This document shows positions 1 through 64,000 of a DNA stretch of 64,000 nt, one piece after another. The DNA lies in contig JAYWIR010000003.1 in assembly GCA_036172245.1 (NCBI GenBank), positions 4,092,001-4,156,000 of the forward strand, read 5' to 3'. The position numbers and the translations under genes were made by a program. Position 1 is the stretch's first letter. Each line of letters begins with the position of its first letter. The DNA is from Raillietiella orientalis. Lineage: Eukaryota. The notes under the pieces are model-generated. The model was not told the origin of the DNA and searched no databases. It was given only the letters and a program-made list of their open reading frames with translations.

Positions 1-2439
1 TATTCAAATGCCTTTAAGATATTCCTTGGCCAATATTTTCAGGTTCATGAAAACTCATCAAGTACATAGAGTACATATTTTGTTTAGTGCATACAGATTT
101 CATGTTGAAATTCCTGAAAAATTAGTTATTTTGTTTATACAGTGCATACAAATTTCTTTCTCGAACATTCACAAATGTCTTTTTTCATAAGTTCCAGAAA
201 TAGAGAAAAAATAGAATTTTATGCATGAAAATTCCTTGAATTCACTATTAGGAAGTGTGCTTTATATATTTTTTTCAGGTAATTCTTTGAATGTGATTTT
301 AAAAGCATTTATAAAAATGGCAACCACCAACTATAAACAAAATTCGGTTTAATTCTAGCGTTGTAATTGATGTTTATGAACAGCTATCCAAATCTAATTT
401 TATTTTCACTGATGCATGAACTCATATAAGTCAAGTTGTGCTCTTGATCCACTTGATACTTACATGCTGTCACTTGATTATGAAAGATATTTCCATTACC
501 CACTCCTATGTTGGCAACATCATTGTGCTTCATTGTTCTTTGTTGCATTAATTTAAATCAATTAATCCATTGTGGTTTAGTTTGAAGTCAGTAGCCAATG
601 AAGTGAGTCAGATGAAAGTTTTCATTGTCTGGATTAAGTTTGAAAGTTTGTATACATGAATGCACTTTGACTTTAATCTAGGATGATTGAATTCAGCGCA
701 TCACCGATAGACCAAAGTCATAGTCGGAAATTTCGCCTTTTTCTTTTTTTTTTTTATTCTAACCTGAATGTAAATTAAGAAGTCATCTGGGTTTCAGTGG
801 ACTGGATGTAGCACCAGGCAACCAGCTTGTAGAATGTCAGGAGTGTCATTGTCTCTATCATCAGAAATGTCATATTCCTCCAGTGAATGATGAGGAAGTT
901 TATGATCCAAGATTGTTGTGGCATTGTTGCAAGTGTCAGCAAGATGTTGAAACTAAGGTAATGCATAGTAACCATGAAAGTAACTAACAATTGAGCAGAA
1001 TACAAAAACAGTTCCTGCAACACCTGCTTCCAATTTTTGGGGAGGAACTGCTGCAAAATCCAGTAAAGCAAATTCATCAAACACAACCACAAAGAATTCG
1101 CATTCTTTCAAAAACTTAACTGCTAAAAGTAAATATGAATAAATATTGAAATTGAGCAGTGACCTGATAATATCTAATCGCAGGTGGCAGTCCAAGTAAA
1201 ACAACTCCACTTCAGTTAAGCACATCCTTGTTGAATGCAGATAAGAGACTACAGATAATGAAGCGTAAAGCTGCAGCTAAGATGCATGAGAAAAGGATGC
1301 TTAAATAAGCCATGCTGCAGCTGTTTTTGATTTTCCCAAATTACAATCCATATTGTATTTTGAGAAGAAAAAAGATGCATTGTGATAGAAAATGTGTTCT
1401 ATATTTGTTTGAGAAGAACTTTGGTATGCATCAGCTATAATGTGGATGCATAATTTTTTTAAGATTTGCAAGTATGCTTGCAGATTACTATATTTACAGG
1501 TTTTATATCATTGTGGTATTCTTATATTATCATTCTTCATTATTGCATGCTTTTGTAGTATTTGAAATAAGATGCTGAAGTGTATTCATATTCCAATTAA
1601 GAAGAAACCTATTTCTGCTGCAAATTCACCATGGCATGCCAGATTTTGAATTTAATGTAGTGTTTTGTCAAATTTTACGAAATATCCTGAATGTTTGTAG
1701 TAGAGTGATTAGTAACTTGGAATTAAATACCAAGAAGTAATATGTCATCATGTTTTAGTTACAGAATACAGATACTAGTGTGCAGTTTTGGGATGATAAA
1801 TGTTTTTAATTTGGTGATAACGTTGCTAATTTGACCTCAGTGCTGTTTAGATATTCATATCACAATAAAAGGCAGCATTCAAGGTTTTCCAAGTTTTACA
1901 TGGTGCACAGGTTTGGCATACAAACACTCATTAAATCTGGTTTGCCTACCAGGAATAAGTGATAGTTCAATTAGGTTTGCATTCCAATTGGAGGTGAAAC
2001 CTGTGATTGAAGCAGATAAGCATCGCTAAACATTTGACCAAGCATTTAAATTGGTTGGAACAAATGAAAATCAGATTTCACCACTGTGTAGAGTAATGAC
2101 TGACGTAACAAATTTGTGTGCACGGACGCTTCGCAATTTTTTAATTGACCGTGCAACTGAATTTGATCAATTGTGTATTTGATCAACCGGTGATCAATTG
2201 GTATGTATTTGTCTCCCTTGAAAATATATGTGAAAATAAACTGTACAGAGAGGAACGGAGTAACAGCGTTATTTCAGCGCAGGGGATAAAGTGATGTGAC
2301 ACTATAAGTTTCACAGTGGCACCATGAAGTGCATTGTGATTCAGCGGGTTAAACCCATCACAGCCTCTTAAAGCTACAACCACTGCTAGGCGATCCTTAG
2401 AATAAGATAATTTGTTAGACTCCACTTTGCCCGCAGCGA

Positions 2440-2960
2440 GCGAGGCAAAGTGGAGTCTCATCTCACGCAGCCGGAGAGTACCAGGAACCACTTCCAACCC
2501 AAGACCGGACCTGGTTTTAGAAAAAGGAAGAGGGATAAGTGTGCTGCCCATATGAAAACGGCCGGGGGAGAAGAATCAAAGAGGAGGAACATAGGGATAT
2601 CTTGCATTGCCGCCCGGAAGTAGTGGGAAGCAAACAAAGGTGCATGCGATCATCGTCAGTTCTCTGGGAGCATGGGGTCCTGCAAATGAACAAGCAATCC
2701 AGTACTTAGGGATGTCGAAGAGAAAGTTTGTGGAGCTGAGCCACCGGTTGGTGGCCACCTCTATCCGGTCCTCAAGCGCTATTTATGCAACTCATGTGAA
2801 GAAGAAAAACGGTAACCACCTCGATGATTTAGACAATGATCTCCCTCCGGAGGATCACGAGCAAGTCAGAGAAACTCCATGAGGAAAATATCAACTGCGT
2901 AAGACTGTACAGAGCCTTTTGCGTACAAGATTTGTAATCACACAAAACGAACAATAAAGC
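2440..2960 (+). mobile_element. 3' relic of an RLE-type (restriction-like endonuclease; R2/R4/NeSL/Utopia group) non-LTR retrotransposon
   Basis: Frameshifted translation gives RVPGTTSNPRPDLVLEKG (the RPDL motif), then CPYENG, then KVHAIIVSSLGAWGPANEQAIQYLG...SIRSSSAIYATHV* (ORF 2607-2882). This is the typical RLE C-terminus. A short 3' UTR with AATAAA follows at ~2953. No RT domain is visible. Confidence 0.75.
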
Positions 2961-3699
2961 TTAAATAACGTTTTAAATTTCTATCAGTTGACTTTTAAAT
3001 AAGATTAAAAGTAAGAGATTTGAAAAGTTTTGGAAGTAGCATTACACCACTCCAGAAAGTTTCTCTTGTGATACATCTCCAGTTTTCCTGAAGGTTTCAG
3101 CAAAGTTTGAGCAGAAATAGGCTGTAGAAGGTGAATATATGAGAATAACTAAAATTAATGAAATTATTTATCAAATACCTTCAAGAAAATTGATAAATCT
3201 CTTTGATGGAATTGTCATTTTTGTTTCGTAATTTTTATTTCGAACCGAGTTAGCTTTCTCTTGATGATTACCAGTGAAGCAGTCCTTTTTCTTTAAGGGC
3301 TAGCAACTATTACATTTTTTACTCTATTGAAAAAGCAGATTCATCTTCAGCATTTCTTCATAATTAATAAACATGCTTCTCAATTTAAGATGCATCACCC
3401 AATGTACTTTTTATAGTGATCATTTTATATATGACGAAATGTTTTCTGCCAGTGCAACCACGCTTTGATTATTTGAGGCTGTTCTTGCATTTGCTATCTT
3501 ATAATATCAACCACACTGGAGTAAACTTCTTAGGCTACTCGGTTATTATTTTCAAGAACACTTTTGTCATCATCCTTTAATCGTCTCCATTGACAAAAAA
3601 ATTGACAAGTATAGCAATTTTTCTTTTTTCCCTTTTTTTTAAAAAAAAAGTAATATATTTGCCATTTAAATCCAACTTAATCCTTACATTCTTCCTACT

Positions 3700-3920
3700 A
3701 ATCGGTGTTAGTGCGGCAACACTGAATCCACGAATGGGCTCTCCTTGCATGTGCCGTGCACGAAGTCGGTGGAAACCGCGAATTCCGAGTGCGTTTAGTG
3801 CGAGAGCACAGTCTGCATATGAAAAGTGAACTCATGGAGGGCGACTGCGTGAGCGAAGCCAAGAAAAATGTAATGACGAAAAGCAAACCGATCCCACACG
3901 ACTCATTAGTCGTTCAAGGT
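3700..3920 (+). promoter_or_regulatory. CpG-rich promoter/first-exon island of DHPS
   Basis: Local cluster of CG dinucleotides in otherwise AT-rich, CpG-poor DNA, spanning the DHPS start codon and exon 1. Confidence 0.5.
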
Positions 3921-6369
3921 GAGTCAAGTTTGGTGTATTCAAGCTGATTGATCAGTGCGGATGCTGTTTTTCAAGCTACGAATTGTGTGTGTTTGAAAGC
4001 ATCCTTAAATTCATCATCTTAGGGTATGATTTCAACAATGGAATACATTTCGAAGAGATAATAAACTCATTTAAATGTTGTGGGTTTCAAGCAACCAACA
4101 TTTCTCTTGCCATAGAAGAAATCAACAAGATGGTAAAATGAGAAGCTGCCCCCAAAATTTTTTCCCTCGTTTGGTGGATAGATTTCATCCAGGAATGAAT
4201 TGGCAGATGTTGTTTATGAAGATAGTGCTTACTATCGAAGTACAAAAAATTGCACTTTATTTTTGGGATATACATCAAATATGGTGTCAAGTGGTTTACG
4301 TGACATTATTTGTTTCTTGGTCCAGCACAATATGGTAAGAGACAGTTCTTTGTTTGTCGTTTTGCTTCTGTGGAATATTCTGAGTTTGAGCAAATCTAAT
4401 TATTTTAGCAAATTCGCCAAGTACGGAAACAGTTTGCAAACTTGTGGGAAATAAGTATAAATGAAAATGATTGGATATCTTTTTAAAGATACAAAAGTTT
4501 CCAACACAAAGTGGTCTTCCTTTCATATTATTATTCTATCTTTCATCTTATTCTCCGAAACTTACAGTAGACAATGATCCCATGAGTTTGATGTAAAATA
4601 TGATTTTGATGTGAGTTGATTGGAAATGAATTATCCAGTTGGAGTACGAATGAAATAGCCAAAGAATGACAGAAATATTGTGACCACACAACGTGTTTGA
4701 CATGGCATCATCATTTTATCTCTAGCAAAATTAAATTAATGAATCAGCTTGAACTTATGCGGACTGATAATTTTGTGTTCACCTGTGGAACTGGAAGAAT
4801 CAGCAAAATAGTTGAGAACCTGCGTGGTGTGAAGCTCTTAGGAGATAACTTGGGAGGATTTGTGTAAAGAACACTTTTATGAAAGATCCTTGAAATTTCT
4901 TGCATGATTATTTGCATTGCATTGTTACATTGGTTATGAGTGATTATGCTTATAATAGTTATAAAAGAAAAGGAATATCATTGCAACTGTTTGCAAAAGA
5001 GGTATGCAAAGAATTATTTTCTTCAAGGATTTCTGGATCCTATGTTTAAATGTTATTTGTTCATTCAAATGCAAAAAAATGTAAAAAACCAAAGCATCAT
5101 GCAAAAAGCATTATGAATTAAGGAAAATGATATGATATTAATTCGATATTTCGTACGCTCCTTGCCTGCCAGCTTCTTTTATTTATTACCTTCCGCACTC
5201 CCAGAATTCACTTTGACTTGTAGCTGGTGGAAGTGATTAGGTTATCCACCTCGTCAGTTCTGATACATCTCAATTCAAGATGGTGCATAGACAGCATATA
5301 AGCATTGTGACGGGTTTTATGTGTTCCCATTCCTTTTCTGCTTGTATCAGATTACAACTTATATAATTTTCATATTATGAATTATGCATACAGATCATTT
5401 CAGGTTGTAATTTCTGGAGATCAAATGAGACTGTCCTTGTCCCAAGCTAAGTGGTGTGTATTTTTAGGTTGATTGCATTGTAACTTCAGCTGGTGGTGTG
5501 GAGGAAGATCTTATCAAGTGTCTTGCACCCTTCTTTCTTGGTGACTTTAATCTTGATGGTGCTACGCTTCGCAAACAAGGATACAATCGTATTGGTAATC
5601 TCTTGGTGCCCAATGATAACTACTGCCGCTTCCAGGACTGGATCTTACCAGTGCTAGATCAGATGTTGTTAGAGCAGAAAAATGAGGTAGATTTGAAAAA
5701 ACAATGCACGATATACTTCTCAGGGTGTTATCTGGAGTCCTAGCAAGATGATTGCCCGTCTTGGAAAAGAAATAAACAATCCACGTTCCATTTGCTACTG
5801 GGCCTCACGCAATGGCATTCCAATTTTCTGCCCTGGGATTACAGATGGCAGCCTAGGAGATATGCTGTTTTTTCACTCCTGTAATAATCCAGGGCTTGTA
5901 CTAGACATCATTCAAGGTACAATTTGAGAACTGAATTAATGTTTTCATATGTGTCAATGTACTTCAGATGTATGTTACATCAACATGATAGCACTGAAAG
6001 CTCGAAGCACAGGCATGGTCATCCTGGGAGGAGGCCTTATTAAACATCACATATGTAATGCTAATCTTATGGTAAGAAGCATATATTTCTTATTCCCATA
6101 ATGTAAATGTTTATTTGTAGAGAAATGGAGCTGATTACTCTGTTTATATCAACACAGGCCAGGAATTTGATGGAAGCGATAGTGGTGCTTCACCAGATGA
6201 GGCAGTTTCTTGGGGCAAAATACGTTCTGATTGTCATGCTGTCAAAGTAAGTGAAGTGACTCGATCATATGGCTAACTTGTACTTTCCCAGATATTCTGT
6301 GATGCAACTATTGTATTCCCTTTAATTGTCGCTTCCACATTTGCCAAAAACCATATTACCAATAAATAA
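3819..6369 (+). CDS. DHPS: Deoxyhypusine synthase (8 exons; alternative start ATG at 3834)
   Basis: GT-AG splicing gives a continuous frame: ...VQGYDFNNG...GFQATN...[18 protein letters not shown]...[21 protein letters not shown]...[13 protein letters not shown]...[12 protein letters not shown]...[51 protein letters not shown]...[17 protein letters not shown]. The active-site Lys in WGKI is intact. Intron 3 (4335-5467) is 1133 nt; the others are 37-104 nt. Confidence 0.97.
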
Positions 6370-6464
6370 AATATCCAGAAAATGGGATTGGAGAAGGGGA
6401 ACTGATTTCCTTATTATATCTTTTGATTTTTTGTTTTTGCTTTTATTTTTACTTTCCAGTCAAA
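6361..6464 (+). promoter_or_regulatory. DHPS poly(A) signal, U-rich tract and unpaired 3' splice acceptor (candidate trans-splice site) before CRYZ
   Basis: AATAAATAAA at 6361-6370 overlaps the DHPS stop. A T-rich tract runs ~6421-6455 and ends in TTTCCAG (AG at 6458-6459), followed by TCAAA-ATG. No plausible GT donor lies in the gap. Confidence 0.6.
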
Positions 6465-8167
6465 ATGAAGGCCATTCAGGTAGCAGCAGTTGGAGGCCCA
6501 GAAGTATTAAAAGTTTCTCATGAAGTACCCATACCAGAAATCAAAGATGATCAAGTTGAGCAGCAAGATTCTTTCCCGTTTTTCTAAAGTTATTTTAGGT
6601 ACTGATTCAAATCAGTCATGCAGGAGTCAATCCTGTGGATACTTACATACGTTCAAATCAGTTTGATTACGTTCATTCGTTTCCATACATCCCTGGATTT
6701 GATGGTGCAGGCACTATAAAAGCTCTTGGCCAAGGAACTGTAACCAAATTTCAAGTCAGTCGAAGTTTATCCCAGTTTTTGCGATCGACTTGAATATGCT
6801 AACTTGTGAGTAGGTTGGTCAGCGGGTGTTCTGCTGTGGACCATGTGGCACCTATGCAGAATATGCTGCTTGTGATGCATCTTGTGTGTTTCCACTTCCT
6901 GATCATATCACCACGGAACAAGGAGCAGCATTGGGCATTGCTTATTTCACTGCCTACCGTGCACTTTTTCAAAAGTAAATGGCATTTTGCGCTCTGGGTT
7001 GTTGTGCTTTTCCTGAATCTGACTTGTCATGCATGTGTCATCAGGAAGTTGCTTTGCAACAGTATTAGCAAAAGTGCACATTTGCTTCTCATGCTTCCAT
7101 CAGGTCATTTTAATTTGATCTGGTGCACTACTGTCTTCCTCTATTTTCTTTTTATTTTCTCTTGGATTCTTATCTTAAAGTCTCAGATAATCAGTACTTG
7201 GGTTACCGAGACAATGGAATTTGCATTGTTTTCTCCAAGATAAATTGATCTCTTACGTTTTCTGTTTGTGTGGTTACTTACGTCGTTCGTTACGTTTCCT
7301 CCCGTTAAGGTGCCATTCAGATGTGCTTGGTGCATGGCACAGTAGCAATTTTGCATGCGATTCTACAGACATATGTTGCTATTGCTATTTTTCGTTCCAT
7401 AGAGGCAGAGCACAGTCTGGAGAGCGTATTCTCATCCACGGAGCAAGTGGAGCCGTTGGCTTGGCGTGTGTTCAGCTCTGCAAGTTCAAGAGTATGGGAC
7501 TGCAAAATTAGTAACTACTACTCATTTTCCTTCCATCGTAGATCTCCAAGTATGGGGGACAGCAGGAACTCAAGATGGAGAAAGACTGTTACTGCAGCAT
7601 GGAGTTGATTTCGTGTTCAATCATCGGTAATTAAACATGCCCTCACCGCGTGCTGAAAGTCCAATCGAGTCTTACCCATCAGAAGCCCCAACTATTGGGC
7701 TGAGTTAATGCGGAGCACTGGTAACGAAGGTTTCGACGTGATCGTTGAAATGCTGGCCAACGTGAATCTGCAACACGACTTGCACATGGTGGCTCGCAAC
7801 GGACGAATCATAGTAGGAACCTCCGCTTCTTCATCTTGGATACGTTCGATGATGCTTTCCCAGATCGTCGGCTGTCGTGGACAATTATCCCTCAGTGATC
7901 CCCGTTCCTTGATGATGCGCGAAAGCAGCATTATTGGTGTCTACCTCTTCCTTGCTACGGAGGTGAATATGTCCCTACAGCAGTTTTCAACTCTTATTCC
8001 AGGCCGAACGTGAAGAGATGAGTGTTGAAGTGCAGAAAGGACTGGAGAGCAAGCGCTTGTCCCCCGTCATCAATAGTGTGTTTTCCCTAGAAGATGCACC
8101 GAAAGCTCACGAGCTGATTATGAGTTCCTCCGGAGCGAAGGGGAAAATTGTGTTAAAGATACAATAA
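6465..8167 (+). CDS. CRYZ: Quinone oxidoreductase / zeta-crystallin (MDR family), 8 coding exons
   Basis: Spliced protein: MKAIQVAAVGGPEVLKV...VLIQISHAGVNPVDTYIRS...PYIPGFDGAG...GAALGIAYFTAYRALFQ...ILIHGASGAVGLACVQ...WGTAGTQDG...GFDVIVEMLANVNLQHDL...GRIIIVGCRG...EDAPKAHELIMSSSGAKGKIVLKIQ*. All introns are GT-AG. Confidence 0.95.
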
Positions 8168-8899
8168 AAACAAGGAAGATTGTCTTATGATCACCACAAC
8201 TTTGTGGTTCGATTTTTCGAAGCCCCCAATCACCATTTCTTCACTTTCTGATACTTCTGCAGCAGCTCTACAGATCTGTGATTCTATGCTTGGGTTTTCT
8301 CCTTGTCTTTTAAGCACTTTCATGTGATTGTGCCACTTGCAGTGGCGATTCGATTCCTCCTAGAACCATTCTCAAACTTATCCTTTCCAAACCTAAAGTT
8401 GTTTCTTGAAATTCTTGCTTCACATGAAAACTCATGTGACGAAAGATAGTTTGGCTTCAACATCCCTGCTAACTTTCTGATCAGTCGCATAAATCCTTCT
8501 GAATGCAAAACCTATTCGTTCCTCAAAGAGGTCGGTGCCTGATACTCGTAGCTGGAAGATGAGTCGTCAGAAATCGGAGGAACTCGGCCGAGACTGATCA
8601 GTTCGCGGATGTCTTCACCTTCCGGTGTCCAGAGAATCTGCCGTGTCCTTCCAGATATTCCTTTTCTGTTTCCGGGTAACAGGCAGAGTAAACTCTCGGA
8701 ATGGCTCCATTAGGGGGAAGTCATTTTGTAGCACTCATTTTTCCAACTCCTTGGCGATCGACTTAACTGTAGAGTGCGAGCAGTTTCGTGGTCATCGTGC
8801 GCTTCGCCTCAGTCGCTCCTCGTCCCATACTCTCATGCGAAGAAGTTCTGCTGGGATCTAGCCCTAGCTGCTCGCCGCTCCATGTGGAAATCCGGGCTT

Positions 8900-10290
8900 T
8901 CTCTTTTTAGCTGCTCCTTGATCTAAGACGTCTCCTTTGCATCATACCGAAAAGGAGATGTGTCCAACGGGCTCCGGCCAGCAGCACGAGTTTCATCATC
9001 TCCGTGCAGTGCCAGGTGAGAAATACGGATGTGGCCCCCGTGCTCTTGTTGAGAGATAAACAGAATCGTCTTCGTCTATTTGTCTTCACCAAGCGTTGCT
9101 GGCTGATGTCAAGGGTGCTGGCGCTGCTGTTGTTGCCTGTCTCATTCGAGTTTCTAGTCCCTGCACTGGAGCTCTTTTTCCCAAGTCCCACAAGGGGTGG
9201 GGTGAATTTATTTTCTTTTATCACTCACTCTACATACTCATGCATTCATTTTCTCCAATCATTCCACTTATGTCACCTGGAAGTCTGTTTCGTGGGATTA
9301 ACACTAAGGTTCACTACACTTGGGGAACTGGACGTCGTTTATGCCTGGACGTTGTCCTCAATCCTTCTCGGGATATGTCGGTAGTTCCAGATCTGTACTC
9401 TTCCACAGTTTCTTATGCCGATCTCCTTCTGGATAAGCCCTTTCAGGCTTTCCATCGGAGATACGGCGGTCCCTGTTTCCAGATTCTTCTTCTCCAGCAC
9501 TACGACTTCCCCTTCTACGTTTTGGAAGACGTACCGACTCTCGTATTGTTCCCAATACTTCGAGAGGAAGCGCTCTTGGATGTGCAGCTCCCGGTACGCT
9601 TCCTGCCTCAGTCGCTTGTCACCGAGCTGCATGTTGCAGAACAGGTGGACTCGGTGTTTCAAGCTACCCCGGTCGGCGACTCTGCGGATACTGGTCGTCT
9701 GCAGAATCGTCTTTATAACTTCTTGATGGCAGGGTAGCGTTTCGAACCAGGCGGCCATGCTGATGAGCGCCGCCCTCGTGGCCTTCTTTCGCCGAAGGTT
9801 TTCAGTCCGCAGGGAAAACCTCACCGGCGGGTGATCGAACAGCAATGCGGGAGAGTCACGAAATCCGTGGATATGGCTCACTATATCGTAGCTGTAGAAG
9901 ACGTGGTCCGAAGCAGCAGTCCGAACTCGTCGGACAGCCGCCGATACGCCGTCCTGCCTCTGGTGTCCCGGGAATGGATGATTTCGTCCAGGATGTTGAA
10001 ATCCCCCACGATGATCACGATGTCCTTCGGTGCGAGCTTTTGTCGCAGTGTTCCGTGGAGCGCCTCCGCGCACTGATGCTTTTGGTGGTGTGGTCCGTAT
10101 ACGCTCACCAAAAACAGGTGAACATTTGCGGACCAGGACATTCGTACGCCGACGATTCTTCCCGGTATGGGGCAGATGGTCTCCAGGATGGTGTAAGCGA
10201 GCTCGTTCCTTATCGAGATCCCCACACCCATGGTGTTCTTCTGTCCCTCGCTGGCGAACAGCTTTGCGTTCAAACATCGGTGCACTCGAG
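8900..10290 (-). mobile_element. Degenerate APE-type LINE relic (endonuclease domain, linker and probable start of the RT region)
   Basis: ORF 9881-10285 has GVGISIR...IPGRIVGVR...LVSVYGP...IIVGDFNI. After a frameshift, ORF 9339-10277 supplies DHVF and DHPPV; these are exonuclease-endonuclease-phosphatase motifs. Downstream LSLNKSTG (~9040-9060) resembles the pre-RT KSPG motif. There are multiple stops and frameshifts and no YADD. Confidence 0.7.
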
Positions 10291-12412
10291 CTCTAGGAAC
10301 GGGCAGGGAAACAAACCGTCTGCATCGCAGGGTGCCTCAACCCTTTAAGTGCGGAGTTCATCAGATTGAAAGGTTCCGTGTTGGCGGCACGCGAGTCGCA
10401 GCTGCGATCCCCGCGGGCGGAGTGCTTTTTCGCGTACTCTATCAGAGGTGCCACCGAGCGACTTTACAAAGTGCTGATCAAAGTTACTATTGTAATTGTG
10501 TATTTACACCACATTAAAGAAAATATTCGCATCTTTCCCAAGCACATTTCATTTATTTGAAAATTAGAATTCCAATAAAATCAATAACTCATTCACATTT
10601 TTAAGATATCACAAAGATGAAAAACAACATAATAAATTCCACACGACACTGAAAAAAAACGAGGGATCGTCAGTCGATGTAAATAGAATTTTGTTTACTG
10701 CCGTTGCTAAGGGAAATATAAGAACGTAAGTGTATGTGTCCACCTCAAACACGGATAGTGTTAACTTATGTCGGGTGTATGAGGTAAAAACATTTGCCAA
10801 ACGCATAGATGCGTCCATAGCACTCGAAGGGTTAAAAGCGGCAGGAACTCGACTCTGGATATCCTGCTGCTCACCCTGCGTTATTCTCCTAGAGTCCTGT
10901 GGATCTTATGTTTTTGTTTTTTCCCCCCTATTTATGAATTGTCCCCACCTTTTCGTGCCATCAGCCTTCGTTCCGAGTGGGACCTCGCGTGGAGATCACC
11001 CTGCCCGAGAGCGTTGTAGAGGAAGCCTGCTTCCTTCCTTTTCGAGCATTTGTCGTTTTGTTCGTCCGTCCCTTTTCGTGTCACCCTGGCCCAGCCTTTC
11101 CATCCCAGATAGCCGGGCCGTTTATTCAAGGTAGATAAATCAAATTACAGCCATAAACAGAGAAGGGCCGACACTTGTCGAAACGAATCCAAAGGGACAT
11201 AACCTGAAGGAGCGGGACGTGAGGAGGGATAGAACAACGAATAAATAAATAAGTAAGGGAATGGGATGGAGCAGCCTCACGTTATTCCACTTGATGCCTG
11301 AACGTCGGGCAGGGAAGGGACGAAATGGAAAAGGGTGAGCTCACCAGTTTCGGATTAGTCTGCCCTGAAAGAGTTCTGAGGTCCCCTCGAGCCTCGCTCC
11401 CCAGAATGGACTATCGCCTCCTACTTGCCGCAGAGTTGAGCAAGTGGGAGGCGATGGCGGCTGCAAGCTTCTCAACAGGTTGTGGGCCGCATTCCTCCTC
11501 CTTCCTTCTCGGCAACCTCCGCTGCTCGCGCATGGCAGAGCGTGTCTCGGACGGGGGACGTGAACATCTCTCCAAAGAGGTCTTCTGGGGAGACCTTCTG
11601 GAACCGATGTGCTTCAGAGATGCCTGCCCATCCCTGACGCAGCCTCCTGCATTCCAGCAGCACATGCAGGAGTGTTTTCAGTGTCCCTCAGTGGGGCGTC
11701 CCCCCTCACCCTCCGCTTGTCCATTAGGGGCGTGTGTTCCCCGCTGAAGCACGGTGGCGTCCCTCGTTTCCGGGGAGCGCCCAGGGAACCATCAAAATGG
11801 CGGCCTGTCGGTACCAGAGAGGGAGACGAAGACGTCGCCCAGGGAAATGGGATCGCCGGTGGCCTCGTTCCATAGGAGAGAAATTTTTTACTGGCCAATG
11901 AGTTTGGTGATCCACGGGTACGGCAGGCCCACCTCCCACGCTACAGGAATGTCCCTCCTAATCCCAACGAAGGAGTAATGGACGCATGGCCTCTTGAATG
12001 GTCACACGCTGTAGTCTGGGGAGCAGGCCAGTGTCTTCCAGTTTCCCTGGAAGGGGAAGTTCCCTAGTTGATGATGGCGTTGTTTTCGGGAGGGTTGGAC
12101 TTTCCATCCGCATCCGCGCAGTGATTCCATCTGCCGAGCATCCCTGTTCAGTGGTTGGTAGTACATCTACCACGTGTTCCTCCACCAGCGACGCAAGCGA
12201 GAGGGTTGGGTGACCCAGACATGTTCTCGCTCGCGGTCGCGTGAGGGGACGGATGCTAACCCTTTCCTTCAAAAGGACGCACGAAGGGAGACACCGGTGG
12301 GTGTATCCGCAGCCTCTCCACGGGAGCCAAAACCGACTGAACGATGCTCGTCTCTGCATCCGTTTGGCCGAGAGTGAGTTCGGTCCCCGCCTTAGCATCC
12401 GCCCGCGTCGGA

Positions 12413-13140
12413 AGCCCTGTGGCTACTGCGGTCTCCGCGCGTGGTACAATGCGTCTCAGGTTCGAATACTCCGAACTGAATCGACGCAATGCGTCGTGGG
12501 TTCGAGTTCCTTCCGCAAGATGACGCTGGTTGTCCTCTATTCATCCGGGTGCGGCACTGGTAGCGGTTCAACCCGGATGCCCCTGAGGGCGAGTGGCTGG
12601 GACAATGGGAGTCAACCTTCGGGTCCTTCCAGGAATCAAGGAGTGGGGAGTTCTTCCCCTCCTGTTGTGCAAAGGAGCGGATCCCCAGTGTGAGGGACCC
12701 CTCCGGACCGTACTGAGGGAGTAGGTGTGTCGCCACCTCTCCAGAGAGTGCAGAGAAGCGAGCCGATCCCTTCGAGGAGCGCCCTTCTGAATTTCGGAAG
12801 CGTCCCTTAGGGGTTCTCTTCAGAGGAGTAAACAGGAGCGGTTCCCTTGCGGCATCCCTCCGGAGAAGAAATTCCTGATAGGGAATCCTTTCCGGGTTTC
12901 CTTCGGAGAAGAAAAAATGGAACGGACCCCCCTGGGGTCCCTCCGGAGAGAATAAGGAAGAAATGGTTCCTTTCGGAGACAACCAGGGTGGAGGCGATCT
13001 CCATTCCGAGGATCTTTCCCCAGGTATGAGAGGAACGGACTCCGAGCCCTTCCTAGATTCATAAGGTGGATCCCTCCCGGTATACCGCTATTATATACGC
13101 ACCCTCGGGTGGAGTGGAACCATGTTAAAGAGCTGAGAAA
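12413..13140. repeat. Dispersed repeat family, copy 1 (tRNA-like head plus body with internal ~40-45 bp subrepeats)
   Basis: Shares GGG(A)TTCTCTTCAGAGGAGT...CC(C/T)CCGGAGAAGAAA...GAGAAT...TTCC(C/T)TT(C/A)GGAGACA with 13546-14130 and 41988-42290. Shares the head GTGGCT..CGGTCT.CGC.CGTGG...GGTTCGAAT with 13546. Confidence 0.8.
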
Positions 13141-13545
13141 ACAGAGAAGACAGAAAAGGAAGATTTCCATCATCGTTGAGGGGGAGGGGACCAAGTCTTC
13201 CGTCGCACCTCGGACTTGGTCGTCCCCTCGGCCCGGTTCTGCTCTGCAGCCCCTGCGGCAACGTGCACGCACACACTTCGGCGGCACGAGCTCCGCTTTT
13301 CTAAACGCGTCTTTTTCCGCGGTAGGGGGTCGAATCGGAACTCGCTGAAGCAAATGCTCAAGAGATTCACTCCTTTGCCGTCTCTCCTAGCAGAAATCGA
13401 CAGCTGGAAGGTTTTTGCATGCACCCGATGAGACAACCGACATACGTCAAGTGCCTCAGCACGCACGAAAGACTTACACTTCTCAAATACACGCTTTCTT
13501 ATTGGCCGTTAGCGAGCTCGTCAGTTCTTTCACATGCAATTCTGC

Positions 13546-13612
13546 GGCCGCGTGGCTGTGACGGTCTGCGCACGTGGCACCACGCGTCGCGGGTTCGAAT
13601 CCCGCCAGGAGA
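13546..13612 (+). pseudogene. tRNA-derived sequence (SINE-like head; not a functional tRNA)
   Basis: A-box-like TGGCTGTGACGGT at 13553 and a perfect T-arm GCGGG-TTCGAAT-CCCGC at 13589-13605. The anticodon arm is shrunken (CGTGG-CA-CCACG) and the acceptor stem does not pair. Confidence 0.65.
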
Positions 13613-14130
13613 AGGAAGGGACGACGCCAAGAAATGGGACTGAGTCGTGGGTTTCGAGTCCTCCCCTCAGGACGACGCTTGGTTGGGCCAACCAATTCGG
13701 ATGTGGCGGGACTGATGGAAGCTGGAAACCCTAGGCTGCCCCCATTGACTGGCCGGTATTGGAAGTTGACTCTCGGAGTCCTTCCAGAAATCAAGGAAGT
13801 CCTTCGAGGTTCCCTGCGGGTTGTGAGAATGGAGCTGATTGATACCCCCCCTTTGAGGAGCGCCCTCCAGAGAAATTTGAAAGCGTACCTTGGGGATTCT
13901 CTTCAGAGGAGTGCAGACAAGAAGCAGATCCTTTCCAGGTGCCCTCCGGAGAAGAAACGAGGAATGGCCCACTCCGGGGGTTACTCCGTAGAGAATGAGC
14001 AAGGGGTTCCCTTCGGAGACAGCTAGGGAGAGGATGTGTTCCCTTCTGGGTTCTCTGCCAAGCGTAAGAGGAACAGGCACCTTCCTCCGGACAACCGTTC
14101 CTTCATTCATAGGGCGGCTTTCTCCCGGGG
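13546..14130. repeat. Dispersed repeat family, copy 2 (tandem to copy 1)
   Basis: Collinear similarity to 12413-13080, including both B-box-like modules, CCTTCCAG(G/A)AATCAAGGA and the TTCTCTTCAGAGGAGT core. Confidence 0.8.
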
Positions 14131-14603
14131 CACCCCCTATCTCGAAGATTGCCTTCCGGATAGCACTGAAGCTTCTTGGCAGCTCGCTTACTGCTGTCTT
14201 GGGGATTCCAGAGTTCTTTCAAACCACGCATCATCCTGTTTCCCGAGCTTCATCGGTTCGTTTCTTTCCTTTTTTTTCCTGAATTCTGTATTTCATGGTA
14301 AAGTGTTTCTCCGTAGCTGCAGCAGGTCCACGGCAAACTGAGCGCGTCGGTTCCACCCCTGTTTTCTGTCGAGGGAAACCGCAAAGTCCCTGTTGAACTT
14401 CCACTGTTCGTCGCAGGTGTCTCCTCACCCCTGTCTCAACACGTGTCGCGTTGTTGCAGGCGTCAACGTGCAGATTTGAAGCGTTCTGTTTGGTATCCAG
14501 AAACAACAACAACAAAAAAAAGTTTAGAAGGCAAATCCACGGGTTGGATGCGCTGCTTGTGCGTGGATCCCCAAACTCCCCAAACTAACCTCCAGGGCAA
14601 AAC

Positions 14604-14643
14604 CTTTTCCGGTTATGCAGACACCGCTGCATAACCGGAAAAG
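14604..14643. repeat. Perfect 17-bp inverted repeat with 6-nt loop
   Basis: CTTTTCCGGTTATGCAG-ACACCG-CTGCATAACCGGAAAAG. Confidence 0.9.
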
Positions 14644-17524
14644 TGATTCACGATGGGTTCCCATCATTTTCTTTTAGATGTGTGACGAAGTAGGCTTACC
14701 AGCCTCATGGTGAAAAGGTCGATCACGACTTGGGAAAAGGTCACGATGGCCGGACAAAGAAACCCTCTGCGCCACATGCGGCCACCGCGTTCCTCGTGGC
14801 TGACCCAGAGGGTGGAATGGGTGATTGGACGAACATCCATTCCCAACATGTTTCGTTATTTAGAAGCCATACTGACCGTCAAGTTGGAATGATCGGTATT
14901 CCGGAGAAACGTCGGGACACGAAAACCAATCACATGCGCGCATTCAAATTATTCTGGCACACGCTCTGCAAATCCCCATTGAGTGTTCACGACTTGAAGA
15001 TTCCTTCAACCACTGTGTATTCGGGCAAATTTATGCCCAGCTTGCAGAGTCGTATTTCGCGGTCTCAGCAGGCGCTTTCGTCCTGAGAAGAAAGCTGATG
15101 TTCTCCCGTGTCACGAGCTCGGAAAGACAGGACGTGCATTGAGTGTCTTTTGCGGCACGCGGTATCGAACGCTCGCATCCCTTCTGCCCTCATTTCTTTC
15201 CATGAGGGCCCGGCATCCAGCGAGAATGGCACAGACAAGCTCTGGCACAGATGGAACAAGCTTCTCGGTAGTGGGTGAAAAGGAAGTTCGCGCCAAACGG
15301 TACTGCAGGAGCTGCTGTTAGAGCGAGCCAACACGAGGCTGCCAACCGGGTCACTCCTTCCAACGGAATCGTTCGTGATGTAGCAAATGCAGGGCAAAAT
15401 CTCTTCTTTCTCGTGTCATCTCACTACTTGTCGGTCTGCAAACTCCGGAAGGCTGGCAGAAATCGGTAGCAGAGACTCTGCAAGAGGAGGAGATGAGAGC
15501 CGTTTTTCCATAGCTTTCAGTGAGCAGAGGAAGAGATCGAACAATCTGGAAATCGCCGTCCTTTTGATGTCGGTTCGCATTCAGCCATCTGGGGCGACTT
15601 TTCGCAGCACGAGTAGGTCGCGCTTTACTCGCGCCAGTTCTCTCCCTTCTCCTGCCCGTCAACGGTGCATGCGGACACCCAAATCCTTCCTTCCTCCTAC
15701 CCCGGGGTCCGCCGTGCTGCAATTCAGACGAAGGAGACGATCGCTTCTCGGCCTTGTGGCTAAGACCAAAGGGACCCCACTGTCCTTGGTGCTCTGGATT
15801 GCCACGGCTGTGTGTAGATGGGCCACAGCAATCCCGAGAGGCGAGGTTCGCTGGCTCTGTCGAACCACGCTGCCACAAGTCAGCCGCAGTGAGGTTCACC
15901 TTGTCCGTCACCGTTGATGCTCAAAGATGAACCACTTTCCTTCTAGCCCCACCAAGATGACCCCGTAACTACGGGGGATGAGGCATTCTAAAAAAGGCCT
16001 TCTCCTTCCACTGTTACTCCACCGTAATTGAATTCGTGGTTGCTTGTTTTGGTATCCATAAGCTCTTGTTAGTAAATATTGTGCTTGACTTATTCGCTAA
16101 CAGCGTATAAGACAAGCATCCTAACGAGAATTACTATAAAGATTAATAACACATCATTCAAGAGTAGCGTTTCTACACGATCATTGGAGATTATTCTTTA
16201 TAATAATGTCCCTTCATTCAACTCTATCATCAATGTTCTATTTCAAGTGCATTTCATTAAATTACGTGGTAATGCATATAAATATAATAACATATTCAAG
16301 AATTGCATCAAAATATGGTAAGAATAATACACCTAATAATAACATAATATATGTGTTACATAAATGTAATTATGACTGTAATTATGTCTTTTGCCCAAAT
16401 AAGGGGATGTTTTGCTCGTTTTCGTGAAGCAGTAGCTCAGCGGGCGAGCTGCAACGAATTCGGATTTTGTATTTCTTTTCATAATTTCATTCAGGAAAGA
16501 CATATTTTAATGATATCAAAAATAATCATCAAATTTTATTCTATGATATTGATTTTTATTGAGTAATTATTATTATTTTCATTGCTACATTTTATTTGAT
16601 ACCTGAAATTTAATATGATACCCATAATATCTTGAAAGTTTTAGAAACATACGCTTTGAATAAGATAGCAACCCTAAATGTTTAGATTCATAACAAATGA
16701 TTTACATTCTATATTATAGTAAGGACACATAAATCAAATAATAAGATTCAAATTTTTGTGAAATATAGAAAATTTGATTTTAAGTTTATAGAATTTAAAG
16801 TTGAAAAATTTTTACTTTTGTAAACTTCGATATAAACGTGTACATATTAAATGTAATGACTGTAATCATTTGTTTTGTTTTTGTAAAGCGATAGCTCGGC
16901 GGGCAAGCCTGGGAAAGGGAGCATTTGAGCGGACCGGAAGGCGTTAAGAAACCGACCAGAAAGCGTGCGTGTGCCTCCCTCTTCCACGAGATCATGCCGC
17001 GTCTCCCGTGAGCTGCTTGGCAGCATTGACTGCATCAAGGCGGATGGGCCTCAAGGATAAAGAAGAAGAGGATTTGGGGCGATGAACGCCAGTAGAGTCT
17101 TAACGAAATCACGAGACTCTACTTTCATTCTTCACAGGAGGGAAGGCCATATCTTAAGCGGTGTGAGCACCCGGAAGAGCACCATGAACCAGCATCGCAA
17201 GCCCGAAGGATATGAGAGGACACGGGTCAGCTTCCTCGCCGGTTCAGAGGGCAAGACGCCTGACTCGTAACCGGAGGGAAGCCATCTGCATTGGCGAAAA
17301 TGCGGAAGAACCCGCCGCGGTCTCGGAGGGCCAGTCATTGAAAGCCAACCACATCCAGCGGCATCGTTGCGGCAGGATAACTTACTTTCAGTCATCCTCC
17401 ATCAAAATCCGCAGTCCTCCGTCATGAAAGTCGTTAGGAAGATGCTCGTCTTTTGGAGGCTCAGAAGCACGTGCTTCTGGGAGTCCTTGCGCACGACTCA
17501 AAGAAGGCCGCGTTGCTTTGCTCG

Positions 17525-17565
17525 CTGCCAGCACCTAGAAGAGAAGAGGAGTGCGGATGCAGGCG
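17525..17565. repeat. 41-bp inverted repeat arm (partner at 19056-19096)
   Basis: The reverse complement matches 19056-19096 at 40 of 41 positions. Confidence 0.9.
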
Positions 17566-17960
17566 AACACACAGAGGCTCCTCCTCTTGGTGCTTTCAAG
17601 ACGGAAGAAACCGCAGGGGTAAGGAAGAAAGAAGTTCTCAACTCTCGGCACGATGCGGCAGGGTGCTCTGTCACGCCCTTCTTCAGCTGCACGGGGTCTC
17701 TGGATGAGCTTGTCCAATGTCTTGGCCAGTTCGACCTCGTGGAGGTCAGGAGGATGAAAGCGGCTGCGGTTCCAAGTACCGCCGGGAAAGGCCGACTCTG
17801 AGGGGACGGCCCAAACGGAACTGAGACGCAGATACCGATGGATCAGATGGCTGCAGCCTCTCGTCGCAAGAAGACGAGAAAGCCACAGAAGTTTGCTGAG
17901 GTCGGCGTGGCAGCTCAGGGAAGGAGGAGGAGGACGGAGGAAACGGGAACGGCTCAGCGA

Positions 17961-18370
17961 CGGTGGTTTAGTCAAAATCCCAGGCGTTGAAATCCCGAAT
18001 CTCGAAAGATCATAAGGAATAAATCTATCCGCTTAATTATGTAGATGGATACGTATATTTGTATACAGATTAATATGCATTATAAAAATCATTAAAAATA
18101 AATATATCTATCTTACGTATATGTATATATTATAAAGATTAAAAAATCAATATCTCTGCTTATCTTGTATATTAATATATATTCATATACATAATAAATA
18201 TATATTAAATGAATGCATAAATATCGAATTATAAGCATACATATTTGTTAAACGAACAAAATACCGAACATATTATGGATACACATGTACATCAATATAT
18301 ACGATAAGCACATGCATTTACCTTTTATGATCTTTCCAGATTTCGGCATTTGTGATTTTGATCGGTACCG
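17961..18370. mobile_element. Non-autonomous DNA transposon (MITE), possibly MULE/Mutator-like
   Basis: Imperfect TIRs: left CGGT...TCAAAATC...AAATCCCGAATCTCGAAAGATCATAA; right (reverse complement) CGGT...TCAAAATCACAAATGCCGAAATCTGGAAAGATCATAA. They flank a ~300-bp very AT-rich core set in GC-rich DNA. The AAATCCC subrepeats recall Ricksha-type MULE termini (from memory, not searched). No TSD could be resolved. Confidence 0.7.
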
Positions 18371-18478
18371 CGGAGACCGGCAGCTACGGAAACGGCCCTA
18401 CCGCACGGCTATTGTGGCGCAGGGACCCCTCCGGCATCCCCTCCTCTCCCTCAGGCAGCCATCCCTGCACGGGCGATC

Positions 18479-19520
18479 ATGACCTCGTTTCAAATCCGAC
18501 GAAGAGTTCGCTTCCTTCTTCCTATCCTGGCGGCAGCAACGATGAGAGGTATCCATGGAAACGGCCCACGCTGCTTTCTGCTTCTCCTCCCTTTAGCTCT
18601 GAGAGATCCTCTTCCTCCCCACCCCATTCCACCCCAACCCGCGCACGGACCTATCTGTTCTTCCCTTTCCTCCTTAGAAAAAGATCGGATGATCATGGAC
18701 CAGGGCTTCGACCTGAACCCCTTGGTGGGCATCCTGCCCTCGGACCGCCGAACTCCCAGCAAACAGCACTCTGGAAACCTCTACTCGAGCCGTACGCTGA
18801 TGAACCAATGGTGGGACAAGAGGGCTTGGACGAACCCCGACTTTCCCAGGAAACCGTTTCCCGGGGAAGTCACCTGTGACAACTTCTCCACGAGGACCGA
18901 CGGGAAAAGGCGGGAAGTGTGGAAGGATTTCTGCGCCGACCGCAAGGTGAAAAGGGAGCGAGGAACTCAGCTTACGACCTCAGAGGGGTACGGGTTGGCT
19001 TACCCCTTGGGCGTAGGCGAGCGGACGAAGCTTCCCCGCTTCGAACGCGCTCGCGCGCCTGCATCCGCACTCCTCTTCTCTTCAAGGTGCTGGCAGGGAG
19101 CATCCTCAACCCTCCCGGGAAACTAGCCGAGCCTCAGGTGTCCTGCTATGATTACGTATTCAACAGGGGCAAGGACATCCACGCCTGGATGGACCCGCTC
19201 ATACGCCCGTGGGTGAGTTCCTCTTCTCTTTGTTCCAGTGCGTCCCCCATGACGCACACGTCGAAGAACTGTCTCACGGAGAAGGAATAAATGGGGGGAG
19301 GGACTCTCCCCTCCCTCTCTCCCTCTCTCTCAGCGGAATTTCGTTGCAATCGGACGGACGCAGAGATAACGGCGCTGCCGAAACGCACCGAGGTCCCCTT
19401 CTTGGCTTCCAAGGCGAACATCGTAGGCGATCATCCACGCCTCGCCGCCCACGCGTCTTCAAGAGAATCTTCACGTCCCGGCCATCCGCATCCCAGAGCG
19501 GAGGAAGGAGCGACATGGTG
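18479..19520 (+). CDS. Putative orphan multi-exon gene or pseudogene (5' part), unknown product
   Basis: ORF 18479-19126 begins MTSFQIRRRVRFLLPILAAATMR (signal-peptide-like). Short intron-like segments have pyrimidine-AG ends at 18596, 18678, 19086, 19239 and 19333. Exon-like peptides include QWWDKRAWTNPDFPRKP, VSCYDYVFNRGKDIHAWMDP and EFRCNRTDAE. No family recognised. Confidence 0.4.
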
Positions 19521-22500
19521 TAGGGACAGTGGGCATAGGGGAAGAGGTGCGAAAGAGTGGAGCCATGCCTTACCTACGAGTGGCTTGTTTGCACGAGCGT
19601 TGCGCGGCAACCGGGCCACTCGATGCGCACCATTTTGTTGAAAGGCCTAGGCGGCCTCTTTGCGTATGCCGTCGCTTTGCGATCTCACGTTGAAGGGAAG
19701 GAGAGGAAAAAAAAACCCTGTGAATTGCATAAACTGCATCCTGGATTTTGGAGTGCACCGTCCCTGTGCAGCTGCGAACCGGATTCTGATTTTCAGTGGA
19801 TTAACTCGAGTGATGATGTCATAGGAACGTTGCACAAGGATTGCATCAAATGCAAATAGAGAAGGAAATAGCATGACTCAGGAAAGCATGCTCGAAGAAG
19901 CCTCAGGAGATGAACAACTGGCTCCGTGCAGGATCGTGCACCAGAGAACACCCGGTGTTTTGAGGTATGTGGAGATCCTCGCAATCGAGTTCGATTTTAA
20001 AGCATCCAGTCTCTTTGTCTATGAAGAGTGAATTGGCTCCTTATCTTAGGAACTTTTGAACCGGTCTTGCACTTTCTCGCCCACGGTGCGGAAGCACGGA
20101 AATCTGCAGTCGAGCAAAGGCAGATCGAATCGTTTTAGTAGGCAGCGTGCGAGTGGTAGAAGCAAAAGTTGATGCCGCAGCTTTTGTGGGAAGTAGGCTG
20201 AATCTTTGGGTAGAATTTCTTTCGTTGACAATCGCACTGAAGACGAATCCAATCCAAGGCACAACCGAGAGGCGCGTTACCACCAATATTATTCGATACG
20301 AATTCTTCCTAAAGCTACCGAAAAGATCCTTCCCAGAGCTCCTTGTAGATGCCTGGTTTTAGCGGCACGTCTTGTGTCCCATTGGACTTGTTGAGGGTTT
20401 CTTGCGTGAATGATCCAGAAGTGTGCACGCTTTGCTGTTTCGTACTAACGCAAGAGTCAAGAAGCAGAAAGTGATAGGCCTCAGAGCGTGCTTTGAGCAA
20501 GAAGTTGGGGAGAAGTTTCGTTGTTGGCAATGAGTAGTAGAATTTCCAATAGCAGCCTAGCCAGTCTCGTTGCCCCACCCAACTTGTCCCTCTGAGTCTT
20601 CGTTTCTGACAGAACGCGCGGTTCCCTTCTTTCAGCCGCGAGCTCTCTTTCTGTTTCGAGGATCCAATGGAAGCGAAAGAGTGTCTTCGACGGTGGATCA
20701 CGGTGAAGGGAAGCAAGCATGGAGTCGACGAAGAAGAGGGAGAGCGCGTGCACAGTCCAACGAGGACTTGTGTCGCTGCTGGTCAAAACCGGTTCCCGGA
20801 CCGAGGAAGGTCGAAGAGCTCTCAGAACCGCCTCCGGAAGAAACAGAGGCAAGCTGGACATGACATCCGACCCCGGAGCGAGTCATTGCTGGGCAATCCA
20901 TCGTGGGAGTTGTGGGGGGCAGCCTTCCGAATATCGACGTCTCTTGCAGCCTGGCTTTCAGCATTTGTGAAGGGCTTGCCGAAGCGCAAGAGCAAAACCT
21001 CAGTGAGGCCTCCGGACAAGACACCTTCGTTACTAGAACTTATCCGCCCGGGGTGGCACCATCCGTGCTAACTGGGCAAGCGTTCAAGAAAGAAGGAACC
21101 GTTCGAAGAGAGGCAGAAGAATGAGGGGAAAGGGAAGCAAACTAAGACCGGTTGCCTCAGCATCCAAGAGGATGTTAAAAAATCAGCTTAGAAGAATGCG
21201 GGGTTCCGTTTACCTAAGAGACATGGGCGGATCTTTGAAAACAGCGTTCTGCTCTGAGATCTTGAGCATATGCGCATCCGAACAAAGGCGACGGCTTTAG
21301 AGGAAGACAGAACCTCCGTCTTCGCGCAAAAATGCGGCCCTCAGCAGCATCATCAGTCTTTCTGAGGAGGGGGGGAGGGAGTATGGAATCTCAGTGGGAC
21401 AACGGCTTGCAGACGACAGCTATCTTCCTTGTTCTTCCGCCGCAGCCTCAGACGAACTACGGCTTAAAGCAGAAACTGGAAGCCAAGTGGAGGAAAGCAT
21501 GCAGGAGATGCTCTGAGACCTCGGCCACGAAGCCCGCAGAGCTCCAAGCGGAGTCGATGCATCTTTGCGAGCCGTTCACGGACAGGTATTCGCGCCCGTG
21601 CGGGAACTTCTAGCTCCTCTCTCACCCTTTCTCGCTCCTGGTGCTCATGAGCAAGGAGCAAGAGAAGGCGAGCCCGTGTTCACGACCCATTCCTCTCTTC
21701 TTTCTTCCTTCCTGACGCCTCCATGACTGGAGATCACCTGGCGGAAGGCTCTTGGCAGGCAACAAACAGCTTCCCTTTCTCAGAAGGCTCAGAAGGAAGA
21801 GGAAGAAAGGGAGTGGCCACAACACGAAGAGGGGGATTTTTGCGGCAGGAGCTTCCTAAATAGGCAAGCGGCGCGTGCACACTCGTGTGAACGTCAACGC
21901 ACCTGGTGCTAGCGCCGCCGCTCGTGGCAACTCTCCGGCGGTCACAGCCGAAGTCACAGCCGCACATCGTACACGCACACCTGCGGTCCCAATAAGGTAG
22001 CGCACACTTGATTGTTGCGCACCTTCCGTTACAAAGTGACGCACATCCCTGCGTGTGAGAGCCACTACAGCGTAGTACAGCATAACGACGTGCACGCTAT
22101 TGAGCACACCTTTAGCACAGGTCGTCCTGCGCTACACGGCCACACTGCATGATCCACGAGCCGCCGTGGATGAGCAGCCTCGATACAAGAGCAGCAGGAT
22201 ATAGCATACGGTACGGAGTAGCTCATTATACTGCATGAATTGTATATGCCGTCAATATACAGCGTACTCTGTAGCGTTACGTCACACGATGCGCATACTG
22301 CGTAGCGCAGCATGCATGTCTTGGTACATAGGAAGGTACTGCACAGGAGATGGCGAAGCATGCTAGATGGAGCCATTCACATGGTGCAGCACGCTTCATG
22401 CCACACAGTATACTACACAGTACGTGGTTCATGGCATAGCGTTCCATTCCAGCACATACTACAGGATGCCCACTAGGCATGGTGCAATCATACATTGTAG

Positions 22501-22619
22501 GCATGCGTACATATAGCTTAACAGCGTACACTAGGTGTGCACAGCGTGCCACAGTGACCTGTAATAAGCACCGCTCCATCCTTTCCTGCAACCTCGATAC
22601 AAGAGCAGCCAGCTCACCT

Positions 22620-23058
22620 GCGCCAGCGTCACCAATGCTGCGGGAGCCAGAGCGTCGCGAATCCCGGATGCCTGCCTACCAGTGCCACGCGCAAGAGAGC
22701 ACACAAGATGACGGGGTCGTTTTCGTTTCCAGAACCAGCCCGCAGAAAGTGCTGGCATCGCACTACTCGCTGAAAGAGGTGCCTTTCCGGTGCTTCCATG
22801 GGGGCTTCTCGGAATTCGCCATCAAGCCTCTCACGTCTTTCAACAGGAAGGACCAGAGTAGCGTGGGGTACGAGTTATCCGTTGATGGTAGGTGGGGCTT
22901 CTCCCTAAAGCGAGGCCTGCCGTCCTCCCTCCTTCCTTCTCTCCCTCCCTTCGGTTGCAGACCTTCCAGGAAGAAAGCGGTCTGCGTCGGCGCAGACGTT
23001 CCCCGAGGTCCCGTTCAACACGAGGTTCCAGTCCATGCAGCTCGAGAACGAAGAGTGA
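22620..23058 (+). CDS. Putative terminal exons of an unknown gene (possibly the same gene as 18479-19520)
   Basis: A GT-AG intron at 22888-22960 joins ...KEVPFRCFHGGFSEF...GYELSVD to DLPGRKRSASAQTFPEVPFNTRFQSMQLENEE* in frame. Confidence 0.4.
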
Positions 23059-25635
23059 AACTCCTCCCAGCCGGAAATACACATCGCCGTCTTCGTGTTT
23101 CCTTCCGTGCCTTTTCTTCCGTTTCCCCTCCTTCCAGAGAGCACCGTGCTCCTCCGGGCCCTGCTGTTCCCATGTGGACTCGCAGACCTCGCTCACCTCT
23201 TCTGGCGTTCCTTCTGAACTTGTAGGGCTCTGCAAACCTACACATCATGCCTCGCCTTGCTGCGCCTTGCGCCTTTGCACCGTTCCAAAAACAAAGCAGA
23301 AGATAGCTCGTGGGCGAAAAGCGAGGAAGGGGAAACGGAAAAGCATGGCGCCATCTGCGAATCAACAGCGAAAGCTCTCTCCGCCTGTTCGTTCCGAGAG
23401 TGCCACCCGAGCGGCTTCAGCTCTACGAAACAGAGTGCGCCCCCCGCGAGGTTTCCGTGGGTAGCTCGCTTGCATGGGACTTACACATGCCTGCAACGCC
23501 CACGAATGTAAGCGCACTGAAACGAAACGTACTAAAATTTCATCGCAATTCCGTCTCTGCGTACCAATGGATTTGATAACAGGATAGCGGATCCAATCCT
23601 GAACGACGCCGAAAAGAAAAAACAGAAACAAAGCTTGAAGAGAAGCTTCCGTGCACTGCAGAGAGTGCATGATCGCCTTGCCCTTCAATAAGAAAAAACT
23701 CGCAAAACAGGAAGAATAAAAGGGAAAAAAAAACGTCGGCGACGATGCAGGAGTTTTCTTTCGTGTGCAGAAGGCCAAACCTACGTTTTCTGAATGCCCC
23801 CTGCCTCATTTTCGTACTTAAAATAGAGATCGTTCACACCCACCGGACTCAAGGTTCACGGCCCGCTGCTTCTGAAGCTTCGTAGTCCTTTCCCTGTGTC
23901 CTTTCCAAAATGCATGAAGTTACGTGAGGACTTCCTTCGCGTGAACATGTGCTCTCCTTCCTTCCTTCCGTCTCGCTCCAGCTTCTGTGCGAAGAAGGTC
24001 TTCGTTAGTCGCGCCTTGTCATTCTCTCACGTGCCTCCATTGCATGCAGCGACCGCACGCAACAGCGACTAATGGACAGAAACCAATACACCCATGAAAA
24101 TGCCATATACATAGGGACATTGTCTGTTTTTTGGGGCAAGGTTCCCTGACGTGAAAGAGAGCCCTTCGGGACCTTCACCACGTGCTGGAGTCTCGAGAAG
24201 AGGCACCAAGGAAGAAAAGTGACTAGAGAGCACCAGCAAGCACAGGACACTTGCACACTGCGAATGCCTCTTCGAACGCTACAAAACCAAACTGCCGTTA
24301 GTCCAGGCCGTCCTTCACTATTCAGAAGATTCCAAGAGCTCAGCTCGTACCCACATCCTGATCTCACCTTCAGCTGCATCACCACGACTCCGGTGCACAT
24401 CTTGTTTGAGCAAAAATACCGGAAGCATCGCAATGGGTTCCCATTGTTTTCCAGTCAGTATGACCACAAAAAAAAATGCCTTTAAGCTCGAGGGATTACT
24501 TAGAGGCGAGATGAGGGCCTCCAGCTCCGGTGCTTTCAGGAACTGCTCCAATGCTTCTTCAAACAAACCCTCCTATGCAGCGAACAAGCTGGACCACGAA
24601 GAGTGTACCAAAGGAAACCAATTTTGCGACAGGGAGAGCAGCGGAATAAGACACGGGGATGGTTAAGAAACGCGCAAGACTGAAATATTTAAGACGAGCG
24701 GGCTCTTTCAAGCGGTGGATCTCTCGGGTTTCACCTCTTCCGGTGTGCCGAAATAAAGCAGATCCAAACGCAGAGACTCTCGCAAGCAGTTGCTGCCGCC
24801 GCCTGCTTTGCGCGTTGCTCGGCTGAAGAGCTCCAGTCGTTGCTACACGCGAGTCCCGGAGGAGCGTCGAGGTGGATGGAAAGTTCGCAGCCTGCGTTCA
24901 GCTAGTAGCCGAAAAAGAAAAGAAAAAAAAAACAAAGACGAGGACTTTCTGGACCATGCTTCGAAGGCAGAAGAAAAGGCTTCCTTTTTGTCGCCGAGGA
25001 TGACCGGGCAGCACGGAAGGGGGCTGAGGACAAGGTTGCCACGCCGTTCCGTGGGGAAACGTCAGCAAATGAAGAGAAACCTGAAGCTGCTCGCGGAACC
25101 ACCGTGGCGCGAGGATGGCGCTCTCCTTCCCCATGAAACTCTTTTCAGCCTCATTTTACGGTCGCTCTCGACAACCGGTTTGCAGCTGCGATCGATACTC
25201 GTAAGGAAAACCTTTCGGGGATGCTGACACGGTGACGTCTGGCGTTTCTTGCGCCTCATAATTTTTCAAGAGCCCATCAAAATCCGAAGCGCAAATGCAG
25301 CACATGATTCGTGCACGTAAATCACACGTTTCCCATAAAATATAAATAACGTGGCATCCGCGAACGGGAAGACAATGGCGTTTCCATCCAATGTACTTCC
25401 CCTTGAGAATCGCTTTCCGCGCTTGCTTTCCGCGGTCACACGACACGTGATGTGCATATGTGATAGAGGTTCACTGGCGTGTTCTGCAAGAGTCGAAGAC
25501 CATGATTGCATTCGCGAGCATTCTTCCCCCCCCACAAAAAAAAGAGGTATGTGGGATTAGTATGTAAATGCGGGATTTCGAGTCGTGATCGGTCTTCCGA
25601 AGCGTCTCTCTGATTCCCAAGTTCAAGCTTCTTAA

Positions 25636-27393
25636 ATGGGGCGCCCACCGAGCACCGGAAAGCTGCGCTGTAGTTCCCGCACCGTAAGTTAGATGGCAGT
25701 AAATCACCATTTGGTTTCCCCCCTCTTGAAAGTTCAAAACATGCTCGAATTCCGGCGGAGCGTGCGACTGCAGCGTCCACGTCTTCGAAGAAAAGGAAAC
25801 CTTGAGCATACGTAGAGATTTGTTGCGATGGTACGATGTTAACAAGAGAAACCTCCCCTGGAGGATGGTAACCGAGGACAGCGACGACGTGCATCGGAGG
25901 ATATACGCTGGTTTGGAAGAGTCTCCGCAGTTTCCGATCCCATTCGACTTTTTTTTGGCTAGTGTGGGTATCAGAGGTGATGCTTCAGCAGACCCGTGTG
26001 GCAACGGTCATTGATTACTACAATAAGTGGATGCTCAAGTGGCCCACGATACAAGACTTGGCCAACGCCAGCCTCGATGAAGTCCTGCAGTTGTGGTCTG
26101 GCCTCGGATATTACGGTCGCGCCAAGCGCCTTTTGGAGGGCGCACAGAAAGTTTGTTGACCCACAGCTAGTAGGTAAAGAAGCAGCCGTCTTAGGTCGTA
26201 CGTGAGATGGATGGGCAGTTTCCCTTGTCTTCAAGTGGCTTGGCCGCTTCGATTCCTGGAATAGGGCTGTACACCGCTGGCGCCATATCGTCCATCGTAT
26301 TCGGCGAAGCGAAGGGTGCCCTCGACGGCAATGTCATTCGTGTGCTGACACGCTTAAAGTTCATCACTTCGGATTCCACAGCAGCGGTACGTGGAGGCCA
26401 GCTGAGGAGGAAGAACTGCGATCCCTTTCTGCGCGGGGGGTGTAGAAAACGAGGCAGCGTCTATGGAAACTCTGCGACGAGCTCGTGGATCCTCTGCGTC
26501 CCGGGGATTTCAATCAGGCGCTGATGGAGCTGGGATCTGAAATCTGCACGCCTAAGAATCCGCACTGCGAAAAGTGCCCCGTCCGGTCTCAGTGCTGCAG
26601 CTACCGCATATGCGTTTCGAAGGAAAGTAAGTGAGACGACAGCAGCTTGCATCGTTTTGACCGCCATTCTGCTCCCCCCCCTCCCTCCATCCCTAAAGGC
26701 AGTGGGTGCCGCGACGCCAGTAGCCGCAGGTAAATCGGAGAGGGGAGGGGGAGGAAGGTGAGGGTTCTCCCGGGCGCTCCTGCAGCTGGGAAGTGGGCGG
26801 CCTCCCCGTGCGCCCTGGCAAATCGAAAGTGAGGCAGCAGAACTTGGCGGTCGTCGTCGTGCGCAGGAAGGGGGACGTCTTCCTGCTGGGTCAGAGACCG
26901 AAAACAGGTTCGGCAAGGGCGCGAACCCGTTCGCTCGCTCCACGGACGCGCAAGAAGGTCTGCTGGCCAACCTGTGGGAGTTCCTGTCGTTCCCCGTCGA
27001 CGACGAGGAGCAGCTCCTCGATAGTCTCCTGAAATGCGGAATCCCGGAGGGCGCCATCAGGGATCGCGCAAGTCTTGGAGAGGTGAACCACATCTTCTCG
27101 CATCTTCGTCAGACCCTGGCAGTCAGCGAGGTCGTCGTCGACGATGGATGCAGCGTGCTGCCTCCGGCTCACTACCAGAGTGCTCAGTGGATGAGCGCCC
27201 AGCAGTTGCGCGGCGCTGCCATAGCGACCGTGATGAGAAAAGTGAGCCGTCAGGGGAGGGAGGAAAAAATTCGCGAGCCATTCGGGTTTCCTGCAAGGTT
27301 TTCAAGCTGCTGACCTTGTCCGAGGACAAAGGGAAGAAAAGAAACCCGAAACCGTTGACGTTAAAAGACTTCTTTGGTGTCGCCAAGTCCTGA
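25636..27393 (+). CDS. MUTYH: A/G-specific adenine DNA glycosylase (9 exons)
   Basis: Spliced motifs: [51 protein letters not shown]; Hh[42 protein letters not shown]; Fe-S loop [22 protein letters not shown]-like [14 protein letters not shown] and HIFSHL; C-terminal PIP-like TLKDFF. Confidence 0.96.
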
Positions 27394-30300
27394 GAAGGCC
27401 CGGAACCAGAACTTCCCGCGCTGCAGCGTCGCCAGTGGCCCACTGCCTTTGATTTTTTTTTTTTTTTTTCGGACGAAAATAAAGGATCTCGCGTCCGGAG
27501 TTCCTGGACCGGCCCGCCTGCAGGCGCGGCCGGTCACGTGGGATATCTCGCGGAGCGGCGGGAAAGCGAACTCGTCAGCCGATTCCCGAGCGCGCTACCC
27601 GGCCGGCGCCGGATCAGCGCGGCAGCTGGCTTCAGGGGAGAGGCGGGCAAACCTGGAAGGCACCTCGCTTGAATGTCAACCAAAGGGCGTTCCCGTGGCG
27701 ATCTCTGCGGAGCTCCAGAGCAAAATCTGTATTCAGGTTTTGGTGGCGCGTGGTTGCGTTGCTGGCTCGCGGACGATCCGCCGCTGCCAGTGGACATGGA
27801 GACCGCGGGGTCGGGCCACGAAAGCTGGACTTTTTTTTCCCTTTCAGTGAGGGAGTGCCGCGCCAATCATTCCGACTCCTCAGGCTCTCTCGGCCCTTGC
27901 TTCCCGGGAGCGGATGGGACGCAAGTCGGGCACGGCCCTGTCCGGACTACGGGGGCTCCCAGCATGGGCAAGAGTCCCGCCTCGATCTGGAAATTCGATC
28001 GCCTCCCTGCTGCTTCCCTGGTGGCTGCGCTGCCGAAGACCTTCCGATTCCCGGAAGACGCACTGAGGGGGCCCACAGGTTCCTTGCCAGCACCGTCCAC
28101 CGTAGTCGTCGAAAGACACCGACAATAGCGACAGCCTGTGCTCCTGAGTTCGTCGTCTGCGGGTGTGCGGACATGCCCGCTCTTCTGGCATACCGTTTCC
28201 AAGGAAACCCACCTGTGGGCTCGGAGTGCCAGATGCCCGCCTGTCTCCTGTTGCGTGCCGCCTCGTAGGGGACCTGCGGATGACTAGACCGTGGAGAGGC
28301 GGTTCGCGTGTGTCGTCAAGGCGACGGGTGGGATCCTAGCGTCCCGTTCCTCGACGGAGCTGCACCGGAGGTCATCTCACCCCCTCTGTCGTTCTTGGAG
28401 TCACCGGAGGCGGACTGTTCGTCTGATGTTCGCGGACGGTGATGGTGCTTTCCACAGGCCATTCGATTAAGGTCGTCGACCACCTCCACTTGGTGTTTTT
28501 TTTTTTGCTTTCTTTCCTTCCTTGGCAGTGGAGTGGCGAGGTGCGGTCGCGCGCGCCGCCCACCGGGACCGGCAGGAAGCTCCTCGTTTGGGGAGAAGGA
28601 AGTCAGTCGCACTGCCATGCGCAGGGCCGCGGGCGTTTCAACCGCACCCCCGCGAGAGATCAGGAAGCTCGCAATGGCCAGTTTGCTAGCTCTCCAGATG
28701 CCATCCCGTTCGGCAGCGTGGTGTTTCCCCCTCCGACGCGCAGCCGGACCTCAGCCTCCTTCCTGCGCACGGTTTGGAGCACCGGGAGCGCTCGCTCAGC
28801 CCCGCTTTCTCTTTCCCCCGGATCGTGGCGTTAACGTATCCCGGCAAAACCGGGCGACGGAGCGGATCGCATGCTGCGTGATCGGGAGCTCCTCCAGGAG
28901 GAGGATGCGCGAGAAAATGCCCGCGCCCCCCATCCCGCTCGCGTGCGCGAGAGGTGATGTCTGCGCGTGCGCCGCTCGAAGGCCATCAGGGAGGTTGTGG
29001 TCCGAAAGCTGCCGGAAGGGGAGGGGGGGGGGGAGAAGCAACAACGGAATCCAGAAAGCCATCTGTAACGGGACTGGAAGGTCCTGTTGGCTGGATTCCA
29101 CGATCGCTCCATTGGGAGACCCAGGTGCGGAGTGCTTGCTCTTATCTTCGCTGTCCCCGACCGCAGTATCCCTTCCCCTCCCTCCCTCACTGTCAGAGTG
29201 CCACCGTCCCGGATCCATCCGTCCCCGACGCGTTTTATCTGGAACTCCTGCCGCCGCCGTCCGGAGAGGAGGAGGAGGTGAGGAACGGTTGCCCAGGGTT
29301 CTTGGAGACGTCCCGGGCTGGCAGAACGGGGCGGCGGTTCGTCCACGCCCGCCGGCTGAGATGCCGGCCCTGCGCGCGCATCGGGATGCGCAAAACTCCC
29401 TCGTTATGAGGCGGCTGCGTGGTTTCGTTTCGCGCGCTGCCTCATGTCCCTGCGTCCTCCCAATGCCCACGCGTCGCGCGCCCGCTCCCAACGGGAGACA
29501 CGTAGTTGGGGAGGGGGGACTTTCGTTCATCCTCCTTCCCGTCCGGAATCAAAAGGGAAGGGAAGAAGAAAAAGGAGAAGGGATGAAGACGCTGCGACCC
29601 AGCCGACTTTCCGACCGCATCCGCCGCGATCTCTTCTTGCCCGGCAGCGAGGCGCGCACGCGAGGTCGCGCGGCTGCCTGGCCGCGCCTGCGCGCCCGTC
29701 GTGGGCCCGCCCGCGACGAGCGCTTGCTCGTTTGCCCTCCCGAGGTGGTCGCTTCTGCTCGGCAGCCGTTGTCGGATCAGGCAACGTGCGAAGAGTAATC
29801 GTCGGCGGGAGGTTGCCTGGAGCAGCGGCGACGGTGGTTTCGCGAGGCTCTCACCGGCATAGCTCTTCCCCCCGCTAACCGCCTCCAGGCTTCATGCGTC
29901 TCTCGTCTTCGGTAAACTCGAGAGCCTGGTAAAAGAGAAGCAAGTCCGATGGTGGGGGCCAAAACGAGTGCATTCTTCGACGGCGAGCCAAGGTTACGAA
30001 ACGCCGACTGAAAACTGAAGTTTGCCTTTCCTGAAGTCGCCGATTTATTGCAACTGAAGTCATTTCTCTTTCGATGGATCGGTGTCGTTGCCACAGCGAA
30101 TGCCACATCTCCGTAACAGCATACTTCTTGGCACGGTCGGTGTTCGTTGTACGCCGTTTTGCCGGAAACTCTTGCCGGGTAACCTCCCTGCGCTCTGGAA
30201 GATCGTTTCTCTCTTTTTCTCCTTTTCGCTCAGAAAACGATGGGGCGCTTTGAAAATCTGAATGTCTTTCGATGACCTTTGAAAGTTTCAAGTTTCCACG

Positions 30301-31748
30301 TCCGTTTTCCTCGAGCATTTCCTCCGTCGTCCTGACAGCAAGCAGCACGACGAAGCAGATCGGACCTTCTGCAGTCTTCTTAGATGTCAGTCTTCTCGAT
30401 GACGTCATGCCATCAGGGTGTCCGCTAAACGCTAGCAAGACCCTGCGGAACGCAGACGCCTAGGTATTCGTACAGAATGGAAGAAAAACGGAAGAAGAAA
30501 AAAAAAAAAAAAAAAAAAAAAACGATTGCTATTAGCTCGTGGTGCATTCTTTCTGTTCTGAGATCCGTCCTTTCCATCCAAACTGCTTTTGAAATTGTTT
30601 GGCATTTGGGTTTTTAATTTCCGTTTCCCGAAGGCCAAATTTCTTTCGAGGCAGAGCGCCTAACGGTAAGGGCTTCCTTGTGCCATGAGCTATTCGTCCG
30701 GGGAATGCTGAAGAAGTTTCTCGGGCGCATTCACTCTTCTCGAGCGCACCTCCTCTGGAGTTTTCGCATGCCTTTCGTCCTGTATTCAATGAAGCGACGG
30801 AACTCTTGCACCACTCTTGATTCTCGTTCCTCAGTCCTTCGCCACCTCGCAGTGCTAGCAGCAGCCTTCTGGGAGTCGGACAGGACATCCTCCGCAAAAG
30901 GGAAAAAGGAAAAGCAGCAGTCTACCACGATCCCTTAGAAGCACACAATGGGTGGCACGTGCCAGACGCAACGCTCGAGTCGCAGCCACCGAATTTCATT
31001 GCGTTTTTTCTCTTCTGGGGAGGAAAAAAATTAAATCAAAAGACCGCACGCACGAAACGAAGATTGCCAAGAACGACGACGTCTGCTTTCCTGCTTGCAC
31101 CACCGGCGGAGGAGCTACAGGGACCACTTGCATCGACGGGAGAGGCCAACTCTGGAGGACTTGTAAACGGGCAGCAACGAGCATGATTGGAAGCGCGCCG
31201 AGTCCTTTGCTGCGGTCCCAAGCGGGAAAGCGAAAGAGAAAGAAAAAGCGAAACAAAGGAAATCAATGAGGACGCTCGAAACGCTTTAATAGGCAGCGGC
31301 AGGTAGGCAATGCGTTTCCATGGCAGCAGCGGAGGGTCTCCTTTCCCGGCAGAGGGGCTGCATTGTGGGCCGGCCGCGCCTGAGCCCCCACGACGAGCGC
31401 TTGCGCGTTTCCTTTCAGCACCCTCCGCAGAGGGGGGGGAGGAAAAGTCTTCTCGTCCTGCCGACCGTGTGTTTGGTAAACGGCGGCGCGAAACACAGGG
31501 GGGACCTCCAGTCTACCAAATGCAGTGGTTGAAGCAGGACGGTCTCGACACGTCTGCTGGTGGTTAAGCCGATTGGGGAACGTCTGTGAGAGGACGACCT
31601 CAAGAATGGATAAGCGCACTTCTGGGCGCCTTCCCACGGGTTTGAACCGCGAACGCTTCCCTCCCCGCAAGTGCCAAACGCGTGCGGACCATGAAGGGAA
31701 GTCCAGTAAGCTAAGAGCAATCGGTCACACGGAGATGCTTCATTTGAG

Positions 31749-31777
31749 GTGATCTCAGTCCCGGGCACTGAGATCAC
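31749..31777. repeat. Perfect 11-bp inverted repeat with 7-nt loop
   Basis: GTGATCTCAGT-CCCGGGC-ACTGAGATCAC. Confidence 0.8.
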
Positions 31778-34700
31778 TGTTGCGTGTCGGCAGGAGCTTG
31801 ACGCGCGACCTGCTGCTTGACCACACGGTCAAGCAACCGGCGGCGCGCGTGCAGGGTAACCCGATGCCCGCTTTCCTGCCTCCTGAGCGGTGTGGGTGGG
31901 AAACGCCACGGATGCGATCGGGTGAGGAGGCTGCGAACCCCCCGAAAATCCAGCAGCGGCCAGCGGTTCTCTTTTCCTTTCTTTCTCAGACTTCGCTGAC
32001 CTCGTTCATCAGGAGAGAATGCGAGCAGCCTCCGCGTCCACGTTCGGATCGCAGGAGTCCTCCTTTCCGAGAAATCTTCCGCGTGGTTTTTTCCACAAGT
32101 GCCGCTTATCGCCGCCCAACTTCAAATCAACTCGATCATCCAGATACGTAATCGCCATCACCAATCTGCTGGCACTGCTTTCGCCAGCTCTTATCACAAG
32201 AGGAAATACAAGCAGAAGATGTTGGTGCACACACACCATCACGAAATCCTCCAACGGGGGTCATCACCTCCTCGCAAAAAAACAAAAAAAACAAAAAAAA
32301 AACACGTGCATTTTTTTTTTTTTCTTCCCTTCCCCCCTCCCCCCCTTCCTCGTCCCTTTATTTCCAAAGTTTCCTTGGTTTGAAAACACCACCGCGCAAG
32401 CTCCCCTGTTGGTCAACACAAAAGTGTGTCATCATTCACGCAATGCGACCCAGGTAACTAAGGAAGCGTCCCAATGAATCATTTAGCCGGGAGCGACGGT
32501 GCAACGCTCTTCACTTCAGTAAACATTTAAACCAGCGCCATAACTGTCAAGTGTGGAATTTCCACTGAAAGTCCTGCCGGCCACGCCGCCTCCCTGGCGA
32601 ATGGCTGCTGGTTATTCATGCGGGCCTTAAATAACGCCGGGATCTTTTCATCGGGGCTGCCCACTCCCACCGACGAGCACGGTGACGCGGAATTGTGGGA
32701 GCAACGGGAAACGCAGCCCGGGTAAATGGAAAAAGACACGCGAAAGTGGGATCTGCTGGTGGTGGTCGCGGTGGTGGTGGTGCGTTGCCTGGACGCAACT
32801 ACTTACTCGCCGTGATTCGAACTTTTGAATCACCTGACGGGGCAGAGCAAGCAACTGACCAGAGTCGGCAGTGGGGAGAGGGCACGGGCAACGGGGGAGT
32901 CTCTGAAGGCAGCAGCAGAAAAGAGCGGGGATCACCGGAAGAAAAAAAAAAAAAGGAAAAAGTGCTTCGACCAAAGTTCGGGGTGAACGAATGGGAGACG
33001 GAAGGAACCCACGCTCGTGATAGAACGCGAGAAGAAATCAGCCAGCACACGGCCTCGAGGCTACAACTTTAGCCGCCCACACTCCCAGTCTGGCCAACGG
33101 CATTTTCCTATTCCTCTTCTCTTCATAAAAACACAAAGAAAGAAAAACAGATCAGTGTTGAAAGCATCCAAAAGCCACATGAGCCACATCCATACGGACA
33201 GTTGGTGAACTCGCGCCCACTTGCTTTTCCACGTGAAGAGCTGCTCCTCCTCGGCCCCACACTCTTTGCAGGCTGTGCTTCTGAGGGGATGCTGCAAAAG
33301 AACGCTTGGAACGCTCATCCCGCCCCTCGTTAACGGGGATGCCGATTTCCGGGAAAGTCCCACACGTGCTGGTCTTCCTCGTCCGCACTGTGACCTGCGA
33401 CTGGACGCCCGTCGGGCTCTAAATATGGACCTAATAGCGTAATCTAAACATGGGCCTGGCGCTCCGTTGCGAAAGAGGGCGCGTCAGTAATCGATCCGAT
33501 TGTTAATGACGACTGGCGCCTCCGCTCGACGGAAACTCCCCCACTGCGTTGCAGGAGCGGTAGCGGATTTACTTGGGCTGCTCAGGGAGAGAAAGGGAAG
33601 CGCTTCATGCGGTTAATTGAGAGACGGGGGGGGGGGGATGCGATCCTTGAGGGAGCACCAAAGTTCGTTCGCAAGCACTCGTTAGGAATAACCCTGGATG
33701 CGTGTCTACCTGGACGTCCACGAGTTTTGCGAATGCAGTGTTTGGTGTCCAATTGGAATGCTTGCGATGATTGTACACGCGGCATGCACGTCTGCGTGCG
33801 TGTGCATAGGAACGGTCGGGGTGCACATTGGCAAAAGTGGATGTCGCTAGGTGACGGCGAATGGCAGCTGGAAAGGAGTGGCTGTTTGGGGAGTCCTTAG
33901 CTCCACCTCGGGCGCCAGGCTGGCGAATGTGCCGCTGCCGTGGGGGGTCGGAGGATGCGAGTCGATCTGCGGCTGAAAGGAATTCGACGTTGGAGAGCTC
34001 AGGAGCGGGCGTGATGGTGGCGGCTGCAGCAGGGAGGTCCATCCGCTTCTGGCGCGCATCGGACCGAGAGCGTGCGCAACATCCGATTCTGCAGCAGCGC
34101 CCTCTCGTCGGTGGGGAAACGGAAGTATCGAGAAGAGCCGCTTCCTGTGATCCGCACGGCTTCCTCGCGTGCTTGCGGGTCGTCGCCGCTGCTGTTCCCG
34201 CTGGTCACGTCCGCTTCTCCAGCGGGGCTGCACCATCGCTGGGCCTCCATCCACGCGTGGCTCGGAGGGGGGAAGAGCGGCCATCCGGTAAGGAGGAAGC
34301 CCCGAGCGTTTTGCCGTTCACGATGGTCGTGTTGGAAACGCGGCCGAACCGCACGCTCGGCACCCGGAGTCGGCCCTCCTCGGCGCGCGCCAGTACTTCA
34401 CGGTTGCCGCTTCCCAAGAAACGCGGCTGCCGGTCGCGGGGGAAGGGGAAGAGGGGGGGGGGAGGAAGGGACTGTGAGTAGTAGGAGACGCACGGTTCGA
34501 AGACGTGGAAAATCCCGCGCGTACCTCTCGCCCAGCCCCTGTCCGCGAAATGCGAGACGAAAAACGATAAAAGCACATTTTTGGGTAGCAGCGGCTCATC
34601 GATCGGGAAGTGTCGGGATAGCCGGGAACCAGCCGATCGATGGACGCGAAATTTTTATTGCACCTTCTCAGCACGGGCGGGCGGGGGAGGGCGGATGCGA

Positions 34701-34848
34701 CGGAGACGGCGGCAGCGACGGATCTTCGTGGAACCCGGTGGCGCCGTCCTCGCCCGGTCACTGCGGAAGGAGGGAAGGCACGGATTCTCGAGAGAGGGGG
34801 CGGAAGGAGGACACGGGGGGAGAGGAGGGGGAAATCTATCTGACTCAC

Positions 34849-37800
34849 CACGAAGCGGCGGACGGGAACGCGGTGATGCGCCGAGGAGACGGGAGTCGCG
34901 GCCACCGCCTGGTGGGACTCGAACTTCTCGCGGAGCTTGCGGGTGGTGTCCAGAGATGGCGCTTCTTCCTCCAGGAGGGACCGGACTTTGCTGTTCGCGG
35001 ACTGCTGCTGGGCGTTCCAGTGCTCGAACTTGGACTTCAGGCTGCGCGCGCGCTCGGTCAGCTGCGCGCGGATGTCTTCCTCGACGGGAGGCGCCTTGTC
35101 ATCCTCCTCACCGCTCGCATCCTCGTCAGACTGGGTCGCCTCCGGGTCACCAGGGGGAGGCGTAAAGCTCTTGAGAGGCGGCAGACCTGCGGGAGAGGAG
35201 GGAGGGACGGGCGCCGGTTTTCCCCGCTTGCGGCGCCGCCGAGAGGGCGATACCTGTGGGCTGCTCCGCGGTCTCGGACCCCCTCTCCAGCTGGCGGAAC
35301 TTGTCCAGCATCTGCCTGGTGGTTGGGCACGATACGGAGGAAGGAGAGGAGGCGCCGTCGTGGTCTCCGTCCTGCAGGAAAGGCGGGAAGGGGGAAAGGT
35401 GCACTCCCTCTCCCGTCCGGCCGCGAGGGCTCACCTGCAAGGGCTGCTGCGGGAGCGAGCCGTAGTTCTCGAAGAAGCGGAACTTCTCCGCCACGTCGGC
35501 TGGCGCCGGCATCTCCTCTGCTGCCGCATCGCAACGAACCACCTCCGCCGCCTTGTTCAAGGACGGGGACCGTCCCAGCAGCTTTCTCGGCGCGGGCGCC
35601 GCCGGCGACGGCGCCGCCGTCCCCTGCCGCCTGTCCAGCTCCAGGAACTTGCTCCTCGCCTGGTCGGAGATGCCTGCCCGATCCGCGCTCCCAAAGGGCC
35701 GTCGGAGCGTACCCCGGCGGCGCCCTGACCCACCGGCTTTCACCAGCTCCATCGGGTCTTCGAGGCCCGCCGCCGCTGCCTCCTCCTCCTCCTGCTCCTT
35801 CAGTGGGCCGCCGTGCTCGAACAGCGCCCTCAGGTGGCTCGTCTTGGCTTCCAGCCCGACTTCCGGTTCCCTGGGCTCTCCGTCCCCTTCGTCGGCGCCC
35901 AGGCTCCTTTCGTACTGTTCCTTGAGGTTGCTGTGCCGGCCCTGCGGGCAACGAGGGCACTCCCTCCCGATCGGGACCCCCTCCGCGCCTCACGCACCAG
36001 AGACAGCCTGGCGCGCAGCCTCTGCTTATCTTCCCTGCGCCTCTGCAGCAGCTCCTCCTGGTGGTCCTGCGCGTGCTCGAACTTCTGCCGGATCGAGGAC
36101 AGCTCCTTGCACGGGACCACGTCGCTCAGGGATGGCGGCGCCCCCTTCGACTCCGCTTCGCCGCCGTCTCCGCCGTCGTCCTCGTCCCCGTCCTCCGCAG
36201 CTGCCCCGTTCGTGAACCTGAGCGGAAGAGGTGTGCGGACTGCGCCCGTCTGACCTCCGCGCCCACCTCCTACCTCGCGATCTTGTTCAGGATGCTGGCG
36301 GACTTGCTGACGGTGACGGGCAGCGGGCGGTGGCCGCGGTCCTCTGCGGCCTCTTCTTCCTTCTTCTGGAAGTACTGCGACAGGTGCTTCACTTCTTCGG
36401 AGCTCAACCCTCGGGGGCTGGAGTCGGTCTTCTCGCAGGCTGGGAGGGGAAGGGAACAGTCGCTCCAGGAAGTCGTCCCCGCCTCCCAGCTTTCCCCCTC
36501 ACCCACACTCACCGCGGACGACGTCCGGGGGCAGCTCCTGGGGCGTGTTTTCGCTGACGATGAGCTCCGACCTCCGGGTGGACCCTGCGAAATCGCAACA
36601 GTCGTCGAGTGGGTCAGCGGTGGCGGCGTCCTCTTCCCAGTCCATGTCGTGCGGAGCCACGGGCGACCCCCGCGCGCGAGCGCACGGAACACGCACACAC
36701 ACGCGGCAACTCCCCTGGACAGCGAAATAGCAAGACGCTCTTCTCGCAGCGTACGCTGCCACCGACTCGGGGGCTGGAGGAGGACGGGCAGAGCGGAGCT
36801 TGCCCGGACGGACGCCAGGGGAATGCGCGGACGCGCGCATGCGCGACGTGGCGGCGGAGGGGGCTCATCAGGGCCAGCCGGCACGTACGCGCGGCTGGAG
36901 GAAGCGGTAGCGACGGCGAGGAGCTGGGACTCGCGGATGCTGCTGCCGCCGCTACGCGAACGCCATAGCGGAGAAATGAGCAACGAATGGAGAGCTTGCC
37001 ATGTCCACCGCCAGAGGCGTCCGCGCGAAGGACGACGGACCGCACCGAAAGGGAAATAAGGGGAACCGGGGGGTGGGTGGGGGGGGGGGAAAGCGACCCT
37101 TGAAAAGGATGCCAAAGTTGCCGCCGCGCGCGACGTACAGAGCAGAGGGACGGACGGACGGAAAGAGTGGCAGCCTGCCCCGTCCTCCGCCAGGGGCGCT
37201 CGTTCGCGTTTTCCCCCGCTTCGCGCGTGCGACTCCTTCCTCACCTGTTTCTTCGTTGGGAGACGGGGGCACGGCCTTCGGCTGCAATAGTTCACGGAAG
37301 TGCGGCTTGCAGAAGACATCTCCCTCGTGGCTGCAGTAGGAGTCGATCCTGCGGAGAGGAGGAGATGTCGGAAAATTACCGAAGGGAAAGATCCTTACTG
37401 CAGCTGCCGGTCGCACTTGGAGCAGCGGAAGCAGTGCCGGTGCCAGATGTCCTTTTCCGCCTTGATGGCCTCGACCGCGAAGACGCTCTTCCCGCACCGC
37501 CTGCAGACCGGCGGGTCGGAGGCCGCCTGCGGCGACGTGACCTTGCTGATCTGCTTGCTGACCTTCGTCCTGCGGGCTTCCACCAGAGAACGCGCGTGCG
37601 TCTCCTCAGGAGGATCCTCGCTCTCCTGGAGGGAGCATCCCGTTCCTCCCTTCCTCTCCTGCGTCCCTTCCTCCCCTTCCGCGCTCGATCCGCGGGGATC
37701 GAGAGATCCCACGGCCCTGCAGCCACCGCCACCGCCTCTTCTTCCATCTGTGCCCTGGAACTTGGTCTCTCCCTTCCGGCGTGCAGTTGGCGGTCAGCGC

Positions 37801-37960
37801 GTCCCTTGGGGATCTCGGAACTTTCCCGCTCTTTCTTGAGATCTGACGGTGCGGAGGGCGACTTCAAGGGCGTCGCTTTCTTCGGAAAGGGGACGGCATT
37901 CTGGGAGACGGGGAGGCTCCTCCGCTTCTTGAGCGCCACCTCGCTGCTAGCGACCTCGCG
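34849..37960 (-). CDS. LIM-domain actin-associated protein of EPLIN/LIMA1/LIMD2 type (resembles arthropod CG33521-like proteins); 5' and 3' ends unresolved
   Basis: A LIM domain is split by an intron at ~37349-37398: C-RR-C-GKSVFAVEAIKAEKDIW-H-RH-C-FR-C-SK-C-DRQL..DSYCSHEGDVF-C-KP-H-FRELL. Downstream exons encode ELIVSENTPQELPPDVVR, SKSASILNKIARF, SIRQKFE, KFRFFENY, LKSFTPPP, ARSLKSKFEHW and VRRFV. Further upstream exons probably extend to ~39200. Confidence 0.85.
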
Positions 37961-40900
37961 GGGATGCCGAGGAAGGAGGAGGGGGAACAAAGGGGGGAGC
38001 AATCACGTCCTCTCCTTCTTCCGGAGGAAGGGTGCAGCTGGGAGGGCGCGCCTCTGTAGTCTCGCGACGTGGAGCAATGCGTCGGCCGGGAGGTCTCCCG
38101 GCCTCACCCTGCTGCCACTCACTCACCGGAAGGTCTCCGTTCTAATGAATCCCCTCCCCCCCCCCCTTCTGCGTGGCACCCTCGCCTCCGGAGACGGTGG
38201 TCCTCGGATTGGCTGCTCAGCCTCCGACATTCACACCTCTGCGGACTTCCGTGTCTAGTAGATGGGAGGAGACTGCAGCTTGGGGAACCCGAGCCAGAGG
38301 TGGCGTCAGATCTGCTGTCAAGTCCAGACGGGGAGCGGGAGTGGGAGGGGTGGAACAGGAGCGCGCCTGACGGAGATGAGAATCCATGGCGACCGCCAAG
38401 GCGGATGCTGCGTAGGGAGGCGCACGGAGAGGAACCACCTCATCTCAGAGTTGCTTCCTCCCTCCAAGGGAGGCTGATCAACGAAGGGAAACATCCTCTA
38501 GAGGGTGAGAAGGGGATGGGGGATGGGAAACAGGACTTTCGAGGGAATGTACCCCCTTCCTCGGAGGTCGCGCCAGTCTTTCGACCCCTGGGACACCCGC
38601 CAGCCTGGAACGAGCGGTTCAGCCGGGAGAGGAAAGATGGCAGCAAGACTCCGCTTGGATCTTCGTGTTAAGGGGGGAGGAGGAGGGAATGCGGTGGCAA
38701 GACCCCAAGAGGAGGAGCTGTCTCGACCTCCCAGGTGACCCACGGCGGGGAAGAAGATTCGTGGTTGGCTGCCGCAGGGCTCGCGAGAAGGAGACCGGCC
38801 GAGAAACCTCCTTACCGGGGTGGGTTCCGTAGCTGCCATTCCCACTCCTCCTCCTCCCGCCTCCTTCTTGCGCTTCTTCCTGGAATGCTTGACCACCCTC
38901 GCCGGCGGGCCTTCGTCGTCGGCTCCTCCTGCCTGGAAAGGAACGCAGAGTCAGCGGGCAGGGGAAGCGGGGAAAGAACTCGCCGGTCCACCTCGGGAAG
39001 AGGTTGCCAGCTGGGGAAACTGGCGGATGATCTCCCCTGAACTCAGCCCTCCCTCCCTCGCGTGCGCATTCCTCCTCCTCCTCCTCTCCCTTTGGCGCCT
39101 CGGAGCACGACGCACGCGCTTCCTGCTCACTTGACCCTTGCATGGCAGAAAAGCACGAGAAGGGGCTGGCCCTTTGGGGCTGACTTTTCCCATGGCGATC
39201 TCGACTTCTAGGGAGGCCTCAGCGGGAGTACCCGAAGCAGAACGCTCAAAGGAGGATGCACCGCCCAAGCCCGGAAACGAGGCTCTCTCGTAGGCTCGAC
39301 TGACTGCCCCTCCCCGCCGATCCCTCCTTTGGTCGTGCTGCAGTCCGCGGACCTCACATCGCTCGCGGCTCCGCCATCAAAACCCATCTCCCCGAGACGA
39401 CCGGAAGGTGGCTTTTCGGTTCGCCAGCAGCTCGCTCCCGGCTCCAGAGGGAGCTGGATACCGTGGAGTGCCCCCGCTCCTCTGCATCCCGGATCGCTTC
39501 CTAATAGGGAAAGGCCTCCCCTCCAAAACACTGTGGAAACTCCCTGGTCAGGCACCCAGGTCATAAAGGTGGCATTCGTCCCTGCGCGCAGCAGGGTAAG
39601 TAGGGGGAGCGACCTCCCTGCTGTCAAGCGCTACGACGCCGCTTTTCGAGTTCTCATTCATCGTCCGCCCCACGACCTAATTCCGCTTCTGCGACAGCCG
39701 CCCTTTTATTTTTGCACGGCTCGCACTCCAACATCCTTCCCGAAGGAGGAGAAGCAGAGGGTGATTGGTAGGAGGGGGGAGCAGGAAACACTCGGAAGGA
39801 GGAACCAGGAGCGTTCCTCACGAGGAAACAACGGTGCCAGGAAGCGAGGCCCTCAACGATGACCCCCCCCCCTCTCGGGCAACTCGTGAGGCGCCTCTGT
39901 AGCCAGTCCTCCGTTCCGGGACGAGCGTTTTCCGGAAGCCCTCCCAAGATGTGTGCCCTTCCCGAAAGAAGGGTTCTTGGTTCTTCCGCACAAGCCGAGG
40001 CTTTAGGCCGCGGTCGAGACAGAGGATCCGACTTCTGGCGGGCGACCTCCGCCTGTCGTGGCGTTGACCTTCAGACGCGAGGGTCGTGGAACGGCGGGCA
40101 ACAGAAGAAAGGCCTACCCCTTGGCCCAAAGGACGCTGTCGTGCGGACATGGACGGACAACCCTCAAAATTTCCCCTGGGGACATGAAGGAATGCATGCT
40201 GGAGTGAGGAGCAGTTTGATCCTCTTCTCGAAGGACCACGAAGATCCTTTCCGATTTTCCAACTAATTGCCTGAGGAGGAAGCGGCTTGTTACAACAGGT
40301 GCCGTTTGGTGACTCCCAGCCGTGACCGGAAGAATTCTGTGGTTCTCAGAATACCACCGCGCACAAGAGGACTGCTGGATGATGAGAAAGGAGGACGTTT
40401 CGTTGCTGCCGATGTGGGGTAAGGAAAGAGAAGGATCCTCATCTGCGGGGAATTGTCCTGAACATCCTCGATCCATCCCTTGCTGCTGCTAAGTGAGACC
40501 CTTCGAGAAGATGACACTCAAAGGGAACCGAGGAAACCACGGATCAGCTGCAAGGGGGAAGGTGGCGGAAATCTGGCCTCCGACTTGCCTTTTTCTCCAA
40601 AGCGGGCCTTCTCCCGATCCCTGAGACACCTGGAGGCAATGGGACGGACGGCTGCTACATGGGGCTCGGACCGATATTGAATTCCGTCCTACTGGGCTGA
40701 GCATTCGAAGACCAAGTAGCAACTGCCCTCCCACCGTTGGGGCACTGAAATTCCCATCCTCTTCGCTGACGAAAAGCTTCCTCGACGGAGCGACGCTTTC
40801 TTTTACGCTTTCTTTCCTGTCTTCGCCGTTTGTCCTTCGTGACGTCAAGGAACGAAGAAATGCAAACAAAAATAGCGGCTGCAACCTCTGGCTCTATTTT

Positions 40901-41987
40901 TGACGCCTTCTTGACGCGCTTCCTCGCGTGCGTGCCGCAGATCAGCTGCTCCCGAGCAGGAGCGTCTCCCGTAGAGGCACTCCTGGATGCTGGTCTTCGG
41001 AATATTCGTTCGGTGAGTCGCCTCCTCAAGGATACGCTGAGCTGTCCATTCTCCCCCGTCTGTGTGGCCCTCGCGTCAAGCGCGCCTTCGGGCTTCACCG
41101 GAGTGGCAAATACACCGATGACATCTGTTTGCGCGTAGCCGCACACTTGAAAGCGGTGCGCACATCACACGCACGACACCACCACCCTCGGATGACACTG
41201 AGTCGACCTCTTGAAATACAGATTCTGAGGTTGGAGTCCCCCCCCCCTCTCTCCTCCCTATGATCAAATAATTAGTCCTGAGCTGAAAACTCGCGTCTCT
41301 TGGAGAAGGAACGCGCAGCAACGGATGCCATCTGATGAACACACCTGATGCTTCTTGGGGCTCGTGCTAACTGCGATGAACCTACGCTAAATTCATAGGG
41401 AGGAGGAAGAGGGCAAAATCTTCTGATTTCCGGTTCCCCATCGAGCCTCTCTCAAGGACAGCTTCCCGAGGGTAGGAAGCAGTCTCTCTTCTATGCAATT
41501 GCGGTTCAATGGCGAGTGAACCACCCCTGGGACGAGAGTACGGAGTGCCTCTGCCAGGAAGACTCGTTCCAGGTGCTTCATGGCAGCTTGTTCTGAGTCA
41601 GGCAGGGCCAGAAGCAACCAATCCATACTGACCTGCACCTCGGGAGAAAGATCATGGAACGAATCGGATCATCCCGGAGCCGTCTTCCCTGGAGTGCTTT
41701 CCGGACCTTCACTGATGTTTCTGATATTTGGATCCATCCGTGTGGCTGACACTCCGGGAACGGCGCCGGTCAAATGGCACCATTCCCAAAGTCTGTAGGG
41801 CCAAATTTCCTCGACTGGGATTGAAACCAACGTGTCTTCCCCCATCCGGCGAGATCACGCCTCCATCTTTTCAGTTCCTCCATTGGTGCCACTTACTTCG
41901 TCAGGAACCAGAATCCACTCTTAATGAACCTGTGGTACCTTTCCAGAGTGTAAGAAGCTCTCTGCTCCCTTTGGGTAGCGACTTTTC

Positions 41988-42290
41988 GGGGTTCTCTTCA
42001 GAGGAGTAAAAAGGAGCGGTTCTCTTGCGGGTATCCTCTGGAGAAGAAATTCAAGGAGCAGATCCTTTCCGGATTTCCCTCGGAGAAAAAATGAGTGGCC
42101 TCCTCAGAGGGTTCCTCTGGAGAGAATAAGGAAGAGATTCCCTTAGGAGACAACCAGGATGAGAGTTCCCTTCCAAGAGTAAGTTCTTCCTGCATAGCCT
42201 TCTTGGATTAATTAGTGTGGTTTCTACGGGTTTTTCCTATGAGTTACATGCACTCTGGAGTGACTTTGACAGTGTTTAAAACGCTTTGTG
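41988..42290. repeat. Dispersed repeat family, copy 3 (body; similarity probably extends left to ~41400)
   Basis: GGGTTCTCTTCAGAGGAGTAAAAAGGAGCGGTTCTCTTGCGG...GGAGAGAATAAGGAAGA...GGAGACAACCAGG closely parallels 12811-12990. Confidence 0.8.
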
Positions 42291-45200
42291 AACCCCCGAT
42301 GTTGCGGCATCGTCAAACCTCCGATGTCTCCCTGTAGAGACGAACGGTTATTCAGTACTTAACGAAGCGAAAGAACAGAGCCCCCCAAGAGAAGGTAGAA
42401 GGAGATAGCATAACAGAATAACCCTAAAGGATTTCCAATAGCTGCTCTCTTCATACGATGAGGGCATCGATACCTTCGGCTTTGACCTCCCCCATGATGG
42501 TACGTGACTGTTTCTCTAAGCAAAGAATTCTTTCTCCTTTATTGCTGCTGCTATCGAATTTTGGGCAGGCTCGAGAAATCCACGAAAAAGTGACCAAAAT
42601 GGGAGAGAAACTACTGCTGCTAAGGATGACCATGCTACCATCAACAAGGTTAACCATTGCATGTTGATGAAGTAAGCCGTGATCCTTCCCCCATTAAGCT
42701 GTTCTCGCCAAGCTAGCCCTAATCTACCGTCTCGCGCTCATGCACTCGGGGTGGTAGCCCCCGGACGTCCTCCTGCTTCTCCCTTCTCTGTACCTCGGAG
42801 GAGCCACCCGCACGCTCCCTGCTCTCATCCCCTGGAGCAACCGTCGCTGGAGTCTTGGAGACGGTGAGTGAGCGCTCAGGGGCTTCCTCCCAGGAGACGA
42901 GGACACCTCCACGAGGAACGCCGTGCTGTCGCACTTCCCTGAGTGCGCAAGGAGACTGAAATTTATCGTAGAAATCGCTTCTCCGCGCTCCTGTCCTTCC
43001 AAGTCACGTGGTTATCTGGAGCGTGGCATTCCGAAAAGCAAAGAGCATGCCAAGTTCCTTGTAATCTTCCCGGCTGCGAAGAGCCATTTGAATAGTCCTT
43101 TTCGTGGTCGTCTGGCGCTTTGCTTCCATTTTCTTGAGTCTTTTCAGGGGCGGTTCCATCCATTTAGATGCAACAGTTTTGTATCGGATCCTCTGGATGA
43201 GGTGCATTTATAATTCGCTTGCTCTGCGCTTTTCTCGGCAATTCTTCTTCCTATCTTTTGTCCCTGACGTGAATCCACTTCTCTCGTCCTTATCACTCAG
43301 GAGGGGTTTCCCGTTTCCGGACTCGCGCGCGAGTGGGCCGGCTTATCGCGGCACTCTTCAAGAGTCGCACTCGCATCGGTTCCAGCGACTGTTCCTCGGT
43401 CGCATCCCCTGAAGCCCAAGCTAGAGGGACCTGGCCAGCCTGCACCGGACGACTGTCCTTCCTCGCCTCATTTCTGGAAAGGAACGCTGCATGCGGCGGG
43501 TTCATTGAGGAAGCTGGGAAGAATCGATCTGATCGTCAAAGGAACGCCGGCATCTCTGCTCGAGAGGATAAGTTCTTTAACGAACCGCACACTTTGAACA
43601 TTGGCTGCTTTGCATCGAGATCTCGCCTCCCCGTTCGCGCACGGATCTGCGGATTCCGCCGCAATGTTTGCGAGTGCTCTCCAGCACTCCCTTGTTCGTA
43701 GCCTCTCTTCAGCGGTTCTGCTGGCACTGTGGATAAGGGCAGATTGGCGCTCAGCAAGAAGATCGCTGCAAACCCGAAAAGAGCGTTTCGGGAAGATTAG
43801 AGCGACTGAACCACCGAGTTGCCTACGGAAGCCCGAAAGACCAGGGGAGCTGCCCCTGACAGTACTCGGAGCATGCGTGCGGTCGAATACCAGGACTGAC
43901 TCGATGCGAGCGAGCGGCAAACACGGCTGAACTCGGTTTCGGTGGAGGCAAGCCGGAACACTTGTCTCCAGCAACCAACACAAAAGGTTGCTTTCTGACT
44001 GCGACCTGTGGCCCATGCCAAGGGCCAAATTCATGCTCGCTTGCGCCGCGTTCCGCTGCGACAAGATTGCTGAGGAACGCAGTAGAACCGTCACCACTTG
44101 CTCCAGAACCGCACCGATAAATCCATTCATCACACTTCTCCCGCGGAAGTCGGGAACCGGCGCACATCATCGCGCCGTCTATCTTCGAAGACGGGTGGCT
44201 TTGAGGGAAAAAAAAGAAAGAGAGAGAAAAAAAAACGAGAATCGAAAGTAGAGCGCAGTCCACACGCACGTCTTCCCACAGCGAGTTTCATGGGAATGCA
44301 CGCACTGTATTGCACGTGGAGACTCGGAGCCAATGCGAGAGCCAATCAGCGATGTCTAAAGACCGACGCCGAGTTTGGATTCGAGATGGTCATTCTTTCA
44401 AAGGAAAGAAAGTCGGATGACCTGTAGAGATGAACCTGATCGGAACCAAAGAGAACATTCAAAGGCTGGAAACGAGTCGCATCTTCGATTAGCAGCAGTC
44501 GGACGGAAGAGTTTCTAGAGAGCGATTCTCGTTCTGCTTTCTTATGAGGAAGAGCTCCCTCACTCATCTTTTCGCCATGCCCTCCAGGATCAGTAAGCGT
44601 TCTTTGAACGCATTTGGTTACATAAAGACGCTCCAGGGGATGTCATGGGACGGGAAGGTCCCTGGCGAATCTCACTGTGAGCACGCACATGCGGTAACGT
44701 GGGCGGTGTTCCTGGATGCACGCGCAGCATGCTGATCAGGCGAAAGTACGGTGGGTCGTTATACTGTATCACGTATGTACAGATATTAGAAGGATGTGTA
44801 TACGATGCCTGTAGGTGTTGAAGGGTTTTCCAGTACTCTTCGGCTTAATGCACGAATAGCCCGAAACCTCCGTGCCTGTAGGATGTGGTCAGCACCTGAT
44901 GGATGAGTAGAAGAAAGTTCTAGATATGATGCTCCGGATTACCATGCCGCCCTTGACGCTCCACGCCTGCATGCAGTCAGAACCGAAGTCCCAGCGGCGT
45001 GCCAATCCCTTCGTCTGGAACGAGGGGTAACGGAAGATGAAGAACCTCAGCCGTTCGCAGGCTGCCCCTCAGTGGGCGTGGCAGTGGTTCGCGGTCGAAA
45101 AGGACGTCAGGGGAAAAGCGCTGTGGCAGCCATTGAAATGAGGATAAATGGTTTGGATCCATGCTGGCTTGGGAATGCGGGAATCACCCAGAAAGGGGAG

Positions 45201-48200
45201 AACCCCAACGAGTGCAAGGCTCTAGCCACTCAGGAGTCGTGACCACGAAGGAAATGGAAGAGGGCGCCCTCGCAACAGATCGAGAGACTCGCAAGAGGGA
45301 GGATGGTGGACGCGTTGTTGAAGATCGGACCGAACCGGGCTCCAACGAAGCGTTGCGGAAGTGCCAAGCGGACGCTGACATGCCGCCGAAGTTCTCAGGG
45401 AATTTGAGGGAGGGAAGGAGGAGGGACGACTGCGTTGCCAGGAGACGCTTTGTCCGGCCTTTGTCACTTCTGAGTGAGTCCCTCCCAAATGCCTGCGAGA
45501 GGAAGGCGCGTGTCTGGAAGGGGACCATTCTCGGATAAACTCCGCCAGATAAAGAACTTCGGGTTTCTGAGCGTCACCACTTGCTTCAGGCACGCCACCA
45601 GATTCGAGCTCAGCGAACTGTGCACAGGGGTGTGGGTGCGGTCCGATCGATTCAGCAGCCCGGAAGCGCACGCCGAGAAGCGGCAGGAGTCATGCCCGCC
45701 CTCAGTCGCGCACACCTCAACGTCCGGCTGTGGGGCGGACCCTGAACTGCCACTGAATGAATGCGCGGGGCTGAAATCGCTCCTGCCTTCACGATGCGTG
45801 GGCAGGAAAAATCGATAAGCGGCTGGCAGGGTGCGGGGTGATGACCAAGGTGCTCCTGCTGCTGTCGATGAAAGAGAGCGCGCGCCGGCTCCTGCACTCC
45901 CGTTCGGCGTGCCCCGATGGATCTCAGTAGACCAGATGCGAGGAGGTCGATTGGTCGCGCAGTCAGAGCTAGGAGCTTTCCCTGGTGTAGGAATCCTGGA
46001 TGTGGGATTTTCTGTAGGTGGGGGTCGGAGCGTCATCGGCCGAGGATCCTCAGGGTGCTCGTCCGAGAGAGAAACTGCGAATAGCGGTAGCGCTTCCGCT
46101 AGAAAGTTCTGGAAGGTAAGGAGGAGGAGTGCTCCTCGCCGAGGTGAACGAAGAGCTGCAGCACGGGGAGGGGGGCAATTCGGAGGAGCGGCAAGCTTGG
46201 CGTCGGGGATTGCTCTCTGGAGTGCGAGTTCTTGGACAACGGCGGGACAATGAAAGTCCTGTGAGACAATGCCATCACTCCAGAAGAGGTGGGCAACTCT
46301 GCTGAGGGCTCCGAGAGAGGCACCCGCTGCGTGCCATCCGACGTTTCGTTCCCAATGCAGGAAACACAGACCGAATCACACGCAACGCTTTCAGAAGCCA
46401 CGATCAGCGACCCTTGCGCGGCTCACACGCGCTTTTCTGGGACTCCACCTTCTTCCTTGCCTACGCCCCGCCGTCCAGATCACGGTGCACCCAGCTGTGT
46501 GCGTGGGGGATTGGAGAAACGCAACCCGTGTGCTCACTTCCCAGCCTCTTCACTGGTTCCTCCTCAGACTGGTATGCCGTCCCGGCCGGGGAGTGGCATT
46601 CGATCCTGCAGACCCACCTTCCCGTGCCTGCCACGTTCTCTTTCCTGTGCCGCCGACTCAGAGGCATGGGAAAAACGGGAGGCAACGTCCGTGCAGCCGG
46701 ATGGGTCGGCAGAGATAAGAAGCGTAGGATCGATCCCGCCCAGGCGAAAACCCCCCCGGTGCGAGTCCCACCCTACTGCCTGGCGACTTCTGCTGCGCCG
46801 CTAGAGAGTTCTGGCTCTTCCTCGAGGGCTCGGGCGCCGAGTACTCGCACATGATTCATCATCGTGCCGATTACACAAATAATCTGTCCCATCCCAGTTG
46901 CTGTGAAACAAGACGGTTATTACTTGAGGTAAAGCAGAAGGATGATAAGATACTGCAGAAGATAAGGAGGAGAAGCGAAACTCGATCGTCAATGGATCGC
47001 TAGGCTTTCGAAATCGCTGGAGTGACTTCGAATCGGAAATCGCCTCACGACACATTCCAGCAGAGCAACCAGAATGATTGCCCTCGAGCCGGTACACGCA
47101 GATTCCGTTCCCGTTGTTCTTTCCGGTTGTCCCGGCAACAGAGCACACACACTCGAGGAGGAGAAAATCGCTTCTGCTTTTAAAACACGATCACCCCCCA
47201 CCCACCCAAAAAAAAGGGGACAGCTGCGAGGTCAGAGGTTGTGTACACGCGCTGGATGAGATGAGCACTACGTGTTTCGTGTTCAGAGGGCAGGGGAGGA
47301 ACAAAACCGCGAGAGACTCACCGATTTGCCGCAGCCGGAGGGAATCTGCGGATCCTGCGCCAATTTTCCAGCCGCCGACATCAGGGCCGAGTGGCGGTGA
47401 TTATTCGTTCTCTGTGAGCTCCGATTCACTGGGGAGTCCCGGGAGAAAGACGGGAGGCCGCCGGTTTCAGCAGCAACCCGCCGGTTCCGGCAAACCAGAG
47501 CCGGCAGCGCCACGTCGGCATGACAACCGCATTTCGACGTTTCGGAACGGAACTGCGGGCGGGACTTATTATTATAATTTCCGCTCCTCAGCCGACATTT
47601 GTTTGTTACCCCCGGAAGAGGCTACAAATACAAAAATAACCGGCAAGGTGACGCGAACGCGGGAAGCTGGCGGCATTTCAAAATTGTTTCAATTCCGTTT
47701 ACTCGATCGGAGGGAGGAGGCAGATCGGGAGCGAGCCGAGGAGCGGCTCCATCCATCATCATTCGTCGCCGCGGCGCGCTGCTCCTCGGTCGCCGAAGAG
47801 CGCGGAGAGGGGGGACGGATGCTGCCCCCGGTCACAGCCGATAATTCTTTCGGGGGAGGAGAAGCGCCTGCTCTTCCAAGCACGGGACGAGGGGATTCCC
47901 CGGCCGGGAAGCAGAGCGCGTGGAGAGCTGCCAGGTGAGGGAGGATGCCCGCCGCCTCTCTCCCCTTCAGAAGACCAGAAGTTTTCCCTCGTCGGGTTCC
48001 CGCGCGCAGCGGGAGGAGGAGCTGCGGAGGGGCTCTTGGGCGCTCTCCAAACGCCCAGGGAACCGCTCGCTGAGTGGATCCGCCCTCGCACCCGCGGGCG
48101 GACACCGGCAGGCCCACCCGAGAGATTCTCCCTCCCTCAGATGCATCGGCTCGCGCCGGGACCCCCTCTTTCGGAGCCCTCGGCACGGTTGCCCATCTCT

Positions 48201-50189
48201 TTGGGAGTGATTCACGCCGTGAGAAGACGCGTGGGTCTTTTCGGAATCGCCACGAGAGGCACCCGCGTGCTGCTGAAGTTCCTCTGACCCCCACCATGGC
48301 AGCCGATGGCTATCCCCTTAGCCACAGGCCAAGAAAGCCCGCCAGCTGAAGATGTAGGGATTTTTGCGAGCGTTCCTTTCGCCTTCGCGCGCCCGCAGCA
48401 TCGTTTCGGGAGGGGAGGGAAGAGGACATCTCCGTCTTTTTCCCCTCAGGCGCGTGCAGCACTTCGGCCCCTTATCCTCCCCTTCTGCCAGGAGATCGGC
48501 TTACCCTCCCGCTGTCCCTTTGGCTTGAGGAGAGCCCGACCAGCCTTCCTCTTGGCAGCCGGACTGCGGCGGAGCAAACTCTCTCCCCTCCCTTTCTCTC
48601 CATGCTCCGGGCAGCGACCGGTTCTCCCGTATCATGACTACAAGAGATGCTCTTGGGGGACCCAGCCACACCTCCACGTCTCCTCCTCCGATGCTCCCTG
48701 CCGCCACCGTCCCGAAAAACACGAAGAGAACCGACTCTCTCCCTCCGCCCTCATGGACCAGCTGCTGCGCTCGCTCTGGGCTTCCGGTTCCTTGCGGGGC
48801 TGCCGTGGCGAAGCGATGTGGCTACTCCAGCGCCGGAGATCGTGCGGCAGCGGATCCGCTGATGAGGAGGTCACGGGCAGACGAGAGGTCCCCATGCGCC
48901 TTCCTGCCGGTGGCGGCAGAGCTGAATGCTTCCTTGTCCTTGGCGTTGCCTCCTCTGCGGAGCCCTCGTGCTAGCAGAAGAAGGGAGTAGGTGGGACGGG
49001 AGGACGCACCGGTCCGCTGAACGAGGTGCGGCACTGCGCGTGCCATCCGCACCTCGTTCTGCGCATGCGCCCGTGTCCGGCGTCCGGTCAAACGTCCGGC
49101 CACTCCCTCTCAGAGACAAAGCACCCGAGGGAGCGGCTTCCCGGACGCCCGGCGCGTCGGAGGGGAGGCGCAGGGAAGAGCCACCTGGATGACTTCCGGT
49201 ATTCCTCCGCCCAGCGAGACAGAAGGACGTGGTCCAAGAGCACCTTGGAGCTCCGCGAAGCGCACGTGTGAGGTTGCCGCTGCAGGCGGGAGGAAAAAGT
49301 CCGACGTCCCCCCGCAAGGGGTGCGAGGATCGGGAACACGACTTTGAAAACGGGGGCCCGGATGCGATCAGGTAGCGAGCGGGCGGTCCAGCTGAGTAGA
49401 AGGGGAATATCCACAGCGGAGGGAAGCCTCAGGGTGGCGACGCCTTGCCGCTAGAGGACGGCGCCAGCGCGCGGCATGTTCAGGAAGGAGAAGAAAGGAA
49501 GGTTTCAGGAAGGAGGAATAGGAGGAGTCGCGGAAGCTGCGATTTTCGAGAGAGGAAGAGCGAGAGCCTGGGGGGCAGAGGGAGGGGACAGGCGTTGGAT
49601 CCTGCCCTCCATCGGGGAAAAAAAACGCTTCGCTCAGCTGAGCTTGGAAGCTGCCGAGATCATCCGGAGCTTCGGGATGCTGGCCGTCTTTGCCTCCATG
49701 AATTCTAACAATGGAAACCCATTGTTGCTACGACTCTCGTCGTCTCCATCATTGTTGCCACAGCCCGATCATCAGCACTGTCGGCAAGACGCTAATCGTT
49801 TGCATTGTTGTTGCAGCCGGCGTGGAGAAATGGCGTCTCACGAAGATGCCACCTCTCACTCGTCACGGTAGGAGACGGAGGCTGTAGGCGGAAGGCTCAC
49901 GGGAGAAAAGGAAAAAGACTGAAGAAGAGTTGGGAGAGACAGAGAAGGGGGGGGGAGAGAGAAGCGACTTTTCATCGATCGCCCACATTCAACTGGGGAG
50001 AGGACGGATGCTCCGGAGGTGTGTCTCCGTGCAGCCATGGCAATGACTGACTCGCGTCTCTGGAGAACGGGGAAACGGAGGGGCTTCCCCTCTGAAGGTG
50101 GGATCGTTTTGAGGATCCAGAAAGCTCCTGGAATGCGAGCAAGGAGCAGGCAGGGACCTCGCGCTTTACCCCCGCTCCACATCCCGTTC

Positions 50190-50236
50190 CCGTCTGGCGC
50201 CCCTGCTGACTTCATGTCAGCAGGGGCGCCGGACGG
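50190..50236. repeat. 21-bp hairpin (one G-U pair) with 5-nt loop
   Basis: CCGTCTGGCGCCCCTGCTGAC-TTCAT-GTCAGCAGGGGCGCCGGACGG. Confidence 0.9.
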
Positions 50237-52248
50237 TCACTTCCGAGTTCACGGAGCCCCGAGAACCTACCGCTCCCTGGGTGAGGATGGCTCCTAGTCC
50301 GTTCTTCTCCCGAAGGAGGGTAGCAGTCTGTCGACCGAATCCCAGGAATTCGCCGCGTTCTCCGTGAGGAGAGTTTTTGCAATCTCAAGATGTATTGCAT
50401 CCTCTGGAGCCTCTAAGCGCCTCGGTTCCACGAAGGCTGCTGTTAATCAGCTCTGCTTCCACAAAAACCGCTCCCTTCTTGCGGAATGCTCTCGACCTTG
50501 GCAGGTCAAAAGCGACTGGGTCAGGGACGACTTCGGGAGAAAGGAGAGACACATCTCCAAGTGCCTTTGGGCTCCTCGCCCCTGTGCAGATGCCATCCGC
50601 TCGCGGGAACGAGGGACACCATCTACTCGCCCTCCGATGGCCATCAGGTGAACGGTTTGACCATCGAAGCTGCTACGAGGACCAACGGCCAGCCACAGGT
50701 GACCGCCACGTGGCGGGCGTGCCAAGCTGTAGGGCAGGTCTGCCCTGCAACCAAAAGGGCAACAACTCTCATGTGCACGCTCTCTGGACAGGCTGCTCTT
50801 TTCGGGTGCGGCTCTGCGCACGAAAGGAAGCGTCAGGCGGTCAGCTGGGTCGGAATTCGGGTTCTCAGCTTAAGGGCGCCATCTCGGAAGGCGTAATAAG
50901 AGATGCGCAGGTTCTGACTTTCTCAAACAGATGGCAGCAGAGGTCAGCGGCAACGAGAGTATGTTCGGGCTATTCCTGAGGCCCCGGCGGTTCCATTGGG
51001 GAGCGCCACTCCCGCGTTAGAAAGCAAAGAATACCCCAGAGGATGACGGAGGCAGAGCCTCCCATTCCTCCCTCGAAGCGAGCGTTGAAACCTTTCCCTT
51101 GCTACCCTTCCGAGGTCGAAGACGACATCCCTAAGGGGGACATCCTTCGGATACCTGCCAGAGGCCTAGTCGGTCAGTCGCGGTAGGCACAGGAGCGGGT
51201 TTCCGCGATCCTTCCCGACCCATCCCGCTGCGATCCGGCGTGCAGCCTCGCAGCTCGGCGCTCTCACGTCCCCAGTGCCTCCCCGTCCCGCTCCCCCTTG
51301 CTGGATTCCGGAAGTCACCTGGGAACCCCTCTCGACGCGTTTCCACGGATGGAGGCGGCTGCTAAGCAACGAGCAGCGTCTCTGCGAGAAGCTTCGCGAG
51401 CAGCCGGCAGGGCTGCGACCCATGTGCTGGTGGCACCCATCGCCCCCTTTCCCGCCTCATTCCAGAGCAGGACAACAGTGGCAACCAGTTAGCGAGGTCA
51501 TGTTGCTGCGTTCGGGAAGTGCTCCTCTTCCGTGGGCTGGATTCAGGGCAAGGACGCCTATCAGGGGAGCCTCCTTCCTTTCCAGATTCCCTGGTTTCCA
51601 GCTCTCCCGGACTGACAGAGTTCAAGAGAGGGGTTTCGGGCAGGAAGCTTCCTCGGCCAGCTGCCAAAGAGAAAAAAAGTGTAGGCGATGGGGGCGGATT
51701 CACCCGTCCTGCTTGCCCCCACAATGGGACGCGCCCAGTAGCTCAGCGGTACGGGTTGCGGGGAAGGGATCTTCGGAGGATGGTCAACCTTTTTGCTGCC
51801 GGAGACATCCCGTCATCGGGGCCGCTTCCAAGGGAAAGCGGGAGAGGCGTGCGCGTGGACCGGAAGAGGAGTCCTTTTCCCGGAAGGGAGTGGAAAACTC
51901 CCGGGAGATCCGGGAGCACCACCGACTCGAGGAAGGAAGGTCCGAGCACACCCGCTGACCTCGGAGGGGTGGACCTTCCTCGATCGAGGCGAGAATCAGG
52001 CGGTGCGGGGCTGGGGACAGAGAGGGTCGGTTCTCCTGCGACGTCTAGGGCTTCCCCTCCAGAGACAGAACCGTCAACCCCCTCACCTTCCGACCTCCCT
52101 CCCACACTGTTACAAGAGATGGGGAGACGTCCGCGCGCAACTCGCTCGGCGGGTAGTTCCACGGGGAAGAAAGGTGCTGAGAGGAGGAAGGGAAAGCGTC
52201 TTCTTCCTCCTTCTTCCTCCTTCTTCCTCCTCCGCCCCTCGGCTACGC

Positions 52249-53711
52249 ACCTGGAAGCTTCCCTCGCAGCTGGAGGCGCCCGGGGTAGGGCCTCCTTCCG
52301 GAAGGTCATACTCCTGGGAACCGTCAGCCAGGACGGACAGCAGCCTCGCCTCCCGGCAGGCCCTTCGCGCCTCCCGGAGGACCCCCTGGAGGTGCTCGCG
52401 GACTTCCTCCTGGTCGCAGCAGTCCACCAGACTCTCCAGCAGTCGCTCCTCCCTCTCCAGGTGTTCCAGGAAGTCCTCGATCATTCTCTCCTTCTCCCCG
52501 ACGATCTCCCCGAGGTCGACGGCCAGGCGCTCCCGTGCGTTCCTCTCCTCCTGCAGGCGGTTGAGGGTCACCTGGATCTCTTCCTGGACCCGCAGCGCCT
52601 CCTCCTGGATCGCGGCGACGTCGCGGCACCTCGCCTCTAGGGTGGTACGCAGAGTCAGCAGCTCCACCCTGCCGTCCTCGACGGCGCGCGCCAGCCGGCG
52701 CTCTCCCTCAGAGCGCTCCTCCGCGCGGCGGGTGCGCTCCAGCAGCTCCTCCAGGAGGGCGCACCTCTCCCGCTCCTCCTGCGTCAAACAGTGCTCCTCC
52801 CAGCTCATCTGACAATTTTCCTTGCGCAGGCGCTCGCCGTGCTCCGCGGCATGCGTCAGCTCGCTCGCCAGGTGGCGCACCACCGCGGCGGGCTCGGGGT
52901 CCGGCAGTCGCTGGGTCACGTAGGTGACCTCAGGGAGAAAGGCTCCGGCGCGTAGGTCCTCCAGCTGCCTCCGCAGCGCCTCCACCTCTCTCTCCGCGCG
53001 CTCCAGCGCCGCCTGAGCTGAGAGCCGCTGTCTCTCAGCGTCCTCGGCGGCGGCGGCCGCCTCCGCCTTCTGGCGGGGCGGAGCGGAGGCGCCGGAAGCC
53101 TCGGTCAGCAGCTCCCCGGTCAGCCGGTCCAGCTTCCGTAGGGTGGCGTCCGTATTCGCGTCCGCGCCTTGTTCCTGTGTCCTCAGCTCCTCTTCCGCGG
53201 ATCGTACCTCGTTCTCCACGCGCCTCATCTCCGATCTCAGCTTCCTGGACCGCAGCTTCAGCTACGGGAGAAGAGGGAGTACTATCGCCCTCCATCTATC
53301 CCTCCTCCTTGGAAGAGGCGGGGGGTCTTCCTCGCCTCCGCTTTCCCTTTTTCCCTCCCCCTTGTCCTCACCCGCGGGGAATCCCTGGAGGGATGAGGTA
53401 GCGGATGGGAGAGTCCGAGACCTCTCTCCCACGTCACCGGCCCGCCGCACCCGCCAGCAAGGAACACTCTCCCTCGTGTATCCCCCGGTTTCCTCCCTCC
53501 TGACCTTTTCCGCATCCCTCATGACCTTGGATCTGTACCAGAGGAAAAGCAGCAGAGGCACCGCGAGGTAGAGGAGTGCCAGCAGCATCTCCGAGTTGCC
53601 GGGACCCCGAGCGTCTTCCTGCTTTCCCGGCGCCGGCGCCGGCCCGGGAGCGGCCTTCTTGTCCTGCGTTTTTTCTTTGGGCTGCCTGTCTCCCTTGGCT
53701 TTAGGGGCCAT
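52249..53711 (-). CDS. Single-pass membrane protein with long coiled coil; family unidentified; 3' end unresolved (likely continues below 52190)
   Basis: Exon 1 (53711-53505) reads MAPKAKGD...EMLLALLYLAVPLLLFLWYRSKVMRDAEK and contains a hydrophobic TM stretch. A phase-0 GT-AG intron spans 53504-53262. About 335 codons of E/R/L/A-rich heptad sequence follow (ORF 52110-53228), up to a donor at ~52249. Confidence 0.7.
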
Positions 53712-54240
53712 CCCGCGTCGTGTTTTCGAGGAGAAAGGCATCTCCAAGGCAACCGGCTAGTCGGGTAGCTCCGCTCCCAAAGAAAGGCGGAGGACGACTT
53801 TCGGAGGGGAGGGAGAGGGGAAGCAGAGAGAAAAGGCAAACGAACGAACGAACGCAAAAAAAAAAAGAGGGGTGGAAGGAGTTTGTTGTTTCCACGGCAA
53901 CCCCTTTAGCTTCCTTCGCCTCGAGAGGAATGGGATGGAGGAAGGAAAGAGGCAGGGAAGGTCGGGCGGCGGAGGAGGTTGAATGGGAGGTCCTCTCGAC
54001 CGCACAGACCGGGATGGGAGAATCTTCCCCGATGGGAGAAGCAGGAAAGGGGAAAGACAGCTCCTTCCACACCCCGCTGATTTTCTGCCGAGCACGCCGC
54101 TTTGAGGGCGTAGACGGGAAGCGGCACAGTTCCGTGAGATTTTCGCGGGTTTCCGTGGAGACGGCACGCGGCCAGGACGGCAGTCCTTGCGGGAGGGACG
54201 CCCACACTCATCCCGCACATTATCCTTTGGATAGGAAAAC

Positions 54241-55053
54241 CTCCTCTGGGGAAACCAGGAGGTGCCTTCGTGGTTGCCCCCAATGTCCGTCTTGTCACTA
54301 GTAGGCGGCCCTCTCCGACAGCTCCTGTGGTGGACTCCCCGGACTCCACCAGACAAAGACGCTGGTCTCCGCTGCGCAGACGTCTCTTCTGCGGTCCATC
54401 GTTCATGCCACCGCTGACCTCACCTCGGTGGTGACCTCATCCCACCCTCTTAGGTCGGGTTTGTCCGCAGGGCTGGTCGCCTCAGGGACTTTACAGCTCT
54501 CCCGGGGTGTGGGAGGCCGTCGGCAGAACCTCGCCTGGAGCAGAGAGCCAGGCAGACATCCTGATCTTCCGCGCCTGGAGCCGAACCGCCGACTCCAGGT
54601 CCGTCCGGATCACGTAAGGGGTAGGGGGAGCTGAGCTCCGACCGAAAGAGTTCTGCTACCGGCCGCGGGATGGCAGGGCTGCTTCACTGGTTCCTCTGCA
54701 GGGATTTCCTCCGTTTTCTCTCCTAGTTTTGTCCGCCTTTCTTTCTATCTTTCGGCCTCATTTTTATGCTTTAGGGCATTCCCCAAGTTCCATAGACGAT
54801 TAGTGCTCGGGAAAGGAGGAGAGCATTCTTTCTCCACTTCCTCTCTTCGCTTGTCTGGAAAGTGGGATCGCGCCCTTGTGCCCTCCGTAGGCTCATCCAG
54901 TGCATGGAATAGGGAGCTTCAACGCGGCCAGAAAAGGCAGGTGCACGGGGGTGACCTTTCTCCTCCGCTTCCCACTTTCTAACCCTGGAATCTCCTATCC
55001 TGGGAAAACCCGGAAGTGCCTTCGTGGTTACCCCCCACCATCCGTCTTGTCAC
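54241..55053 (+). repeat. Degenerate ~60-bp direct repeat pair (54241-54298 and 54992-55053)
   Basis: CTGGG(G/A)AAACC(A/C)GGA(G/A)GTGCCTTCGTGGTT(G/A)CCCCC...TCCGTCTTGTCAC occurs twice, ~750 bp apart. Confidence 0.75.
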
Positions 55054-58000
55054 GAGTTGATGGCAGCTGTGGAGTGCACCGTGAAGAAGAAACTTCGAGG
55101 GGCTCGAGCCCCCAGGCAAAACTTCTCGGCCACCCGGGCTTTCGGCAAGAGGAAGGGGCGAATGCTAGCGGCGCTGCATTCCTTCTTTTCCTCTCTTTTC
55201 CAAGAGCCTGCCCGGAAACTCCAGGGTTGCTCCGGGACACCGAGGCAGCGAGTCACTGCACCTGCGCGTCCACCAGGAGGAGCCAACAAGGATTTTCGCT
55301 TCTTTTCCAAGCTACGGGAAAACCACCCTCCCGAATTCCTTGCCCTCCACCCGCAGGCTAGAAGACCGAACAGAGGGGCAAGAGAAAAGTCCTTTGGTTG
55401 CAAAGCAGCCCGAGGCGTCTGCGGGTTTGGGTGCCAGGGGATGATCCGCACTGCAAGAAGACTCGCTCCCTCTCGCGGCCTTGGTGCGCGGATCGTAAGG
55501 CTGTGTTAACAGTGCCGCTCGCGGACATCCGGGAGGGAAATGAAGAACTCTGTGGGAAACTCGTGATGCAACATGAAGACTTCCTGTTCGGCCAGGTGAA
55601 CGGCGTCTTCGAGCGCCTGACCAAACACAGCGCTGGCGAAGAGCACCTCGATGGTATGCTAAGGTCGCAAGGCAACCCCTAGGTGCTGTATGGCTGCAAG
55701 TCAATCTGCGACAAGCACTCTGGTGGCGGCGGCAAAACACCAAGGGGCTAATGGCGAAAACTCTTGCCCCTGGCAATATGCTCTACTGCTGCGAAGAAGC
55801 GGGTTGCTAGGATATGACTTCGATCCTGCTGAAGGAGAGCTGCATCGATGTGCTTTGCGGCTCGCGGATTAGGCGTGTATGTATCCCACATACCTTCGTT
55901 ACAGGATAACCAAAAGGAAGCCTGCTTCTTGCAAACACAACTACTCATGCAGCCCATCCTTTTTACTGAGTGTGCTACTCGTGAGCTCCCTCACCATGAC
56001 AATGGGTGACCACCAAATGGATTGTTCCATGCTTCTACATGCTAGTCATTCCTGTCTGTTTTCCCAGCTGTCAGTTCTTACTTGCAGTATGCATGTTTTC
56101 CTTGGCTGGTTGCTATTTTCCTTTTTTTCCTGCCCTTTTTTCGTTCGATCTTTCGGTCTCATTCGTCTGCTTCGGGACATTCCCCAAGGACCATAAAACA
56201 TCTAAATATTCTCAGTAATGTTCGCCTAGGACGAGGCAAGCAAATTCAAGAGCTGCTTCAAGAGCTTTGAATTTCTTCGTGCTTCAGATTTGTTTCATTA
56301 ATTTTATTTCGTTCCGTTCACACCAGTGACTTTATTGTTATTATGATTGTGGCAGTGCACAGTAGACAATTTTGAAGTCTCTAGATTTCTTGTGTCTATC
56401 CCCTGAGGAAAAGCGAGAGCATTGAAGAGGCAGGCATTGGCAGAATTCCTTTGTTTTATATGGCAATTCCCGTCGAGGTCTGCTGCTCGCTATGTCAGTA
56501 AGCGGTTCAGATAGTCCAGGATATAAAATGGTGGTGGCATACTAGAGACCTTAGCTGAGTTTTACATTGAGTATTTCTTGAAAGCATCTGAATGAGTTTT
56601 TCTCTTAAAGTCATTCCAATATTTTGAAGAAGCAGGGGAGGCAGCAACCACGAAGAATCCACATGTTTACTGTACGCACAAAAAACTCGGCTGGAAAAGC
56701 ATTAGGAAATTAGCGATAAATCTAGGATCACAAAAAAAAAAAAAAAAAAAACGAATCGACTGATCGTTAGTGGGACCCACAAGGACAAAGATACCCTCTT
56801 CACATTTCCTTGAAAGTCGCACTCCCTGAAATTATTTTCGATGAAAGTAGAGAAGAGCGAAATTCCCAGCATGATGCTTGGTGACCTTTCAGAACTTGCA
56901 GATGATCGAACCAAGAAGTCTTCGGAACCGCCTTAGAGAGTTACACGGAAGAAACAGGGCGCGACACAGTTATGTGTACGGTGTATTCTAGGAAAAGGAT
57001 GCAAAGTGTTCAGCAGAGTGAGAATGAAAGATTAAAATGCTCCCTTCCGTGCAGATAGCACAGCAGGGCACCATCTACATTTGCAACTGCCACAACAAAT
57101 TGCAAAGAAGGTTAGTAGGTTCTCTCCTAATTGGGATAAACGTGAAGGTAGAAAGAGAGACCCTAGCCACTGCATGCGTTAAATGTCTTAAATCCCGGAA
57201 CTCTACATACATACGGGCTCTGAGTCTCGAAAACACACAAAGAATGGAACGAACCTTTCAGGCGAAAGGCTCGAATAGTGCAGTGCCGCTCTGAAATCGA
57301 CGCTCTTGTGATACATGCTCTGCACACATCCCGTCTCAGTCACCTGGAAGGATGCTACCTGCTCTTCTTCTGCGTGACGAAGTCTGCAAGCAAAACGTTC
57401 TCCTACACAGGGATTTCGCGCAGACGTGTCACGGAACAGCAGTATTTATGTGCAGACGTCAAAACAAACAAATCAGAAGCAAAGCAAAAAAAAAAGAGTG
57501 CTTCTTTCTGTCACGGAATGCACTTCTGATATGGCAGATAAATCAAGGGAACACATGTTTCTCCTTACACACACACCTTTCGACAGCCAGCTGGTTGTGC
57601 CTCGTGCAGGATCCATTCGAACTGGCGAGATGCCTGCAAGAAATATCCACGTGGTTTTTGTTCAGCAGCCTGACTTCGTGTGGGAGCTGCTTCCTCTCCT
57701 CGCTGCGAAAGGAGACCACTCTCTTTCGGCGATCCCTCGGGGTTGCAACCACGGCTCTTTTCGCCGACGGTGAGGAACATTTCTCGGCGTAGAAATACGG
57801 CCCAAAGGTCGAGTAGGAAGCTGGAGGACCGTTAGCAGAACTGGTGCCAGCAACAAAAGGCGAAACTTTCAAGGGTCACTAGCTGACGGAATTCGGGCAT
57901 GTTACGTTTATTGGAAGGCACGCTGCTCTTCGTTCTGGCCATACAGGATCACTGGGCAAACAGGGATCTCTTCGTCGACCATATTGGACCACCCTCGGGC

Positions 58001-58283
58001 TGGCGATCATGGAGGTTTCTTTATCTGAACGCCCCTCAGTTGCCAAAAAAGCTTCGTGCAACGCATTGAGATTTGCGTACTGGGTGGAGCATTGGGCGTT
58101 ATCTCTGTTTGGTACCCGGAACAGTCATCTTCTACGATTCCTGATGTAATTCAGGAACAAATCTCTTTGCTTTCTTCGTTGACAATTGATGCTTTCGATA
58201 AATTTGAGGTTCCCCAAGTTTAGTGCAAAGTTCTGGGTTTAGTTTTCAAAAGACGAAACAAGATATGGCTTGAATTTTTCGAA

Positions 58284-61282
58284 ATGAATAAACTTACAAC
58301 AATAATATACTTACTGCTTTGGACCGTTGGTATGTAGAAGCTTCATAGGAATTAAATATTTTTCGATTTAGATGATTCAGAAAGCAAGCCCTTGATTAAA
58401 GATCAAGAGAAGGCAGCACTGGACCTCATACAAAGAACACTGCCAAATGAAGGCCACCTGTTCTCTGTCAAGATAACACCAGAACTAAGCCCAGATGGAA
58501 GACTTGCTTTCAAGGTTTGTTGCAAACAAATTGATTATAACCTGTACAGTTGAACACTGTTGGAACACCGACAGTGGAGATTTGGGCAAACTCGGGGGTA
58601 GCAGCAGCATGGAGTTTCCATCATTTTTTGAAGTATTATTGCATGAGTCATATATCGTGGACTGAGTTCAGAATTTCCTTCCCTAACCCCATTCCGGTTA
58701 TCAACATAACAAGGATTGCCCAAGACAGGTTGTATTAACAGCACAGACTGAAAGTCAACACCTGGCAGATGGCGCTACTATGGGAATATGGTGACATTTA
58801 GCTACAGCTTTGTATGGTGGCAGTGGCCTCAATGGGAGAAACATTTGGACTGGTTGGCCATGAATGGGTTTGATCTGATTCTGGCTCCCACAGGTCAGGA
58901 AGCCATTTGGAAACGAACATATTTTCACATGGGATTAGTAGAGGAAGACTTGGAGTTTGCTGGTCCAGCTTTTCTGGGCTGGTGAGTGCATGTAACAAAT
59001 TAAATGATTTCCTCTTCATACCAGTTTAGGAACAGAATGGGAAACCTAAAAGAGTGGGGTGGTCCACTAACAGCAAAATGGCATGATAAGCAAGTTCAAC
59101 TACAGCATCAGATTCTGGAACGAATTAGGGTACTGGGCATGACCTCTGTTTTGCCAGCATTTTCTGGTAATGTTCCTCAAGCTATTCGTAGGTGAGTTGC
59201 TTTGGCCAATGTTGATCATGTTCTCCAGGTTGTATCCCAATTCTTCTTTTACTCAGCTGGCGTCATGGAACAAATTCTCTTGTGACTACTCCTGGTAAGC
59301 ATGGAATCAGAAAAAGCTGAACATGCTTTCATGGACTTGATTTCAGTTCTTTATTTTTGCACCCCACTGACTCCCTGTTTCAAGTCATAGCTCATCAGTT
59401 CCATAAAGAGGTAGGAGAAAAAAGTTGCAAAGTAGTGCCATAGTAATCTTGCAGCTCACAAATGAGTTTGGCACAGACCATTTTTACAGCTGTGATCCCT
59501 TCAATGAAATAACACCTCCATCTGATGATCCAGAATATCTTCAGGAGGTTTCCCAAACTATTGCTGCTGTGCTGCTGCAAGCAGATCCAAATGCCACCTG
59601 GTAGACTCCATTTGCTGAGTCTTGTTAATTCTTTTATCTAGGGTGCTTCAGGGATGGATGTTTGTGAACAGTACCTTCTGGACTTTAGCCAAAAGTCGAG
59701 CATTTCTTCAAGGGGTACCTATGGTAAGAGCATCAGAAAAACAGAGTTTCTGATGAAAATGCTGTTACAGGAACACTTGCTAGTGCTTGATTTGCAGGCT
59801 GAACTTCAGCCTCAGTACATTCGTCTTCAGTCTTTCTTTGGATATCCTTTCATCTGGTGTCTCCTGCACAATTTCGGGGGCATGACAGAGATGCACGGAT
59901 CTCTGTCCCTTGTAAGCAAGGTACAGGAGGGAACTGCATCAGGATAACAGAAGCACTTGTCAGGGGCCATTTGCAGCACGTGACTGGCCTGGAAGTAGCA
60001 TGGTAGGGGTAGGATTGACCATGGAAGGAATTTCCCAGAATTACGCAATCTATGACTTGTTTACAGAAGTTACCTGGCAGCAGAAGCCAATTGAAGTGGA
60101 TACTTGGGTCAAGATGTATTCTCAAAGACGTTATGGGATACAGAGTGATCTCTTGGCTGATGCTTGGGATCATCTTCAAGTAAGCATCTTTCAAGTTTTT
60201 TTTTTTTTTTTTTTTCTGCCACTAACAGGACATTTCTTGGAAAAACAGCACTCTGTGTACAACTGCAGCTTTGTACTAAGGGACCATCATGGACACAGCA
60301 TCATTAGTAGAAGACCTTCATTACGCCTTCAGGCACAGGTGCATCTCTCTCTCCCTCTCTTCCTTAGCTGCAGTAGATGGTTTATTTTATCAGATCTGGT
60401 ATGATGCACGAGTACTTGTGAATGCATGGAACTTCCTTGTGAAAGCAGCAAAAGCATTCCCGGAATTAGAGAGCATAGCTACATTTCGACACGATTTGGT
60501 AGATGTTGGACGACAAGTGTTGCAGGTACAAGGTGCAGCACTGTATGGTGATTTGGTGATGGCATACCAACAGCGTAATGGCAGTCACCTATTGTGAGTG
60601 AGAAAGACTAGGCAAGGCATTGTTTTCAGGAGTACTACAGAGCAGATGCTGGATCTTCTCCGAGATCTGGATTCTTTACTTGCCACTTCCCCCAACTTTT
60701 TACTGGGTCAATGGTTGAATGCCGCCAAGACGTGGGGAGATGACGATGTTGTAAGGGAAAAATCGATTATGATGCTTACTCCAAAATTTTTGTTCGTTGA
60801 AAGGAGAAGAGCAAATACGAATTCAACAGCAGGAATCAAATAACTCTCTGGGGACCCAATGGCGAAATCGGAGACTACGCCAGTAAACAGTGGGCAGGAA
60901 TAGTAGGCCACTACTATCTCCCTCGTTGGAGCATGTTTGCAAATGCTCTCGTTCAAGCACTTGCTGATCACTCTCAATTTTCTCAGAAGCAGTTCAATAA
61001 AGAAGTTTTCTTACAAATAGAGCACCCCTTCACCCTCGATGATACCCCCTTTCCCAACAGTACTACAGGTAACACCCATTAATATGTTAATAGTCACACT
61101 TCCACCTAGGAAACCTTCTGGAATTGTCCTCGGCATTATACCGAAAGTGGGGTCATACGACCAAGAAAATGTGGAGACAGTCATTGAAGAAGATGAGTCA
61201 AAGATGGCTGAGAAGACACGCAGGTGACCCATCATACGAGGCTCACTTTGTCCGTGCCTTGGTGACATCAAGCATCACTTAA
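58284..61282 (+). CDS. NAGLU: Alpha-N-acetylglucosaminidase (GH89), 16 exons
   Basis: Signal peptide [15 protein letters not shown]. Motifs: [65 protein letters not shown] (catalytic Glu); [32 protein letters not shown] (second catalytic Glu); [34 protein letters not shown]. All introns are GT-AG. Confidence 0.97.
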
Positions 61283-61751
61283 ATATAAGCCACTTTCTTG
61301 TTTTTTTATTATCGGCAAACAGCATGTTCTGCATGCATCTGCAATTCCTGATTCGTGCCGTTTTGAAGATTGTTTATTATGTAATGTGCTGCCGTCAACT
61401 ACTATGTCTGCGATGAGTCGTTATAACGCTTGCGACCTTCGCCCTCGTGAATGTACAGTGTACATACTTTCGAGGTGCAAACACCGTTCTGCCGGCCATG
61501 TGCAACCCTCTTAATCGTTGCAGTTGTGTTCGTCAGTACTTTATTTTTCATGTTTTCCGTACTAAAATAACTTCTTTTCGAAAAGTATGAGGAAAGGCAT
61601 TAACAGAACGAAACGCAATCACGTGATCAAAAGTAACATATTTTGCGCTGCAAATCAGTAACCAACAGTACGCGCCCCTAGCTGTCGCTTCCTTGCCCAG
61701 CAGCCACGGAGATCGAGAACTTGGACCTCTTGTGCCTCCTGTCAGATTCAG

Positions 61752-64000
61752 CTAAGAATCCGTACCCACCAGCGCGTGCAAGCGGCGCTCAACAAGCGGC
61801 GCTAGTCGTGAAAGACTCTGGGAAGGAACGGGATATGTGCTCGCAGGGAGGGACGGAAATCACTATGTCCTTCAAAGTGTAGGTGACGCGGGCGCCACTA
61901 CGTCTCCCGGAACGCCAGCGCCGTACGAGGAACCTCATGCGATGCACAGCCTGGGCGACCTTCACTGCGCACCGGAAACGACGCAGGGCTCCGGACGGGC
62001 AGCGGTTCAGCAGTGCCGCGTCCAAGACGCCCAGATGGGCTAGATTTCTCAATGTGAGCTGCTCGGTCTCCCGGAAGCCTCCCAGAACGATGAGGAAGAA
62101 TTTCCTCTGCCAGATGAGGGCTTTGCGGAAGCTTTCAGCGCGCAGGTACTTCCACTGCAGATGGCGGCATATCTGGGGAGGGGGAAGGGTGGAGCACGTT
62201 AAGAAGCAGAAAGGAAACGACTATCGTGGTTACCCGCTCTTCCTGGGACTTGGGACAGCCCTCCTTTGTGATCACCTGCGTCTTCTTCTCCCTTACTGGA
62301 CTGTTTGCCTCTGGAGGTTTGGTCCTCTGACAAAATCGGACGACTTCCATAGCCTGCTTAAGATGCGCCTGCTGCTGCTTCCCAGCGGCGACCTCCTCTG
62401 CCAACTCCGCCTTTAGCTGGTGCACCTCCTTTTTCAGCTCCTGGACTGACTTATTCTCTTCGAACAGCTGATTCGGGGCAAATTTGGAGCCGGAGTCCTT
62501 CCCTTCGCTACACACCTTTTTGCACAGAACTCCCCGTGTCTCTTCCAGGGCACGTTCACTGTGCTCCCGCAGCTCTTGCAGCATGCATACATGCTGGTCC
62601 ATGTACTGAGACATCTGCTTGCGTTCCTCCAGCACAGCATTTTCTAGTTGCTCCGCCCTGGAGTTTGCAGCATTCAGCGCCGTTTGCAGCTCGACTAGGA
62701 GGCTCCCGTTTATCTCGAGGGCTTCCTACAAAGAGTTGGGGTCAGCGCACACACCCCCTTTTGAGGAGTATCAGAGGCGCTGCGACCTACCTTCGCAACC
62801 TGATGCCGGTCCAGACACTTCTTCTCTTCATGCACCAAGACCAGTTCGTCCTTGAGCTCGCTGATCTGCATCTGCAAGACGAGAGATACGGTCGGACATT
62901 CCTGAGCGGCAGCCTCGATCACCTACCGAGAGCTCCTCTCCTTGCTTCCTCAGCGCTTCCCGAAGACTGTCACTACGTTCCTTCTCCTCATCTAGCTGCA
63001 ACCTGAAAAGGGAATTTCAAGGCCAAAGCTGAGAAGAAGACGGATGTCTGACCTGAGGATGCGTCCCTTCCCAATCTCCTCGTCCAGGCTCCGCTGGAGC
63101 TGACATAGAGACGCTTCCTTGAATGCGCATTCGGCTTTCAGGACTTTGGCTGTCACGTTGCCTTCATTGAGCGCAGCCAGCAGCTGCCGGTTGTGCGACT
63201 GCTCCCGGTCCAGGGCGTCCAGGGTATCCCGGAACACCATCCGTTCCTGCTGCACCAGGCACTCGAGCGCACTCACGCGGCTACGCATCTCCCGGGCATC
63301 GATTTGCTCCTTCAATTTCGTGATCTCTCCGGTAGCCAGAGGCAGCTGGCGTTCCAGGAACACCATCTCCGAGAGGGTGAGCACGCGAATTCCGTCCTGG
63401 TGAGTCTTGCGCAAAAGATCTTTGAGATGGGAAGGTAGGTAGTCTCCCCCGTCATCGGCGGCCTCAGAGAGTTGCTGCAGCTCGTCCATCCTGCTAAGCA
63501 GGCTGGTCTCCACCTCCGACTATAGGGGAAGAAAAAGAGGATGGAGAGGGAAAACGAGAAAAACAAGTGTTTCTCGTGTTTCTCCCACCCTCCAAAGCCT
63601 ATACCCCCTTCCTCCACCCCTTGTATTCTTCCACCTCCCTCCCTTCTCTCGGAAGAGGTGGCCGAGAAGCAGGACGTCGAAAAAGGAAGAGTACCTTTTG
63701 TGCTTCCAGCTCCTGTCTCATTTCCTGCAGTTCTGCTTTGTGGCTGGAGACCTGCTGCAGCAGCTCCTGCACGGTAGCTTCCTGAAGAGAGACACTGCTG
63801 ACAACCGTCAAAAAGGACAAGGGAGGTATAGGAAGGTGGGGGAGGGGGGGAGAACGCCGTATGTGGGTATTGCAAGGTGCAGATGATTCAGTAGCCCGAG
63901 AAGCAGGATAGGGAGATTGGGGACGAGCTGCACAGTGAGAGGGGAAGATGCGAGCAAGAAGTGTTCAAAATAATCCCTCACGAAACAGCAAGCTTTTTCT
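61752..64000 (-). CDS. Pericentrin/AKAP9/PLP-family centrosomal protein, 3' portion (PACT domain); 5' end outside window
   Basis: The PACT signature KYLRAESFRKALIWQRKFFLIVLGGFRETE...RRFRCAVKVAQAVHRMRFLVRRW (62160-61910) is preceded by coiled-coil exons including LLRKTHQDGIRVLTLSE. The probable last exon is SLSRLAPLVERRLHALVGTDS* (stop at 61752; the unspliced alternative stops at 61789). Confidence 0.92.

Follow-up and report, generated by a model that had tools for sequence, protein, structure and literature searches.

Tight same-strand gene pairs with unpaired splice acceptors, DHPS-CRYZ among them, as candidate operons in an arthropod genome

In the 64,000-nucleotide stretch of DNA analysed here (the window), the genes for deoxyhypusine synthase (DHPS) and zeta-crystallin/quinone oxidoreductase (CRYZ) follow each other on the same strand, separated by a gap of 95 nt that harbours an exceptional U-rich tract and ends in an acceptor for which the gap offers no usable donor. 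This junction belongs to a class, as two more tight pairs with unpaired acceptors were verified in the genome. That DHPS and CRYZ form a single transcription unit, its three variants taken together, is the likelier reading, and the best, albeit tentative, explanation in our view is that this unit is resolved by spliced-leader (SL) trans-splicing. The first-pass annotation had proposed such a bicistronic unit, and the single unit and the class of junctions speak for this proposal, but no SL RNA gene was found. Worm-type operon architecture has not yet been described in an arthropod, and what we see looks like a candidate for it.

That proposal had drawn its weight from the condition that the host be an arthropod, and the placement of COX1 and DHPS confirms this. 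The best three COX1 matches are from Armillifer and Linguatula (73-74%), and COX1 groups with pentastomids against 11 insects (support 100/100, in a tree without other crustaceans), DHPS falls within the arthropods (support 92/98), and a cox1 copy on the contig of the window is 84% identical over 203 nt. Thus, judged by these sequences, the host is an arthropod and probably a pentastomid (tongue worm).

Genes and signals at the DHPS-CRYZ junction

Both genes are intact and splice into unbroken frames, and every coordinate given for them earlier was reproduced, i.e. the DHPS stop TAA at 6367-6369 and the CRYZ ATG at 6465 (Table 1). Pfam assigns DS (PF01916) to DHPS and ADH_N/ADH_zinc_N to CRYZ, whose best PDB match is human zeta-crystallin (1yb5). 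All splice and coding scores stem from a small self-trained model.

Table 1. Features of the DHPS-CRYZ locus (positions in the window)
Feature	Position	Strand	Details
CpG-rich 5' region of DHPS, putative promoter of the unit	3600..4000	+	20 CpG, o/e 1.14, compared with 0.36 over DHPS exons 4-8
DHPS (deoxyhypusine synthase)	3834..6369	+	hand-curated frame; 355 aa; Pfam PF01916
DHPS, 8 exons	3834-3918, 4023-4132, 4182-4334, 5468-5686, 5724-5916, 5968-6071, 6121-6246, 6292-6369	+	
DHPS exon 1	3834..3918	+	phase-1 donor at 3919, score 6.5; extra in-frame ATG at 3819
Nearest strong upstream donor, DHPS intron 7	6247..6253	+	score 6.7 and phase 0; predicted intron of 213 nt, no fused frame
Two overlapping AATAAA hexamers around the DHPS stop TAA	6361..6370 (6361-6366, 6365-6370)	+	sequence
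Upstream ATG, 7-codon frame	6382..6405	+	start context weak, -0.7
Short hairpin (6395-6412), then TAYYTT (6417-6422)	6395..6422	+	43 nt ahead of the acceptor; similar to the nematode Ur element, not above chance
U-rich tract	6420..6456	+	T fraction 0.73; contains the sole GT of the gap (6433)
Unpaired 3' splice site, candidate trans-splice or long-range cis acceptor	6453..6459, AG 6458-6459	+	sequence and splice score
CRYZ (zeta-crystallin/quinone oxidoreductase)	6465..8167	+	324 aa; start context rank 2/51
CRYZ, 8 exons	6465-6554, 6599-6754, 6814-6974, 7403-7491, 7542-7626, 7683-7812, 7864-7962, 8003-8167	+	
AATAAA over the CRYZ stop, putative end of the unit	8163..8168	+	300 nt downstream without same-strand coding stretch

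All gap features listed in the first-pass annotation are present, although the upstream ATG at 6382 had been overlooked. An AATAAA overlaps the DHPS stop as claimed; as a mark of an operon, however, we rejected it, since CRYZ itself and 8 of 31 other genes likewise carry an AATAAA that overlaps or precedes the last base of the stop, which makes it ordinary in this genome and uninformative about an operon. The U-rich tract of some 35 nt extends from about 52 to 89 nt 3' of the AATAAA up to the AG, which itself follows the hexamer by about 90 nt. It was correctly noted before and proves exceptional: the T fraction over the 37 nt before the AG (0.73) exceeds those of all 100 predicted intron acceptors (maximum 0.68) and of all 50 other start regions (maximum 0.62), and the richest tract past the DHPS AATAAA (0.76) exceeds those at the 3' ends of all 21 other genes (at most 0.59). 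The acceptor does lie 5 nt ahead of the CRYZ ATG, but its description as strong applies to the long tract, whereas the matrix score of 3.2 is modest, ranking above the 5th but below the 25th percentile.

The sole GT of the gap, at position 6433, has a donor score of -2.9, as compared to a 5th percentile of 2.9 among 101 donors, and would yield a 27-nt intron, as already observed, while the shortest intron of the training set has 37 nt; thus, the gap lacks a usable donor. As a qualification, 1186 of 15268 AT-rich non-coding windows of 90 nt (7.8%) also contain no more than one GT. The acceptor has no cis donor within the intercistronic stretch, although donors farther upstream inside DHPS might still serve it. 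The gap hairpin folds with a z of -0.25, and TAYYTT occurs in 116 of 351 T-rich 50-mers and is missing in the gaps of the other two pairs. A joint motif designed on the DHPS-CRYZ junction matched only that junction in 970,508 nt, which is descriptive and no test.

CpG o/e in the 300 nt upstream is 0.43 for CRYZ and 1.19 for DHPS, in line with the earlier argument that only DHPS has a CpG-rich promoter, but this argument is weak as 6 of 50 other genes have still lower values than CRYZ. A separate CRYZ promoter may reside within the last DHPS exons or the gap, with a 5' UTR that is either short and unspliced or spliced to 6460 from the strong donor of DHPS intron 7 at 6247, 213 nt upstream. We consider this quite improbable, even though 3' UTRs are very short in this genome, convergent 3' ends are tightly packed (gaps of 43, 132 and 152 nt) and overlaps of 3' and 5' UTRs are routine in Drosophila (PMC4528330). 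CpG o/e is as low as 0.29 over DHPS exons 6-8 and the gap, other same-strand neighbours lie at least 2.5 kb apart, and an unspliced UTR would leave the tract and the AG unexplained and would not readily supply an ATG for PSMB2, the downstream gene of one of the other pairs. In favour of the spliced-leader reading, the start context of CRYZ, second-best among 51, is what would be expected if its ATG were the first AUG read, and an unspliced CRYZ 5' end starting before 6382 would include the upstream ATG.

Two further tight pairs

A search for more same-strand gaps of about 100 nt, as the first-pass annotation had suggested, revealed two further tight pairs with unpaired acceptors in 40 other 10-kb stretches, EB1-PSMB2 and SPTLC2-TUBGCP6, with PSMB2 on C50 near 1,073,553 and TUBGCP6 on C18 near 367,851. 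The same stretches contain four loose same-strand pairs (3.2-4.8 kb) in what is a small sample with incomplete gene calls. Same-strand gaps form two classes, with 81, 95 and 143 nt on the one hand and 2.5-4.8 kb (five pairs) on the other hand. Behind 33 stops, three coding stretches begin within 300 nt, all three at an acceptor, the three upstream genes having entered this set because the pairs had already been seen; SmB was left out as its stop was mis-called. The gaps of both additional pairs have no AATAAA and no TAYYTT, and each contains several GT.

The frames of PSMB2 and of the TUBGCP6-like gene both open at the acceptor without an ATG and both in frame 0 (2/2), which would be equally predicted by an unseen cis exon carrying the ATG. 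PSMB2, the sole full beta-type-2 match in a proteasome search, starts at residue 2 right after the acceptor, and its homologues mostly have one residue ahead of the aligned start. Its gap holds no donor with an in-frame ATG scoring above -0.4, and the 14.7 kb upstream contain no ATG|GT site scoring above 3.1. Cis starts at chance level are a 3-codon exon (L148:3005-3013, donor 4.5), a 4-nt exon behind an acceptor scoring 7.7 (donor 2.4) and a cryptic donor inside EB1 exon 1 (score 4.0), while the first coding exon of EB1 ends in phase 1, i.e. the wrong phase for PSMB2. The TUBGCP6-like frame has an acceptor scoring 9.0, and the predicted SPTLC2 exon 1, a chance-level cis start, has the right phase for it (phase 0). 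The identity of TUBGCP6 comes from its later exons; the first exon is unmatched in PDB and Atlas and the N-terminus is therefore putative.

Proposed spliced leader versus shared exon

We propose that the CpG-rich region before DHPS would drive a single transcript of DHPS and CRYZ, whose DHPS message would be cleaved and polyadenylated shortly past the stop. The RNA downstream of the cut would escape degradation, the AG at 6459 together with the U-rich tract before it would serve as trans-splice site accepting a capped spliced leader, and translation of CRYZ would begin at the ATG that the gene itself provides, 5 nt past the acceptor. The genes, the gap with its signals and without a usable donor, the arthropod host and the two additional junctions were observed, whereas we infer that transcription reads through, that the acceptor is used and that a leader and its SL RNA exist. 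The exceptional U tract ending at the AG, the gap without a usable donor, the group of short gaps and the ATG-less frames of PSMB2 and the TUBGCP6-like gene suggest resolution by a spliced leader; against it stand the search for an SL RNA, which found none, the possible in-frame join of DHPS exon 1, the chance-level cis starts at PSMB2 and TUBGCP6 and the other two gaps with their several GT and neither AATAAA nor TAYYTT. It also counts against this reading that many housekeeping genes, DHPS among them, have no acceptor near the ATG, so that trans-splicing cannot be general.

The search for SL RNA genes, likewise suggested at first pass, gave no match to Rfam SL1 in the genome, and an Rfam scan of 20 U1, U2 and 5S loci and of the window returned no SL family. 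Scanning 40 snRNA and 5S loci for a donor plus Sm site revealed no SL RNA near U1, U2 or 5S, and no shared promoter element was seen in the upstream regions of these genes. Donor-plus-Sm patterns, which are narrow guesses, gave 24 matches against 26 in controls with no convincing repeated family, and the variant ending in ATG gave 87 against 54, again with no repeated family. None of the 28 matches inspected out of 111 has an SL RNA-like fold, and 16 of the 87 ATG-ending ones, when folded, had z from -1.3 to 1.2 and included no SL RNA exon ending in ATG. The 10-nt core of the Parhyale leader occurs once in 200 loci, in an unrelated context and by chance. The best candidate, two C106 copies in which a hairpin stem includes the donor, was rejected as part of a dispersed repeat with 15 matches (70-100%), whose fold is no better than that of shuffles (z -0.26) and whose ends we take to be DNA-transposon-like.

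The in-frame joins lead to a rather unlikely alternative, a shared first exon and cis-splicing: from one promoter, some transcripts would join the 3919 donor to 6460 and skip DHPS exons 2-8, so that the N-terminus of CRYZ would be longer by about 30 residues. As pointed out at first pass, the phase-1 donors fit the acceptor, exon 1 giving an in-frame product of 354 aa and exon 5 one of 579 aa, with the other five donors out of frame; by chance, however, an in-frame join is expected in about one of three cases. The long U tract would suit a long intron, but splicing would have to bypass seven exons as well as a poly(A) signal, and no convincing inverted repeat able to loop out DHPS (between its intron 1 and the gap) or EB1 was found. 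A shared exon would also account for downstream genes lacking an ATG, as the SPTLC2 phase fits TUBGCP6, whereas the phase of EB1 misfits PSMB2, for which homologues mostly provide one residue only. In human CRYZ, the Met that aligns with the start is preceded by a few residues (it is number 30 in the 351-aa chain of a tagged construct, the tag length being our estimate), yet CRYZ retains its own strong start context. In Drosophila, a promoter together with 5' non-coding exons is shared by 130 genes, while coding starts are shared in 10 pairs and one triplet (PMC4528330). No DHPS-CRYZ fusion protein occurs among the 120 DHPS matches listed or the single CRYZ match, which is weak evidence, and a search for retrocopies or paralogues of the locus, as possible leader carriers, gave one match only.

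Very improbable is an uncut dicistronic mRNA, in which the DHPS poly(A) signal would sometimes be ignored and ribosomes would re-initiate at CRYZ. The gap is short and 159 such pairs are annotated in Drosophila (PMC4528330), but the double AATAAA at the DHPS stop and the upstream ATG at 6382 argue against it, nothing would be left for the acceptor to do, and PSMB2 without an ATG cannot arise in this way.

Comparison with known systems

With the SL2-type operons known in Caenorhabditis elegans and Trichinella spiralis (PMC7668243, PMC7986045), the DHPS-CRYZ junction has in common unrelated same-strand genes and a poly(A) signal, a U-rich stretch and an unpaired acceptor within about 100 nt. The distance of TAYYTT from the splice site is about 50 nt in these operons and 43 nt here, where the hexamer is not above chance and does not occur in the other two gaps. 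Further differences are the arthropod host and that no SL RNA, SL2 stem-loop or leader-bearing mRNA was found; the probable distance from poly(A) site to acceptor is nearer 70 nt, as compared to medians of 124-129 nt there. Very short gaps and housekeeping genes are also features of the SL operons of Ciona, Oikopleura and the chaetognath Paraspadella gotoi, for which genes less than 250 bp apart were taken as candidate operons. A large share of genes is trans-spliced in these animals and the leaders are known from RNA, whereas here many housekeeping genes lack an acceptor near the ATG.

SL trans-splicing occurs in copepods and amphipods (PMC7986045, PMC5111886), a crustacean lineage like the pentastomids, which shows that leader trans-splicing is possible in arthropods. 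Nematodes, tunicates, flatworms and chaetognaths have SL-resolved operons; for crustaceans, leaders are known and operons were unreported as of 2021 according to PMC7986045. Our literature search found no paper linking pentastomids with trans-splicing, nor one on arthropod SL operons. The Drosophila pairs Ip259/RpS27A and Su(var)3-9/eIF2gamma, which have shared 5' exons (PMC4528330), resemble our case as unrelated arthropod genes with one promoter and with an in-frame exon 1 join being possible, but differ from it by the seven exons and poly(A) signal to be skipped and by the EB1-PSMB2 misfit.

The flatworm spliced leader ends in AUG (PMC9851317, citing Cheng et al. 2006), which resembles the situation of the ATG-less PSMB2 and TUBGCP6-like frames, both in frame 0; at CRYZ, in contrast, such an AUG would be out of frame and create a 3-codon upstream frame. 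We speculate, while regarding the scenario as a whole as unlikely, that the pentastomid evolved SL-resolved operons, the first in an arthropod, with a leader that, like the flatworm one, brings along the initiator AUG; downstream genes such as PSMB2 and TUBGCP6 would then have been free to lose their start exon, while CRYZ kept its ATG. SL-resolved units would, if true, represent an independent origin of operons inside Arthropoda, in a parasitic crustacean with close relatives for comparison, and would allow one to test whether operons track parasitism and genome compaction. A shared first exon would instead render the case ordinary in kind, but unusually frequent. Finally, such tight pairs are of importance for annotation: our self-trained gene finder merged DHPS and CRYZ into one model, and likewise EB1 and PSMB2.

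Sequence signals at the DHPS-CRYZ junction

The junction between DHPS and CRYZ is real and non-random, lies in an arthropod and is a member of a class. Both frames are unbroken in exons curated by hand (355 and 324 amino acids, respectively), both identities are backed by Pfam, that of CRYZ additionally by human zeta-crystallin, and the locus is single-copy in the assembly (210 Mb, 491 contigs). The first-pass annotation took the two genes for an operon resolved by trans-splicing or for a pair with a shared first exon, and the anatomy it described is borne out, i.e. the gap has a single GT, implying an intron of 27 nt, and the donors of DHPS exons 1 and 5 would join the CRYZ acceptor in frame, the remaining five would not.

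Features of the three tight same-strand gene pairs (plain positions refer to the window; L, fetched stretch of the same assembly; C, contig)
Feature	Position	Strand	Remark
AATAAA hexamers	6361 and 6365	+	sequence; second overlaps DHPS stop
DHPS stop (TAA)	6367-6369		
Upstream ATG	6382	+	weak start context
Sole GT of the gap	6433		
Acceptor AG	6458-6459	+	sequence; 5 nt upstream of CRYZ ATG
CRYZ start	6465		
PSMB2 start at residue 2 behind acceptor	L148:4609-4753 (G000:C50)		acceptor 143 nt past EB1 stop
SPTLC2-like stop, 81 nt, T-rich acceptor, ATG-less frame into TUBGCP6-like gene	L147:499-581 (G000:C18)		acceptor score 9.0

The comparison set comprised 40 stretches of 10 kb surrounding Sm/LSm, proteasome and Ras-family genes, on which a small gene finder giving rough scores was trained; 34 stops were inspected, and SmB was removed (stop mis-called). 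The U tract before the CRYZ acceptor is unusual: its T fraction upstream of the AG (0.73) exceeds that of all 100 intron acceptors and all 50 other start regions, and the best tract 3' of AATAAA reaches 0.76 as compared to a maximum of 0.59 among 21 other genes. The lone GT scores -2.9, the 5th percentile of 101 donors being 2.9, and the shortest intron of the training set has 37 nt, i.e. more than this GT would yield. Moreover, the CRYZ start context ranks second of 51.

Other signals proved less telling. The exceptional tract stands, but the allegedly strong acceptor has a matrix score of only 3.2, which counts against the operon reading, as does the finding that 7.8% of non-coding windows contain at most one GT per 90 nt. 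AATAAA does overlap the DHPS stop; as 8 of 31 other genes, and CRYZ itself, likewise have it no further 3' than the end of the stop codon, it is no mark of an operon. The CpG contrast is also present (observed/expected 1.19 for DHPS, 0.43 before CRYZ) but not distinctive, 6 of 50 other genes lying below CRYZ. Finally, TAYYTT is found 43 nt before the splice site, downstream of a small hairpin, and nematode operons carry the Ur element at the corresponding position (available text of PMC7668243); one third of T-rich windows contain TAYYTT, and the hairpin does not fold above shuffled sequences.

Proposed release of CRYZ from a common transcript

In the reading that we favour, tentatively and at somewhat less than even confidence, one transcription unit starting at the DHPS promoter would cover both genes, the DHPS mRNA would be polyadenylated immediately 3' of its stop and CRYZ would be released by a leader trans-spliced at 6460. 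This reading would provide one rule for the U tract, the unpaired AG, the strong CRYZ ATG and the recurring short gaps. If a leader exists, the pair would work like a nematode or tunicate operon, of which it is a candidate member. Alternatively, cis-splicing from DHPS to the CRYZ acceptor may create a shared first exon, for which the phase fits and an arthropod precedent is described (available text of PMC4528330); however, seven exons would have to be skipped, no looping stem is visible and EB1-PSMB2 fits only with a cryptic donor, and we consider this rather unlikely. A promoter of CRYZ's own within DHPS fits more poorly and is more doubtful still, and an uncut dicistronic mRNA, likewise a poorer fit, is very improbable.

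The search for spliced-leader (SL) RNA genes proposed by the first-pass annotation yielded none. Rfam SL1 has zero matches in the genome, no SL-like gene was found adjoining the U1, U2 or 5S loci, which were located in the genome and provided the Sm-site pattern, and genome-wide donor-plus-Sm patterns gave 24 matches versus 26 in controls and 87 versus 54, an excess that ordinary short introns could produce likewise. Among the matches fetched (12 of the 24 and 16 of the 87), the best candidate was rejected as part of a dispersed repeat and the remaining ones showed no folding beyond chance. As the patterns were narrow guesses, this failure is weak evidence.

Further tight pairs and gene spacing

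Other short same-strand gaps, which the first-pass annotation had proposed to look for, do occur, the 40 stretches containing two additional tight pairs, EB1-PSMB2 and SPTLC2-like/TUBGCP6-like, the SPTLC2-like gene being named from motifs that we presume to be characteristic. Its subunit has no other full match than PSMB2 (apparently single-copy), which must therefore be expressed, yet it lacks a clear ATG exon. All in-frame combinations of ATG and donor in the EB1-PSMB2 gap score -0.4 or less, and no ATG|GT site scoring above 3.1 was found in the 14.7 kb upstream of PSMB2; in EB1 intron 1, a very strong acceptor precedes a candidate 4-nt exon (L148:3094-3097). A leader carrying AUG would account for PSMB2, and flatworms offer a precedent for such an AUG (available text of PMC9851317). 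The ATG-less frame of the TUBGCP6-like gene may be a candidate N-terminus, and both this frame and that of PSMB2 are in frame 0 at the acceptor. An ordinary upstream ATG exon is present in the five split-start genes checked (PSMA4, SmF, LSm7, LSm4 and, less surely, LSm2). Both gaps lack AATAAA and TAYYTT, and each of the ATG-less genes has possible cis starts, if weak ones; these pairs therefore do not simply repeat the anatomy of DHPS-CRYZ.

Same-strand gaps fall into two ranges, 81-143 nt and, in five pairs, 2.5-4.8 kb. Tail-to-tail neighbours with tiny gaps (43, 132 and 152 nt; L130, L132, L138 and others) are frequent among housekeeping genes, and about one quarter of genes have an AATAAA that overlaps the stop or lies before it, i.e. 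3' UTRs are extremely short. An INTS12-like gene (PHD finger; window 1-1308 plus L015:8518-10000) ends on the DHPS strand about 2.5 kb upstream of DHPS; L015:7830-8290, without match in a Pfam scan, may contain a small spliced gene or exons of a UTR, stopping about 230 nt short of the INTS12 ATG. LSm5 appears, by eye, to have a GC-AG first intron (L131:4808-4900).

Host, precedents and repeat-associated features

The host is an arthropod, probably a tongue worm. The best three COX1 matches are pentastomids (73-74%), with which COX1 groups at 100/100 against 11 insects, a tree in which long-branch attraction is possible because no other crustacean is included, and DHPS of the window is placed among arthropods (92/98), apart from the single nematode of its tree; both trees thus agree with the arthropod host that would make an operon notable. 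The contig that carries the window also contains a cox1 copy, with 84% identity over 203 nt. Nuclear cox1 copies are numerous (L002 and 53 other places); L002, in which a tRNA-like piece is duplicated and an insert separates cox1 from cox2, may itself be one of the nuclear copies or else a mitochondrial contig that has been rearranged.

Our literature search, with subscription papers (e.g. the original crustacean SL reports) and supplements outside its scope, found no SL operons in arthropods. Copepods and amphipods are known to have spliced leaders, operons being unreported there in the available text of PMC7986045 and PMC5111886, and chaetognath operons are described in the available text of PMC12460157.

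At L046-L071, the majority of 12 fetched U2 matches are truncated at the 5' side and follow the end of a retroelement, and copies of U1 stand at the head of LINE-like elements or interrupt them, at 5.5-kb tandem spacing; these would be snRNA-targeted or snRNA-headed elements. A non-LTR retrotransposon end remnant followed by AATAAA (window 2400-2960), by its motif presumably of the restriction-like endonuclease type, has a similarity of 25-33% with the elements that adjoin U2 fragments and of 47% with a copy on L166. A conserved hairpin-like element end (window 9170-9215, minus strand) recurs in the LINE-like copies of the U1 and 5S loci. U1 (L058-L066) has an Sm site in which five U and AG replace the usual motif, and it occurs in two distinct variants. 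5S rRNA genes are arranged as inverted pairs at a distance of about 1.7 kb, next to a decayed 5S copy (L080-L085; contigs C24 and C40). NAGLU (alpha-N-acetylglucosaminidase; window 58372-61082) has short introns and stands alone among repeats.
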